Notes under the pieces: model-generated | The model's input: the letters and a program-made list of their open reading frames with translations, nothing else | What the model was told of the DNA's origin: nothing | Databases searched by the model: none | Part shown: piece after piece, positions 1-33,463 of the stretch | How positions within the stretch are numbered: position 1 is the first letter of the stretch | How the letters are laid out: the number at the start of each line of letters is the position of its first letter | From: a virus | Taxonomy: Duplodnaviria; Caudoviricetes | Strand: one strand, 5' to 3' | DNA length: 33,463 nt | Virus record (IMG/VR): IMGVR_UViG_3300017913_001944 | Coordinates: 1 to 33,463 of that record | Position numbers and translations under genes: made by a program

Positions 1-2
1 TG

Positions 3-644
3 CCTGATGGTGATGTTACTAGAGCATATAGTATTGCAAATAGTCCTGAAGATGATCATCTAGAGTTCTTCAGTATTAAAGTACAGGATGGTCCACTAAC
101 AAGTAAATTACAGCATATCGAAGTCGGTGACACTGTGGAAGTAAGTCATCGTGCAATCGGCACACTATTACTTCGTAATTTAGACCCAGAGCCATGCATT
201 GAAGGCAAAGGACGCCTTTGGCTGATAAGTACTGGTACAGGTCTTGCACCATTCTTAAGTTTAGCAAGACATCCGGAGGTATACGAATATTATGACCAAG
301 TTTTTGTTACTCACACTTGCCGTACTAATGATGAGCTCGTGTTCCGTGAAGAACTGGAAGCCCACGGATGCACAGTGTATCAAAGCGTCACTAGAGAAGA
401 ACCTAAAGACGGCGTCTTTGCCGGTAGGATCACAGACAACATACGTAGCGGTGACCTGTTTCGCCAGTTGGGAATGATTACAAATAATTTTGACATTAAT
501 CGTGATAGAATTATGATTTGTGGTGGCCCTAGCTTTAACAACGAAATTCGTGACATGTTGGAAGCTCAGGGCTGGATGCACGGTACAATGCGTGAACCAG
601 GACATTTTGTTCAGGAAAGAGCATTTGTGGAAACTATTGAATAA
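3..644 (+). CDS. fpr: Ferredoxin/flavodoxin-NADP+ reductase, 5'-truncated by the window edge
   Basis: Frame is open from the window start (PDGDVTRAYSIANSPEDDHLEFFSIKVQDGPLTSKLQ). FAD motif RAYSI, NADP motifs STGTGLAPF and MICGG, C-terminal ERAFV. Confidence 0.92.
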   Translation, partial: PDGDVTRAYSIANSPEDDHLEFFSIKVQDGPLTSKLQHIEVGDTVEVSHRAIGTLLLRNLDPEPCIEGKGRLWLISTGTGLAPFLSLARHPEVYEYYDQVFVTHTCRTNDELVFREELEAHGCTVYQSVTREEPKDGVFAGRITDNIRSGDLFRQLGMITNNFDINRDRIMICGGPSFNNEIRDMLEAQGWMHGTMREPGHFVQERAFVETIE

Positions 645-1642
645 TGTACGAACAAGTTAGAGAAATAGAGTTTGAACTATCCACTGCATGCAATGCATGG
701 TGCCCAGGATGTTCAAGATATCATGCAACCCAAAAAGGATTGATGCTAAGTCCTTGGGTAAACTTTAATCAAGAAATTGACCTAAAGGTAATTGAAAATA
801 TACTGGCTGAAGACATTTTATCCAAAGATGCCCAACTACAGTTTTGTGGTACTGCTGGTGACCCACTGGCTCATACTAAATTTTTAGAAATAGTTGAATT
901 AATAAAACAGCGAGAACCAAACGCAAGATTAGATGTAAGCACAAACGGTGGACTAAAGCATCCAGAGTATTACAGAAAAGTCTCGGAGAAGATGAGCAGA
1001 GAAGACTTGTTTAAATTTAATGTGGATGGATTAGCAGACACAAATCACTTGTATAGAAGAAAAGTGTCGTGGGAAAAGATTGTAGAAAATGCGAAAGCAT
1101 TTAATGAATCAAAAAATTGTATGAGCCAATGGCAATTTATTATATTTCCCTGGAATGAGCATCAGGTAGAAGAAGCAGAACAGCTTGCATATGATTTGGG
1201 TTTTGATAGTTTTGTAAAAAGACAAGGCAGAGCAAGCGAAGATATTTTAATGTATCAAATGGCGGCGGCTGACAGAGGATTAATTAATGAATTTTCCAAT
1301 AGCAATCCAGAAACAAGAACTACTCCAAGACCTAAAAATGGATTTAAAGATGTATGTTTTTCGTTAGATGCAATTTTCGTCACTGAAGACGGCTTTGTTC
1401 ATCCATGCTGTGGTTGGGCAAGTGCAACAAGCAGTGAAGGTATTCCAACAGATCAAATAAAAGAGTTTTACGGAAAATCAGACTGGAATAACTTAAACAA
1501 ATATTCATTAAAATCTATAATGCAAAATGAATTTTGGCAACGGTTGTGGGATAGTTTATATGCTGGTGGTAATTCATGTAGTGAATGCAATTGGCGTTGC
1601 GGTGTACATGACGAAAAACCACATTGGGATAATATCTTATAA
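644..1642 (+). CDS. Radical SAM protein with C-terminal SPASM/twitch-like Cys-rich domain
   Basis: CNAWCPGC (CxxxCxxC), GTAGDP, STNGG; C-terminal C...PCC...CxxC. TAATG-coupled to fpr. Confidence 0.88.
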   Translation: MYEQVREIEFELSTACNAWCPGCSRYHATQKGLMLSPWVNFNQEIDLKVIENILAEDILSKDAQLQFCGTAGDPLAHTKFLEIVELIKQREPNARLDVSTNGGLKHPEYYRKVSEKMSREDLFKFNVDGLADTNHLYRRKVSWEKIVENAKAFNESKNCMSQWQFIIFPWNEHQVEEAEQLAYDLGFDSFVKRQGRASEDILMYQMAAADRGLINEFSNSNPETRTTPRPKNGFKDVCFSLDAIFVTEDGFVHPCCGWASATSSEGIPTDQIKEFYGKSDWNNLNKYSLKSIMQNEFWQRLWDSLYAGGNSCSECNWRCGVHDEKPHWDNIL

Positions 1643-1645
1643 ATA
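1638..1645 (+). promoter_or_regulatory. T4-type late promoter TATAAATA
   Basis: Exact consensus overlapping the radical SAM stop codon. Confidence 0.7.
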
Positions 1646-1650
1646 TCTAT

Positions 1651-1726
1651 GCGGGAGTTCAGATAATGGCCTACGTGTAATTTAAACTACGTTTTGGAAA
1701 AGAGCCAGCGGACTACTGATGCCCGT
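1651..1726 (+). ncRNA. Putative structured RNA / 5' leader, family unknown
   Basis: GC-richer intergenic stretch with nested pairings GCGGG/CCCGT, TCAG/CTGA, TGGC/GCCA, ACGT/ACGT. Starts 5 nt after TAAATA. Confidence 0.4.
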
Positions 1727-1744
1727 TAAAAAATGGAGTAGAAA

Positions 1745-1990
1745 ATGAGTTTAATTACCCCTGATGAGTCGTCACGTCTTATTATTGATATAACTGATAT
1801 CTACGAACAGCGTGATAGAAAAAAGCAAGAGCTGGAATTTTACAACCAAGAACTGCAAAAATTAATGGCAAGAATGGGAATGTTACAGCACGAAATAGGC
1901 GTTACAGAAACTATTATCAAACTGATAGAAAATGAACAAGTATTAGATCTACAAGAAGCGATCAAAGAAAAGAGAAAATTAAACAAATGA
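1745..1990 (+). CDS. Hypothetical coiled-coil protein
   Basis: GGAG Shine-Dalgarno (SD) upstream; heptad-like charged helix. Confidence 0.75.
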   Translation: MSLITPDESSRLIIDITDIYEQRDRKKQELEFYNQELQKLMARMGMLQHEIGVTETIIKLIENEQVLDLQEAIKEKRKLNK

Positions 1991-2367
1991 GCGATCCACG
2001 ATTAGACGAGAATGGCGTATGGAAGATGTCCAAGCCAGTAAAAATTTATGTATTTAAAGATGAGGATAGTGTTAAGCTAAGTTTTAGAATAACTGACTAT
2101 GCTAACTTTTCAAAATGGATGACAATTGATCAATTCAAACATATTGCAGAAAATTGGGACAAGGGAGAGGGAGTACAAGGACTGGAAACTAAAAACGGAA
2201 AATATTTTTGGTATTACAGCGACAGCGGCCCTCGTCCCGAAAGAGTACCAGCAAGTTTTGTGGTGTGCAATATACAAGGATGGAGTTTGCGTTGGAGCAA
2301 ACAAGAGCAAATTGATTTGGTTAATGAGTTTTATCATCAGTTAGAAAACAAAAATCACTGGGATTAG
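1987..2367 (+). CDS. Hypothetical protein
   Basis: ATGA overlap with the previous gene; 126 aa. Confidence 0.7.
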   Translation: MSDPRLDENGVWKMSKPVKIYVFKDEDSVKLSFRITDYANFSKWMTIDQFKHIAENWDKGEGVQGLETKNGKYFWYYSDSGPRPERVPASFVVCNIQGWSLRWSKQEQIDLVNEFYHQLENKNHWD

Positions 2368-2369
2368 CA

Positions 2370-2375
2370 TAAATA
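2370..2375 (+). promoter_or_regulatory. Late promoter core TAAATA, 5 nt before ATG
   Basis: CA-TAAATA-TATGC-ATG; no SD. Confidence 0.6.
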
Positions 2376-2380
2376 TATGC

Positions 2381-2878
2381 ATGCTAGCCAAGATGAAAAA
2401 ACTTAATATAACAGATACTTTGCTGTTCGCACTTGTAGTGTTAATGGTGATTTTCATCTGTTCTATATTTTTGTCTTTTTTAAAGCTACAGAGCGCACAT
2501 CCTCTTGAAAACTTCAAAGGAAAACTTCAAGCAGTTGATTTATCACACGGCAGACACGCAACAGCAGTAGGCACATACGACAGAACAGTAGCATGTAGTT
2601 TGATAGACTTCCAACTTACTTTAAAAAATACACACAACAAAGATATGTATGTATTAACAAAAGATCATTTGATCAAAGCCCCGCCAGCTTTCCTAGATCC
2701 AGGAAAAGACATTCCACTTACATTTACAGTTAAGTTGCCATCAACTATAACAACAGGACAATATGTTCCATCATTCCACGGTGATTACATTTGCAAAAAC
2801 GGAATTTTCCAACAATACAAGCATCAATCAGTTATAGTACCAGCATTTTGGGTACACAACACTGATCAAAAAAATTAA
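2381..2878 (+). CDS. Hypothetical membrane-anchored protein
   Basis: N-terminal hydrophobic helix followed by a beta-rich domain with a Cys pair. Confidence 0.7.
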   Translation: MLAKMKKLNITDTLLFALVVLMVIFICSIFLSFLKLQSAHPLENFKGKLQAVDLSHGRHATAVGTYDRTVACSLIDFQLTLKNTHNKDMYVLTKDHLIKAPPAFLDPGKDIPLTFTVKLPSTITTGQYVPSFHGDYICKNGIFQQYKHQSVIVPAFWVHNTDQKN

Positions 2879-2927
2879 AAAAATTATAACCCATTGATTT
2901 CTAACAAAACAAAGTAAGACGTTTTGC

Positions 2928-2956
2928 TTGACATTCGGCTCAAGATATACTATATT
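2928..2956 (+). promoter_or_regulatory. Sigma70-type (early) promoter
   Basis: TTGACA-17 nt-TATATT with an A-rich upstream region; AAGGAG SD before 2988. Confidence 0.75.
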
Positions 2957-2987
2957 ATTAGTATAGTTAGAAACAAGGAGTTAGCAA

Positions 2988-3413
2988 ATGGCTTTCATGA
3001 ATCAACAGCGTAAAAAAGAACTTGCACCAGGTATCAAAGCAGTTTTGAAAAAGTATGGTTACAAAGGCTCAATTGCAGTGTATAATCACAGCACATTAGT
3101 TGTAAACATCAAAGAAGGTGTTGCTGACTTCATTGGCATGGCAAATGAAAAGAATCGTGAGATTGCAGAACGCCGCAATCATCCTTATTATCCAAGTGAA
3201 GGATACGTTCAAGTTAACACTTACTATCCTGAGCATTACGGCGAAGCGCAAGAGTTTTTGGAAGAACTTATTGCTGCAATGAAAGGCACTGGTTGGTATA
3301 ACAACACAGACGCACAGATTGACTACTTTGATATTGCTTACTACTTGGACATCAATGTTGGCCAGTGGAATAAGCCTTATGTGTGTACAGCAACACAGTT
3401 GGAGGCAGCGTAA
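2988..3413 (+). CDS. Hypothetical phage protein (probably early)
   Basis: Strong SD, first gene after a sigma70 promoter; ...DAQIDYFDIAYYLDINVGQWNKPY resembles a recurrent phage family. Confidence 0.8.
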   Translation: MAFMNQQRKKELAPGIKAVLKKYGYKGSIAVYNHSTLVVNIKEGVADFIGMANEKNREIAERRNHPYYPSEGYVQVNTYYPEHYGEAQEFLEELIAAMKGTGWYNNTDAQIDYFDIAYYLDINVGQWNKPYVCTATQLEAA

Positions 3414-3415
3414 CA

Positions 3416-3580
3416 ATGTATGTCGTAAAAATCAAAGATGGTCAAACAGTAGCTATCTGCTCTCGCAAAGAAGATGCAGAAGCATATCTAGCAGGTCAAG
3501 AAATTGACAAAACAATCTATGTAATTGAAGAAGTTTTGAAGAATGAAGTATGCAGTAAAAATAATGCTGACAGCGGATGA
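3416..3580 (+). CDS. Small hypothetical protein
   Basis: GGAGG SD; start refined to ATG 3416 (MYVVKIKDG). Confidence 0.6.
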   Translation: MYVVKIKDGQTVAICSRKEDAEAYLAGQEIDKTIYVIEEVLKNEVCSKNNADSG

Positions 3581-3734
3581 TTGGATTTATGTTACCAAAG
3601 ATACTGGTGGCAACTGTTGGGACTTAGTACCCGAGACATTCAATACTCGCAAAAAAGCAGAAGAATTTGCTAAAATTTGGCGCAAAAAACGTGGAACCCA
3701 AAGTTTTGTGGAAGTAGTAGAATATGATGGATGA
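3543..3734 (+). CDS. Small hypothetical protein
   Basis: Tightly packed in the run of small early genes. Confidence 0.6.
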   Translation: MKYAVKIMLTADDWIYVTKDTGGNCWDLVPETFNTRKKAEEFAKIWRKKRGTQSFVEVVEYDG

Positions 3735-4002
3735 ACGTGCAGCCAATATATTTGCCAAAAACATCAACATGATGGTGCCCTGGTATTTGATGGCTGCATA
3801 TGCATACTACCGAGAAGATAATCCAATATTGTCAGACAGTTTTTTTGATGAGATGGCAAAAACAATGCTTGAAGTATGGGATGATATCGAACACTTTCAC
3901 AAGCATCTAATCAACAAGGATGATTTAGCCGCTGGTACATATCTTGGAGAATATCCACTGCGTGTACAAGGCGGACTAGAAAATCTAAGAAAAGATAAGT
4001 AA
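3724..4002 (+). CDS. Stand-alone protein resembling subdomain Ia of NAD+-dependent DNA ligase
   Basis: YLMAAYAYYREDNPILSDSFFD matches the LigA Ia pattern YY..D.P.ISD..(Y/F)D. Confidence 0.65.
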   Translation: MMDERAANIFAKNINMMVPWYLMAAYAYYREDNPILSDSFFDEMAKTMLEVWDDIEHFHKHLINKDDLAAGTYLGEYPLRVQGGLENLRKDK

Positions 4003-4022
4003 TAATAGCACAAGGAAAGAAA

Positions 4023-4220
4023 ATGTTTACAGTTACCTTTTATGTTATCGCAGGACTTTTTGTCGCAGCATGTGCATTTTTTAGTTACCGTAGTGGGCAA
4101 GCTGATGGAATGACTCAGGGCATGGATTCAACTCTAGTATTGTTGGAAACAGCTGGAATTATCAAGCTTCAGGAAGATGCAAACGGTGACTTGCAAATTT
4201 TAGCAGTGGAAAATGACTAA
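4023..4220 (+). CDS. Small membrane-anchored hypothetical protein
   Basis: AAGGA SD; N-terminal transmembrane (TM) helix. Confidence 0.7.
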   Translation: MFTVTFYVIAGLFVAACAFFSYRSGQADGMTQGMDSTLVLLETAGIIKLQEDANGDLQILAVEND

Positions 4221-5061
4221 ATTATATAACTTAAACCAATTAAAAGATATGCAATCCACAGGCGAGTGGCCTCTGGATCATAGTGAATTATTAGCTACAA
4301 AATACAAAGATAGATATCAGGTTATTGATAGCCTGTTTAAAAAATTAAATCCCGAACTGTTTTTTAAAATTAGTACAGTTGAGGGTGACGATGAACCAGT
4401 GATTGAAGACTGGGCTGATCCAAATATTCCAGATAAAAGTTATGCATTAAAACATCAGGGTCCTCTGGTAGGTTATGATATCGATACTATGACTGGCCCG
4501 ATTGACTGGTATGACGAAGAAGCCGGTGTAGGCGATAGAGTTGAAAGACGTAAACTTTATATCTATGATTGGACAGGTGAGAAACTAGCACATGATTTTC
4601 CAGAGTTGGAATACTTTATTGAAATGCATGCTGACTTCAAACCAGTACTAGAGCACTATGCAAACACCTGTTATACTGATCAACAGGATGACTGGGAAAA
4701 AGTTCTTTACAAATTGATGATTATTCAGTATAATGTGCCTGTAGCAGATGATACCAATCGTGTAGAACATCGCAAACACAACACTGAACGCTTTGGTGCT
4801 GAACATTGTGACGAAACACTAGGCGGTTTACATTTGGGTGAAAACTTTGTTGAGTTTCATGCAAAAAACACTTCAACAGGAGAATGGGAAACATTTGAAA
4901 ATCTAGTAAATGACGGTACACTGTGGATGTTTGGTGAACATGCTGAACGTAGCGGTTGGATACCAACCTATCATGGTATGACACACAACGATGATCCAAG
5001 TCATGATGTTAGATACTCAATTATTTTTGATTTACAAGCTCGTTACAAAGGAGAAGAGTAA
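4213..5061 (+). CDS. 2OG-Fe(II) oxygenase-like protein
   Basis: HxD (EHCDE), distal His (PTYHGM) and RxS (RYSIIF), as in IPNS-like oxygenases. Confidence 0.65.
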   Translation: MTKLYNLNQLKDMQSTGEWPLDHSELLATKYKDRYQVIDSLFKKLNPELFFKISTVEGDDEPVIEDWADPNIPDKSYALKHQGPLVGYDIDTMTGPIDWYDEEAGVGDRVERRKLYIYDWTGEKLAHDFPELEYFIEMHADFKPVLEHYANTCYTDQQDDWEKVLYKLMIIQYNVPVADDTNRVEHRKHNTERFGAEHCDETLGGLHLGENFVEFHAKNTSTGEWETFENLVNDGTLWMFGEHAERSGWIPTYHGMTHNDDPSHDVRYSIIFDLQARYKGEE

Positions 5062-5168
5062 TGTGGGAAATCATTATCTATAATATCATTTTTTGGTCGT
5101 TTTTAGTTGCTGTAGCAAAACTTTTTGAACGATCATTCGAATACACAATCAATAATTACAAGGATTAA
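5061..5168 (+). CDS. 35-aa membrane peptide (not in ORF track)
   Basis: AAGGAG SD, TAATG coupling; MWEIIIYNIIFWSFLVAVAKLFERSFEYTINNYKD fills the gap before clpP. Confidence 0.6.
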   Translation: MWEIIIYNIIFWSFLVAVAKLFERSFEYTINNYKD

Positions 5169-5171
5169 ACA

Positions 5172-5792
5172 ATGGCATTAGTACCAGTAGTGGTAGAACA
5201 AACTGGACGTGGAGAACGTTCATACGACATTTATAGTCGTCTACTAAAAGACCGAATCGTTATGCTTACAGGTGAAGTTAACGATATGACAGCAAACCTA
5301 GTGGTTGCACAAATGTTGTTTTGTGAATCACAAAATAGCGAAGAACCCATTAACTTTTATATTAACAGTCCGGGCGGTAGTGTTACTGCTGGACTTTCAA
5401 TCTATGATACAATGCAATTTATTAATGCACCAGTATCAACAATTGTGATGGGGCAAGCATGCAGTATGGGTAGTTTCCTAGCAATGGCAGGGGAACCTGG
5501 ACAGAGATTTGTATTACCAAACAGCCGCACAATGATCCACCGTGTGAGTAGTGGTACACCAGGAACACGTGGTAGTGTTCATGTACAAGAGCTGGAATTT
5601 GAAGATGCTCGCCGACACTTTGAAGAATCAAAGCATCTGAATGAACGTCTAACTGAACTATATGTGGAACATAATACAGCAGGCAAAACATTTGAAGAAT
5701 TGTTTGAAACAATGAAGTTCGATACATTCCTAAATGCTGAACAAGCGGTTGAGAACGGATTTGCAGACAAGGTCGTCAGTAAAAAATCATAA
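5172..5792 (+). CDS. clpP: ATP-dependent Clp protease proteolytic subunit
   Basis: [24 protein letters not shown]; catalytic Ser (ACSMG), His (MIHR) and Asp (FDTF). Confidence 0.97.
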
Positions 5793-5795
5793 ATA
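5790..5795 (+). promoter_or_regulatory. Late promoter core TAAATA, 5 nt before ATG
   Basis: CA-TAAATA-TATGT-ATG; no SD. Confidence 0.6.
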
Positions 5796-5800
5796 TATGT

Positions 5801-6487
5801 ATGAAGATACATGATATTATTGAACAACAAATAGACGAGGGTCCAAACGACCCTCACATTTTTAAAGCAGTATTCATGGCCGGTGGCCCTGGTAGCGGAA
5901 AGTCCTATGCGGCTGGTAGGTTACTGGGAGGCACCGGTTTAAAGTCTGTGAACAGTGATGAAATCTACGAATATCTAGCACGAAAGCATGAACTAGACTT
6001 GGGTAATCCTGAAGTTGTTGGAAGTGACAAAGGTCAGGAGATACGAAACAAAGCAAAAGACTTGACTAAAGCACGTAAGGGACATTTTTTGGATGGCCGT
6101 CTTGGTATATTGCTTGATGGTACTGGTAAAGATGTTGGAAAAGTAGCAAAAGACAAACAGGCTCTTGAACAACTGGGATACGAATGCATTATGATCATGG
6201 TTAACACTGATCTAGATGTTACCAAGAAACGTAATGCTCAACGTGCAAGAACAGTGCCAGAAGATATGCTGGTGAAAATGTGGAACGTAGTACAATCTAA
6301 TATCGGTAAATTCCAGCGTTTATTCGGATCAGCAAACTTTCATATCATAGATAATACATACGGATTAGACCATCCAGATGTAAAAGATGATGCACTGGAA
6401 GTACAACGTGCAATTGATAATTTTTTGAGAACACCACCTAAAATGCCAGCAGCCAAACAATGGCTCGATCAGCAAAAAGCATCATAG
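5801..6487 (+). CDS. P-loop kinase (zeta toxin / AAA_33-like)
   Basis: Walker A GGPGSGKS, NSD, LLDGTG, RNAQRAR lid. Confidence 0.8.
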   Translation: MKIHDIIEQQIDEGPNDPHIFKAVFMAGGPGSGKSYAAGRLLGGTGLKSVNSDEIYEYLARKHELDLGNPEVVGSDKGQEIRNKAKDLTKARKGHFLDGRLGILLDGTGKDVGKVAKDKQALEQLGYECIMIMVNTDLDVTKKRNAQRARTVPEDMLVKMWNVVQSNIGKFQRLFGSANFHIIDNTYGLDHPDVKDDALEVQRAIDNFLRTPPKMPAAKQWLDQQKAS

Positions 6488-6574
6488 AATATACATAGAT
6501 ATTATGAATACATATAGAATAAATACAATATCAGAATGGCTCTTTATGAGTTAATAACAAAAAAGAAGAAACGC

Positions 6575-6925
6575 ATGTACACTTATAAAGCAAAATTAAT
6601 TAGAGTGATTGACGGTGATACTATTGATGCAGAAATTGATCTAGGTTTTGGTGTATTCATGCGCCAACGAGTTCGATTATACGGCATCAACACACCAGAG
6701 AGTAGAACAAAAGATCTACAAGAAAAAGAACTTGGTTTAGCAGCAAAGGCAAGATTGAGTGAAATAATTGGAAAAGAGTTTATAATTGAAACTATTTTAA
6801 ACAAACGAGGGAAGTTTGGTCGTGTACTGGGTACAATCCATGCATTTCATCCTGATTCAGAAGAGACGTTTAATGTCAACGATCTTCTAGTAGAAGAAGG
6901 GTACGCAAAACCTTACATGGTCTAA
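6575..6925 (+). CDS. Thermonuclease (staphylococcal nuclease family)
   Basis: VIDGDT, RLYGINTPE, GKFGRVL. Alternative start at 6536. Confidence 0.9.
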   Translation: MYTYKAKLIRVIDGDTIDAEIDLGFGVFMRQRVRLYGINTPESRTKDLQEKELGLAAKARLSEIIGKEFIIETILNKRGKFGRVLGTIHAFHPDSEETFNVNDLLVEEGYAKPYMV

Positions 6926-6936
6926 CGGAATAAAGT

Positions 6937-8586
6937 ATGAGATTTTTTGGTTATTGGACAGTTTTAGTAGCATTATCTATCAGCGCAGTAGCAGCATACT
7001 ATAGTATTGTGGGCTTGGTGGCTATTTTTGCTGCGGCTGCTATTCCTATCATTATTATGGGTAGTGTATTGGAAGTAGGCAAACTGACAAGTGCAGTTTG
7101 GTTGCATTTGTTTTGGAAACAAGCCCCGTTTTTAATCAAAACATACCTAACCATTGCAGTAGTTTTGTTGATGTTTATTACATCAATGGGTATTTTTGGT
7201 TTCCTATCAAAAGCACACATTGAACAAAATGCAGTAGCAGTTGAGGGACAGGCACAACTAGAACGTATTGAATCTGACATCAGACGTGGTGAAGAACTAA
7301 TCGCACGTGCTGAAGTAAAAATTGAAAAACTAGATAGACAAGATGAAAATGCAGACGCTGGACTGCAAGAAAAGATTGATACAGAAACAGCACGTATTGC
7401 AACAGTGTATGAAAGATTGGATGCAGCGACAACACAAATTGATAAAAACCTAGCAGACAGTTTGGTTCCTTATCAAGCAACAGTCGATCAAGCTGATGTT
7501 CAACTATCACAGATTGCACAATATGTTGCTGATAATAATATTCGTGCATTACAGGGTTTAATTGGTGCAAAGCAAGACGGACGTTATGGCCCTAAAACAG
7601 CAGCCAGAGTGGAAGAGTTTAGATCCAAAGTAGAGGGTGATAGACAAACAGCATTGGAACAAATACAACAGTTACGCAATACAGCACGTGAAGAACGTCA
7701 GGCATTGCGTGAAGTTGCAGAACAAACAGTACAGCAGAGTAATAACCTAATCAATCGTTTACGTGATCAGATTGGCACAGTAACAGACTCTGATGTAGAG
7801 CTTGACATTCAAGAACAACGTACTATAATTAAAAACACAGAAGATGAACTAGACCTATTGTTTGAAAGAAAGTATGAAATTGAAGCAGTTGCAAGACAGC
7901 TTGAAGCAGAAGTAGGACCAGTTAAATACATCGCTGAGTTAATTTACGGCGACACCGCCGATAAGAACGCATTAGAAGAAGCAGTTCGTTGGGTTATTAT
8001 CATACTTGTTGTGGTATTTGATCCACTAGCCGTTGTATTAGTTATCAGCGGCATCACATTAATTGAAAAAACAGGCAGAACTAAAAATGAAAAAACTAAA
8101 CAAACAACAGCACCTAAAAAAGATGCAAAAATTGAGACGCAAGATGTTGAAAGCATGGGCGACCAAGAAAGCGGAGAAAGCCACCAAGCTGAGACAGAAA
8201 ATTATCAACAAGACACTCAAGTACAACAGCCAGAAAGACCAATAATACATTCGGACGAACAAGGCAGAGAGTACACAATAGACGCCTCAGGTAAAAGAAA
8301 CTATCTTATCAATGAGGATCAAGAAAAATTAAACGAACAGTCAGACAACGAAAAAAAGAAGCGAGCCCAAACAAGACAAGCTATTGATGCAGTGGTAGTT
8401 AAAATGAAAGAACAAGGACGTTGGCCAAACGGTACAGTGCCAACAGAACGTGTTGCAATCAGAGAAATACTAGATGCAGACAATACTGGAGAATTGGAAA
8501 CATTGTTGGAAAAAGCAGACGATGAAACAAGACGCGAAGTTTGGAACGCAATAATTAATGACGTATATCAAAACAGGTCAAAATGA
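6937..8586 (+). CDS. Multi-pass membrane protein with long coiled coil and a peptidoglycan-binding-like motif
   Basis: Three N-terminal TM helices, long coiled coil containing LQGLIGAKQDGRYGPKT, another TM helix (IIILVVVFDPLAVVL), charged tail. Confidence 0.75.
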   Translation: MRFFGYWTVLVALSISAVAAYYSIVGLVAIFAAAAIPIIIMGSVLEVGKLTSAVWLHLFWKQAPFLIKTYLTIAVVLLMFITSMGIFGFLSKAHIEQNAVAVEGQAQLERIESDIRRGEELIARAEVKIEKLDRQDENADAGLQEKIDTETARIATVYERLDAATTQIDKNLADSLVPYQATVDQADVQLSQIAQYVADNNIRALQGLIGAKQDGRYGPKTAARVEEFRSKVEGDRQTALEQIQQLRNTAREERQALREVAEQTVQQSNNLINRLRDQIGTVTDSDVELDIQEQRTIIKNTEDELDLLFERKYEIEAVARQLEAEVGPVKYIAELIYGDTADKNALEEAVRWVIIILVVVFDPLAVVLVISGITLIEKTGRTKNEKTKQTTAPKKDAKIETQDVESMGDQESGESHQAETENYQQDTQVQQPERPIIHSDEQGREYTIDASGKRNYLINEDQEKLNEQSDNEKKKRAQTRQAIDAVVVKMKEQGRWPNGTVPTERVAIREILDADNTGELETLLEKADDETRREVWNAIINDVYQNRSK

Positions 8587-9017
8587 AACACGACGACAGT
8601 AGTTACACAGTAACAAGTCCAGATTTAATGCTAACTGAAAGTGGTGTAAGTGTATTGTTATCAAGCACTGATGCTGAGCTAGTAGAAGAAACGAAACTAT
8701 TAATTGAACAATGGGTGCAAGTTGCATTAGTTTTTTATGTGCAGCCTACCCCAACCACTAAAGCATCATTGCCGTGGTTTTATCATGTTAGCCTAACAGC
8801 AGATTTATTAATTATAGATGTAGACACTTGTGCCTGGTCTGACATTTTAACAGCAACAATAAATCACAAAGGACTACTGGTATTTTACAGCCCAAAACGC
8901 AAGAAAACAGATGCTATCAAAGTACTTCATGCTTCAGCTAAATACCCAATAATATATTCAAGAGAAGATTTAAAAGACTTTTTAGCAGCGGAATTTAATG
9001 CCGATAGAGATTATTAA
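8583..9017 (+). CDS. Hypothetical protein
   Basis: ATGA overlap; alternating alpha/beta pattern; overlaps the clpX start. Confidence 0.7.
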   Translation: MKHDDSSYTVTSPDLMLTESGVSVLLSSTDAELVEETKLLIEQWVQVALVFYVQPTPTTKASLPWFYHVSLTADLLIIDVDTCAWSDILTATINHKGLLVFYSPKRKKTDAIKVLHASAKYPIIYSREDLKDFLAAEFNADRDY

Positions 9018-10212
9018 TTCTCCCAATTGTAACTTTTGTGGGAAATCAAAAACACAAGTTAGTAAACTATTGACTGGTGAAACCAGTAATGTTCACATTT
9101 GTGATGAATGTGTACGATTGAGCTATAATGTCTTAACAGAACAAGACAAAGCATCTAAAAAGAAAATAAACTTCTCTGATCTATCACCAAAATGGATTCA
9201 TGAAAAGCTCAATGAATATGTTATAGGACAAGAGCAAGTTAAAAAAAGCATAAGTGTAGCAGTGTATAACCATTACAAGCGACTTGGCAATCATACAAGT
9301 GTAAAGTTGCAAAAAAGTAATGTTTTATTACTGGGTCCTACTGGTGTAGGCAAAACATTAATTGCACAAACATTGGCAGAAACACTAAAAGTTCCTTTTG
9401 TTATTACAGACGCTACTACTATTACTGAAAGTGGATATGCAGGAGACGATACAGAAGTATTAGTACACAAGCTATTTCAAAACAGCGATTATGATATCGA
9501 AGCTACTGAAATGGGTATTATATATGTTGATGAAATCGACAAAAAAGCCAAACGTAATGATCTGGTAAGCCTAAGCCGAGACGTTTCGGGAGAAGGTGTA
9601 CAGCAAAGCCTACTAAAGTTAATGGAAGGTACGGTGGTTAGTGTTCCAAACAAACCACAGCACAACCCTGAACGTGTTGACATAGACACAAGTAATATCA
9701 TGTTTATTGTAGGCGGTGCGTTTGTCGGTATAGATGATGTAGTCATGCAGCGCATGGGCAAAACAAAAATTGGTTTCCAGACAGGAATGAAGAATAAATA
9801 TGAATGGGAAAATTATCTAGAAACACGAGACTTGGTACAGTACGGATTGATACCTGAGTTTGTTGGTAGATTGCCCACAGTTGGAATACTTCGAGAATTG
9901 TCACAGGATGATTTAGTACGAGTAATGACAGAACCAAAGAATTCGTTGGTTGAACAGTATAAAGTTCTTTTTTCACTTGACAAAGTGGATTTAGAGTTTA
10001 CAATGGAAAGTATAAAGAAGGTCGCAGAAGTTGCAATTGATCAAGGCCTAGGAGCCAGGGGATTGAGAAAAATATTAGATGACAGTCTAATGGAAACACA
10101 ATATCAACTTCCTGATATGGTAAAAAGAGGATATAAACGGGTAACAGTGACGCCTGAAGTTATAAGTAAAATGAGAAAGCCACATATGCAAAAAGGTAAT
10201 ATCATTGAGTAA
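8998..10212 (+). CDS. clpX: ClpX AAA+ unfoldase (variant loops)
   Basis: C4 zinc domain (CNFC...CDEC), GPTGVGKT, VDEIDK, RDVSGEGVQQ, IGF loop, GARGLR. Confidence 0.96.
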   Translation: MPIEIINSPNCNFCGKSKTQVSKLLTGETSNVHICDECVRLSYNVLTEQDKASKKKINFSDLSPKWIHEKLNEYVIGQEQVKKSISVAVYNHYKRLGNHTSVKLQKSNVLLLGPTGVGKTLIAQTLAETLKVPFVITDATTITESGYAGDDTEVLVHKLFQNSDYDIEATEMGIIYVDEIDKKAKRNDLVSLSRDVSGEGVQQSLLKLMEGTVVSVPNKPQHNPERVDIDTSNIMFIVGGAFVGIDDVVMQRMGKTKIGFQTGMKNKYEWENYLETRDLVQYGLIPEFVGRLPTVGILRELSQDDLVRVMTEPKNSLVEQYKVLFSLDKVDLEFTMESIKKVAEVAIDQGLGARGLRKILDDSLMETQYQLPDMVKRGYKRVTVTPEVISKMRKPHMQKGNIIE

Positions 10213-10717
10213 GTACAAAAAAGAAGCTCGTGCTATTGCAAACAATGCTATTAGGTATGATAGCTTAAGAGTGTCTCTTCCTGATGGAGAGTCAAAAATT
10301 ATGCGCCGTCAAGATGCGCTTAATGAAGCAAGGAATCTAGAGCTTGACTTAGTTTTAATTTCAGAAACAGCAAACCCTCCAGTGTGTAAAATTGTTGACC
10401 TAAACAAATTTTTATACGAAAAGAAACAGCGTGAAAAAGAAGCAAAAAAGCGTCAGAGAGAAAACGCAGTTGAACAAAAAGAAATAAGATTAGGTATTAA
10501 TATCGAACAGCATGATTTGGAAACCAAAGTAAAGCATGCTGAAAAATTTTTAAGTAAAGGAAACATAGTAACGCTAACTGTGGTACTCAAAGGAAGAGAA
10601 CGTAGTAAACATGAACTAGCAGTTGCAATTTTAGAAAAATTTGCTAATATGCTAGATATTGAATTAGGTAAAGTTACTAGATCCGGTAATAGAGTAAGTG
10701 TAAGGATAACTCAATAA
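10205..10717 (+). CDS. infC: Translation initiation factor IF-3
   Basis: LDLVLISETANPPVCKIVD, KEIRL..NIEQHDLETK, KGRE. TTG start with AAGGT upstream. Confidence 0.93.
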   Translation: MSKYKKEARAIANNAIRYDSLRVSLPDGESKIMRRQDALNEARNLELDLVLISETANPPVCKIVDLNKFLYEKKQREKEAKKRQRENAVEQKEIRLGINIEQHDLETKVKHAEKFLSKGNIVTLTVVLKGRERSKHELAVAILEKFANMLDIELGKVTRSGNRVSVRITQ

Positions 10718-10939
10718 ATGAGTAAACATATGAAAAATACATCTGGCAGCTATGTTGAAGTTAGAAACAACAATGTTGATCAGGCAATGCGTAAACTAAA
10801 AAAGAAGCTAAACAACGATGGCGTCTTTCAAGAGCTACGTGATAGAAAGCATTTCGTGAGCAATACAGAAAAACGCCTCCGTGCAGAGGCAGCTGGCAGA
10901 GCTCGTATGAAAAAACAACAAGCCAAAAATAATTGGTAG
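10718..10939 (+). CDS. rpsU: 30S ribosomal protein bS21
   Basis: VEVRNNNVDQAMRKLKKK...ELRDRKHF..TEKR; small and basic. Confidence 0.9.
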   Translation: MSKHMKNTSGSYVEVRNNNVDQAMRKLKKKLNNDGVFQELRDRKHFVSNTEKRLRAEAAGRARMKKQQAKNNW

Positions 10940-10967
10940 ACATTTTGTACACAGTCGTGTATAAATA
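10937..10967 (+). promoter_or_regulatory. Overlapping sigma70-like and late promoters
   Basis: TAGACA-17 nt-TATAAA, with TATAAATA at 10960-10967. Confidence 0.6.
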
Positions 10968-10969
10968 AA

Positions 10970-11052
10970 TGTGCAGCAAAAATCATTTGCTTCACAAAAG
11001 GATGCCTAATGGGTCCTTAAAATTAATCTTGCTTAAAAGGAGATAAACTATG
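10970..11052 (+). promoter_or_regulatory. ROSE-like RNA thermometer (three hairpins)
   Basis: Hairpins at 10970-10996, 10998-11018 and 11026-11044. The last pairs ATCTT-G-CTT with AAGGAGAT, i.e. UUGCU opposite the SD with a bulged G. Confidence 0.65.
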
Positions 11053-11256
11053 AGCACAAAATTTATGACAAATATGTTCATTGATACCATTCAGAATGCA
11101 AAGCACGAGTGGATCAAAACTTGGATTAAAACCGACAGCATCGCAAAGCCGATGACAGAATTTGTAAATGCGCAAACACAGTTTGCAAAAGCGGTTGTAG
11201 AGACATCAGAAGATGTTGCAAATGCTACAGCTGAAGCAATGACAACTTCTAAGTAA
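11050..11256 (+). CDS. Small amphipathic helical protein (possibly phasin-like)
   Basis: AAGGAG SD; Ala/Thr-rich amphipathic helices; immediately upstream of hsp20. Confidence 0.7.
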   Translation: MSTKFMTNMFIDTIQNAKHEWIKTWIKTDSIAKPMTEFVNAQTQFAKAVVETSEDVANATAEAMTTSK

Positions 11257-11270
11257 TGGGAGGATCCAAA

Positions 11271-11699
11271 ATGAACAGACTAACCACACTTGATTTAAAT
11301 AAACTTACTCCATATGCAGTAGGTTTTGACAAAATCTTCGACGACATGTTTCGTTATGTAGATGCGAATACAAACAGTACTGGATACCCTCCATACAACA
11401 TTCGCAAAAACGAAAACAAGTTTCAGATCGAAATCGCACTAGCTGGTGTAAGCAAAGAAGATTTAGATATTACAACTGAAAACGGTCAGCTTGTAATTGA
11501 ACATAATCCAGTTGAAGTTGAAAACGATGCAACTGAATGGCTACACCGCGGTATTGCACAACGTAAGTTCCGCAGAATCTGGACACTATCAGAAGATGTA
11601 GTAGTTAACGGTGCAACAATGGAAAACGGTATGCTTTATATTGAGCTAGAGCGTATTATTCCAGAAGAGAAGAAACCACGTCAGATTGACATTAAATAA
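11271..11699 (+). CDS. hsp20: Small heat shock protein Hsp20 (IbpA-like)
   Basis: GYPPYNI, IEIALAG, LHRGIAQRKF, ENGML, IPEEKKPRQIDI. GGAGG SD before ATG 11271. Confidence 0.95.
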   Translation: MNRLTTLDLNKLTPYAVGFDKIFDDMFRYVDANTNSTGYPPYNIRKNENKFQIEIALAGVSKEDLDITTENGQLVIEHNPVEVENDATEWLHRGIAQRKFRRIWTLSEDVVVNGATMENGMLYIELERIIPEEKKPRQIDIK

Positions 11700-11709
11700 A
11701 AACAACAAC

Positions 11710-11735
11710 GTGTGGTAGGTATAACCCTACCACAC
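11710..11735 (+). terminator. Strong hairpin between hsp20 and clpS (terminator or mRNA stabiliser)
   Basis: GTGTGGTAGG-6 nt-CCTACCACAC perfect 10-bp stem; no U-tract on the + strand. Confidence 0.5.
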
Positions 11736-11756
11736 AACTTACAAAAAGAGAGTAAA

Positions 11757-12059
11757 ATGGCAGGATCAGCAGTTCAAGAGTCACCAGGTGTAGTAAAACT
11801 TGCCGCACCAAACAAATATAATATTGTTATGTTAAATGACGATGTTACTCCAATGGATTTCGTAATACAAATCTTGATGGTTATCTTCAAGCATGATCAG
11901 AATACAGCCAAAGATCTTATGTTGGATATTCATGAAAAAGGACGAGCAATTGTAGGATGCTACAGCTATGAAGTAGCAGAACAAAAATGTTCAGAAACAG
12001 TTACTGAAGCAGCTCGTGCAGGATATCCACTAGACGTAGTGATAGAAGAAACTGATTAA
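11757..12059 (+). CDS. clpS: N-degron adaptor ClpS
   Basis: LNDDVTPMDFV, IHEKG, AEQK, GYPL. Start refined to ATG 11757. Confidence 0.93.
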   Translation: MAGSAVQESPGVVKLAAPNKYNIVMLNDDVTPMDFVIQILMVIFKHDQNTAKDLMLDIHEKGRAIVGCYSYEVAEQKCSETVTEAARAGYPLDVVIEETD

Positions 12060-12062
12060 AAA

Positions 12063-12629
12063 ATGAAAATAGCGATCACGCAACGTGTGATTGACTTCCG
12101 CAACGGACCATATGACAGCTTGGATCACGGATTCTATCCGATGTTTCAAGATCATCAGTTATTTCCAATACCAAATAACCTAGAACATTTTGATACATCT
12201 ATGATTTCACAAGCAGACTTGATTGTGTTTACAGGTGGTAACAGTATGTTTTCAGACAATTGGCAATATAACGCAGAACGTTTGCGAGTAGAAAAACACA
12301 TATTAGATCATGCAAAACTTCAAGATAAAAGAATATTAGGTATCAGTAGGGGATGTCAATTCCTTACTGTAACTCTTGGCGGCTCGTTGTTAAAAAGTGA
12401 TAGACACGACAAAGATCATAATGTATATTATGATGGATCAAAGGTCAATGTAAGAAGCAGACACGAGGAAGTACTAAACACAATACCTCCAGGTGCAGAT
12501 ATACTGGCAACTGACGAAGATGGTTACTGTGAAAGTTGGAAGCTGCACAATATGGTAACGGTATTGTGGCATCCTGAAAGAATGAAAAACTTTTGGATGC
12601 CAAAAGAAGCATGGGATTTATTTAGATGA
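12063..12629 (+). CDS. Class I glutamine amidotransferase / peptidase C26-like protein with nucleophile Cys replaced by Ser
   Basis: FTGG, LGISRGCQ (usually LGICRGxQ), WHPE. Confidence 0.8.
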   Translation: MKIAITQRVIDFRNGPYDSLDHGFYPMFQDHQLFPIPNNLEHFDTSMISQADLIVFTGGNSMFSDNWQYNAERLRVEKHILDHAKLQDKRILGISRGCQFLTVTLGGSLLKSDRHDKDHNVYYDGSKVNVRSRHEEVLNTIPPGADILATDEDGYCESWKLHNMVTVLWHPERMKNFWMPKEAWDLFR

Positions 12630-13063
12630 AAGCAAAAGTAGTAGGATTTACATGTAGTGCATTTGACTTGCTGCATGCAGGACACATACAGATGTTACGA
12701 GAAGCTCGTGAAAATTGTGATTATCTAATTTGTGGACTACAAATGGATCCTAGCCAAGATAGGGTAGATAAAAATGCTCCAATACAAAGTATTGTAGAGC
12801 GTTATACACAGCTCAAAGCAGTCAAATATGTGGATGAAATCGTTCCATATAATAGTGAAAAAGATCTAGAAGATATCTTGACAATGTATCACATTGATGT
12901 TAGAATACTAGGTGAAGAATACAGAAACAAGGATTTCACTGGTAAAGATATCTGTAGGCAGCGCAGTATTAATTTATATTTTAACAAACGTGACCATCGA
13001 TTTAGTTCAACTGATCTAAGATCACGAGTAGCGGAGCGCCAACTGAATGCAAAAACGAATTAA
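12626..13063 (+). CDS. Cytidylyltransferase, TagD (glycerol-3-phosphate CT)-like
   Basis: FDLLHAGH, ER..L.AVKYVDEI, RDHRFSST. Confidence 0.88.
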   Translation: MKAKVVGFTCSAFDLLHAGHIQMLREARENCDYLICGLQMDPSQDRVDKNAPIQSIVERYTQLKAVKYVDEIVPYNSEKDLEDILTMYHIDVRILGEEYRNKDFTGKDICRQRSINLYFNKRDHRFSSTDLRSRVAERQLNAKTN

Positions 13064-13078
13064 AGATCTGGAAGATAA

Positions 13079-13615
13079 ATGACTACACATGCAATGATTG
13101 ACATTGAAACACTGGGTGCTCGTCCTGACACCGTGGTATTGACTATAGGCGGTGTTAAGTTTGATCCCAATTGGACTGACGGTTCATTTGATGAATTTTA
13201 CTATCGCCTAGAAGTGGATGATCAATTAGAGCATGGACGCAGTACTGACCAGAGTACACTTGATTGGTGGGCAAACCAAGATCCGGCTGTAATGGAAGAA
13301 GCACTGGGTGATGGAAATCGTACACCAATTGATGATGTATTAAACCAACTCAGACGTTGGTGTGTTGGAGTAGACGCAATTTGGTGTCAGGGCAGTACAT
13401 TTGATGTTCCTATACTAGAAAACCTACACAGACAATATGAACATCATGTGCCGTGGGCATTCTGGCAAATTAGAGATAGCCGTACACTGTTTCAAATTAT
13501 GCCAGAAGATCCAAAAAAGAAAATTAAATTTAATGCACACCATGCATTGGATGATTGCAAAGTACAAGCGAGTTGTGTGCAATCAAGTTTAAAACAATTA
13601 GGATTAAAAATATAA
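13079..13615 (+). CDS. DEDDh 3'-5' exonuclease (RNase AS / DexA-like)
   Basis: IDIETL, GSTFD, RDSRT, HHALDD. Confidence 0.88.
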
Positions 13616-14775
13616 TGCGTATTGAAAATGAAATTCTACTAGACTATTCAGATGTTCTTATTCGTCCCAAGCGTAGTAAATTGGGTTCACGAAAGCAAGT
13701 GGACCTAGAACGTGGTTTCGACTTTCCAAATTATACACCACAAGATATGAGTATGGAAGCTATTCGCCCAGAGACAAAACACTGGCGTGGTATTCCAATT
13801 ATGGCAGCAAACATGGATGGCGTTGGTACGTTCGAAATGGCAAGTAAACTTGCTGAACAGAAAATCTTTACGTGTCTAGTAAAAACATATGAAGTCGTGG
13901 AACTCGTTAATTTCTTTGACGATCCTGAAAACACAGAACGCAACAACTATGTTGCTTACTCAATGGGGATTACAGATGCGGATCATGAGAAGTTTCGTAC
14001 AGTTTACGAGCAAGCACCTGATATCAAGTTTGTATGTATTGACGTTGCTAACGGCTACAGTGAGCGTTTTGTTGATTTCGTTGCTAAGTTTCGCAGTCTA
14101 TATACTAATGTCGTAATCATTGCGGGCAATGTAGTTACTGCGGACCAAACACAGGAGTTAATCTTAAATGGAGCAGATATTGTCAAAGTCGGTATTGGGC
14201 CTGGTAGTGTGTGTACTACTCGTATTCAAACTGGAGTGGGGTATCCTCAGCTTTCTGCCGTCATTGAGTGTGCTGATGCTGCTCATGGTCTCGGTGGTCA
14301 TATTATTGCCGACGGTGGTTGTACTTGCCCCGGTGACGTTGCTAAAGCGTTTGCTGCGGGGGCAGACTTTGTTATGTTGGGAGGAATGTTAGCCGGACAC
14401 GATGAAGGTGGTGGTGAAGTGATTACCAAACGCTATAAGACAGATGAACTTGTGCCTAATCCTATTAGTCAGACTAAATGGCAGCGCAAAATCGAAGAAA
14501 AACAGTTTGTACAGTTCTACGGTATGAGTAGTGACGCAGCAAACACAAAACATTTTGGTGGTCTAAAAGATTATCGTAGTAGTGAAGGACGTGAGGTACT
14601 TGTTCCTTATCGTGGCGCGGTTGCTAATACTGTACAAAATATTCTTGGCGGTATTCGCTCAACATGTACATATGCTGGTGCAAAACGCTTGAAACATCTT
14701 CCAAAATGCGCTACATTTGTACGTGTAAACAATCAATATAATCGGACTTATGAGTCCACAACAACAAAAATGTAA
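13615..14775 (+). CDS. guaC: GMP reductase
   Basis: [49 protein letters not shown]. Start refined to the TAATG-coupled ATG 13615. Confidence 0.96.
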
Positions 14776-14785
14776 AGGAAATAAT

Positions 14786-14971
14786 ATGGAACTAAAAACA
14801 TGTGGATGTGGTCGTTCACCAACAGGTCGCTGTATGGGTTGGCACGGTCTTGAAGAAGCAGAATATCTAACCAAGTTAGATGAATTTGTAAAAGCAGTAT
14901 ATGAATTTCAGGGAAAGAAAATTGATGAATCAACTAAAGACGATCCTAATAGATCGAATGAAGGAGACTAA
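14786..14971 (+). CDS. CDGSH-type iron-sulfur motif mini-protein
   Basis: CGCGRSPTGRCMGWH gives a 3Cys-1His pattern; AAGGA SD. Confidence 0.7.
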   Translation: MELKTCGCGRSPTGRCMGWHGLEEAEYLTKLDEFVKAVYEFQGKKIDESTKDDPNRSNEGD

Positions 14972-15122
14972 ACTTTTCTGGAAGTTATACTTCTGGTGGG
15001 GTATTCGTCAAGCACGTAAGCGTAGACTTGCGTGGGAAGCACATCAGAAAACAATGCCACAACTTGATACAGAACAGTATTGGAAAATAGTCCACAAAAA
15101 GAAAGCGATAATGAAAGAATGA
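14925..15122 (+). CDS. Small basic hypothetical protein
   Basis: Packed ORF; start refined to MNQLK. Confidence 0.5.
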   Translation: MNQLKTILIDRMKETKLFWKLYFWWGIRQARKRRLAWEAHQKTMPQLDTEQYWKIVHKKKAIMKE

Positions 15123-15307
15123 TACGTTGGTATGATTATCCAATAGCATTTTTAGCAGCCGACTTTATGTGGGCTAACTTACAGACTGCATTATTTGGCG
15201 GACTGTTTTGGGCACCGATCGGTGCCCTTGGTGCATATTTTATATGGAAACTATGGGAAGATACTTATATTCCCTGGAGAGTTGGACAAGAATTTGATAC
15301 TAACTAA
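15119..15307 (+). CDS. Small two-TM membrane protein
   Basis: ATGA overlap; hydrophobic MIRWYDYPIAFL... Confidence 0.65.
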   Translation: MIRWYDYPIAFLAADFMWANLQTALFGGLFWAPIGALGAYFIWKLWEDTYIPWRVGQEFDTN

Positions 15308-15497
15308 ACGGCAAACCTGGTGTGTGTTGACATTTTGTTTTATTTCTGCTATGATATCTTATATGCTTATCATATACTCACAACGGTTGCCAGAGCCAGA
15401 AATAGACAAGTTCACACCTCCGATGCCGATAGTAGTAACACCATTGGATAGCCCTAATCCGTGTTGGAGTCCAGATTTTTGGAGCAAGGTAGAATGA
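15294..15497 (+). CDS. Small membrane-anchored Pro-rich protein
   Basis: Probable TTG start; TM helix then Pro-rich tail. Start uncertain. Confidence 0.45.
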   Translation: MILTKRQTWCVLTFCFISAMISYMLIIYSQRLPEPEIDKFTPPMPIVVTPLDSPNPCWSPDFWSKVE

Positions 15498-15904
15498 AAG
15501 TTAACATTGAAAAGTATACAGATGATAGCGAAGATCAAGTTGTAGAAGTACAAATTGATTCTTGGGACACTTGGAGTATGGATCATACTCTTACGTATAT
15601 TATTGTACCAATGCTCAAACAACTTAAAGAAACAAAGCATGGTGCGCCCAACGTAGACTCAAGTGATGTTCCAGTGCATCTTAGATGTAATGATGTATCG
15701 TCAAAAGCATATTGGACTGACGGGACTACAGATGAAAACTTTTTCAAGCGATGGGACTGGGTTTTGGACGAAATGATTTGGGCGTTCACCTATAAGCGTG
15801 ATAACTTTGATACGATTATGGACAAAGATCCCAAAGCAGCACAAGAGCGTATGACGAATGGGTTTAGATTGTTTGGAAAGTACTATGAAAGTTTATGGGA
15901 TTAA
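15494..15904 (+). CDS. Hypothetical phage protein
   Basis: ATGA overlap; WDTWSMDHTL, WDWVLDEMIWAF, GFRLFGKYYESLWD look like conserved motifs. Confidence 0.8.
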   Translation: MKVNIEKYTDDSEDQVVEVQIDSWDTWSMDHTLTYIIVPMLKQLKETKHGAPNVDSSDVPVHLRCNDVSSKAYWTDGTTDENFFKRWDWVLDEMIWAFTYKRDNFDTIMDKDPKAAQERMTNGFRLFGKYYESLWD

Positions 15905-15907
15905 AAA

Positions 15908-16207
15908 ATGATTGAAGAAAGCACAAAACAGTGGGTTAAAAAGCACTTGCCTGATAGCGAGCTGCATATTGAATTTACCAAAAAAGATGGCACAGTGCGT
16001 AAGATGAGATGCACGTTAGATGAACAATATGTGCCAAAAGCAACAAAAGAAGAACCATTGTCTCAAAAGAAAGTTCGCGCAGTGAATGAAGAAGTTCAGG
16101 TTGTCTGGGACCTTGATAAAGAAGCATGGCGTAGTTTTCGTTGGGATAGTGTAGTAGATGCGTTCCGTTTCCCACACGGAAATGGCGACTATGAGGCGTA
16201 TGACTGA
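15908..16207 (+). CDS. WYL_2 / Sm-like SH3 beta-barrel protein
   Basis: FTKKDGTVRKMRCTL ... VWDLDKEAWRSFRWD. Confidence 0.8.
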   Translation: MIEESTKQWVKKHLPDSELHIEFTKKDGTVRKMRCTLDEQYVPKATKEEPLSQKKVRAVNEEVQVVWDLDKEAWRSFRWDSVVDAFRFPHGNGDYEAYD

Positions 16208-16989
16208 TGCGCATTATTGCCGGTCCTTGTCAGCATGAATCTTTGGCGCAAAGTTTAGACATTGCTACAGAGTGTAAACGTGTGTGTGACAAGTATGGCA
16301 TTGACTATTACTTCAAAGCAAGTTTTGACAAAGCAAATCGTACACATGTAGATGGTAAAAGAGGAGTTGGACTAGAACAAACTCTTACTGATTTTTTGGC
16401 ACTAAAGGTTGAACTAGGTGTAAAAACTCTAACAGATGTGCATGACTATGTACAGGTAAATCGTATAGAACGAGAGTTTAAGGATGCAGTAGATGTTTAT
16501 CAAATACCTGCATTCCTGTGTCGACAAACTGACCTAATACAAACAGCATGTAAGACAGATAAAATTATAAATATTAAAAAGGGACAATTTCTGGCACCTT
16601 GGGATGTAGCAGGAATTTTAAGCAAAACAGAAGGTGCTCGGGAAGTCTGGATTACAGAGAGAGGCACGAGTTTTGGATATAACACCCTTGTTGTTGATTA
16701 CACTGGTATTGACTACATGCTCAATAATTTTAGCAATCCTATTGTGTTGGATTGTACACACGCTGCCCAAAAACCCGGAGGACAAGGGACTAGCAGTGGG
16801 GGGAATCGTGATCTTGTGCCTGGCATTGCCCGTTGCGGCTCTGCTCTGGGCGTCACAAATTTCTTCATTGAAACGCACAGAATGCCTGATAACGCACCAT
16901 CCGATGGTCCAAATATGCTTCAAATAGACGACTTTGAACGAGTTGTAAGAGACATTATCAAATATTCTTATCGTCCGGAGGAAAAATAA
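16207..16989 (+). CDS. kdsA: Kdo-8-phosphate synthase (metal-dependent type)
   Basis: AGPC, KASFDKANRT, QIPAFLCRQTDL, KKGQFL, ERG, APSDG. Confidence 0.95.
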   Translation: MRIIAGPCQHESLAQSLDIATECKRVCDKYGIDYYFKASFDKANRTHVDGKRGVGLEQTLTDFLALKVELGVKTLTDVHDYVQVNRIEREFKDAVDVYQIPAFLCRQTDLIQTACKTDKIINIKKGQFLAPWDVAGILSKTEGAREVWITERGTSFGYNTLVVDYTGIDYMLNNFSNPIVLDCTHAAQKPGGQGTSSGGNRDLVPGIARCGSALGVTNFFIETHRMPDNAPSDGPNMLQIDDFERVVRDIIKYSYRPEEK

Positions 16990-17042
16990 TGACACTTATA
17001 CTTCCTAGTGGAATAATAATTAACTGGAACAATATGGCATGA
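16989..17042 (+). CDS. 17-aa coupling mini-ORF between kdsA and kdsB
   Basis: MTLILPSGIIINWNNMA; TAATG overlap with the kdsA stop and ATGA overlap with the kdsB start. Confidence 0.45.
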   Translation: MTLILPSGIIINWNNMA

Positions 17043-17722
17043 CAAAGACTGCAATCTTTATACCTGCACGTTACCACAGCTCTAGATTTCCTGGCAAGCC
17101 ACTAACGATGCTGGGCGATAAAACTATGATTGCACGTGTGGTAGAAGGTTGTTTAAAAACTGGTCGTGATGTTTTTGTTTTAACCGATAACAAGACTATT
17201 GCTATGGCTGCGAAATCAGCCGGTGCTGAAATATATATTGATAGTGGAGATTATCAGAACGGAACTGAACGTTGTGCTGGTGCAGTTGCAAGTCGTAAGT
17301 TTACTGACTATGATCAGTTTATCAATGTGCAAGGCGATATGCCAGATGTTACAGTTGAAATGATTGAAAAAGCAGAATGGATGCTCAAGCATTATACAAC
17401 CTCAACTGTAGCAACACAAATGCTGGACGAAAGACTTAATGATCCCAACAGTGTAAAACTTGTACGAGCTGGCGATAAAGTACTGTGGTGTGGCAGAGGA
17501 ATGGCAGGCTATGGTGACTGGCATTTGGGAGTATATGGTTATAGACGTAATGCATTACAGAGTTATCCACACTTAATGATTACAAGAGAAGAAAGACAAG
17601 AGTCACTGGAACAACTGCGTTGGTTGAAAAATGGTTGGGATATGGGAGTTCTACCTGTAGATTATAATGGCATTGAAATCAACACACCAGAAGATGCGGA
17701 GAGATGGAATGAAAGCAGGTAA
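17039..17722 (+). CDS. kdsB: CMP-Kdo synthetase
   Basis: IPARYHSSRFPGKPL, GTER, NVQGD, HLGVYGY, ESLEQLR, INTPED. Confidence 0.95.
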   Translation: MTKTAIFIPARYHSSRFPGKPLTMLGDKTMIARVVEGCLKTGRDVFVLTDNKTIAMAAKSAGAEIYIDSGDYQNGTERCAGAVASRKFTDYDQFINVQGDMPDVTVEMIEKAEWMLKHYTTSTVATQMLDERLNDPNSVKLVRAGDKVLWCGRGMAGYGDWHLGVYGYRRNALQSYPHLMITREERQESLEQLRWLKNGWDMGVLPVDYNGIEINTPEDAERWNESR

Positions 17723-18056
17723 GGTATGGGGAGTAACTGAGTTACTGGAAGCCAACGGTGTATTGGAGTTTCATCGTATTGAAATGAATGCAGGCGGGGT
17801 ATGTAGTAAACACTTGCATGAATATAAATGGAACGGCTTCTTTGTTGAAAGCGGAAAGATGTTGATTCGTGTTTGGCAAAATGATTATGATTTGGTAGAC
17901 GAAACTGTACTGGAAGCTGGACAATATACCAAAGTAAAACCCGGAGTATACCATCAATTTGAGTGTATCGAGGACGGCGTAGCATTTGAACTGTATTGGG
18001 CAGAGTTTAATCACAACGATATCAAGCGAGAAACAGTGGGTTATTTATCAGATTAG
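17709..18056 (+). CDS. Cupin-domain protein (sugar isomerase-like)
   Basis: KVWG, SKHLH, PGVYHQF. Start refined to ATG 17709. Confidence 0.8.
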   Translation: MKAGKVWGVTELLEANGVLEFHRIEMNAGGVCSKHLHEYKWNGFFVESGKMLIRVWQNDYDLVDETVLEAGQYTKVKPGVYHQFECIEDGVAFELYWAEFNHNDIKRETVGYLSD

Positions 18057-18078
18057 TTTATCGGTGCCAGATCTTGAG

Positions 18079-18084
18079 TAAATA
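18079..18084 (+). promoter_or_regulatory. Late promoter core TAAATA
   Basis: Intergenic; upstream of the AAGGAG SD of the 673-aa gene. Confidence 0.55.
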
Positions 18085-18134
18085 ATAGTATAGAACATTA
18101 AGTTTTATACTTTTTCTTTGCAAAGGAGACGAAT

Positions 18135-20156
18135 ATGGCTCAAAAACCTTTCTTTATGGACGCAGGTATTAGAGTTGGCGACTGGGTAATTTATCAAGAC
18201 TCAGCCGGTGATCTACAGGTAGCACCTGCTAATGTGGTTAACCTACCACAAATGCCTTTCACAGTAGACAAGGGATTTAAAATGGGACAGTTTGCTTGGT
18301 ATCAAGTAGACGATGATTTAAAAATGTCAGAAGATGACAGTGGACTTTCACAAAGACCATTTATTGTTGACGGTGGTGTACGTGTTGGTAACTGGATTAT
18401 CTACGTAAACACAGACGCAGTTATTGAAGTTGCACTAGCAAGCTCAGTATCTGTTCTGTCAGGCGTAGAATCAAGCACACAATCTGCAGGCGCAGGCGGT
18501 TCAGGCGCAGGCGGTGCAAGCACAATCTCAGGTGGCGAAGGATTTGCTACTGGTTATGCATCAACAGAATGGCAAACAGCAGCAGACAGTGCAACTGGTA
18601 ATCCACGTATTATCATTAATGTACACTATCCAACACTTGATAGTGATTGGAAAACAGCACTTGACAATTGGGCAGTTGGTAATACACTGGTAATTAAAAC
18701 ACCTGCACAGTTTGACGGGACTACATTAACAACAACAGGCGGTATTAGCAGCACAGTATCTGGAGATTATAAGCAGTATTACTTTGATGTAGACGTAGCT
18801 CACTCAAACAGTGTGTATGTATACCAAGTGGAACACACACCACAAACTACTCCAGCATATACATATGCAGTAACGTTTACAAACTCATCAGGACAAGAAG
18901 TTACATCAGTAACAGAAGGTGGTTCATATACTATCACTGTAACATCAAATGCACCAGATGGCACATACGTATGGGTATCAATGCCAGAAGAACTTGAATC
19001 AGGTTACAGTGACCCAGTAACTATTGACTGGTTAATGGATGGCACACAATCTATCGCAAGAAGACCTCAACTTTCAGGCGGTCAAGCAACAATTGCAGTA
19101 ACAATTAATGCAGACGAAACAACTGAAACAGGTTATGAGAAATTCAGAGTTTTTGTTTCAGATACAGAAAATTATGCAGACATTGCTGATCATCTAAAAG
19201 CATTTACTCCTTGGATTACAATCAGTGATACTTCACAAGATCCAGCACCAACTTCTCTGTCAGATTATAACTGGACAATGACAACATCTGCTGACATTAC
19301 TGGCTATACAGCGGGTAATGGTATCTATATCCCAGTAGACGATTCAAGCAATCATGGACAAATGTACGAAGGTCAAACATACACTTGGGAAGTTCAAACT
19401 GATGCACCAGATGGTACAGAAGTATGGTCATATCCTGGAACTACATATGTAGGTACTTATGATTGGGGTGGAGACCCATCTCGTAACGATATAGTGTATC
19501 CTGGTGACTTTGGTAAGCACACTGTATCTAACGGTATGATCAGTGGTACGATTACAGTAAATGCTGATAGCTATGCAGAAAACGGCGAAATGGTTAAAAT
19601 TTATATCAAAGACATGGAAGGCTGGAGTGGTTACACTAACCTAGCAAACTCTCAATGGTTCCATTATAATGATGAACAGCCACCTGCAAGTTGGGACTAT
19701 GCTGTAACTATTGTTGGTAGTGTTCCAGTAGCAACAATGGAAGCAAACACTAGCTTCTCAGGTTCATTCCAGCAATGGTATGGTGGTTATGACGTGTGGA
19801 ACGGTTCAATTAATGGAAGCACGTTTATGAATTCAGGTAATAATGTTTGGGTAGATTTCCATGAATCTGTGCAAAACGCAACAGAGTCATGGAATGGTAA
19901 TTCATCATACCCTAATGCCCCTTACGACAATATCAGTATCCGTGTTACAGTAAGTATTAATGCACAAGGATATCCTGTATTCTACTTTGAATCTCAAAAT
20001 GCTGACCAACATATTGGCTGGCGTGAGTTCAATCTAGATAACCCAGATAATACACTAGCAACAATTGGTTTCCTTGATGTATTCACAGATGCGAACGGTG
20101 ACATCCAAAACATTCAAGTACAGCCAAAGGCAAACAACTACACAATTATTGACTAA
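18135..20156 (+). CDS. Probable virion surface/fibre protein with internal repeats
   Basis: Three N-terminal Q.PF..D.G...G.W repeats, Gly/Ala/Ser linker, two Ig/Calx-beta-like repeats (EG..YT..V...APDGT...INAD...E..E). Rich in Thr/Ser/Gly/aromatics; no Cys; no signal peptide. Confidence 0.7.
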   Translation: MAQKPFFMDAGIRVGDWVIYQDSAGDLQVAPANVVNLPQMPFTVDKGFKMGQFAWYQVDDDLKMSEDDSGLSQRPFIVDGGVRVGNWIIYVNTDAVIEVALASSVSVLSGVESSTQSAGAGGSGAGGASTISGGEGFATGYASTEWQTAADSATGNPRIIINVHYPTLDSDWKTALDNWAVGNTLVIKTPAQFDGTTLTTTGGISSTVSGDYKQYYFDVDVAHSNSVYVYQVEHTPQTTPAYTYAVTFTNSSGQEVTSVTEGGSYTITVTSNAPDGTYVWVSMPEELESGYSDPVTIDWLMDGTQSIARRPQLSGGQATIAVTINADETTETGYEKFRVFVSDTENYADIADHLKAFTPWITISDTSQDPAPTSLSDYNWTMTTSADITGYTAGNGIYIPVDDSSNHGQMYEGQTYTWEVQTDAPDGTEVWSYPGTTYVGTYDWGGDPSRNDIVYPGDFGKHTVSNGMISGTITVNADSYAENGEMVKIYIKDMEGWSGYTNLANSQWFHYNDEQPPASWDYAVTIVGSVPVATMEANTSFSGSFQQWYGGYDVWNGSINGSTFMNSGNNVWVDFHESVQNATESWNGNSSYPNAPYDNISIRVTVSINAQGYPVFYFESQNADQHIGWREFNLDNPDNTLATIGFLDVFTDANGDIQNIQVQPKANNYTIID

Positions 20157-20206
20157 TTTAGTTGGGTGCGTTAAAACAACGCAGTTTAAAAAGTTACAAA
20201 TATTCA

Positions 20207-20241
20207 GCAGTGGGCAATATAAAATTGCCCGCTGCATTTTT
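20207..20241 (+). terminator. Intrinsic terminator
   Basis: GCAGTGGGCAAT-ATAAA-ATTGCCCGCTGC followed by ATTTTT. Confidence 0.7.
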
Positions 20242-20312
20242 GTCTTGCAAGATATGCATTAGACGCATATCGTAATTGCAAGAATACGTAAGCAATACTG
20301 CTATTTCTCGAC

Positions 20313-20350
20313 TAAATACAATTGACAACAATGCTGCAATGCAGTATATT
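20313..20350 (+). promoter_or_regulatory. Dual late/sigma70 promoter with a palindromic PhaR-like operator in the spacer
   Basis: TAAATA at 20313-20318; TTGACA at 20322-20327, 17 nt, TATATT at 20345-20350; CTGC-AAT-GCAG at 20334-20344. Confidence 0.65.
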
Positions 20351-20356
20351 GTAGAT

Positions 20357-20494
20357 ACTACAGAGCGACCTCAGCTCAGAAAAAATGAGTGGCACTTGGA
20401 AAGACAAGCGGATATCCCATCCGATAAAAGGTGTGACGCTGGAAGAGACCAGGGTATTGCTTTCCTCAAGCATCCGAACAACATGGAGAAAAAG
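20357..20494 (+). ncRNA. Putative multi-hairpin structured leader RNA
   Basis: Consecutive short hairpins at 20374-20390, 20395-20408, 20409-20423, 20439-20452 and 20458-20472 ahead of a GGAG SD. Confidence 0.55.
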
Positions 20495-20677
20495 ATGACA
20501 CAGACATTTTTTAAAGGTCTGACGGATTTTCTATGCGGACAACGATCGAGTGCTGCATATAGAAAAGACCTGATGACATGGGCAAAAACAGAATACCCAA
20601 AAGATTGGGAATTCGCCTACAACTATATGCTTCGTCACAATGGCAAAGCACCAGAATACAGAGGTATGACACTATGA
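20495..20677 (+). CDS. 60-aa hypothetical protein
   Basis: GGAG SD before ATG 20495; WAKTEYPKDWEFAYNYM. Confidence 0.7.
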   Translation: MTQTFFKGLTDFLCGQRSSAAYRKDLMTWAKTEYPKDWEFAYNYMLRHNGKAPEYRGMTL

Positions 20678-20904
20678 TTAATATTTTAAAAGCAGCACTT
20701 ATTAACTGGAGAAACGAAAGACAACATCGTTTAGCAGTTAAAGAAACAATTAATGAACTACGTAAGTTATCAGATCACGAATTGTGGGACATTGGTTTAT
20801 CACGTGGTGATATTTGGGCAGTAGCAAATGATTCACATAAAAAGCCAGCTAAAGTAGAAGCAGAAGACGTTCAAGTAAACGCAAACATTCGAGGATGGGT
20901 ATAA
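20674..20904 (+). CDS. DUF1127 (YjiS/CcaF1-like) protein
   Basis: ELRKLSDHELWDIGLSRGDI signature; GAGGT SD; ATGA overlap. Confidence 0.88.
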   Translation: MINILKAALINWRNERQHRLAVKETINELRKLSDHELWDIGLSRGDIWAVANDSHKKPAKVEAEDVQVNANIRGWV

Positions 20905-21095
20905 TGACAACACTAGTAATGAACTACACAGTAAATCCAATTTGGAACGTATTACGTTCGATTGGCCGCGGTATAATTCACTCACAAATGGTATTGGGTT
21001 ATAGTCGTGCGGCAGCAGAACTAGCTCGCCAGGGCTATTATGAGGAATCAAAAGAAGTAATGATGCGCCTGTCAGAACTTCAAGCAAACAAATAA
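20904..21095 (+). CDS. Small hypothetical protein
   Basis: GAGG SD; TAATG coupling; GYSRAAAELARQGYYEE. Confidence 0.7.
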   Translation: MTTLVMNYTVNPIWNVLRSIGRGIIHSQMVLGYSRAAAELARQGYYEESKEVMMRLSELQANK

Positions 21096-21116
21096 TAATG
21101 ATTCAACCTCCCAAAT

Positions 21117-21144
21117 AAAAAGAGCAGGAAACTGCTCTTTTTTT
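21117..21144 (+). terminator. Intrinsic terminator
   Basis: AAAAAGAGCAG-GAAA-CTGCTCTTTTTTT. Confidence 0.85.
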
Positions 21145-21167
21145 GTGATTTCCATTATCTGTGTAGA

Positions 21168-21173
21168 TAAATA
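21168..21173 (+). promoter_or_regulatory. Late promoter core TAAATA, 5 nt before ATG
   Basis: GA-TAAATA-ATAAT-ATG; no SD. Confidence 0.6.
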
Positions 21174-21178
21174 ATAAT

Positions 21179-22159
21179 ATGAGCAGAGTAAATCTTATAC
21201 GTAGTATTTTTGATCAGATTAAAGCAGCGTCTACACAACAAGAAAAACTTGCAATACTTAAAAAGTATAACAAGGAGAGCTTGTTTAAGCGTATAATTTT
21301 TCTTGCATACAATCCAATGATTCAATTTGACATGGATGATTTTGAAACCACTGCACACGGACGTGATGGCGGCATGGGTATCAGTAAGTTTATGCACATA
21401 TTGGATGATATTATCAAAAACAATTTAACAAAACAAGAAGCAGTGTTTGCATGTAAAATTGCACTAACACACATTAGTGATAATGAATCTGAAATTTTTA
21501 AAGGCATTTTAAAAAAAGATCTAGGGTTAGGATTAGATATTGAAACAGTCAATCAAGCATATGATGATATGATTCCAGGATATCCACTTCAACAAGTTGG
21601 TACATTTGATCCAATGAGAAGTAAATTTACATTTCCAGCAGTAGCACAACAAATGTCACATGGCATGCGTGTGAATGTTGTTGTAAAGGGAAATATTTGC
21701 CAATTTAGAAACAAACAAGGTGAAATATTCCATGAGTTTGATAAATTTGGAGAGCAATTTAAAGTACTTGCACAGAACGGATCAATTGTGTTTGACGGAC
21801 ATGCAGTCAAGATTAACGAAAAAAATCAACCAGTAGACGCAACTGATGAAGAAATACTAGCGACTGATCTAGATTATGTTAGATTTATTTTGTGGGATAG
21901 TATTCGATTCGATGGATTCGTAGAAGGCAAAGACACACGTATCGGCTATAACTGGAGATTTAACGGGCTAGAGCATATGATGTTCTTGGCAGCTGATAAA
22001 AATACTGATCCAGTATATGGACTTCCAGCACAAACAATTGTTAATAATGTGTCAGAAGCCGTACAAATTAGTAAAAAATATCCTATTATATTGAAAGATT
22101 TCAGTGGTACCTGGAGAACAGGTGAAACAAGTCACGAAGTGTTACTTAAAAAATCATAA
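21179..22159 (+). CDS. T4-type ATP-dependent DNA ligase homolog, predicted inactive and lacking the OB domain
   Basis: gp30-like N-terminal domain (EKLAIL...ILKKDL). Motif I reads AQQMSHGMR instead of AQLKxDGxR; also FDGH, FILWD, YPIILKD. Ends at motif V. Confidence 0.75.
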   Translation: MSRVNLIRSIFDQIKAASTQQEKLAILKKYNKESLFKRIIFLAYNPMIQFDMDDFETTAHGRDGGMGISKFMHILDDIIKNNLTKQEAVFACKIALTHISDNESEIFKGILKKDLGLGLDIETVNQAYDDMIPGYPLQQVGTFDPMRSKFTFPAVAQQMSHGMRVNVVVKGNICQFRNKQGEIFHEFDKFGEQFKVLAQNGSIVFDGHAVKINEKNQPVDATDEEILATDLDYVRFILWDSIRFDGFVEGKDTRIGYNWRFNGLEHMMFLAADKNTDPVYGLPAQTIVNNVSEAVQISKKYPIILKDFSGTWRTGETSHEVLLKKS

Positions 22160-22998
22160 CTTTCTTTACCAAACTTCTTACCGTTAATATTACAGTTAGC
22201 ACAAGCACCTCCTCGTTCTCCCTGACTTAAGAATTGTCTAATTTTAGTCAATTGTGGACCGTTCCACGATTCAGCAAAGCCCTCTTTGAGTATATTACCC
22301 ATTGGGCCAGCTTTTCGGTGCCAATCATTACAGCATAACCTAACTTCACCATCCCAATCAATAAATGCTTTGTAGAATGGCAAATAACATTGTCCTTGAA
22401 TACCAGATCCTCCCATCACACCACTGCGATTATTAAACCCATATTGTTCAATCAGCTCTTGAGCATTGCCAGTGTCATGGTGATATCTCAATCTCCACAC
22501 ATCACTGGGTAATTGTGTTTCCATGATCTGTTTTCTGGTGTTATATTGTGATTCACCGTCATAGCAGTCGACTGTGAGCATACTTAGCCCATGCTTAAAC
22601 ATGTTGATAGTGTAATCTAGGTGTGTATCTATAAGTCTGTCACCATTTGTGGTGACTTCGACATATAGGTTATCATAGTCACTGAGTATTTCAACTATTT
22701 CCGCAAGTTGGGGATGTGTGTGCGGCTCACCAAAGCCAGTAATATGTATATCTCCATACCAGTTTGCGTCTCGCAATTGATTTGTTAGTTTTTCCACAGT
22801 TTCCAGTGACATAAACAGTTTTTGGTTTGGGTAAATTTCTGGATCATAACGAGGACAAAAACTGCATGTGCGATTACACAACTCAGTTATATTAAGTTCA
22901 ACAGTGGCTAACCCAGGAAATACTGAGTTATAGATATCTGATTGTGAATGTCGTTTTTGACGACTATCCACGTGTCCTTGTACGTTAAATGATGTCAT
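22132..22998 (-). CDS. Radical SAM protein with SPASM domain
   Basis: CNRTCSFC, GFGEP, TTNGD, C..PF...IDWDGEVRLCCNDW, CANC. Confidence 0.88.
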   Translation of the reverse strand: MTSFNVQGHVDSRQKRHSQSDIYNSVFPGLATVELNITELCNRTCSFCPRYDPEIYPNQKLFMSLETVEKLTNQLRDANWYGDIHITGFGEPHTHPQLAEIVEILSDYDNLYVEVTTNGDRLIDTHLDYTINMFKHGLSMLTVDCYDGESQYNTRKQIMETQLPSDVWRLRYHHDTGNAQELIEQYGFNNRSGVMGGSGIQGQCYLPFYKAFIDWDGEVRLCCNDWHRKAGPMGNILKEGFAESWNGPQLTKIRQFLSQGERGGACANCNINGKKFGKESYDFLSNTS

Positions 22999-22999
22999 A

Positions 23000-23206
23000 T
23001 TATTCCTGTTCTATACAGCTTGCATCATAGTCTACTATACCTTGCGGTAAAATGCTATCTTTATTTTCGTCCAGGTATTTTTGTAAAAATTCAAGTCGTT
23101 GTTCGCATACTTCTTTTGTTGGATGTTCTCTAGGATACCATCCGTCAAGTATCATTGCTTCTCCACCACTATTGATAAAGAAAATAATTAGTAACCATTT
23201 TGTCAT
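23000..23206 (-). CDS. Small hypothetical protein
   Basis: ATGA-type overlap with the lipase gene; Cys pair. Confidence 0.6.
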   Translation of the reverse strand: MTKWLLIIFFINSGGEAMILDGWYPREHPTKEVCEQRLEFLQKYLDENKDSILPQGIVDYDASCIEQE

Positions 23207-23955
23207 TTTAATTTTTTTATATACCTTATTCCCATGTGGTCATAGAGCCCACTAAAAAGTTCTCGTTTCTGTAATGCTCGCCATCTGCCTCTTATTTTAT
23301 CACCAATACGTTCAAATATATTTGTGCCTAAATGCACTTTGCCCGTATAAGACATATAATAAAGGTCTCCCACATGGGAATAATAACCAAAAGGTGGTAT
23401 TGTACAAACAATATCGTTTGTATTCTGGAATCTAAACACTGGTACATTTTCAAATTGTTTAGCCCATGTTCTGCAACCAACTCTTGGAGAACCATAGTTG
23501 TATAGTTGTATATCAGCACCCATTTGATGTACACGTGACGTAAAGATTGTTGCCATTGCTGCGCCTAAACTGTGCCCAGTTACAATTAGTGGTGTTGCTC
23601 TCACATCTACCAGCCATTCCATTATTAGAGGATAGATTTTGTCAAGTTCTTGCTTGAATCCGCTGTGAACATGTCCAACTGTATCGCTATCACGCGGCCA
23701 TGCTTTGATATCTGCAATAATATCATTCCACTCATTGGGCTGTGTACCACGAAATACTAGCACCGTGAAGTCAGGCATTTTGATGCCGTAGGCTTGTGCG
23801 CCGTCAACATTAAAATATTCTAATTCTGTATGCATGATTACACGTTTGAAAAGGAACCTTTTGAATCGTTCTTTTTCATAGTATGCTTCTTCACTAAGTT
23901 CAGCACACATTCTGGCTATTTGCCAGTCAATTGGTATCTTTTTTTCTTTCGACAA
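23203..23955 (-). CDS. Class 3 lipase (alpha/beta hydrolase)
   Basis: FRGT, VHSGF, TGHSLGAA nucleophile elbow, YGSPRVG, NDIV, YSHVG. Confidence 0.92.
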   Translation of the reverse strand: MSKEKKIPIDWQIARMCAELSEEAYYEKERFKRFLFKRVIMHTELEYFNVDGAQAYGIKMPDFTVLVFRGTQPNEWNDIIADIKAWPRDSDTVGHVHSGFKQELDKIYPLIMEWLVDVRATPLIVTGHSLGAAMATIFTSRVHQMGADIQLYNYGSPRVGCRTWAKQFENVPVFRFQNTNDIVCTIPPFGYYSHVGDLYYMSYTGKVHLGTNIFERIGDKIRGRWRALQKRELFSGLYDHMGIRYIKKLK

Positions 23956-24256
23956 TTACTTTCTCCAGTCTGTGCATTGGGATTCGTTTGTTGTCAATAA
24001 AACGCCATACTTTGCCACGTCCGTTATCAATCTCAAAAACCGTTTCACGATATCCAATACTGATAATAGTAGCTTTTTCTCCATCAAGGAATACTACATC
24101 TCCAGGTTCAAATCCGGCTTTCATTTTCCATCTGATGCTTGCTACTAAATCACTCACTAGTTCTTTGAACCACAAAACTACGATACCAGTAATGGCTAAG
24201 CCGATAATTGGTTGCAAAAACATTGAAAATTTAAGTGCTTCTTGTTCTATTCCCAT
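23927..24256 (-). CDS. Small membrane protein with an MscS-like beta domain
   Basis: One TM helix then FEPGDVVFLDGEKATIISIGYRETVF. Confidence 0.6.
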   Translation of the reverse strand: MGIEQEALKFSMFLQPIIGLAITGIVVLWFKELVSDLVASIRWKMKAGFEPGDVVFLDGEKATIISIGYRETVFEIDNGRGKVWRFIDNKRIPMHRLEKVIVERKKDTN

Positions 24257-24260
24257 ACTC

Positions 24261-24677
24261 TTATTTAGTGCCTTTCAAGTAATCAACAGCATCATTAGAG
24301 CTTTTTGTTACTTGTTTTCCTGTGACTTCATCTATTTTTACAGAACACTCTCTTTTACAAATAACTGGCGGACTATCACTTTCCCATCCAGGAAAAAAAG
24401 CATACTCTTGAAATAATGGATGACTTAGTATTGTATCGAGATCATAAACTTCTAGATTGTTAAAATCTTCATCTTGCTCGAAATATTGCATTAGTTTTTC
24501 GTCACTACTAAATCTTGCCCATTCTGGAGTCTTTTTTAGTGTGTCTTGAAATAGTGAAGCAAATCTTTTGTCCCAACCGTTCGCAAAAAAGCAACAAGGC
24601 CATACTCGTTGTTCAGCGGTAATGTCATACATGCGGTCTTCATGATTATGCACATTACAAAAAATATTACAAGGCAT
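24261..24677 (-). CDS. Stand-alone SPASM/twitch-like Cys-rich protein
   Basis: C...ITAEQRVWPCC ... LDTILSHPLF ... ICKREC parallels the C-terminus of 644..1642. Confidence 0.65.
   Translation of the reverse strand: MPCNIFCNVHNHEDRMYDITAEQRVWPCCFFANGWDKRFASLFQDTLKKTPEWARFSSDEKLMQYFEQDEDFNNLEVYDLDTILSHPLFQEYAFFPGWESDSPPVICKRECSVKIDEVTGKQVTKSSNDAVDYLKGTK
24262..24267 (-). promoter_or_regulatory. Late promoter core TAAATA, 5 nt before ATG
   Basis: Minus strand reads TAAATA-AGAGT-ATG(24256). Confidence 0.55.
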
Positions 24678-25314
24678 CGTGTTTCTCCAATAACTCTACA
24701 GCTTTTCTTTTGTTGTCTTGAGTAATCAGACCAAATTCTCTAGTGTTGAATTTAAATTTAATTCTACAATCAAGATCTCTAGCCATACTTACAGCATCTG
24801 GTATTTGGTGCCAATTCCAATCAAATATAATAAAATGCCAAGCACCACTGCCATTCCATCGAAACCATGTACGCATATTTGCCATAGCACGATCAAAATC
24901 AACCCCTTCGCGATATTTCCAATTAACATCAGCTGTGGTGCCGTCTATTCCAAAATCCATATAAATAGAAGAGCGTGGAAAGTTTGCTGCGAGTTCTCTA
25001 TAAAAGCGTTGATTCCTAAGTCCACCATTTGTATTGATTTGGATTTCAATATTTTTATTATACGTAATAGTTTGATATATAAAATCTTCAATATCAGGAT
25101 GCATCATAGGATCACCAAACTCACCACAAAACTTAACTGCACTTATGTTTCTTTTTGATGACTTCAAAATAGATGTATAAGTAGTAATAGGCAGGTGTTG
25201 GAGTTTTAACCACTCCTCTTTTTCGCCTGTTTCATCATTTGTACGGGCGCAACTGCGACATTTTGCTTGGCAATACGTAGTAAGTGCAAATTCTAAAATA
25301 GTTTTATTTTCCAT
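24667..25314 (-). CDS. Radical SAM core protein
   Basis: CQAKCRSC, CGEFGDPMMHP, NTNGG, FGIDG, FIIFDWNWHQ; paralog of 644..1642. Confidence 0.88.
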   Translation of the reverse strand: MENKTILEFALTTYCQAKCRSCARTNDETGEKEEWLKLQHLPITTYTSILKSSKRNISAVKFCGEFGDPMMHPDIEDFIYQTITYNKNIEIQINTNGGLRNQRFYRELAANFPRSSIYMDFGIDGTTADVNWKYREGVDFDRAMANMRTWFRWNGSGAWHFIIFDWNWHQIPDAVSMARDLDCRIKFKFNTREFGLITQDNKRKAVELLEKHDAL

Positions 25315-25319
25315 GCTAA

Positions 25320-25325
25320 TATTTA
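25320..25325 (-). promoter_or_regulatory. Late promoter core TAAATA, 5 nt before ATG
   Basis: Minus strand reads GA-TAAATA-TTAGC-ATG(25314). Confidence 0.6.
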
Positions 25326-25327
25326 TC

Positions 25328-25355
25328 TTGACTTATGATTATATAAGTATATAAT
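25328..25355 (+). promoter_or_regulatory. Sigma70-type promoter
   Basis: TTGACT-16 nt-TATAAT, back to back with the minus-strand late promoter. Confidence 0.55.
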
Positions 25356-25383
25356 ATATTTTTAACCCTCAAGGAGATTCCAA

Positions 25384-25938
25384 ATGAGTAAAATTGGTAC
25401 TACAGTACCACAGGTGACTTTCCGTGTTCGAGTACGTGACGAAAGCATCGGTGGAGACAATCCATTCCGTTGGCAGGACTATACAACGGACGACTTTTTC
25501 AAAGGTAAGCGTGTAGTGGTATTTTCACTACCAGGTGCATTTACCCCAACATGTAGCACATACCAGCTACCAGGTTTTGAAAACAATGCACAAGCGTTTT
25601 ATGACAAAGGTGTTGACGACATTTATTGTGTAAGTGTAAATGATAGTTTTGTTATGAACAAATGGGCTCAGCAAGTAGTAGATGGTGGCTTGCAAAATGT
25701 GAAAGTAATTCCAGACGGCAATGCTGAGTTTACTGAAGGCCTAGATATGCTATCATGCTTTACAGCACGTGGCTTTGGTTGCCGTAGCTGGCGATATGCA
25801 ATGGTTGTGGATAACGGAGAAATTACACATTTCTTTGAAGAGCCAGGCCGCCAAGGATGTGAGATTGACAGTGACCCAGAGCGTGACACTGATCCATATA
25901 CAGTAACATCACCGGAGCATGTCCTAGAGGCACTATGA
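25384..25938 (+). CDS. Peroxiredoxin (Prx5 type)
   Basis: LPGAFTPTCS, SVNDSFVM, PDGNAEFT, RSWRYAM; AAGGAG SD. Confidence 0.94.
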   Translation: MSKIGTTVPQVTFRVRVRDESIGGDNPFRWQDYTTDDFFKGKRVVVFSLPGAFTPTCSTYQLPGFENNAQAFYDKGVDDIYCVSVNDSFVMNKWAQQVVDGGLQNVKVIPDGNAEFTEGLDMLSCFTARGFGCRSWRYAMVVDNGEITHFFEEPGRQGCEIDSDPERDTDPYTVTSPEHVLEAL

Positions 25939-27017
25939 TAAACTTTATTCGCGAACACGAATTATCGCTATTAGGGGACGACCCAGTTCGTCCCCATCTT
26001 ACATCAGAATTTCGCACAACTGAAAATCGCAGTGTACTGGTGTTACAGCGAGACAACAAACCAGCTGCAATAGTGTGTGTTGCCTTTACTAATGAAGTAT
26101 CAACCACTGAACAAGAGTTGACTTTATTGGAAGGTAAACCTACAGTAGCAATGTTTTATACTATCTGGAGTTATGCGCCTCGAGCAGGTCGTGACTTACT
26201 GAATGGTGCAGTTGAGTTTATTATGCTGAATATGCCCAGTGTAAAACGGTTTGTTACTCTAAGCCCCAAAACTGAAATGGCACGTAAGTTCCATTTTGGT
26301 AATGGAGCAATTGAATTACAAGAAAACAAGGATACCATTAACTATGAGTATACCCTGCCCACATTGATCTGTACAGCAGGTCCTGGTATGGGGAAAAATG
26401 TTCTTGGCTTTTTTGTAAATCCCGATGCACATGATAGTTTTGAAAAGAACGGCGAATACTTTTATGAGAACAAGTATTGGGACAATTATAAAAAATGTTA
26501 CGCAGAGCATCCGCATTATTTGTTGCGTTTGCATTATCGTAACAAACCAACCCTAAAATCTAGTTTGTATAAACTACAACTCAAAAGACTACAAAAGCAT
26601 CGTATACTTGTTATGTACGATGATCAATATACCAATTGGGGTGGTTTCCTGATGAATTACAAGCACTATGTCAATCAAGAACACTATGACAAATGGAACA
26701 TTCCAGGTCCTAGTCAGCAAAAGATTGAACAACAGTACAATCGTATTGACAAAGATAATCCTCGGGCACGTAAGCATTTAGACTTTATGCTACGGCCGTT
26801 TGTTAAACACGATATTGAACATATCAGTGTAAGTTATCACAAGTTGTTTGTTGATGTAGATGTTGCAGAATGGGAGCGTTTCAAAGAATTCACCAACAGC
26901 GAACTAGAGCTGTCAGAACTAATGAAACGAGCGCACGATTATCATGAAAAAAATATTCAGATCACTGAACAAAAATTTCCAAAAATTAGAGAAAAGCTAC
27001 AAAAGTTGTTGACATAA
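25935..27017 (+). CDS. Two-domain protein: GNAT/malonyl-CoA decarboxylase-like N-domain plus possible P-loop/sulfotransferase-like domain
   Basis: AMFYTIWS...G..L...FVTLSP, then AGPGMGKN and SYHKLF. Confidence 0.55.
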   Translation: MINFIREHELSLLGDDPVRPHLTSEFRTTENRSVLVLQRDNKPAAIVCVAFTNEVSTTEQELTLLEGKPTVAMFYTIWSYAPRAGRDLLNGAVEFIMLNMPSVKRFVTLSPKTEMARKFHFGNGAIELQENKDTINYEYTLPTLICTAGPGMGKNVLGFFVNPDAHDSFEKNGEYFYENKYWDNYKKCYAEHPHYLLRLHYRNKPTLKSSLYKLQLKRLQKHRILVMYDDQYTNWGGFLMNYKHYVNQEHYDKWNIPGPSQQKIEQQYNRIDKDNPRARKHLDFMLRPFVKHDIEHISVSYHKLFVDVDVAEWERFKEFTNSELELSELMKRAHDYHEKNIQITEQKFPKIREKLQKLLT

Positions 27018-27036
27018 TCTTATAGTTTGCTATTAT
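27009..27036 (+). promoter_or_regulatory. Sigma70-type promoter of the tRNA region
   Basis: TTGACA-16 nt-TATTAT with an extended -10 TG. Confidence 0.6.
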
Positions 27037-27060
27037 GGTTATAAGATAAGGAGACAGCAA

Positions 27061-27261
27061 ATGATTACAAGTAGACAAGTTATCAAAATTCTCAAAGACG
27101 AGTTAAAAAAAGATCTAGATGATTCTGCACGTGATGCATTGCGCCGGGTAAAAGATAAGATCGAATTTTTGGAAGAGATTGAATATTTAGAAATGTACAA
27201 GCAACCAAAAACAGAAAAAACATCAGAGGCTCGGAAGAAAGCTGAAGAAATTTTTAAATGA
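27061..27261 (+). CDS. Small charged helical protein
   Basis: AAGGAG SD. Confidence 0.7.
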   Translation: MITSRQVIKILKDELKKDLDDSARDALRRVKDKIEFLEEIEYLEMYKQPKTEKTSEARKKAEEIFK

Positions 27262-27455
27262 CAGATAAAAGTATTGCCGAACTTATTTTTACAATTGAAG
27301 TGTTGACACAAGAGATAGAATATGCTAAAACTTGTTTGCAACCACACGACACTGGACACATTCATACAGCAATTGGTTGGATGACAGAGCGTGTAATGCA
27401 GTTGGAAAATGAAGTAAGGACAATAGAATATTCTGCCCTTAGCTCAGCTGGATAG
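27258..27455 (+). CDS. Small hypothetical protein
   Basis: ATGA overlap; LQPHDTGHIHTAI. 3' end runs into tRNA-Arg. Confidence 0.65.
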   Translation: MTDKSIAELIFTIEVLTQEIEYAKTCLQPHDTGHIHTAIGWMTERVMQLENEVRTIEYSALSSAG

Positions 27456-27509
27456 AGCAGCTGACTTCTAATCAGCAGGTCGAGGGTTCGAATCCTTCAG
27501 GGCAGGCCA
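27433..27509 (+). tRNA. tRNA-Arg(TCT)
   Basis: Acceptor CTGCCCT/AGGGCAG, anticodon arm GCTGA-CTTCTAA-TCAGC, TTCGAAT loop, CCA. Confidence 0.95.
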
Positions 27510-27515
27510 ATAACT

Positions 27516-27605
27516 GGACGGTTGGGTGAGCGGCTGAAACCACCTCCCTGCTAAGGAGGCATACCTTAACGGGTATCGTGGGTTCGAATCCCACACCGTC
27601 CGCCA
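27516..27605 (+). tRNA. tRNA-Ser(GCT)
   Basis: GGACGGT/ACCGTCC, CCTCC-CTGCTAA-GGAGG, long variable arm, discriminator G, CCA. Confidence 0.95.
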
Positions 27606-27618
27606 TAAGGAAAACAAA

Positions 27619-27915
27619 ATGAAGTTTGAAGATATTAAATTTACAGATGCTCCTCAACTTGGTAACAATGCTATTCAGGCATTTATCAAATTTAAAGATA
27701 CTGACTATAAGATGAGTGTGGTAAGGCATGCTGGGTCTTATGGATTTGAGCTTCATAGATATGAACTAGGAGTGTTCAATGGACCAAACATGGTTTCATT
27801 TCCTCCTATCACACTGGAAGATGATCAGGTTAGAGGCTATTTAAAGCCTCATCAGATCTCTAATTATATTGCTAAAATGGGAACAATGCTGGAGGCGGAA
27901 CCCTATCAAGACTAA
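27619..27915 (+). CDS. Hypothetical phage protein
   Basis: AAGGA SD; SVVRHAGSYG...YELGV...DDQVRGYL; lies between tRNA pairs. Confidence 0.75.
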   Translation: MKFEDIKFTDAPQLGNNAIQAFIKFKDTDYKMSVVRHAGSYGFELHRYELGVFNGPNMVSFPPITLEDDQVRGYLKPHQISNYIAKMGTMLEAEPYQD

Positions 27916-27921
27916 GTTTAA

Positions 27922-28005
27922 GCGGACGTGGTGAAATCGGTAAACACAACGGACTTAAAATCCGTCGCTTATGGCTTGAGGGTTCAAGTCCCTCCGTCCG
28001 CACCA
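27922..28005 (+). tRNA. tRNA-Leu(TAA)
   Basis: GCGGACG/CGTCCGC, ACGGA-CTTAAAA-TCCGT, variable arm, CCA. Confidence 0.95.
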
Positions 28006-28009
28006 AATT

Positions 28010-28085
28010 GCTCCTGTAGCTTAACGGTTAAAGCCCCCCGCTCATAACGGGTTGACTGTAGGTTCGAATCCTACCGGGAGCACCA
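28010..28085 (+). tRNA. tRNA with CAT anticodon, probably Ile2 (lysidine) rather than Met
   Basis: GCTCCTG/CGGGAGC, CTCATAA loop, CCA. Paired G1-C72 (not initiator); C4-G69 and C5-G68 as in TilS substrates. Confidence 0.85.
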
Positions 28086-28103
28086 TAAATATAAAGGTAC
28101 TGT

Positions 28104-28325
28104 ATGTTTACTATTGAAACAGAATTTGATCATACCAAAGTAACGGTAATGGATGAGCATACTGGAAAAGAAGACCTGATTATTAGGTTTGCTGATGAAG
28201 GGATATATCTATCACAGTGGAGTGAAAATTTAAATCAACATCAAACGATTTGGATTACAGAACAAATGTTTCAGGAATTTATGTATTCTCTAGATAGCAA
28301 GGACGGTACTTTTATAACCAGATAG
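28104..28325 (+). CDS. Small hypothetical protein
   Basis: TAAATA at 28086-28091 and AAGGT upstream. Confidence 0.7.
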   Translation: MFTIETEFDHTKVTVMDEHTGKEDLIIRFADEGIYLSQWSENLNQHQTIWITEQMFQEFMYSLDSKDGTFITR

Positions 28326-28335
28326 GGGAAACAAT

Positions 28336-28539
28336 ATGAGCCATAGCGTAGAAGATTTTTATAAAAAGGTTGCACTAATGCATGAAAAGTCGATTGAACT
28401 ACATCGAGAACGATATAAAGTTCAGGGCTCATATGATAAGATCGCTTGTCAAGTGTTATTGGATGATATTAGAGCGTTAGCTCTAGAGGTACAGCGTGGA
28501 CTGGTTGATCTAGATATTGACTTTGGAAAGACAAAGTAA
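28336..28539 (+). CDS. Small hypothetical protein
   Basis: AGGGG SD. Confidence 0.65.
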   Translation: MSHSVEDFYKKVALMHEKSIELHRERYKVQGSYDKIACQVLLDDIRALALEVQRGLVDLDIDFGKTK

Positions 28540-28638
28540 GTTCACGATGGGTTGAGGGCCTTGTAGAGGCAGACATTAACAGCGTTCGGTGGGTGCTGGT
28601 TGATGATAAATAATATATGTAGTTAAAGGAGAAGTATA

Positions 28639-28815
28639 ATGATTGATACTATCAAAAATTTTATCAAACTACGTTTAGAAGAAAGAACAACACTTGATGG
28701 TGCTGTTCTTGTTCTTGCAGGTGTAAGCTACCTTATTTTTAAACCAATTGCAGTAATCATGGCTTATGTAGCAATTGCATACGGAGTATACACCTTAGTT
28801 AAAAAGGAAAAATAA
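28639..28815 (+). CDS. 58-aa two-TM protein, holin candidate (not in ORF track)
   Basis: TAAATA at 28607-28612, AAGGAG SD. MIDTIKNFIKLRLEERTTLDGAVLVLAGVSYLIFKPIAVIMAYVAIAYGVYTLVKKEK; ends 1 nt before the amidase. Confidence 0.65.
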   Translation: MIDTIKNFIKLRLEERTTLDGAVLVLAGVSYLIFKPIAVIMAYVAIAYGVYTLVKKEK

Positions 28816-28816
28816 A

Positions 28817-29668
28817 ATGGACTACAAAGTTCAAAACGGTTTGTTGTATTACACAAACACAGCTGGCGATTGGCAGCAAGTAGAATTCTTTCCAACACCA
28901 AATCAAGGCAACAAGATCGAGCCTAAATTCTTAGTTATTCACTTTACTGCTGGCAGAAGTGATGCACGTCAAACAGCAATGTATTTTCAAAAACCAGAAG
29001 CAAAAAGCAGTGCGCATTTGAATTTGGACAAAGACGGCACATTTACACAAAACGTTGAGTTAGATCGCAAAGCATGGCATGCTGGCAAAAGCACATGGGC
29101 TGGTATGACAAATTTAAACAAGCACAGCATTGGGATTGAGGTGTGTAATCCTGGTCCGCTTACTATTACTCGAGGCGGCTACAAAGCATGGTGGGGACAA
29201 ACAATTGACTCACCTGACATCATCGAAGCACCACATCCAAATGATCCCAATGGACCAGTTTATGGCTGGATCCCCTTCACTGAACAACAAGTTAACGCAC
29301 TTATTTCAGTCGGACAGCAACTAATGGCTGAATACAATCTTTGGGAATGTATTGGACATGACATGATTGCTCCAGGACGTAAAACTGATCCAGGTCCATG
29401 TATGAACAATCGTGTGTATGATGCTATTAACGATACAAGAAGCGATCATGGAATTGATTGGGAATGGAAAGTACACCGTGTTAGTGAATATCTAAATGGA
29501 CGCAGTGGTCCTGGCACCAATTATGATGTAGTTTGCCGGTTGCCATTGGACAGCAAAGTTGAAGTAATTCAAAGACAAGGCACATGGTGGTTTGTAGAAA
29601 ACGAAACTGGACAGCAAATCTGGGTACACAGCGGATATCTGTTCAAGAGAAGCACTGCTGATGGCTAG
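28817..29668 (+). CDS. N-acetylmuramoyl-L-alanine amidase (Amidase_2) with C-terminal SH3b domain; endolysin candidate
   Basis: VIHFTA, AWHAG, SIGIE, GHDMI, KTDPG; LNGRSGPGTNY...GTWW...WVHSGYL. Confidence 0.92.
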   Translation: MDYKVQNGLLYYTNTAGDWQQVEFFPTPNQGNKIEPKFLVIHFTAGRSDARQTAMYFQKPEAKSSAHLNLDKDGTFTQNVELDRKAWHAGKSTWAGMTNLNKHSIGIEVCNPGPLTITRGGYKAWWGQTIDSPDIIEAPHPNDPNGPVYGWIPFTEQQVNALISVGQQLMAEYNLWECIGHDMIAPGRKTDPGPCMNNRVYDAINDTRSDHGIDWEWKVHRVSEYLNGRSGPGTNYDVVCRLPLDSKVEVIQRQGTWWFVENETGQQIWVHSGYLFKRSTADG

Positions 29669-31508
29669 TGACCTAAAGCGTTACAATATGCACAGTGATA
29701 CCTGGTGCCCCATTCCATTTGTGGGCATCAGTTTACATCCTACTGGAACTCTTACTCGTTGTATGATGAGTGAAATGGATATGACAGAACGTAATATCCA
29801 GAGTTATGATTGGGATAATGAAAACTTTCAAAAATTACGTGCTGACATGTTGGCAGGCAAATGGGATGAAGACGGTTGTGCCAACTGTCTTATGAAAGAA
29901 AATGCTGGAGTAAAGTCACAGCGACAAAATTGGCTGACTGAAATGAAACGTCATTTTCCAGCTGGCTCTTATGATAATCCTGGATTGATAGACAACACAG
30001 TTAGACACTTGTTTCTAAACTTCAACAATGTGTGTAATTTTAAATGTCGTATGTGTAGCCCACGTTATAGTAATAGTCTTATTCCTGAACACAAGCACAT
30101 GATGAAAAACTCAGCTGGTCCTGATTTAAAATTTAAAGAAGAACAGATAAAAAACATCAACAATGTTATTGAGTTTTTGATGGAGAATAAACATCGCTTG
30201 AAAAACATCACTAGTATATGGGTTACTGGTGGTGAGCCTTTCATGGGCGATACACTGTATGATGTTCAGAAAATATTAAATGAATACGCTAAACCAGAAC
30301 AAATTACCATGAGCATCACAACAAATGGCAGCAAGGTAGATCTAAATAAATTGCAGTCATTTGAAAACTTCAAAATGATCCGCTTGGATTTAAGTATGGA
30401 CATGGTTGGTAAGATGTTTGAATATACACGCAGTGCAGGTGTATTCACATGGGAACAAATGGACAAGTTTGTGGACGATGCTGTTGAGTTTAGAGCTAAA
30501 AACTGGAAATGGTTTAGCCTGGGCATTAACAGCAGTTACCAGATTTTCAATGCTGCATACTTAAAAGACTTTTTTGAATATGCAAATACAAAACTTGGTC
30601 CTGGTCAGATCAATATGCGAGTACTTGTAGGACCACAGTGGTTCCAGGCAAGACATGCTCCTGATAGTGTGAAAAAAGTAGCCAACGAACGTGCGCAAGA
30701 GTTGTTGAAAGCAGAATGGTTAAACAGTAACGATCGTAATATTATCGGAGACTGTTTACGCATGCTTAATAATACACGTGAGGTAGAAAAGTTTAATCAG
30801 TTCAAGCAGCAAACAATTGCACAAGACACTTATAGAAAAGTAGACTTGCGTGATTATGATCCGCTGTTGGGTAACGAAGTATACAGTGTAATGGATCAGG
30901 AAAGCCTAACAGTGCATGACAATTACATATACACTGATTATGCATTTACTCAGCGCAACTTGTCTACAATACATGAACACATGGATCTACACTTCCAAAA
31001 TAATATTCGCAAACGTGGTGTATCCAGGCCAACAGGCAAAAGATCAGATGTCAATGACACTAGACTATTCATTAAGCAGTCAGACAACACAGAAGTATCA
31101 AAAGTGTTTAAAACATTTAATACTGCATATGCCAAAGAGTATTTTTCAAATTTAACTGGTGTAGATTGCACAAAGTCAAAACTAAGAGTTGAACTGGCTT
31201 TTGATCGTCGTGGATTGTGGATTGATCCACATCGTAATATTCCTGAAAAAGCAGTGAGTATGGAGATCTTAATTACTACCAGAGACGATGTGCAGTGGGG
31301 ATCATTTATCTATAACGAAAACAACGAAGTGATTAAACAATTACCTACGCTGCCAAATACTGGATGGTTAACCTGGAGAGGGTCCAACTTTGTACATGGT
31401 ATAGAAAAAGACATAGTTGACGGATTACGCAAAGCCGTTATCATTAGCTATGTTGATGGAGATTGGCAAGACACACACCAACTTTATGATGACGGGATTA
31501 CAACATGA
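29661..31508 (+). CDS. Radical SAM protein with N-terminal twitch/SPASM-like domain, fused to a C-terminal 2OG-Fe(II) oxygenase-like domain
   Basis: WCPIPF...RC...CANC; CNFKCRMC; TGGEPF; TTNGS. C-terminal domain is similar to the next gene. Confidence 0.85.
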   Translation: MASDLKRYNMHSDTWCPIPFVGISLHPTGTLTRCMMSEMDMTERNIQSYDWDNENFQKLRADMLAGKWDEDGCANCLMKENAGVKSQRQNWLTEMKRHFPAGSYDNPGLIDNTVRHLFLNFNNVCNFKCRMCSPRYSNSLIPEHKHMMKNSAGPDLKFKEEQIKNINNVIEFLMENKHRLKNITSIWVTGGEPFMGDTLYDVQKILNEYAKPEQITMSITTNGSKVDLNKLQSFENFKMIRLDLSMDMVGKMFEYTRSAGVFTWEQMDKFVDDAVEFRAKNWKWFSLGINSSYQIFNAAYLKDFFEYANTKLGPGQINMRVLVGPQWFQARHAPDSVKKVANERAQELLKAEWLNSNDRNIIGDCLRMLNNTREVEKFNQFKQQTIAQDTYRKVDLRDYDPLLGNEVYSVMDQESLTVHDNYIYTDYAFTQRNLSTIHEHMDLHFQNNIRKRGVSRPTGKRSDVNDTRLFIKQSDNTEVSKVFKTFNTAYAKEYFSNLTGVDCTKSKLRVELAFDRRGLWIDPHRNIPEKAVSMEILITTRDDVQWGSFIYNENNEVIKQLPTLPNTGWLTWRGSNFVHGIEKDIVDGLRKAVIISYVDGDWQDTHQLYDDGITT

Positions 31509-32074
31509 ATATACAAAAACACACAGAACCAGATACATGGTTTCACGTAATGAATGTGTTCAAGCCAAACGAGCTTGAAGTTATTAAATCGCACTTGCCT
31601 GAGCAAGGATTGGAAATCAACGGCAAACGTGAACATCTTACATCAAGCAGAAGTTTTGTTACTGAAAACAGTAGTCAAGACTTAGTGGATATTTTTGCAC
31701 CCTGGCAGGATCGTGCTGATGAGCTCAGTGATTGGCTGGGCGTAGATTGCAGTAACGGCAGATTGCGTGTAGAACTTATTACTGATGCCGCAGGAATGTT
31801 TCTTGAACCGCATGTAGATATTAAAGAAAAGATTTTTACATTTCAGATTTATCTAGGAAGCGGAGAAGCAGATTGGGGAACAACACTTTACAAGGATTGG
31901 GATACCAAATTTTACACTGTGCCGTTTGTTGACAACACTGGATGGATGACACACTATCAAGCAGACGTAATACACGGTGTGCAAGAACATCGCATTGGTG
32001 GAACTCGCAATAGTTTGATTATCAACTACGTGCAGGGTGATTGGAGAGATACCGATCAATTGTTCTATGGCTAA
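31505..32074 (+). CDS. 2OG-Fe(II) oxygenase
   Basis: LEPHVD (HxD), GTTLY, IHGV, RNSLIINYV. Confidence 0.82.
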   Translation: MNIQKHTEPDTWFHVMNVFKPNELEVIKSHLPEQGLEINGKREHLTSSRSFVTENSSQDLVDIFAPWQDRADELSDWLGVDCSNGRLRVELITDAAGMFLEPHVDIKEKIFTFQIYLGSGEADWGTTLYKDWDTKFYTVPFVDNTGWMTHYQADVIHGVQEHRIGGTRNSLIINYVQGDWRDTDQLFYG

Positions 32075-32258
32075 AGATCCCTGGTTTGATGACATTGGAT
32101 TTAATCCAGAAACTCACGCATTTATTTCAATCACAAATCGCTCTCCAAGTGGACGTTGGGAAAGCGATGATCTTTTAGTAGTAACCAAACTGGAAGCCGT
32201 TGCTCTTAAACTACAGTACGGTAAAGATTTTGATGATCTAACCGATCTTGTGGAATAA
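32067..32258 (+). CDS. Small hypothetical protein
   Basis: Overlapping start MAKDPWF. Confidence 0.55.
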   Translation: MAKDPWFDDIGFNPETHAFISITNRSPSGRWESDDLLVVTKLEAVALKLQYGKDFDDLTDLVE

Positions 32259-32285
32259 CTGCACACAAAAACTCTTGGACTTATC

Positions 32286-32293
32286 TATAAATA
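32286..32293 (+). promoter_or_regulatory. T4-type late promoter TATAAATA
   Basis: Exact consensus upstream of the AGGAGG SD. Confidence 0.65.
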
Positions 32294-32320
32294 TTATTGA
32301 TAAACTAGGAGGGGTTGTCC

Positions 32321-33325
32321 ATGACATTTAAGGATGTTCCTCAAGACGGTTATGAGAGAGTTATACACGTCGAGGATAAAGAATCAGGTTTAGATGCTTA
32401 TATAGCATTACACAGTACAAAGCTAGGACCAGCAATCGGTGGAATTAGATTGTACGCATACGAAAACGAACAACAACAAATTACAGATGCTCTAAGATTG
32501 AGCGAGGGCATGACATTCAAAAACGCCGCCGCCGGGCTTGATCACGGTGGAGCCAAAACGACGGTAAACCTAAACAAAATTAAAGACCGAACTGCCGCTT
32601 TCCAATATCTTGGTAAAGCGGTTAATCTTCTGGACGGCAAGTATATTTGTGCAGGCGATGTTGGTACAACAACTGAGGATTTATTCCGTGTAAATGACAG
32701 AACCAGTTATGTAGCTGGAATCACACTGGACAGTTCAAAACCAACAGCATTGGGAGTTTACACAAGTATTGATGCACTTCTGGAATTTAACGGCAAGAGA
32801 ATTAGCGAGTGTAGCTTTACTATTGAGGGCATGGGCAAAGTTGGTAAAAAACTTGCTGATTGTCTAATGGCACGTGGTGGCGATGTAAGAGCTTATGATC
32901 CATATGACGCAGTATTCAAACAGTATGACAACAGTCAGTTTGATATTACACAAATAAGTGCTTCTGATGTACTAACTGATGACAGCGATATGTATGTGCC
33001 GTGTGCATTGGGCGCAACGCTCAATATGAGATCTCTAAACACAATGACACAAAAACTCGTAGTGGGCAGTGCAAACAACCAGTTTGCAACCAGAGCTGAT
33101 ATTGCAACGGCGCATCAACTGGGTATACAATATGTTCCAGACTTCATTGCCAATTGCGGTGGGGTTGTAGCAGTGGCATATGATTTCATGAAACAAAATC
33201 CAAATACATTTTTAACTGAAGTACTTAGAAATCGTATTACAGTTATGTTGGCTGATGCGAAAAGAGAAAATATCTCTGTACAACTGGTAGCAGAAAGAAT
33301 TGCAAATCGCCGATTAAATGGTTGA
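32321..33325 (+). CDS. Leu/Phe/Val dehydrogenase (ELFV family)
   Basis: LGPAIGGIR, GMTFKNA, GGAK, GDVGT, GMGKVG, PCALG, GSANNQ, PDFIANCGG. Confidence 0.93.
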   Translation: MTFKDVPQDGYERVIHVEDKESGLDAYIALHSTKLGPAIGGIRLYAYENEQQQITDALRLSEGMTFKNAAAGLDHGGAKTTVNLNKIKDRTAAFQYLGKAVNLLDGKYICAGDVGTTTEDLFRVNDRTSYVAGITLDSSKPTALGVYTSIDALLEFNGKRISECSFTIEGMGKVGKKLADCLMARGGDVRAYDPYDAVFKQYDNSQFDITQISASDVLTDDSDMYVPCALGATLNMRSLNTMTQKLVVGSANNQFATRADIATAHQLGIQYVPDFIANCGGVVAVAYDFMKQNPNTFLTEVLRNRITVMLADAKRENISVQLVAERIANRRLNG

Positions 33326-33388
33326 CAAATGATATAAAATAATATACCCTATAACGTATAAAGTACAAATATACGCTGGAGGGCATAA

Positions 33389-33463
33389 ATGAGTATGCAT
33401 TTGGTGGGTCCTTATATGACCACGACAAATTACAAGAAGCGCAAACAAAAAGGCATGACTAAA
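33389..33463 (+). CDS. Hypothetical protein, 3'-truncated by the window edge
   Basis: GGAGG SD; MSMHLVGPYMTTTNYKKRKQKGMTK is open to the end. Confidence 0.65.
   Translation, partial: MSMHLVGPYMTTTNYKKRKQKGMTK

Follow-up and report, generated by a model that had tools for sequence, protein, structure and literature searches.

A modular structured leader RNA, conserved among phages, precedes an apparently host-derived microprotein operon

The run of short hairpins that precedes three small genes, one of them encoding a DUF1127 protein, raises the question of whether the leader of this phage operon is a conserved RNA in its own right and, if so, to what kind of system it belongs. The earlier note on the window (the whole stretch of 33,463 nucleotides that was analysed) proposed a self-contained system of RNA and small proteins, analogous to the CcsR RNAs and the DUF1127 protein CcaF1. 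The first part of this proposal stands: the phage does carry small genes and an uncatalogued RNA, both structured and conserved, in one self-contained unit. The analogy does not. Judged from the comparison of sequences, the leader is a real, uncatalogued, phage-restricted and modular RNA located on a host-derived microprotein operon, and it is not a CcsR system. That it is a conserved structured RNA is close to certain.

The unit is enclosed by an upstream and a closing terminator, which bears out its self-containment. All five hairpin stems quoted previously are located within positions 20363-20475, and the three small ORFs are coupled as had been proposed, by an ATGA overlap between ORF1 and ORF2 and a TAATG overlap between ORF2 and ORF3. 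The leader corresponds to positions 20357-20494, and the unit reaches further upstream than was first noted, to a DNA box (20254-20280) and promoter elements (20313-20350). The features are the following:

20207..20240, + strand: intrinsic terminator that ends the preceding 673-aa gene and insulates the unit (hairpin part 20207-20235)
20254..20280, unstranded: putative LysR-type operator ATGC-N7-GCAT (T-N11-A) with a second half-site
20313..20318, + strand: TAAATA promoter element, which we take to be T4-late-like, 58 bp from the box; found with 69 of 73 leaders, as against 11.8% of shuffles
20322..20350, + strand: sigma70-like promoter TTGACA-17-TATATT, 11 of 12 consensus matches, predicted start at about 20357; its -10 element lies 90 bp from the box
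20363..20389, + strand: module A, an H-type pseudoknot, optional in the family (stem 20363-66/20374-77, loop 20370-73 pairing with 20386-89, A-rich linker)
20391..20408, + strand: first repeat hairpin unit, in which a 4-bp stem with a closing G-C pair carries the loop GAAAGA
20409..20432, + strand: module C, optional: a hairpin of 5 bp with a pyrimidine loop and an A-rich linker, which probably forms a mini-pseudoknot of 2-4 bp
20434..20455, + strand: second repeat hairpin unit, with loop AAGAGA, a 1x1 mismatch and C-G and A-U as its outer pairs
20453..20475, + strand: module E hairpin; its loop contains CC, is complementary to the Shine-Dalgarno sequence that follows and may pair with it
20485..20488, + strand: Shine-Dalgarno sequence GGAG of ORF1
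20495..20677, + strand: ORF1, 60 aa, '[WY]AKTEY..DW' family, helical, with bacterial chromosomal homologues
20674..20904, + strand: ORF2, 76 aa, DUF1127 (PF06568, Pfam match)
20904..21095, + strand: ORF3, 63 aa, a helical hairpin protein coupled to DUF1127
21117..21148, + strand: intrinsic terminator closing the unit (hairpin part 21117-21142)

The CCTCCC to which attention had been drawn does sit just before the closing terminator (21107-21112), and it shows no conservation. Since CCTCC occurs in two of 79 operon tails, the window counted and the ends of the operons parsed roughly, it is attributed to chance. The long frame starting at 20276 (133 aa), raised previously as a possible objection to a non-coding leader, has no Pfam match and is not conserved. 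Gene callers fuse homologous leaders to ORF1 in two different frames, and the start of the 20276 frame falls within the operator, upstream of both promoter elements.

Folded as a single sequence, the window leader does not stand out from its shuffled versions, 23 of 200 of which do equally well (z -1.31); support for its structure comes from comparison between leaders. The concern that the leader might not be conserved is answered by a marine family of at least 101 distinct leaders parsed after de-duplication, essentially all on phage-like contigs; these counts are of sequences and not of independent events. The pattern for the 5' half matched 110 viral stretches, which represent 70 distinct contexts including the window, with 67 full leaders and three dropped as chance, and the pattern for the 3' end matched at least 119 stretches, about 210 being estimated. 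The family is also reached from the gene side, where 81 of 82 usable ORF1 upstream regions hold at least one repeat unit, compared with 124 of 1640 shuffles; this set consists of the best 80 of 284 viral hits and the best 80 of 586 metagenomic hits, is biased to close relatives, was obtained with a profile made mostly from leader-linked proteins, and excludes seven short upstream regions and one without a start. Every leader is placed between a promoter element and a Shine-Dalgarno sequence, and the core formed by module E and a repeat unit is usually more conserved than the DNA of ORF1 (higher in seven of eight pairs).

The leader matches no Rfam family, a match having been named previously as a possible objection, and the Rfam riboswitch models give none even at E 10. 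With a covariance model, to which true copies score 40-74 bits, no cellular copy is found in 150 + 61 alphaproteobacterial genomes; the seven and one weak matches, the best at 25 bits, are treated as noise. A pattern scan of prokaryotic genomes gave 83 matches, with the full leader in one only, on a MAG contig of phage-like look (L404). Seven marine archaeal matches with an intact stem resembling module A were rejected, both of those scanned being the reverse strand of a tRNA. There is no second leader copy in the window, and neither the leader nor ORF1 is matched in the cultured-phage database. Among the papers listed on DUF1127, DUF3563, leader motifs and phage leaders there is no description of the leader, and PMC11975290 contained no motif. 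One automated candidate, DNAVirus_2114 (Fremin et al. 2023, PMC10690425), has 77 nt and 57 marine Caudoviricetes sequences, with DUF1127 within 25 bp in 28 of them; its table entry, by which it was compared, lists one covarying base and gives no function. It may be part of the leader family, which this catalogue would then already include in part, or another DUF1127 leader.

The comparison also revises the fold. The first hairpin described previously, GCTCA-GAAAAAA-TGAGT, is not the conserved structure, as the same bases form the H-type pseudoknot of module A. Among the 67 full leaders, loop CUC goes with tail GAG in 57 and loop UUC with tail GAA in 10, so that loop and tail pair in all 67; at the outer end of the stem, 31 leaders have A-U and 36 have G-C. 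The tail was absent from the search pattern. The covariation score lies above all 500 shuffles and all six slid controls; it reflects one two-sided change per helix, and the events may be few, as the sequences are related. The 10 UUC/GAA variants keep the pseudoknot but disrupt the GCTCA-TGAGT hairpin, which is a possible alternative fold in the other 57. Strict module A is present in 22 of the 73 leaders found via the 3' pattern, the others having variant knots, plain hairpins or ACAC runs.

The repeat unit is a hairpin of 18-19 nt with a 4-5-bp stem, a closing G-C pair, loop NNNAGA, a 1x1 mismatch and an outer C-G pair, and it occurs in one, two, three and four copies in 17, 56, 24 and 4 of 101 leaders, respectively. 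The stems are fully paired in 45 of 53 motif instances, as against a mean of 16.7 (maximum 27) with the arms shuffled, and G-U pairs within them point to an RNA rather than a DNA palindrome. The loops of module C vary freely in sequence, and their complementarity to the tail is 2.71 compared with 2.21 bp, with four of 2000 shuffles as high (17 pairs); a narrower set agrees. The last hairpin, module E, is present as described, with a smaller conserved core than was quoted: a 4-bp stem, nearly invariant partly because it was used as the 3'-end search pattern, and a loop of 7-8 nt in which CC is the sole constant. This CC is found in 92 of 92 module E loops and CCUCC in none. An A/C-rich linker and a GGAG-type Shine-Dalgarno sequence follow; the pairing between loop and Shine-Dalgarno sequence would comprise only 2-5 bp, and the latter, being fixed, offers no covariation.

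The assignment of ORF2 to DUF1127 is confirmed (E 9e-11; 41.7 bits against a Pfam cut-off of 23.3). For ORF1 and ORF3 neither Pfam nor PHROG contains a matching family. Structure models predict both to be short helical proteins; Foldseek searches with these models give no match at E<=0.001, and the ESM Atlas holds nothing for ORF1 and unnamed viral clusters only for ORF3. On sequence evidence the tightest partner of the leader is ORF1, not DUF1127: the first gene after the leader is ORF1 in 82 of 101 cases, DUF3563-like in 7, DUF1127 in 5, ORF3-like in 3 and another gene in 4. DUF1127, previously regarded as the partner, is the second gene in the window and is missing from many leader operons. 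No single operon gene accompanies every leader, gene order and content being variable, and the sequence beyond the cassette also varies among leader operons. DUF1127 precedes ORF3 in 79 of the 80 loci found with ORF3, and the 49 distinct upstream regions of such pairs contain an hsp20-like gene (by eye) in 29, two other leaders in 16 and the present leader in 4.

Several further observations concern these cassettes. DUF1127-ORF3 directly follows an hsp20-like gene, for example, in loci L011 and L025-L029. A second conserved leader, with GGA(G/U)UAAA, a covarying stem and CGGAUCA, stands ahead of DUF1127-ORF3 in 10 of the 49 upstream regions (for example L001 2110-2250, L005, L006, L023 and L050), with a TGC-N7-GCA box in 7 of the 10. 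In Melnitz, a phage of OM43, genes of the three types (ORF1-like, ORF3-like and DUF1127) stand behind another leader of about 115 nt, which is possibly structured, follows TATAAATA (L420 2134-2281) and has no Rfam match. Sinorhizobium phage Phosso (469 kb) has a lone short DUF1127-like gene, followed by about 320 nt without an annotated gene and a tRNA (L419 2501-2650). A recurrent microprotein of about 15-20 codons that begins with MWPYT(D/E)EE, and another that begins with MLDPDH, are coupled to the cassette end in the operon tails of L095, L115, L117, L121, L136, L156, L223 and L227. As first genes, members of the ORF1, DUF3563, DUF1127 and ORF3 families resemble one another in their N-terminal segments (L121 compared with L222/L329; L003 compared with window ORF3), hinting at N-terminal swapping within the cassette.

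The ORF1 family comprises 203 representatives at 50% clustering and extends into bacteria. A survey of 401 Alphaproteobacteria yielded homologues in 3, and within the order of those hits (genomes of 0.9-1.6 Mb) 92 of 121 genomes have one, often with a DUF3563-like gene next downstream; ORF3 was found in none of the 401 genomes. Some of the bacterial genes also share a DNA box with the phage operons. A TGC-N7-GCA box is present upstream of 47 of 73 leaders, compared with 6.9% of shuffles, and in 45 of 46 cases it lies 37, 58-59, 69-70, 79-80 or 90 bp from TAAATA, that is, in steps of whole helical turns. It has the form of a LysR-type site, an inverted repeat of the T-N11-A type in fixed phase upstream of a promoter. 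The box recurs in a subgroup of the bacterial ORF1 genes, 84-86 nt upstream of the start: of 13 upstream regions examined 11 were usable, 10 of which have the box and none a hairpin unit. Another subgroup has a different palindrome. The two-gene operon of an ORF1 homologue and a DUF3563-like gene in streamlined Alphaproteobacteria (L595-L617) has a conserved upstream palindrome GTCT-N7-AGAC. Among bacterial DUF1127 genes the TGC-N7-GCA box is found in 4 of 20 usable regions (30 examined), compared with 4.8% of shuffles.

A related regulon is that of VtlR/LsrB, a LysR regulator of Rhizobiales reported to activate small-protein genes directly, as VtlR in Agrobacterium and Brucella (PMC7486931), and its LsrB-dependent promoter is marked by tandem T-N11-A motifs (PMC8844928). 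As described in these sources, the regulon has in common with the phage operons tandem LysR-type boxes before small-protein genes and the GCAT half-site. The phage box, a predicted site, differs in lying on phage DNA before a TAAATA promoter, and none of 57 phage boxes fits the strict consensus GCAT-N3-TG-N3-T as given in PMC8844928.

Four of five long leader-bearing contigs (203-343 kb) encode a T4-like Gp23 capsid. A DUF1127-ORF3 locus (L001) carries nearby, at 3937-4193, a phage-encoded permuted tmRNA of the alphaproteobacterial type, which suggests that the host is probably an alphaproteobacterium. The window itself contains DAHP-synthase-family, cytidylyltransferase and cupin genes at 16207-18056, probably a sugar module of the KdsA/KdsB type, and four tRNA genes at 27433-28082, in the neighbourhood of which lie a peroxiredoxin (25384-25938), an amidase (28817-29668) and several radical SAM genes. 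Contigs from the RNA libraries of four studies cover 20359-20492 with up to 99% identity and derive from relatives, not from the window phage; two of them pass from the 3' end of the leader into ORF1 homologues, and one of 121 nt spans the leader only. Strand, ends and level are unreadable from these contigs, the ends of which are not RNA ends, and DNA carry-over is uncontrolled.

The reading that we prefer, at a probability of roughly 40%, is that of a host-switched operon of three microproteins to which the phage has added a translational operator of the protein-binding type; that the leader acts in cis on its own operon is, taken alone, a good deal better placed and we regard it as probable. 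A host activator of the LysR family would bind the box and switch the operon on. RNases would be kept from the 5' end by the pseudoknot there or by its replacement hairpin, and the repeated hairpins would be binding sites of one RNA-binding protein, their copy number tuning the response. The CC of the module E loop could reach over the A/C-rich linker and pair with GG in the Shine-Dalgarno sequence, in the hairpin-linker-tail geometry also proposed for modules A and C, and occupancy by the protein would shift this pairing. The 'on' and 'off' folds of such a switch, and its ligand, are hypothetical.

A precedent is the translational operator of T4/T2 gene 32, in which a 5' H-type pseudoknot heads a phage leader and translation is controlled through protein binding. 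The present leader resembles it in its 5' H-type pseudoknot, in the T4-like nature of most of its long contigs and, by analogy, in the proposed control by a bound protein, and differs by the addition of a hairpin array and of a hairpin facing the Shine-Dalgarno sequence, and by microproteins downstream instead of a single-strand binding protein. The products would be host-derived stress modulators, with DUF1127 acting on RNA turnover or on PhoR. The bacterial DUF1127 proteins CcaF1 and RSP_0557 are reported to bind RNA (PMC8034643), and small DUF1127 proteins to bind PhoR (PMC12501420). With the latter the phage protein has the Pfam domain in common, and by analogy phosphate uptake would be a plausible host target for a marine phage.

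Other explanations are considered below in order of falling probability. The leader could be a constitutive element of stability or expression, the 5' knot and hairpin array of which block RNase E/J for bulk production of microproteins without any switch. The exchange of module A for unrelated 5' hairpins or ACAC runs would fit such a role, as would the fact that other DUF1127-ORF3 cassettes have other leaders or follow an hsp20-like gene. However, a mere stability element has no need for a sequence-conserved NNNAGA loop, an RRC spacer and a constant CC loop beside the Shine-Dalgarno sequence, and we consider it unlikely.

CsrB provides the comparison for a repeated-hairpin sponge of proteins, and the leader might likewise be cut off and act in trans as a sponge or scaffold that titrates an RNA-binding protein of host or phage. 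One to four near-identical tandem hairpins and the 121-nt RNA-library contig confined to the leader speak for this, and in S. meliloti a DUF1127 gene is reported to give rise to CcsR RNAs through its 5' UTR (PMC8034643). Nevertheless, it is quite unlikely, because neither a terminator nor a conserved 3' end lies between leader and Shine-Dalgarno sequence, there is just one unit in 17 of 101 leaders, other RNA-library contigs run on into ORFs, and many loops, such as CAAAGA, lack GGA.

A sensor similar to a riboswitch is improbable as well. In this case mini-pseudoknots or kissing NNNAGA hairpins would bind a metabolite or ion and close a pseudoknot on the Shine-Dalgarno sequence. The preQ1-I, SAM-II and SAM-V classes are small pseudoknot riboswitches in which a tail pairs back into the loop and can potentially sequester the Shine-Dalgarno sequence, and the aptamer topology of preQ1-I and SAM-II, a hairpin with an A-rich linker and a short tail, is also that of the leader modules. 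Unpaired nucleotides that are invariant are present, and related marine phages are reported to carry riboswitches (PMC9004378). In contrast to these classes, the leader has no Rfam match, consists partly of optional modules, precedes genes unrelated to those ligands and is not found in the cellular genomes searched; dispensable modules A and C and a variable number of units are unusual for an aptamer.

It is highly improbable that the leader is a phage version of the CcsR/cuckoo RNAs, with anti-Shine-Dalgarno loops pairing with host mRNAs in trans and DUF1127 maturing the RNA. As described in PMC8034643, the CIN1 loci, CcsR/cuckoo sRNAs (Rfam ar14, NfeR) with the DUF1127 protein CcaF1, have in common with the phage operon a hairpin RNA co-transcribed with DUF1127, a 5' UTR location as in S. 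meliloti and an alphaproteobacterial setting, and the pyrimidine loops of the leader and the RNA binding of CcaF1 and RSP_0557 add to the likeness. The phage leader, however, does not match Rfam ar14/CcsR and lacks CCUCCUCCC loops, having instead pseudoknots and NNNAGA hairpins; it is phage-borne and linked to ORF1. Absence of CCUCC from the E loops, variable module C loops, the rarity of CCTCC in the tails and the many leader operons without DUF1127 also argue against this explanation, and 45 of the 49 DUF1127-ORF3 pairs stand behind other upstream elements. Finally, antitermination of the boxB/put type past the 21117 terminator, or attenuation by a uORF as published for a duf1127 gene of S. 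meliloti (PMC12218461), is scarcely credible: purine-loop hairpins do precede a basic small protein and a 37-codon uORF (20385-20498) overlaps the start of ORF1, but this uORF is not conserved among the 67 leaders (its AUG is missing in 22, it has 7 codons in 18, and lengths are scattered in the rest), the sequence following the cassette varies, and the next gene in the window has its own TAAATA at 21168.

Catalogues contain few structured RNAs that regulate in cis and occur in phages only. The mechanism of the present leader can be tested directly, since it is short, modular and readily synthesised and occurs naturally with anything from one to four units. The common operator predicts a host LysR protein that would control a phage operon. 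It also draws attention to ORF1 as a near-core microprotein of streamlined marine Alphaproteobacteria, where it is paired with DUF3563. Whether DUF1127 proteins act on RNA or on PhoR could, in addition, be approached from the phage side through this operon. A more far-reaching reading, which is speculative and rather unlikely, is that giant T4-like phages of the sea acquired from Alphaproteobacteria a microprotein regulon under LysR control, operator included, and added to it interchangeable mini-pseudoknots and one to four sensor hairpins that gate the ribosome-binding site, which would constitute a phage-only class of riboregulators, possibly ligand-sensing. If this were true, the phage would read the physiological state of its host twice, at the level of DNA and at the level of RNA, before releasing microproteins that modulate PhoR or RNases.
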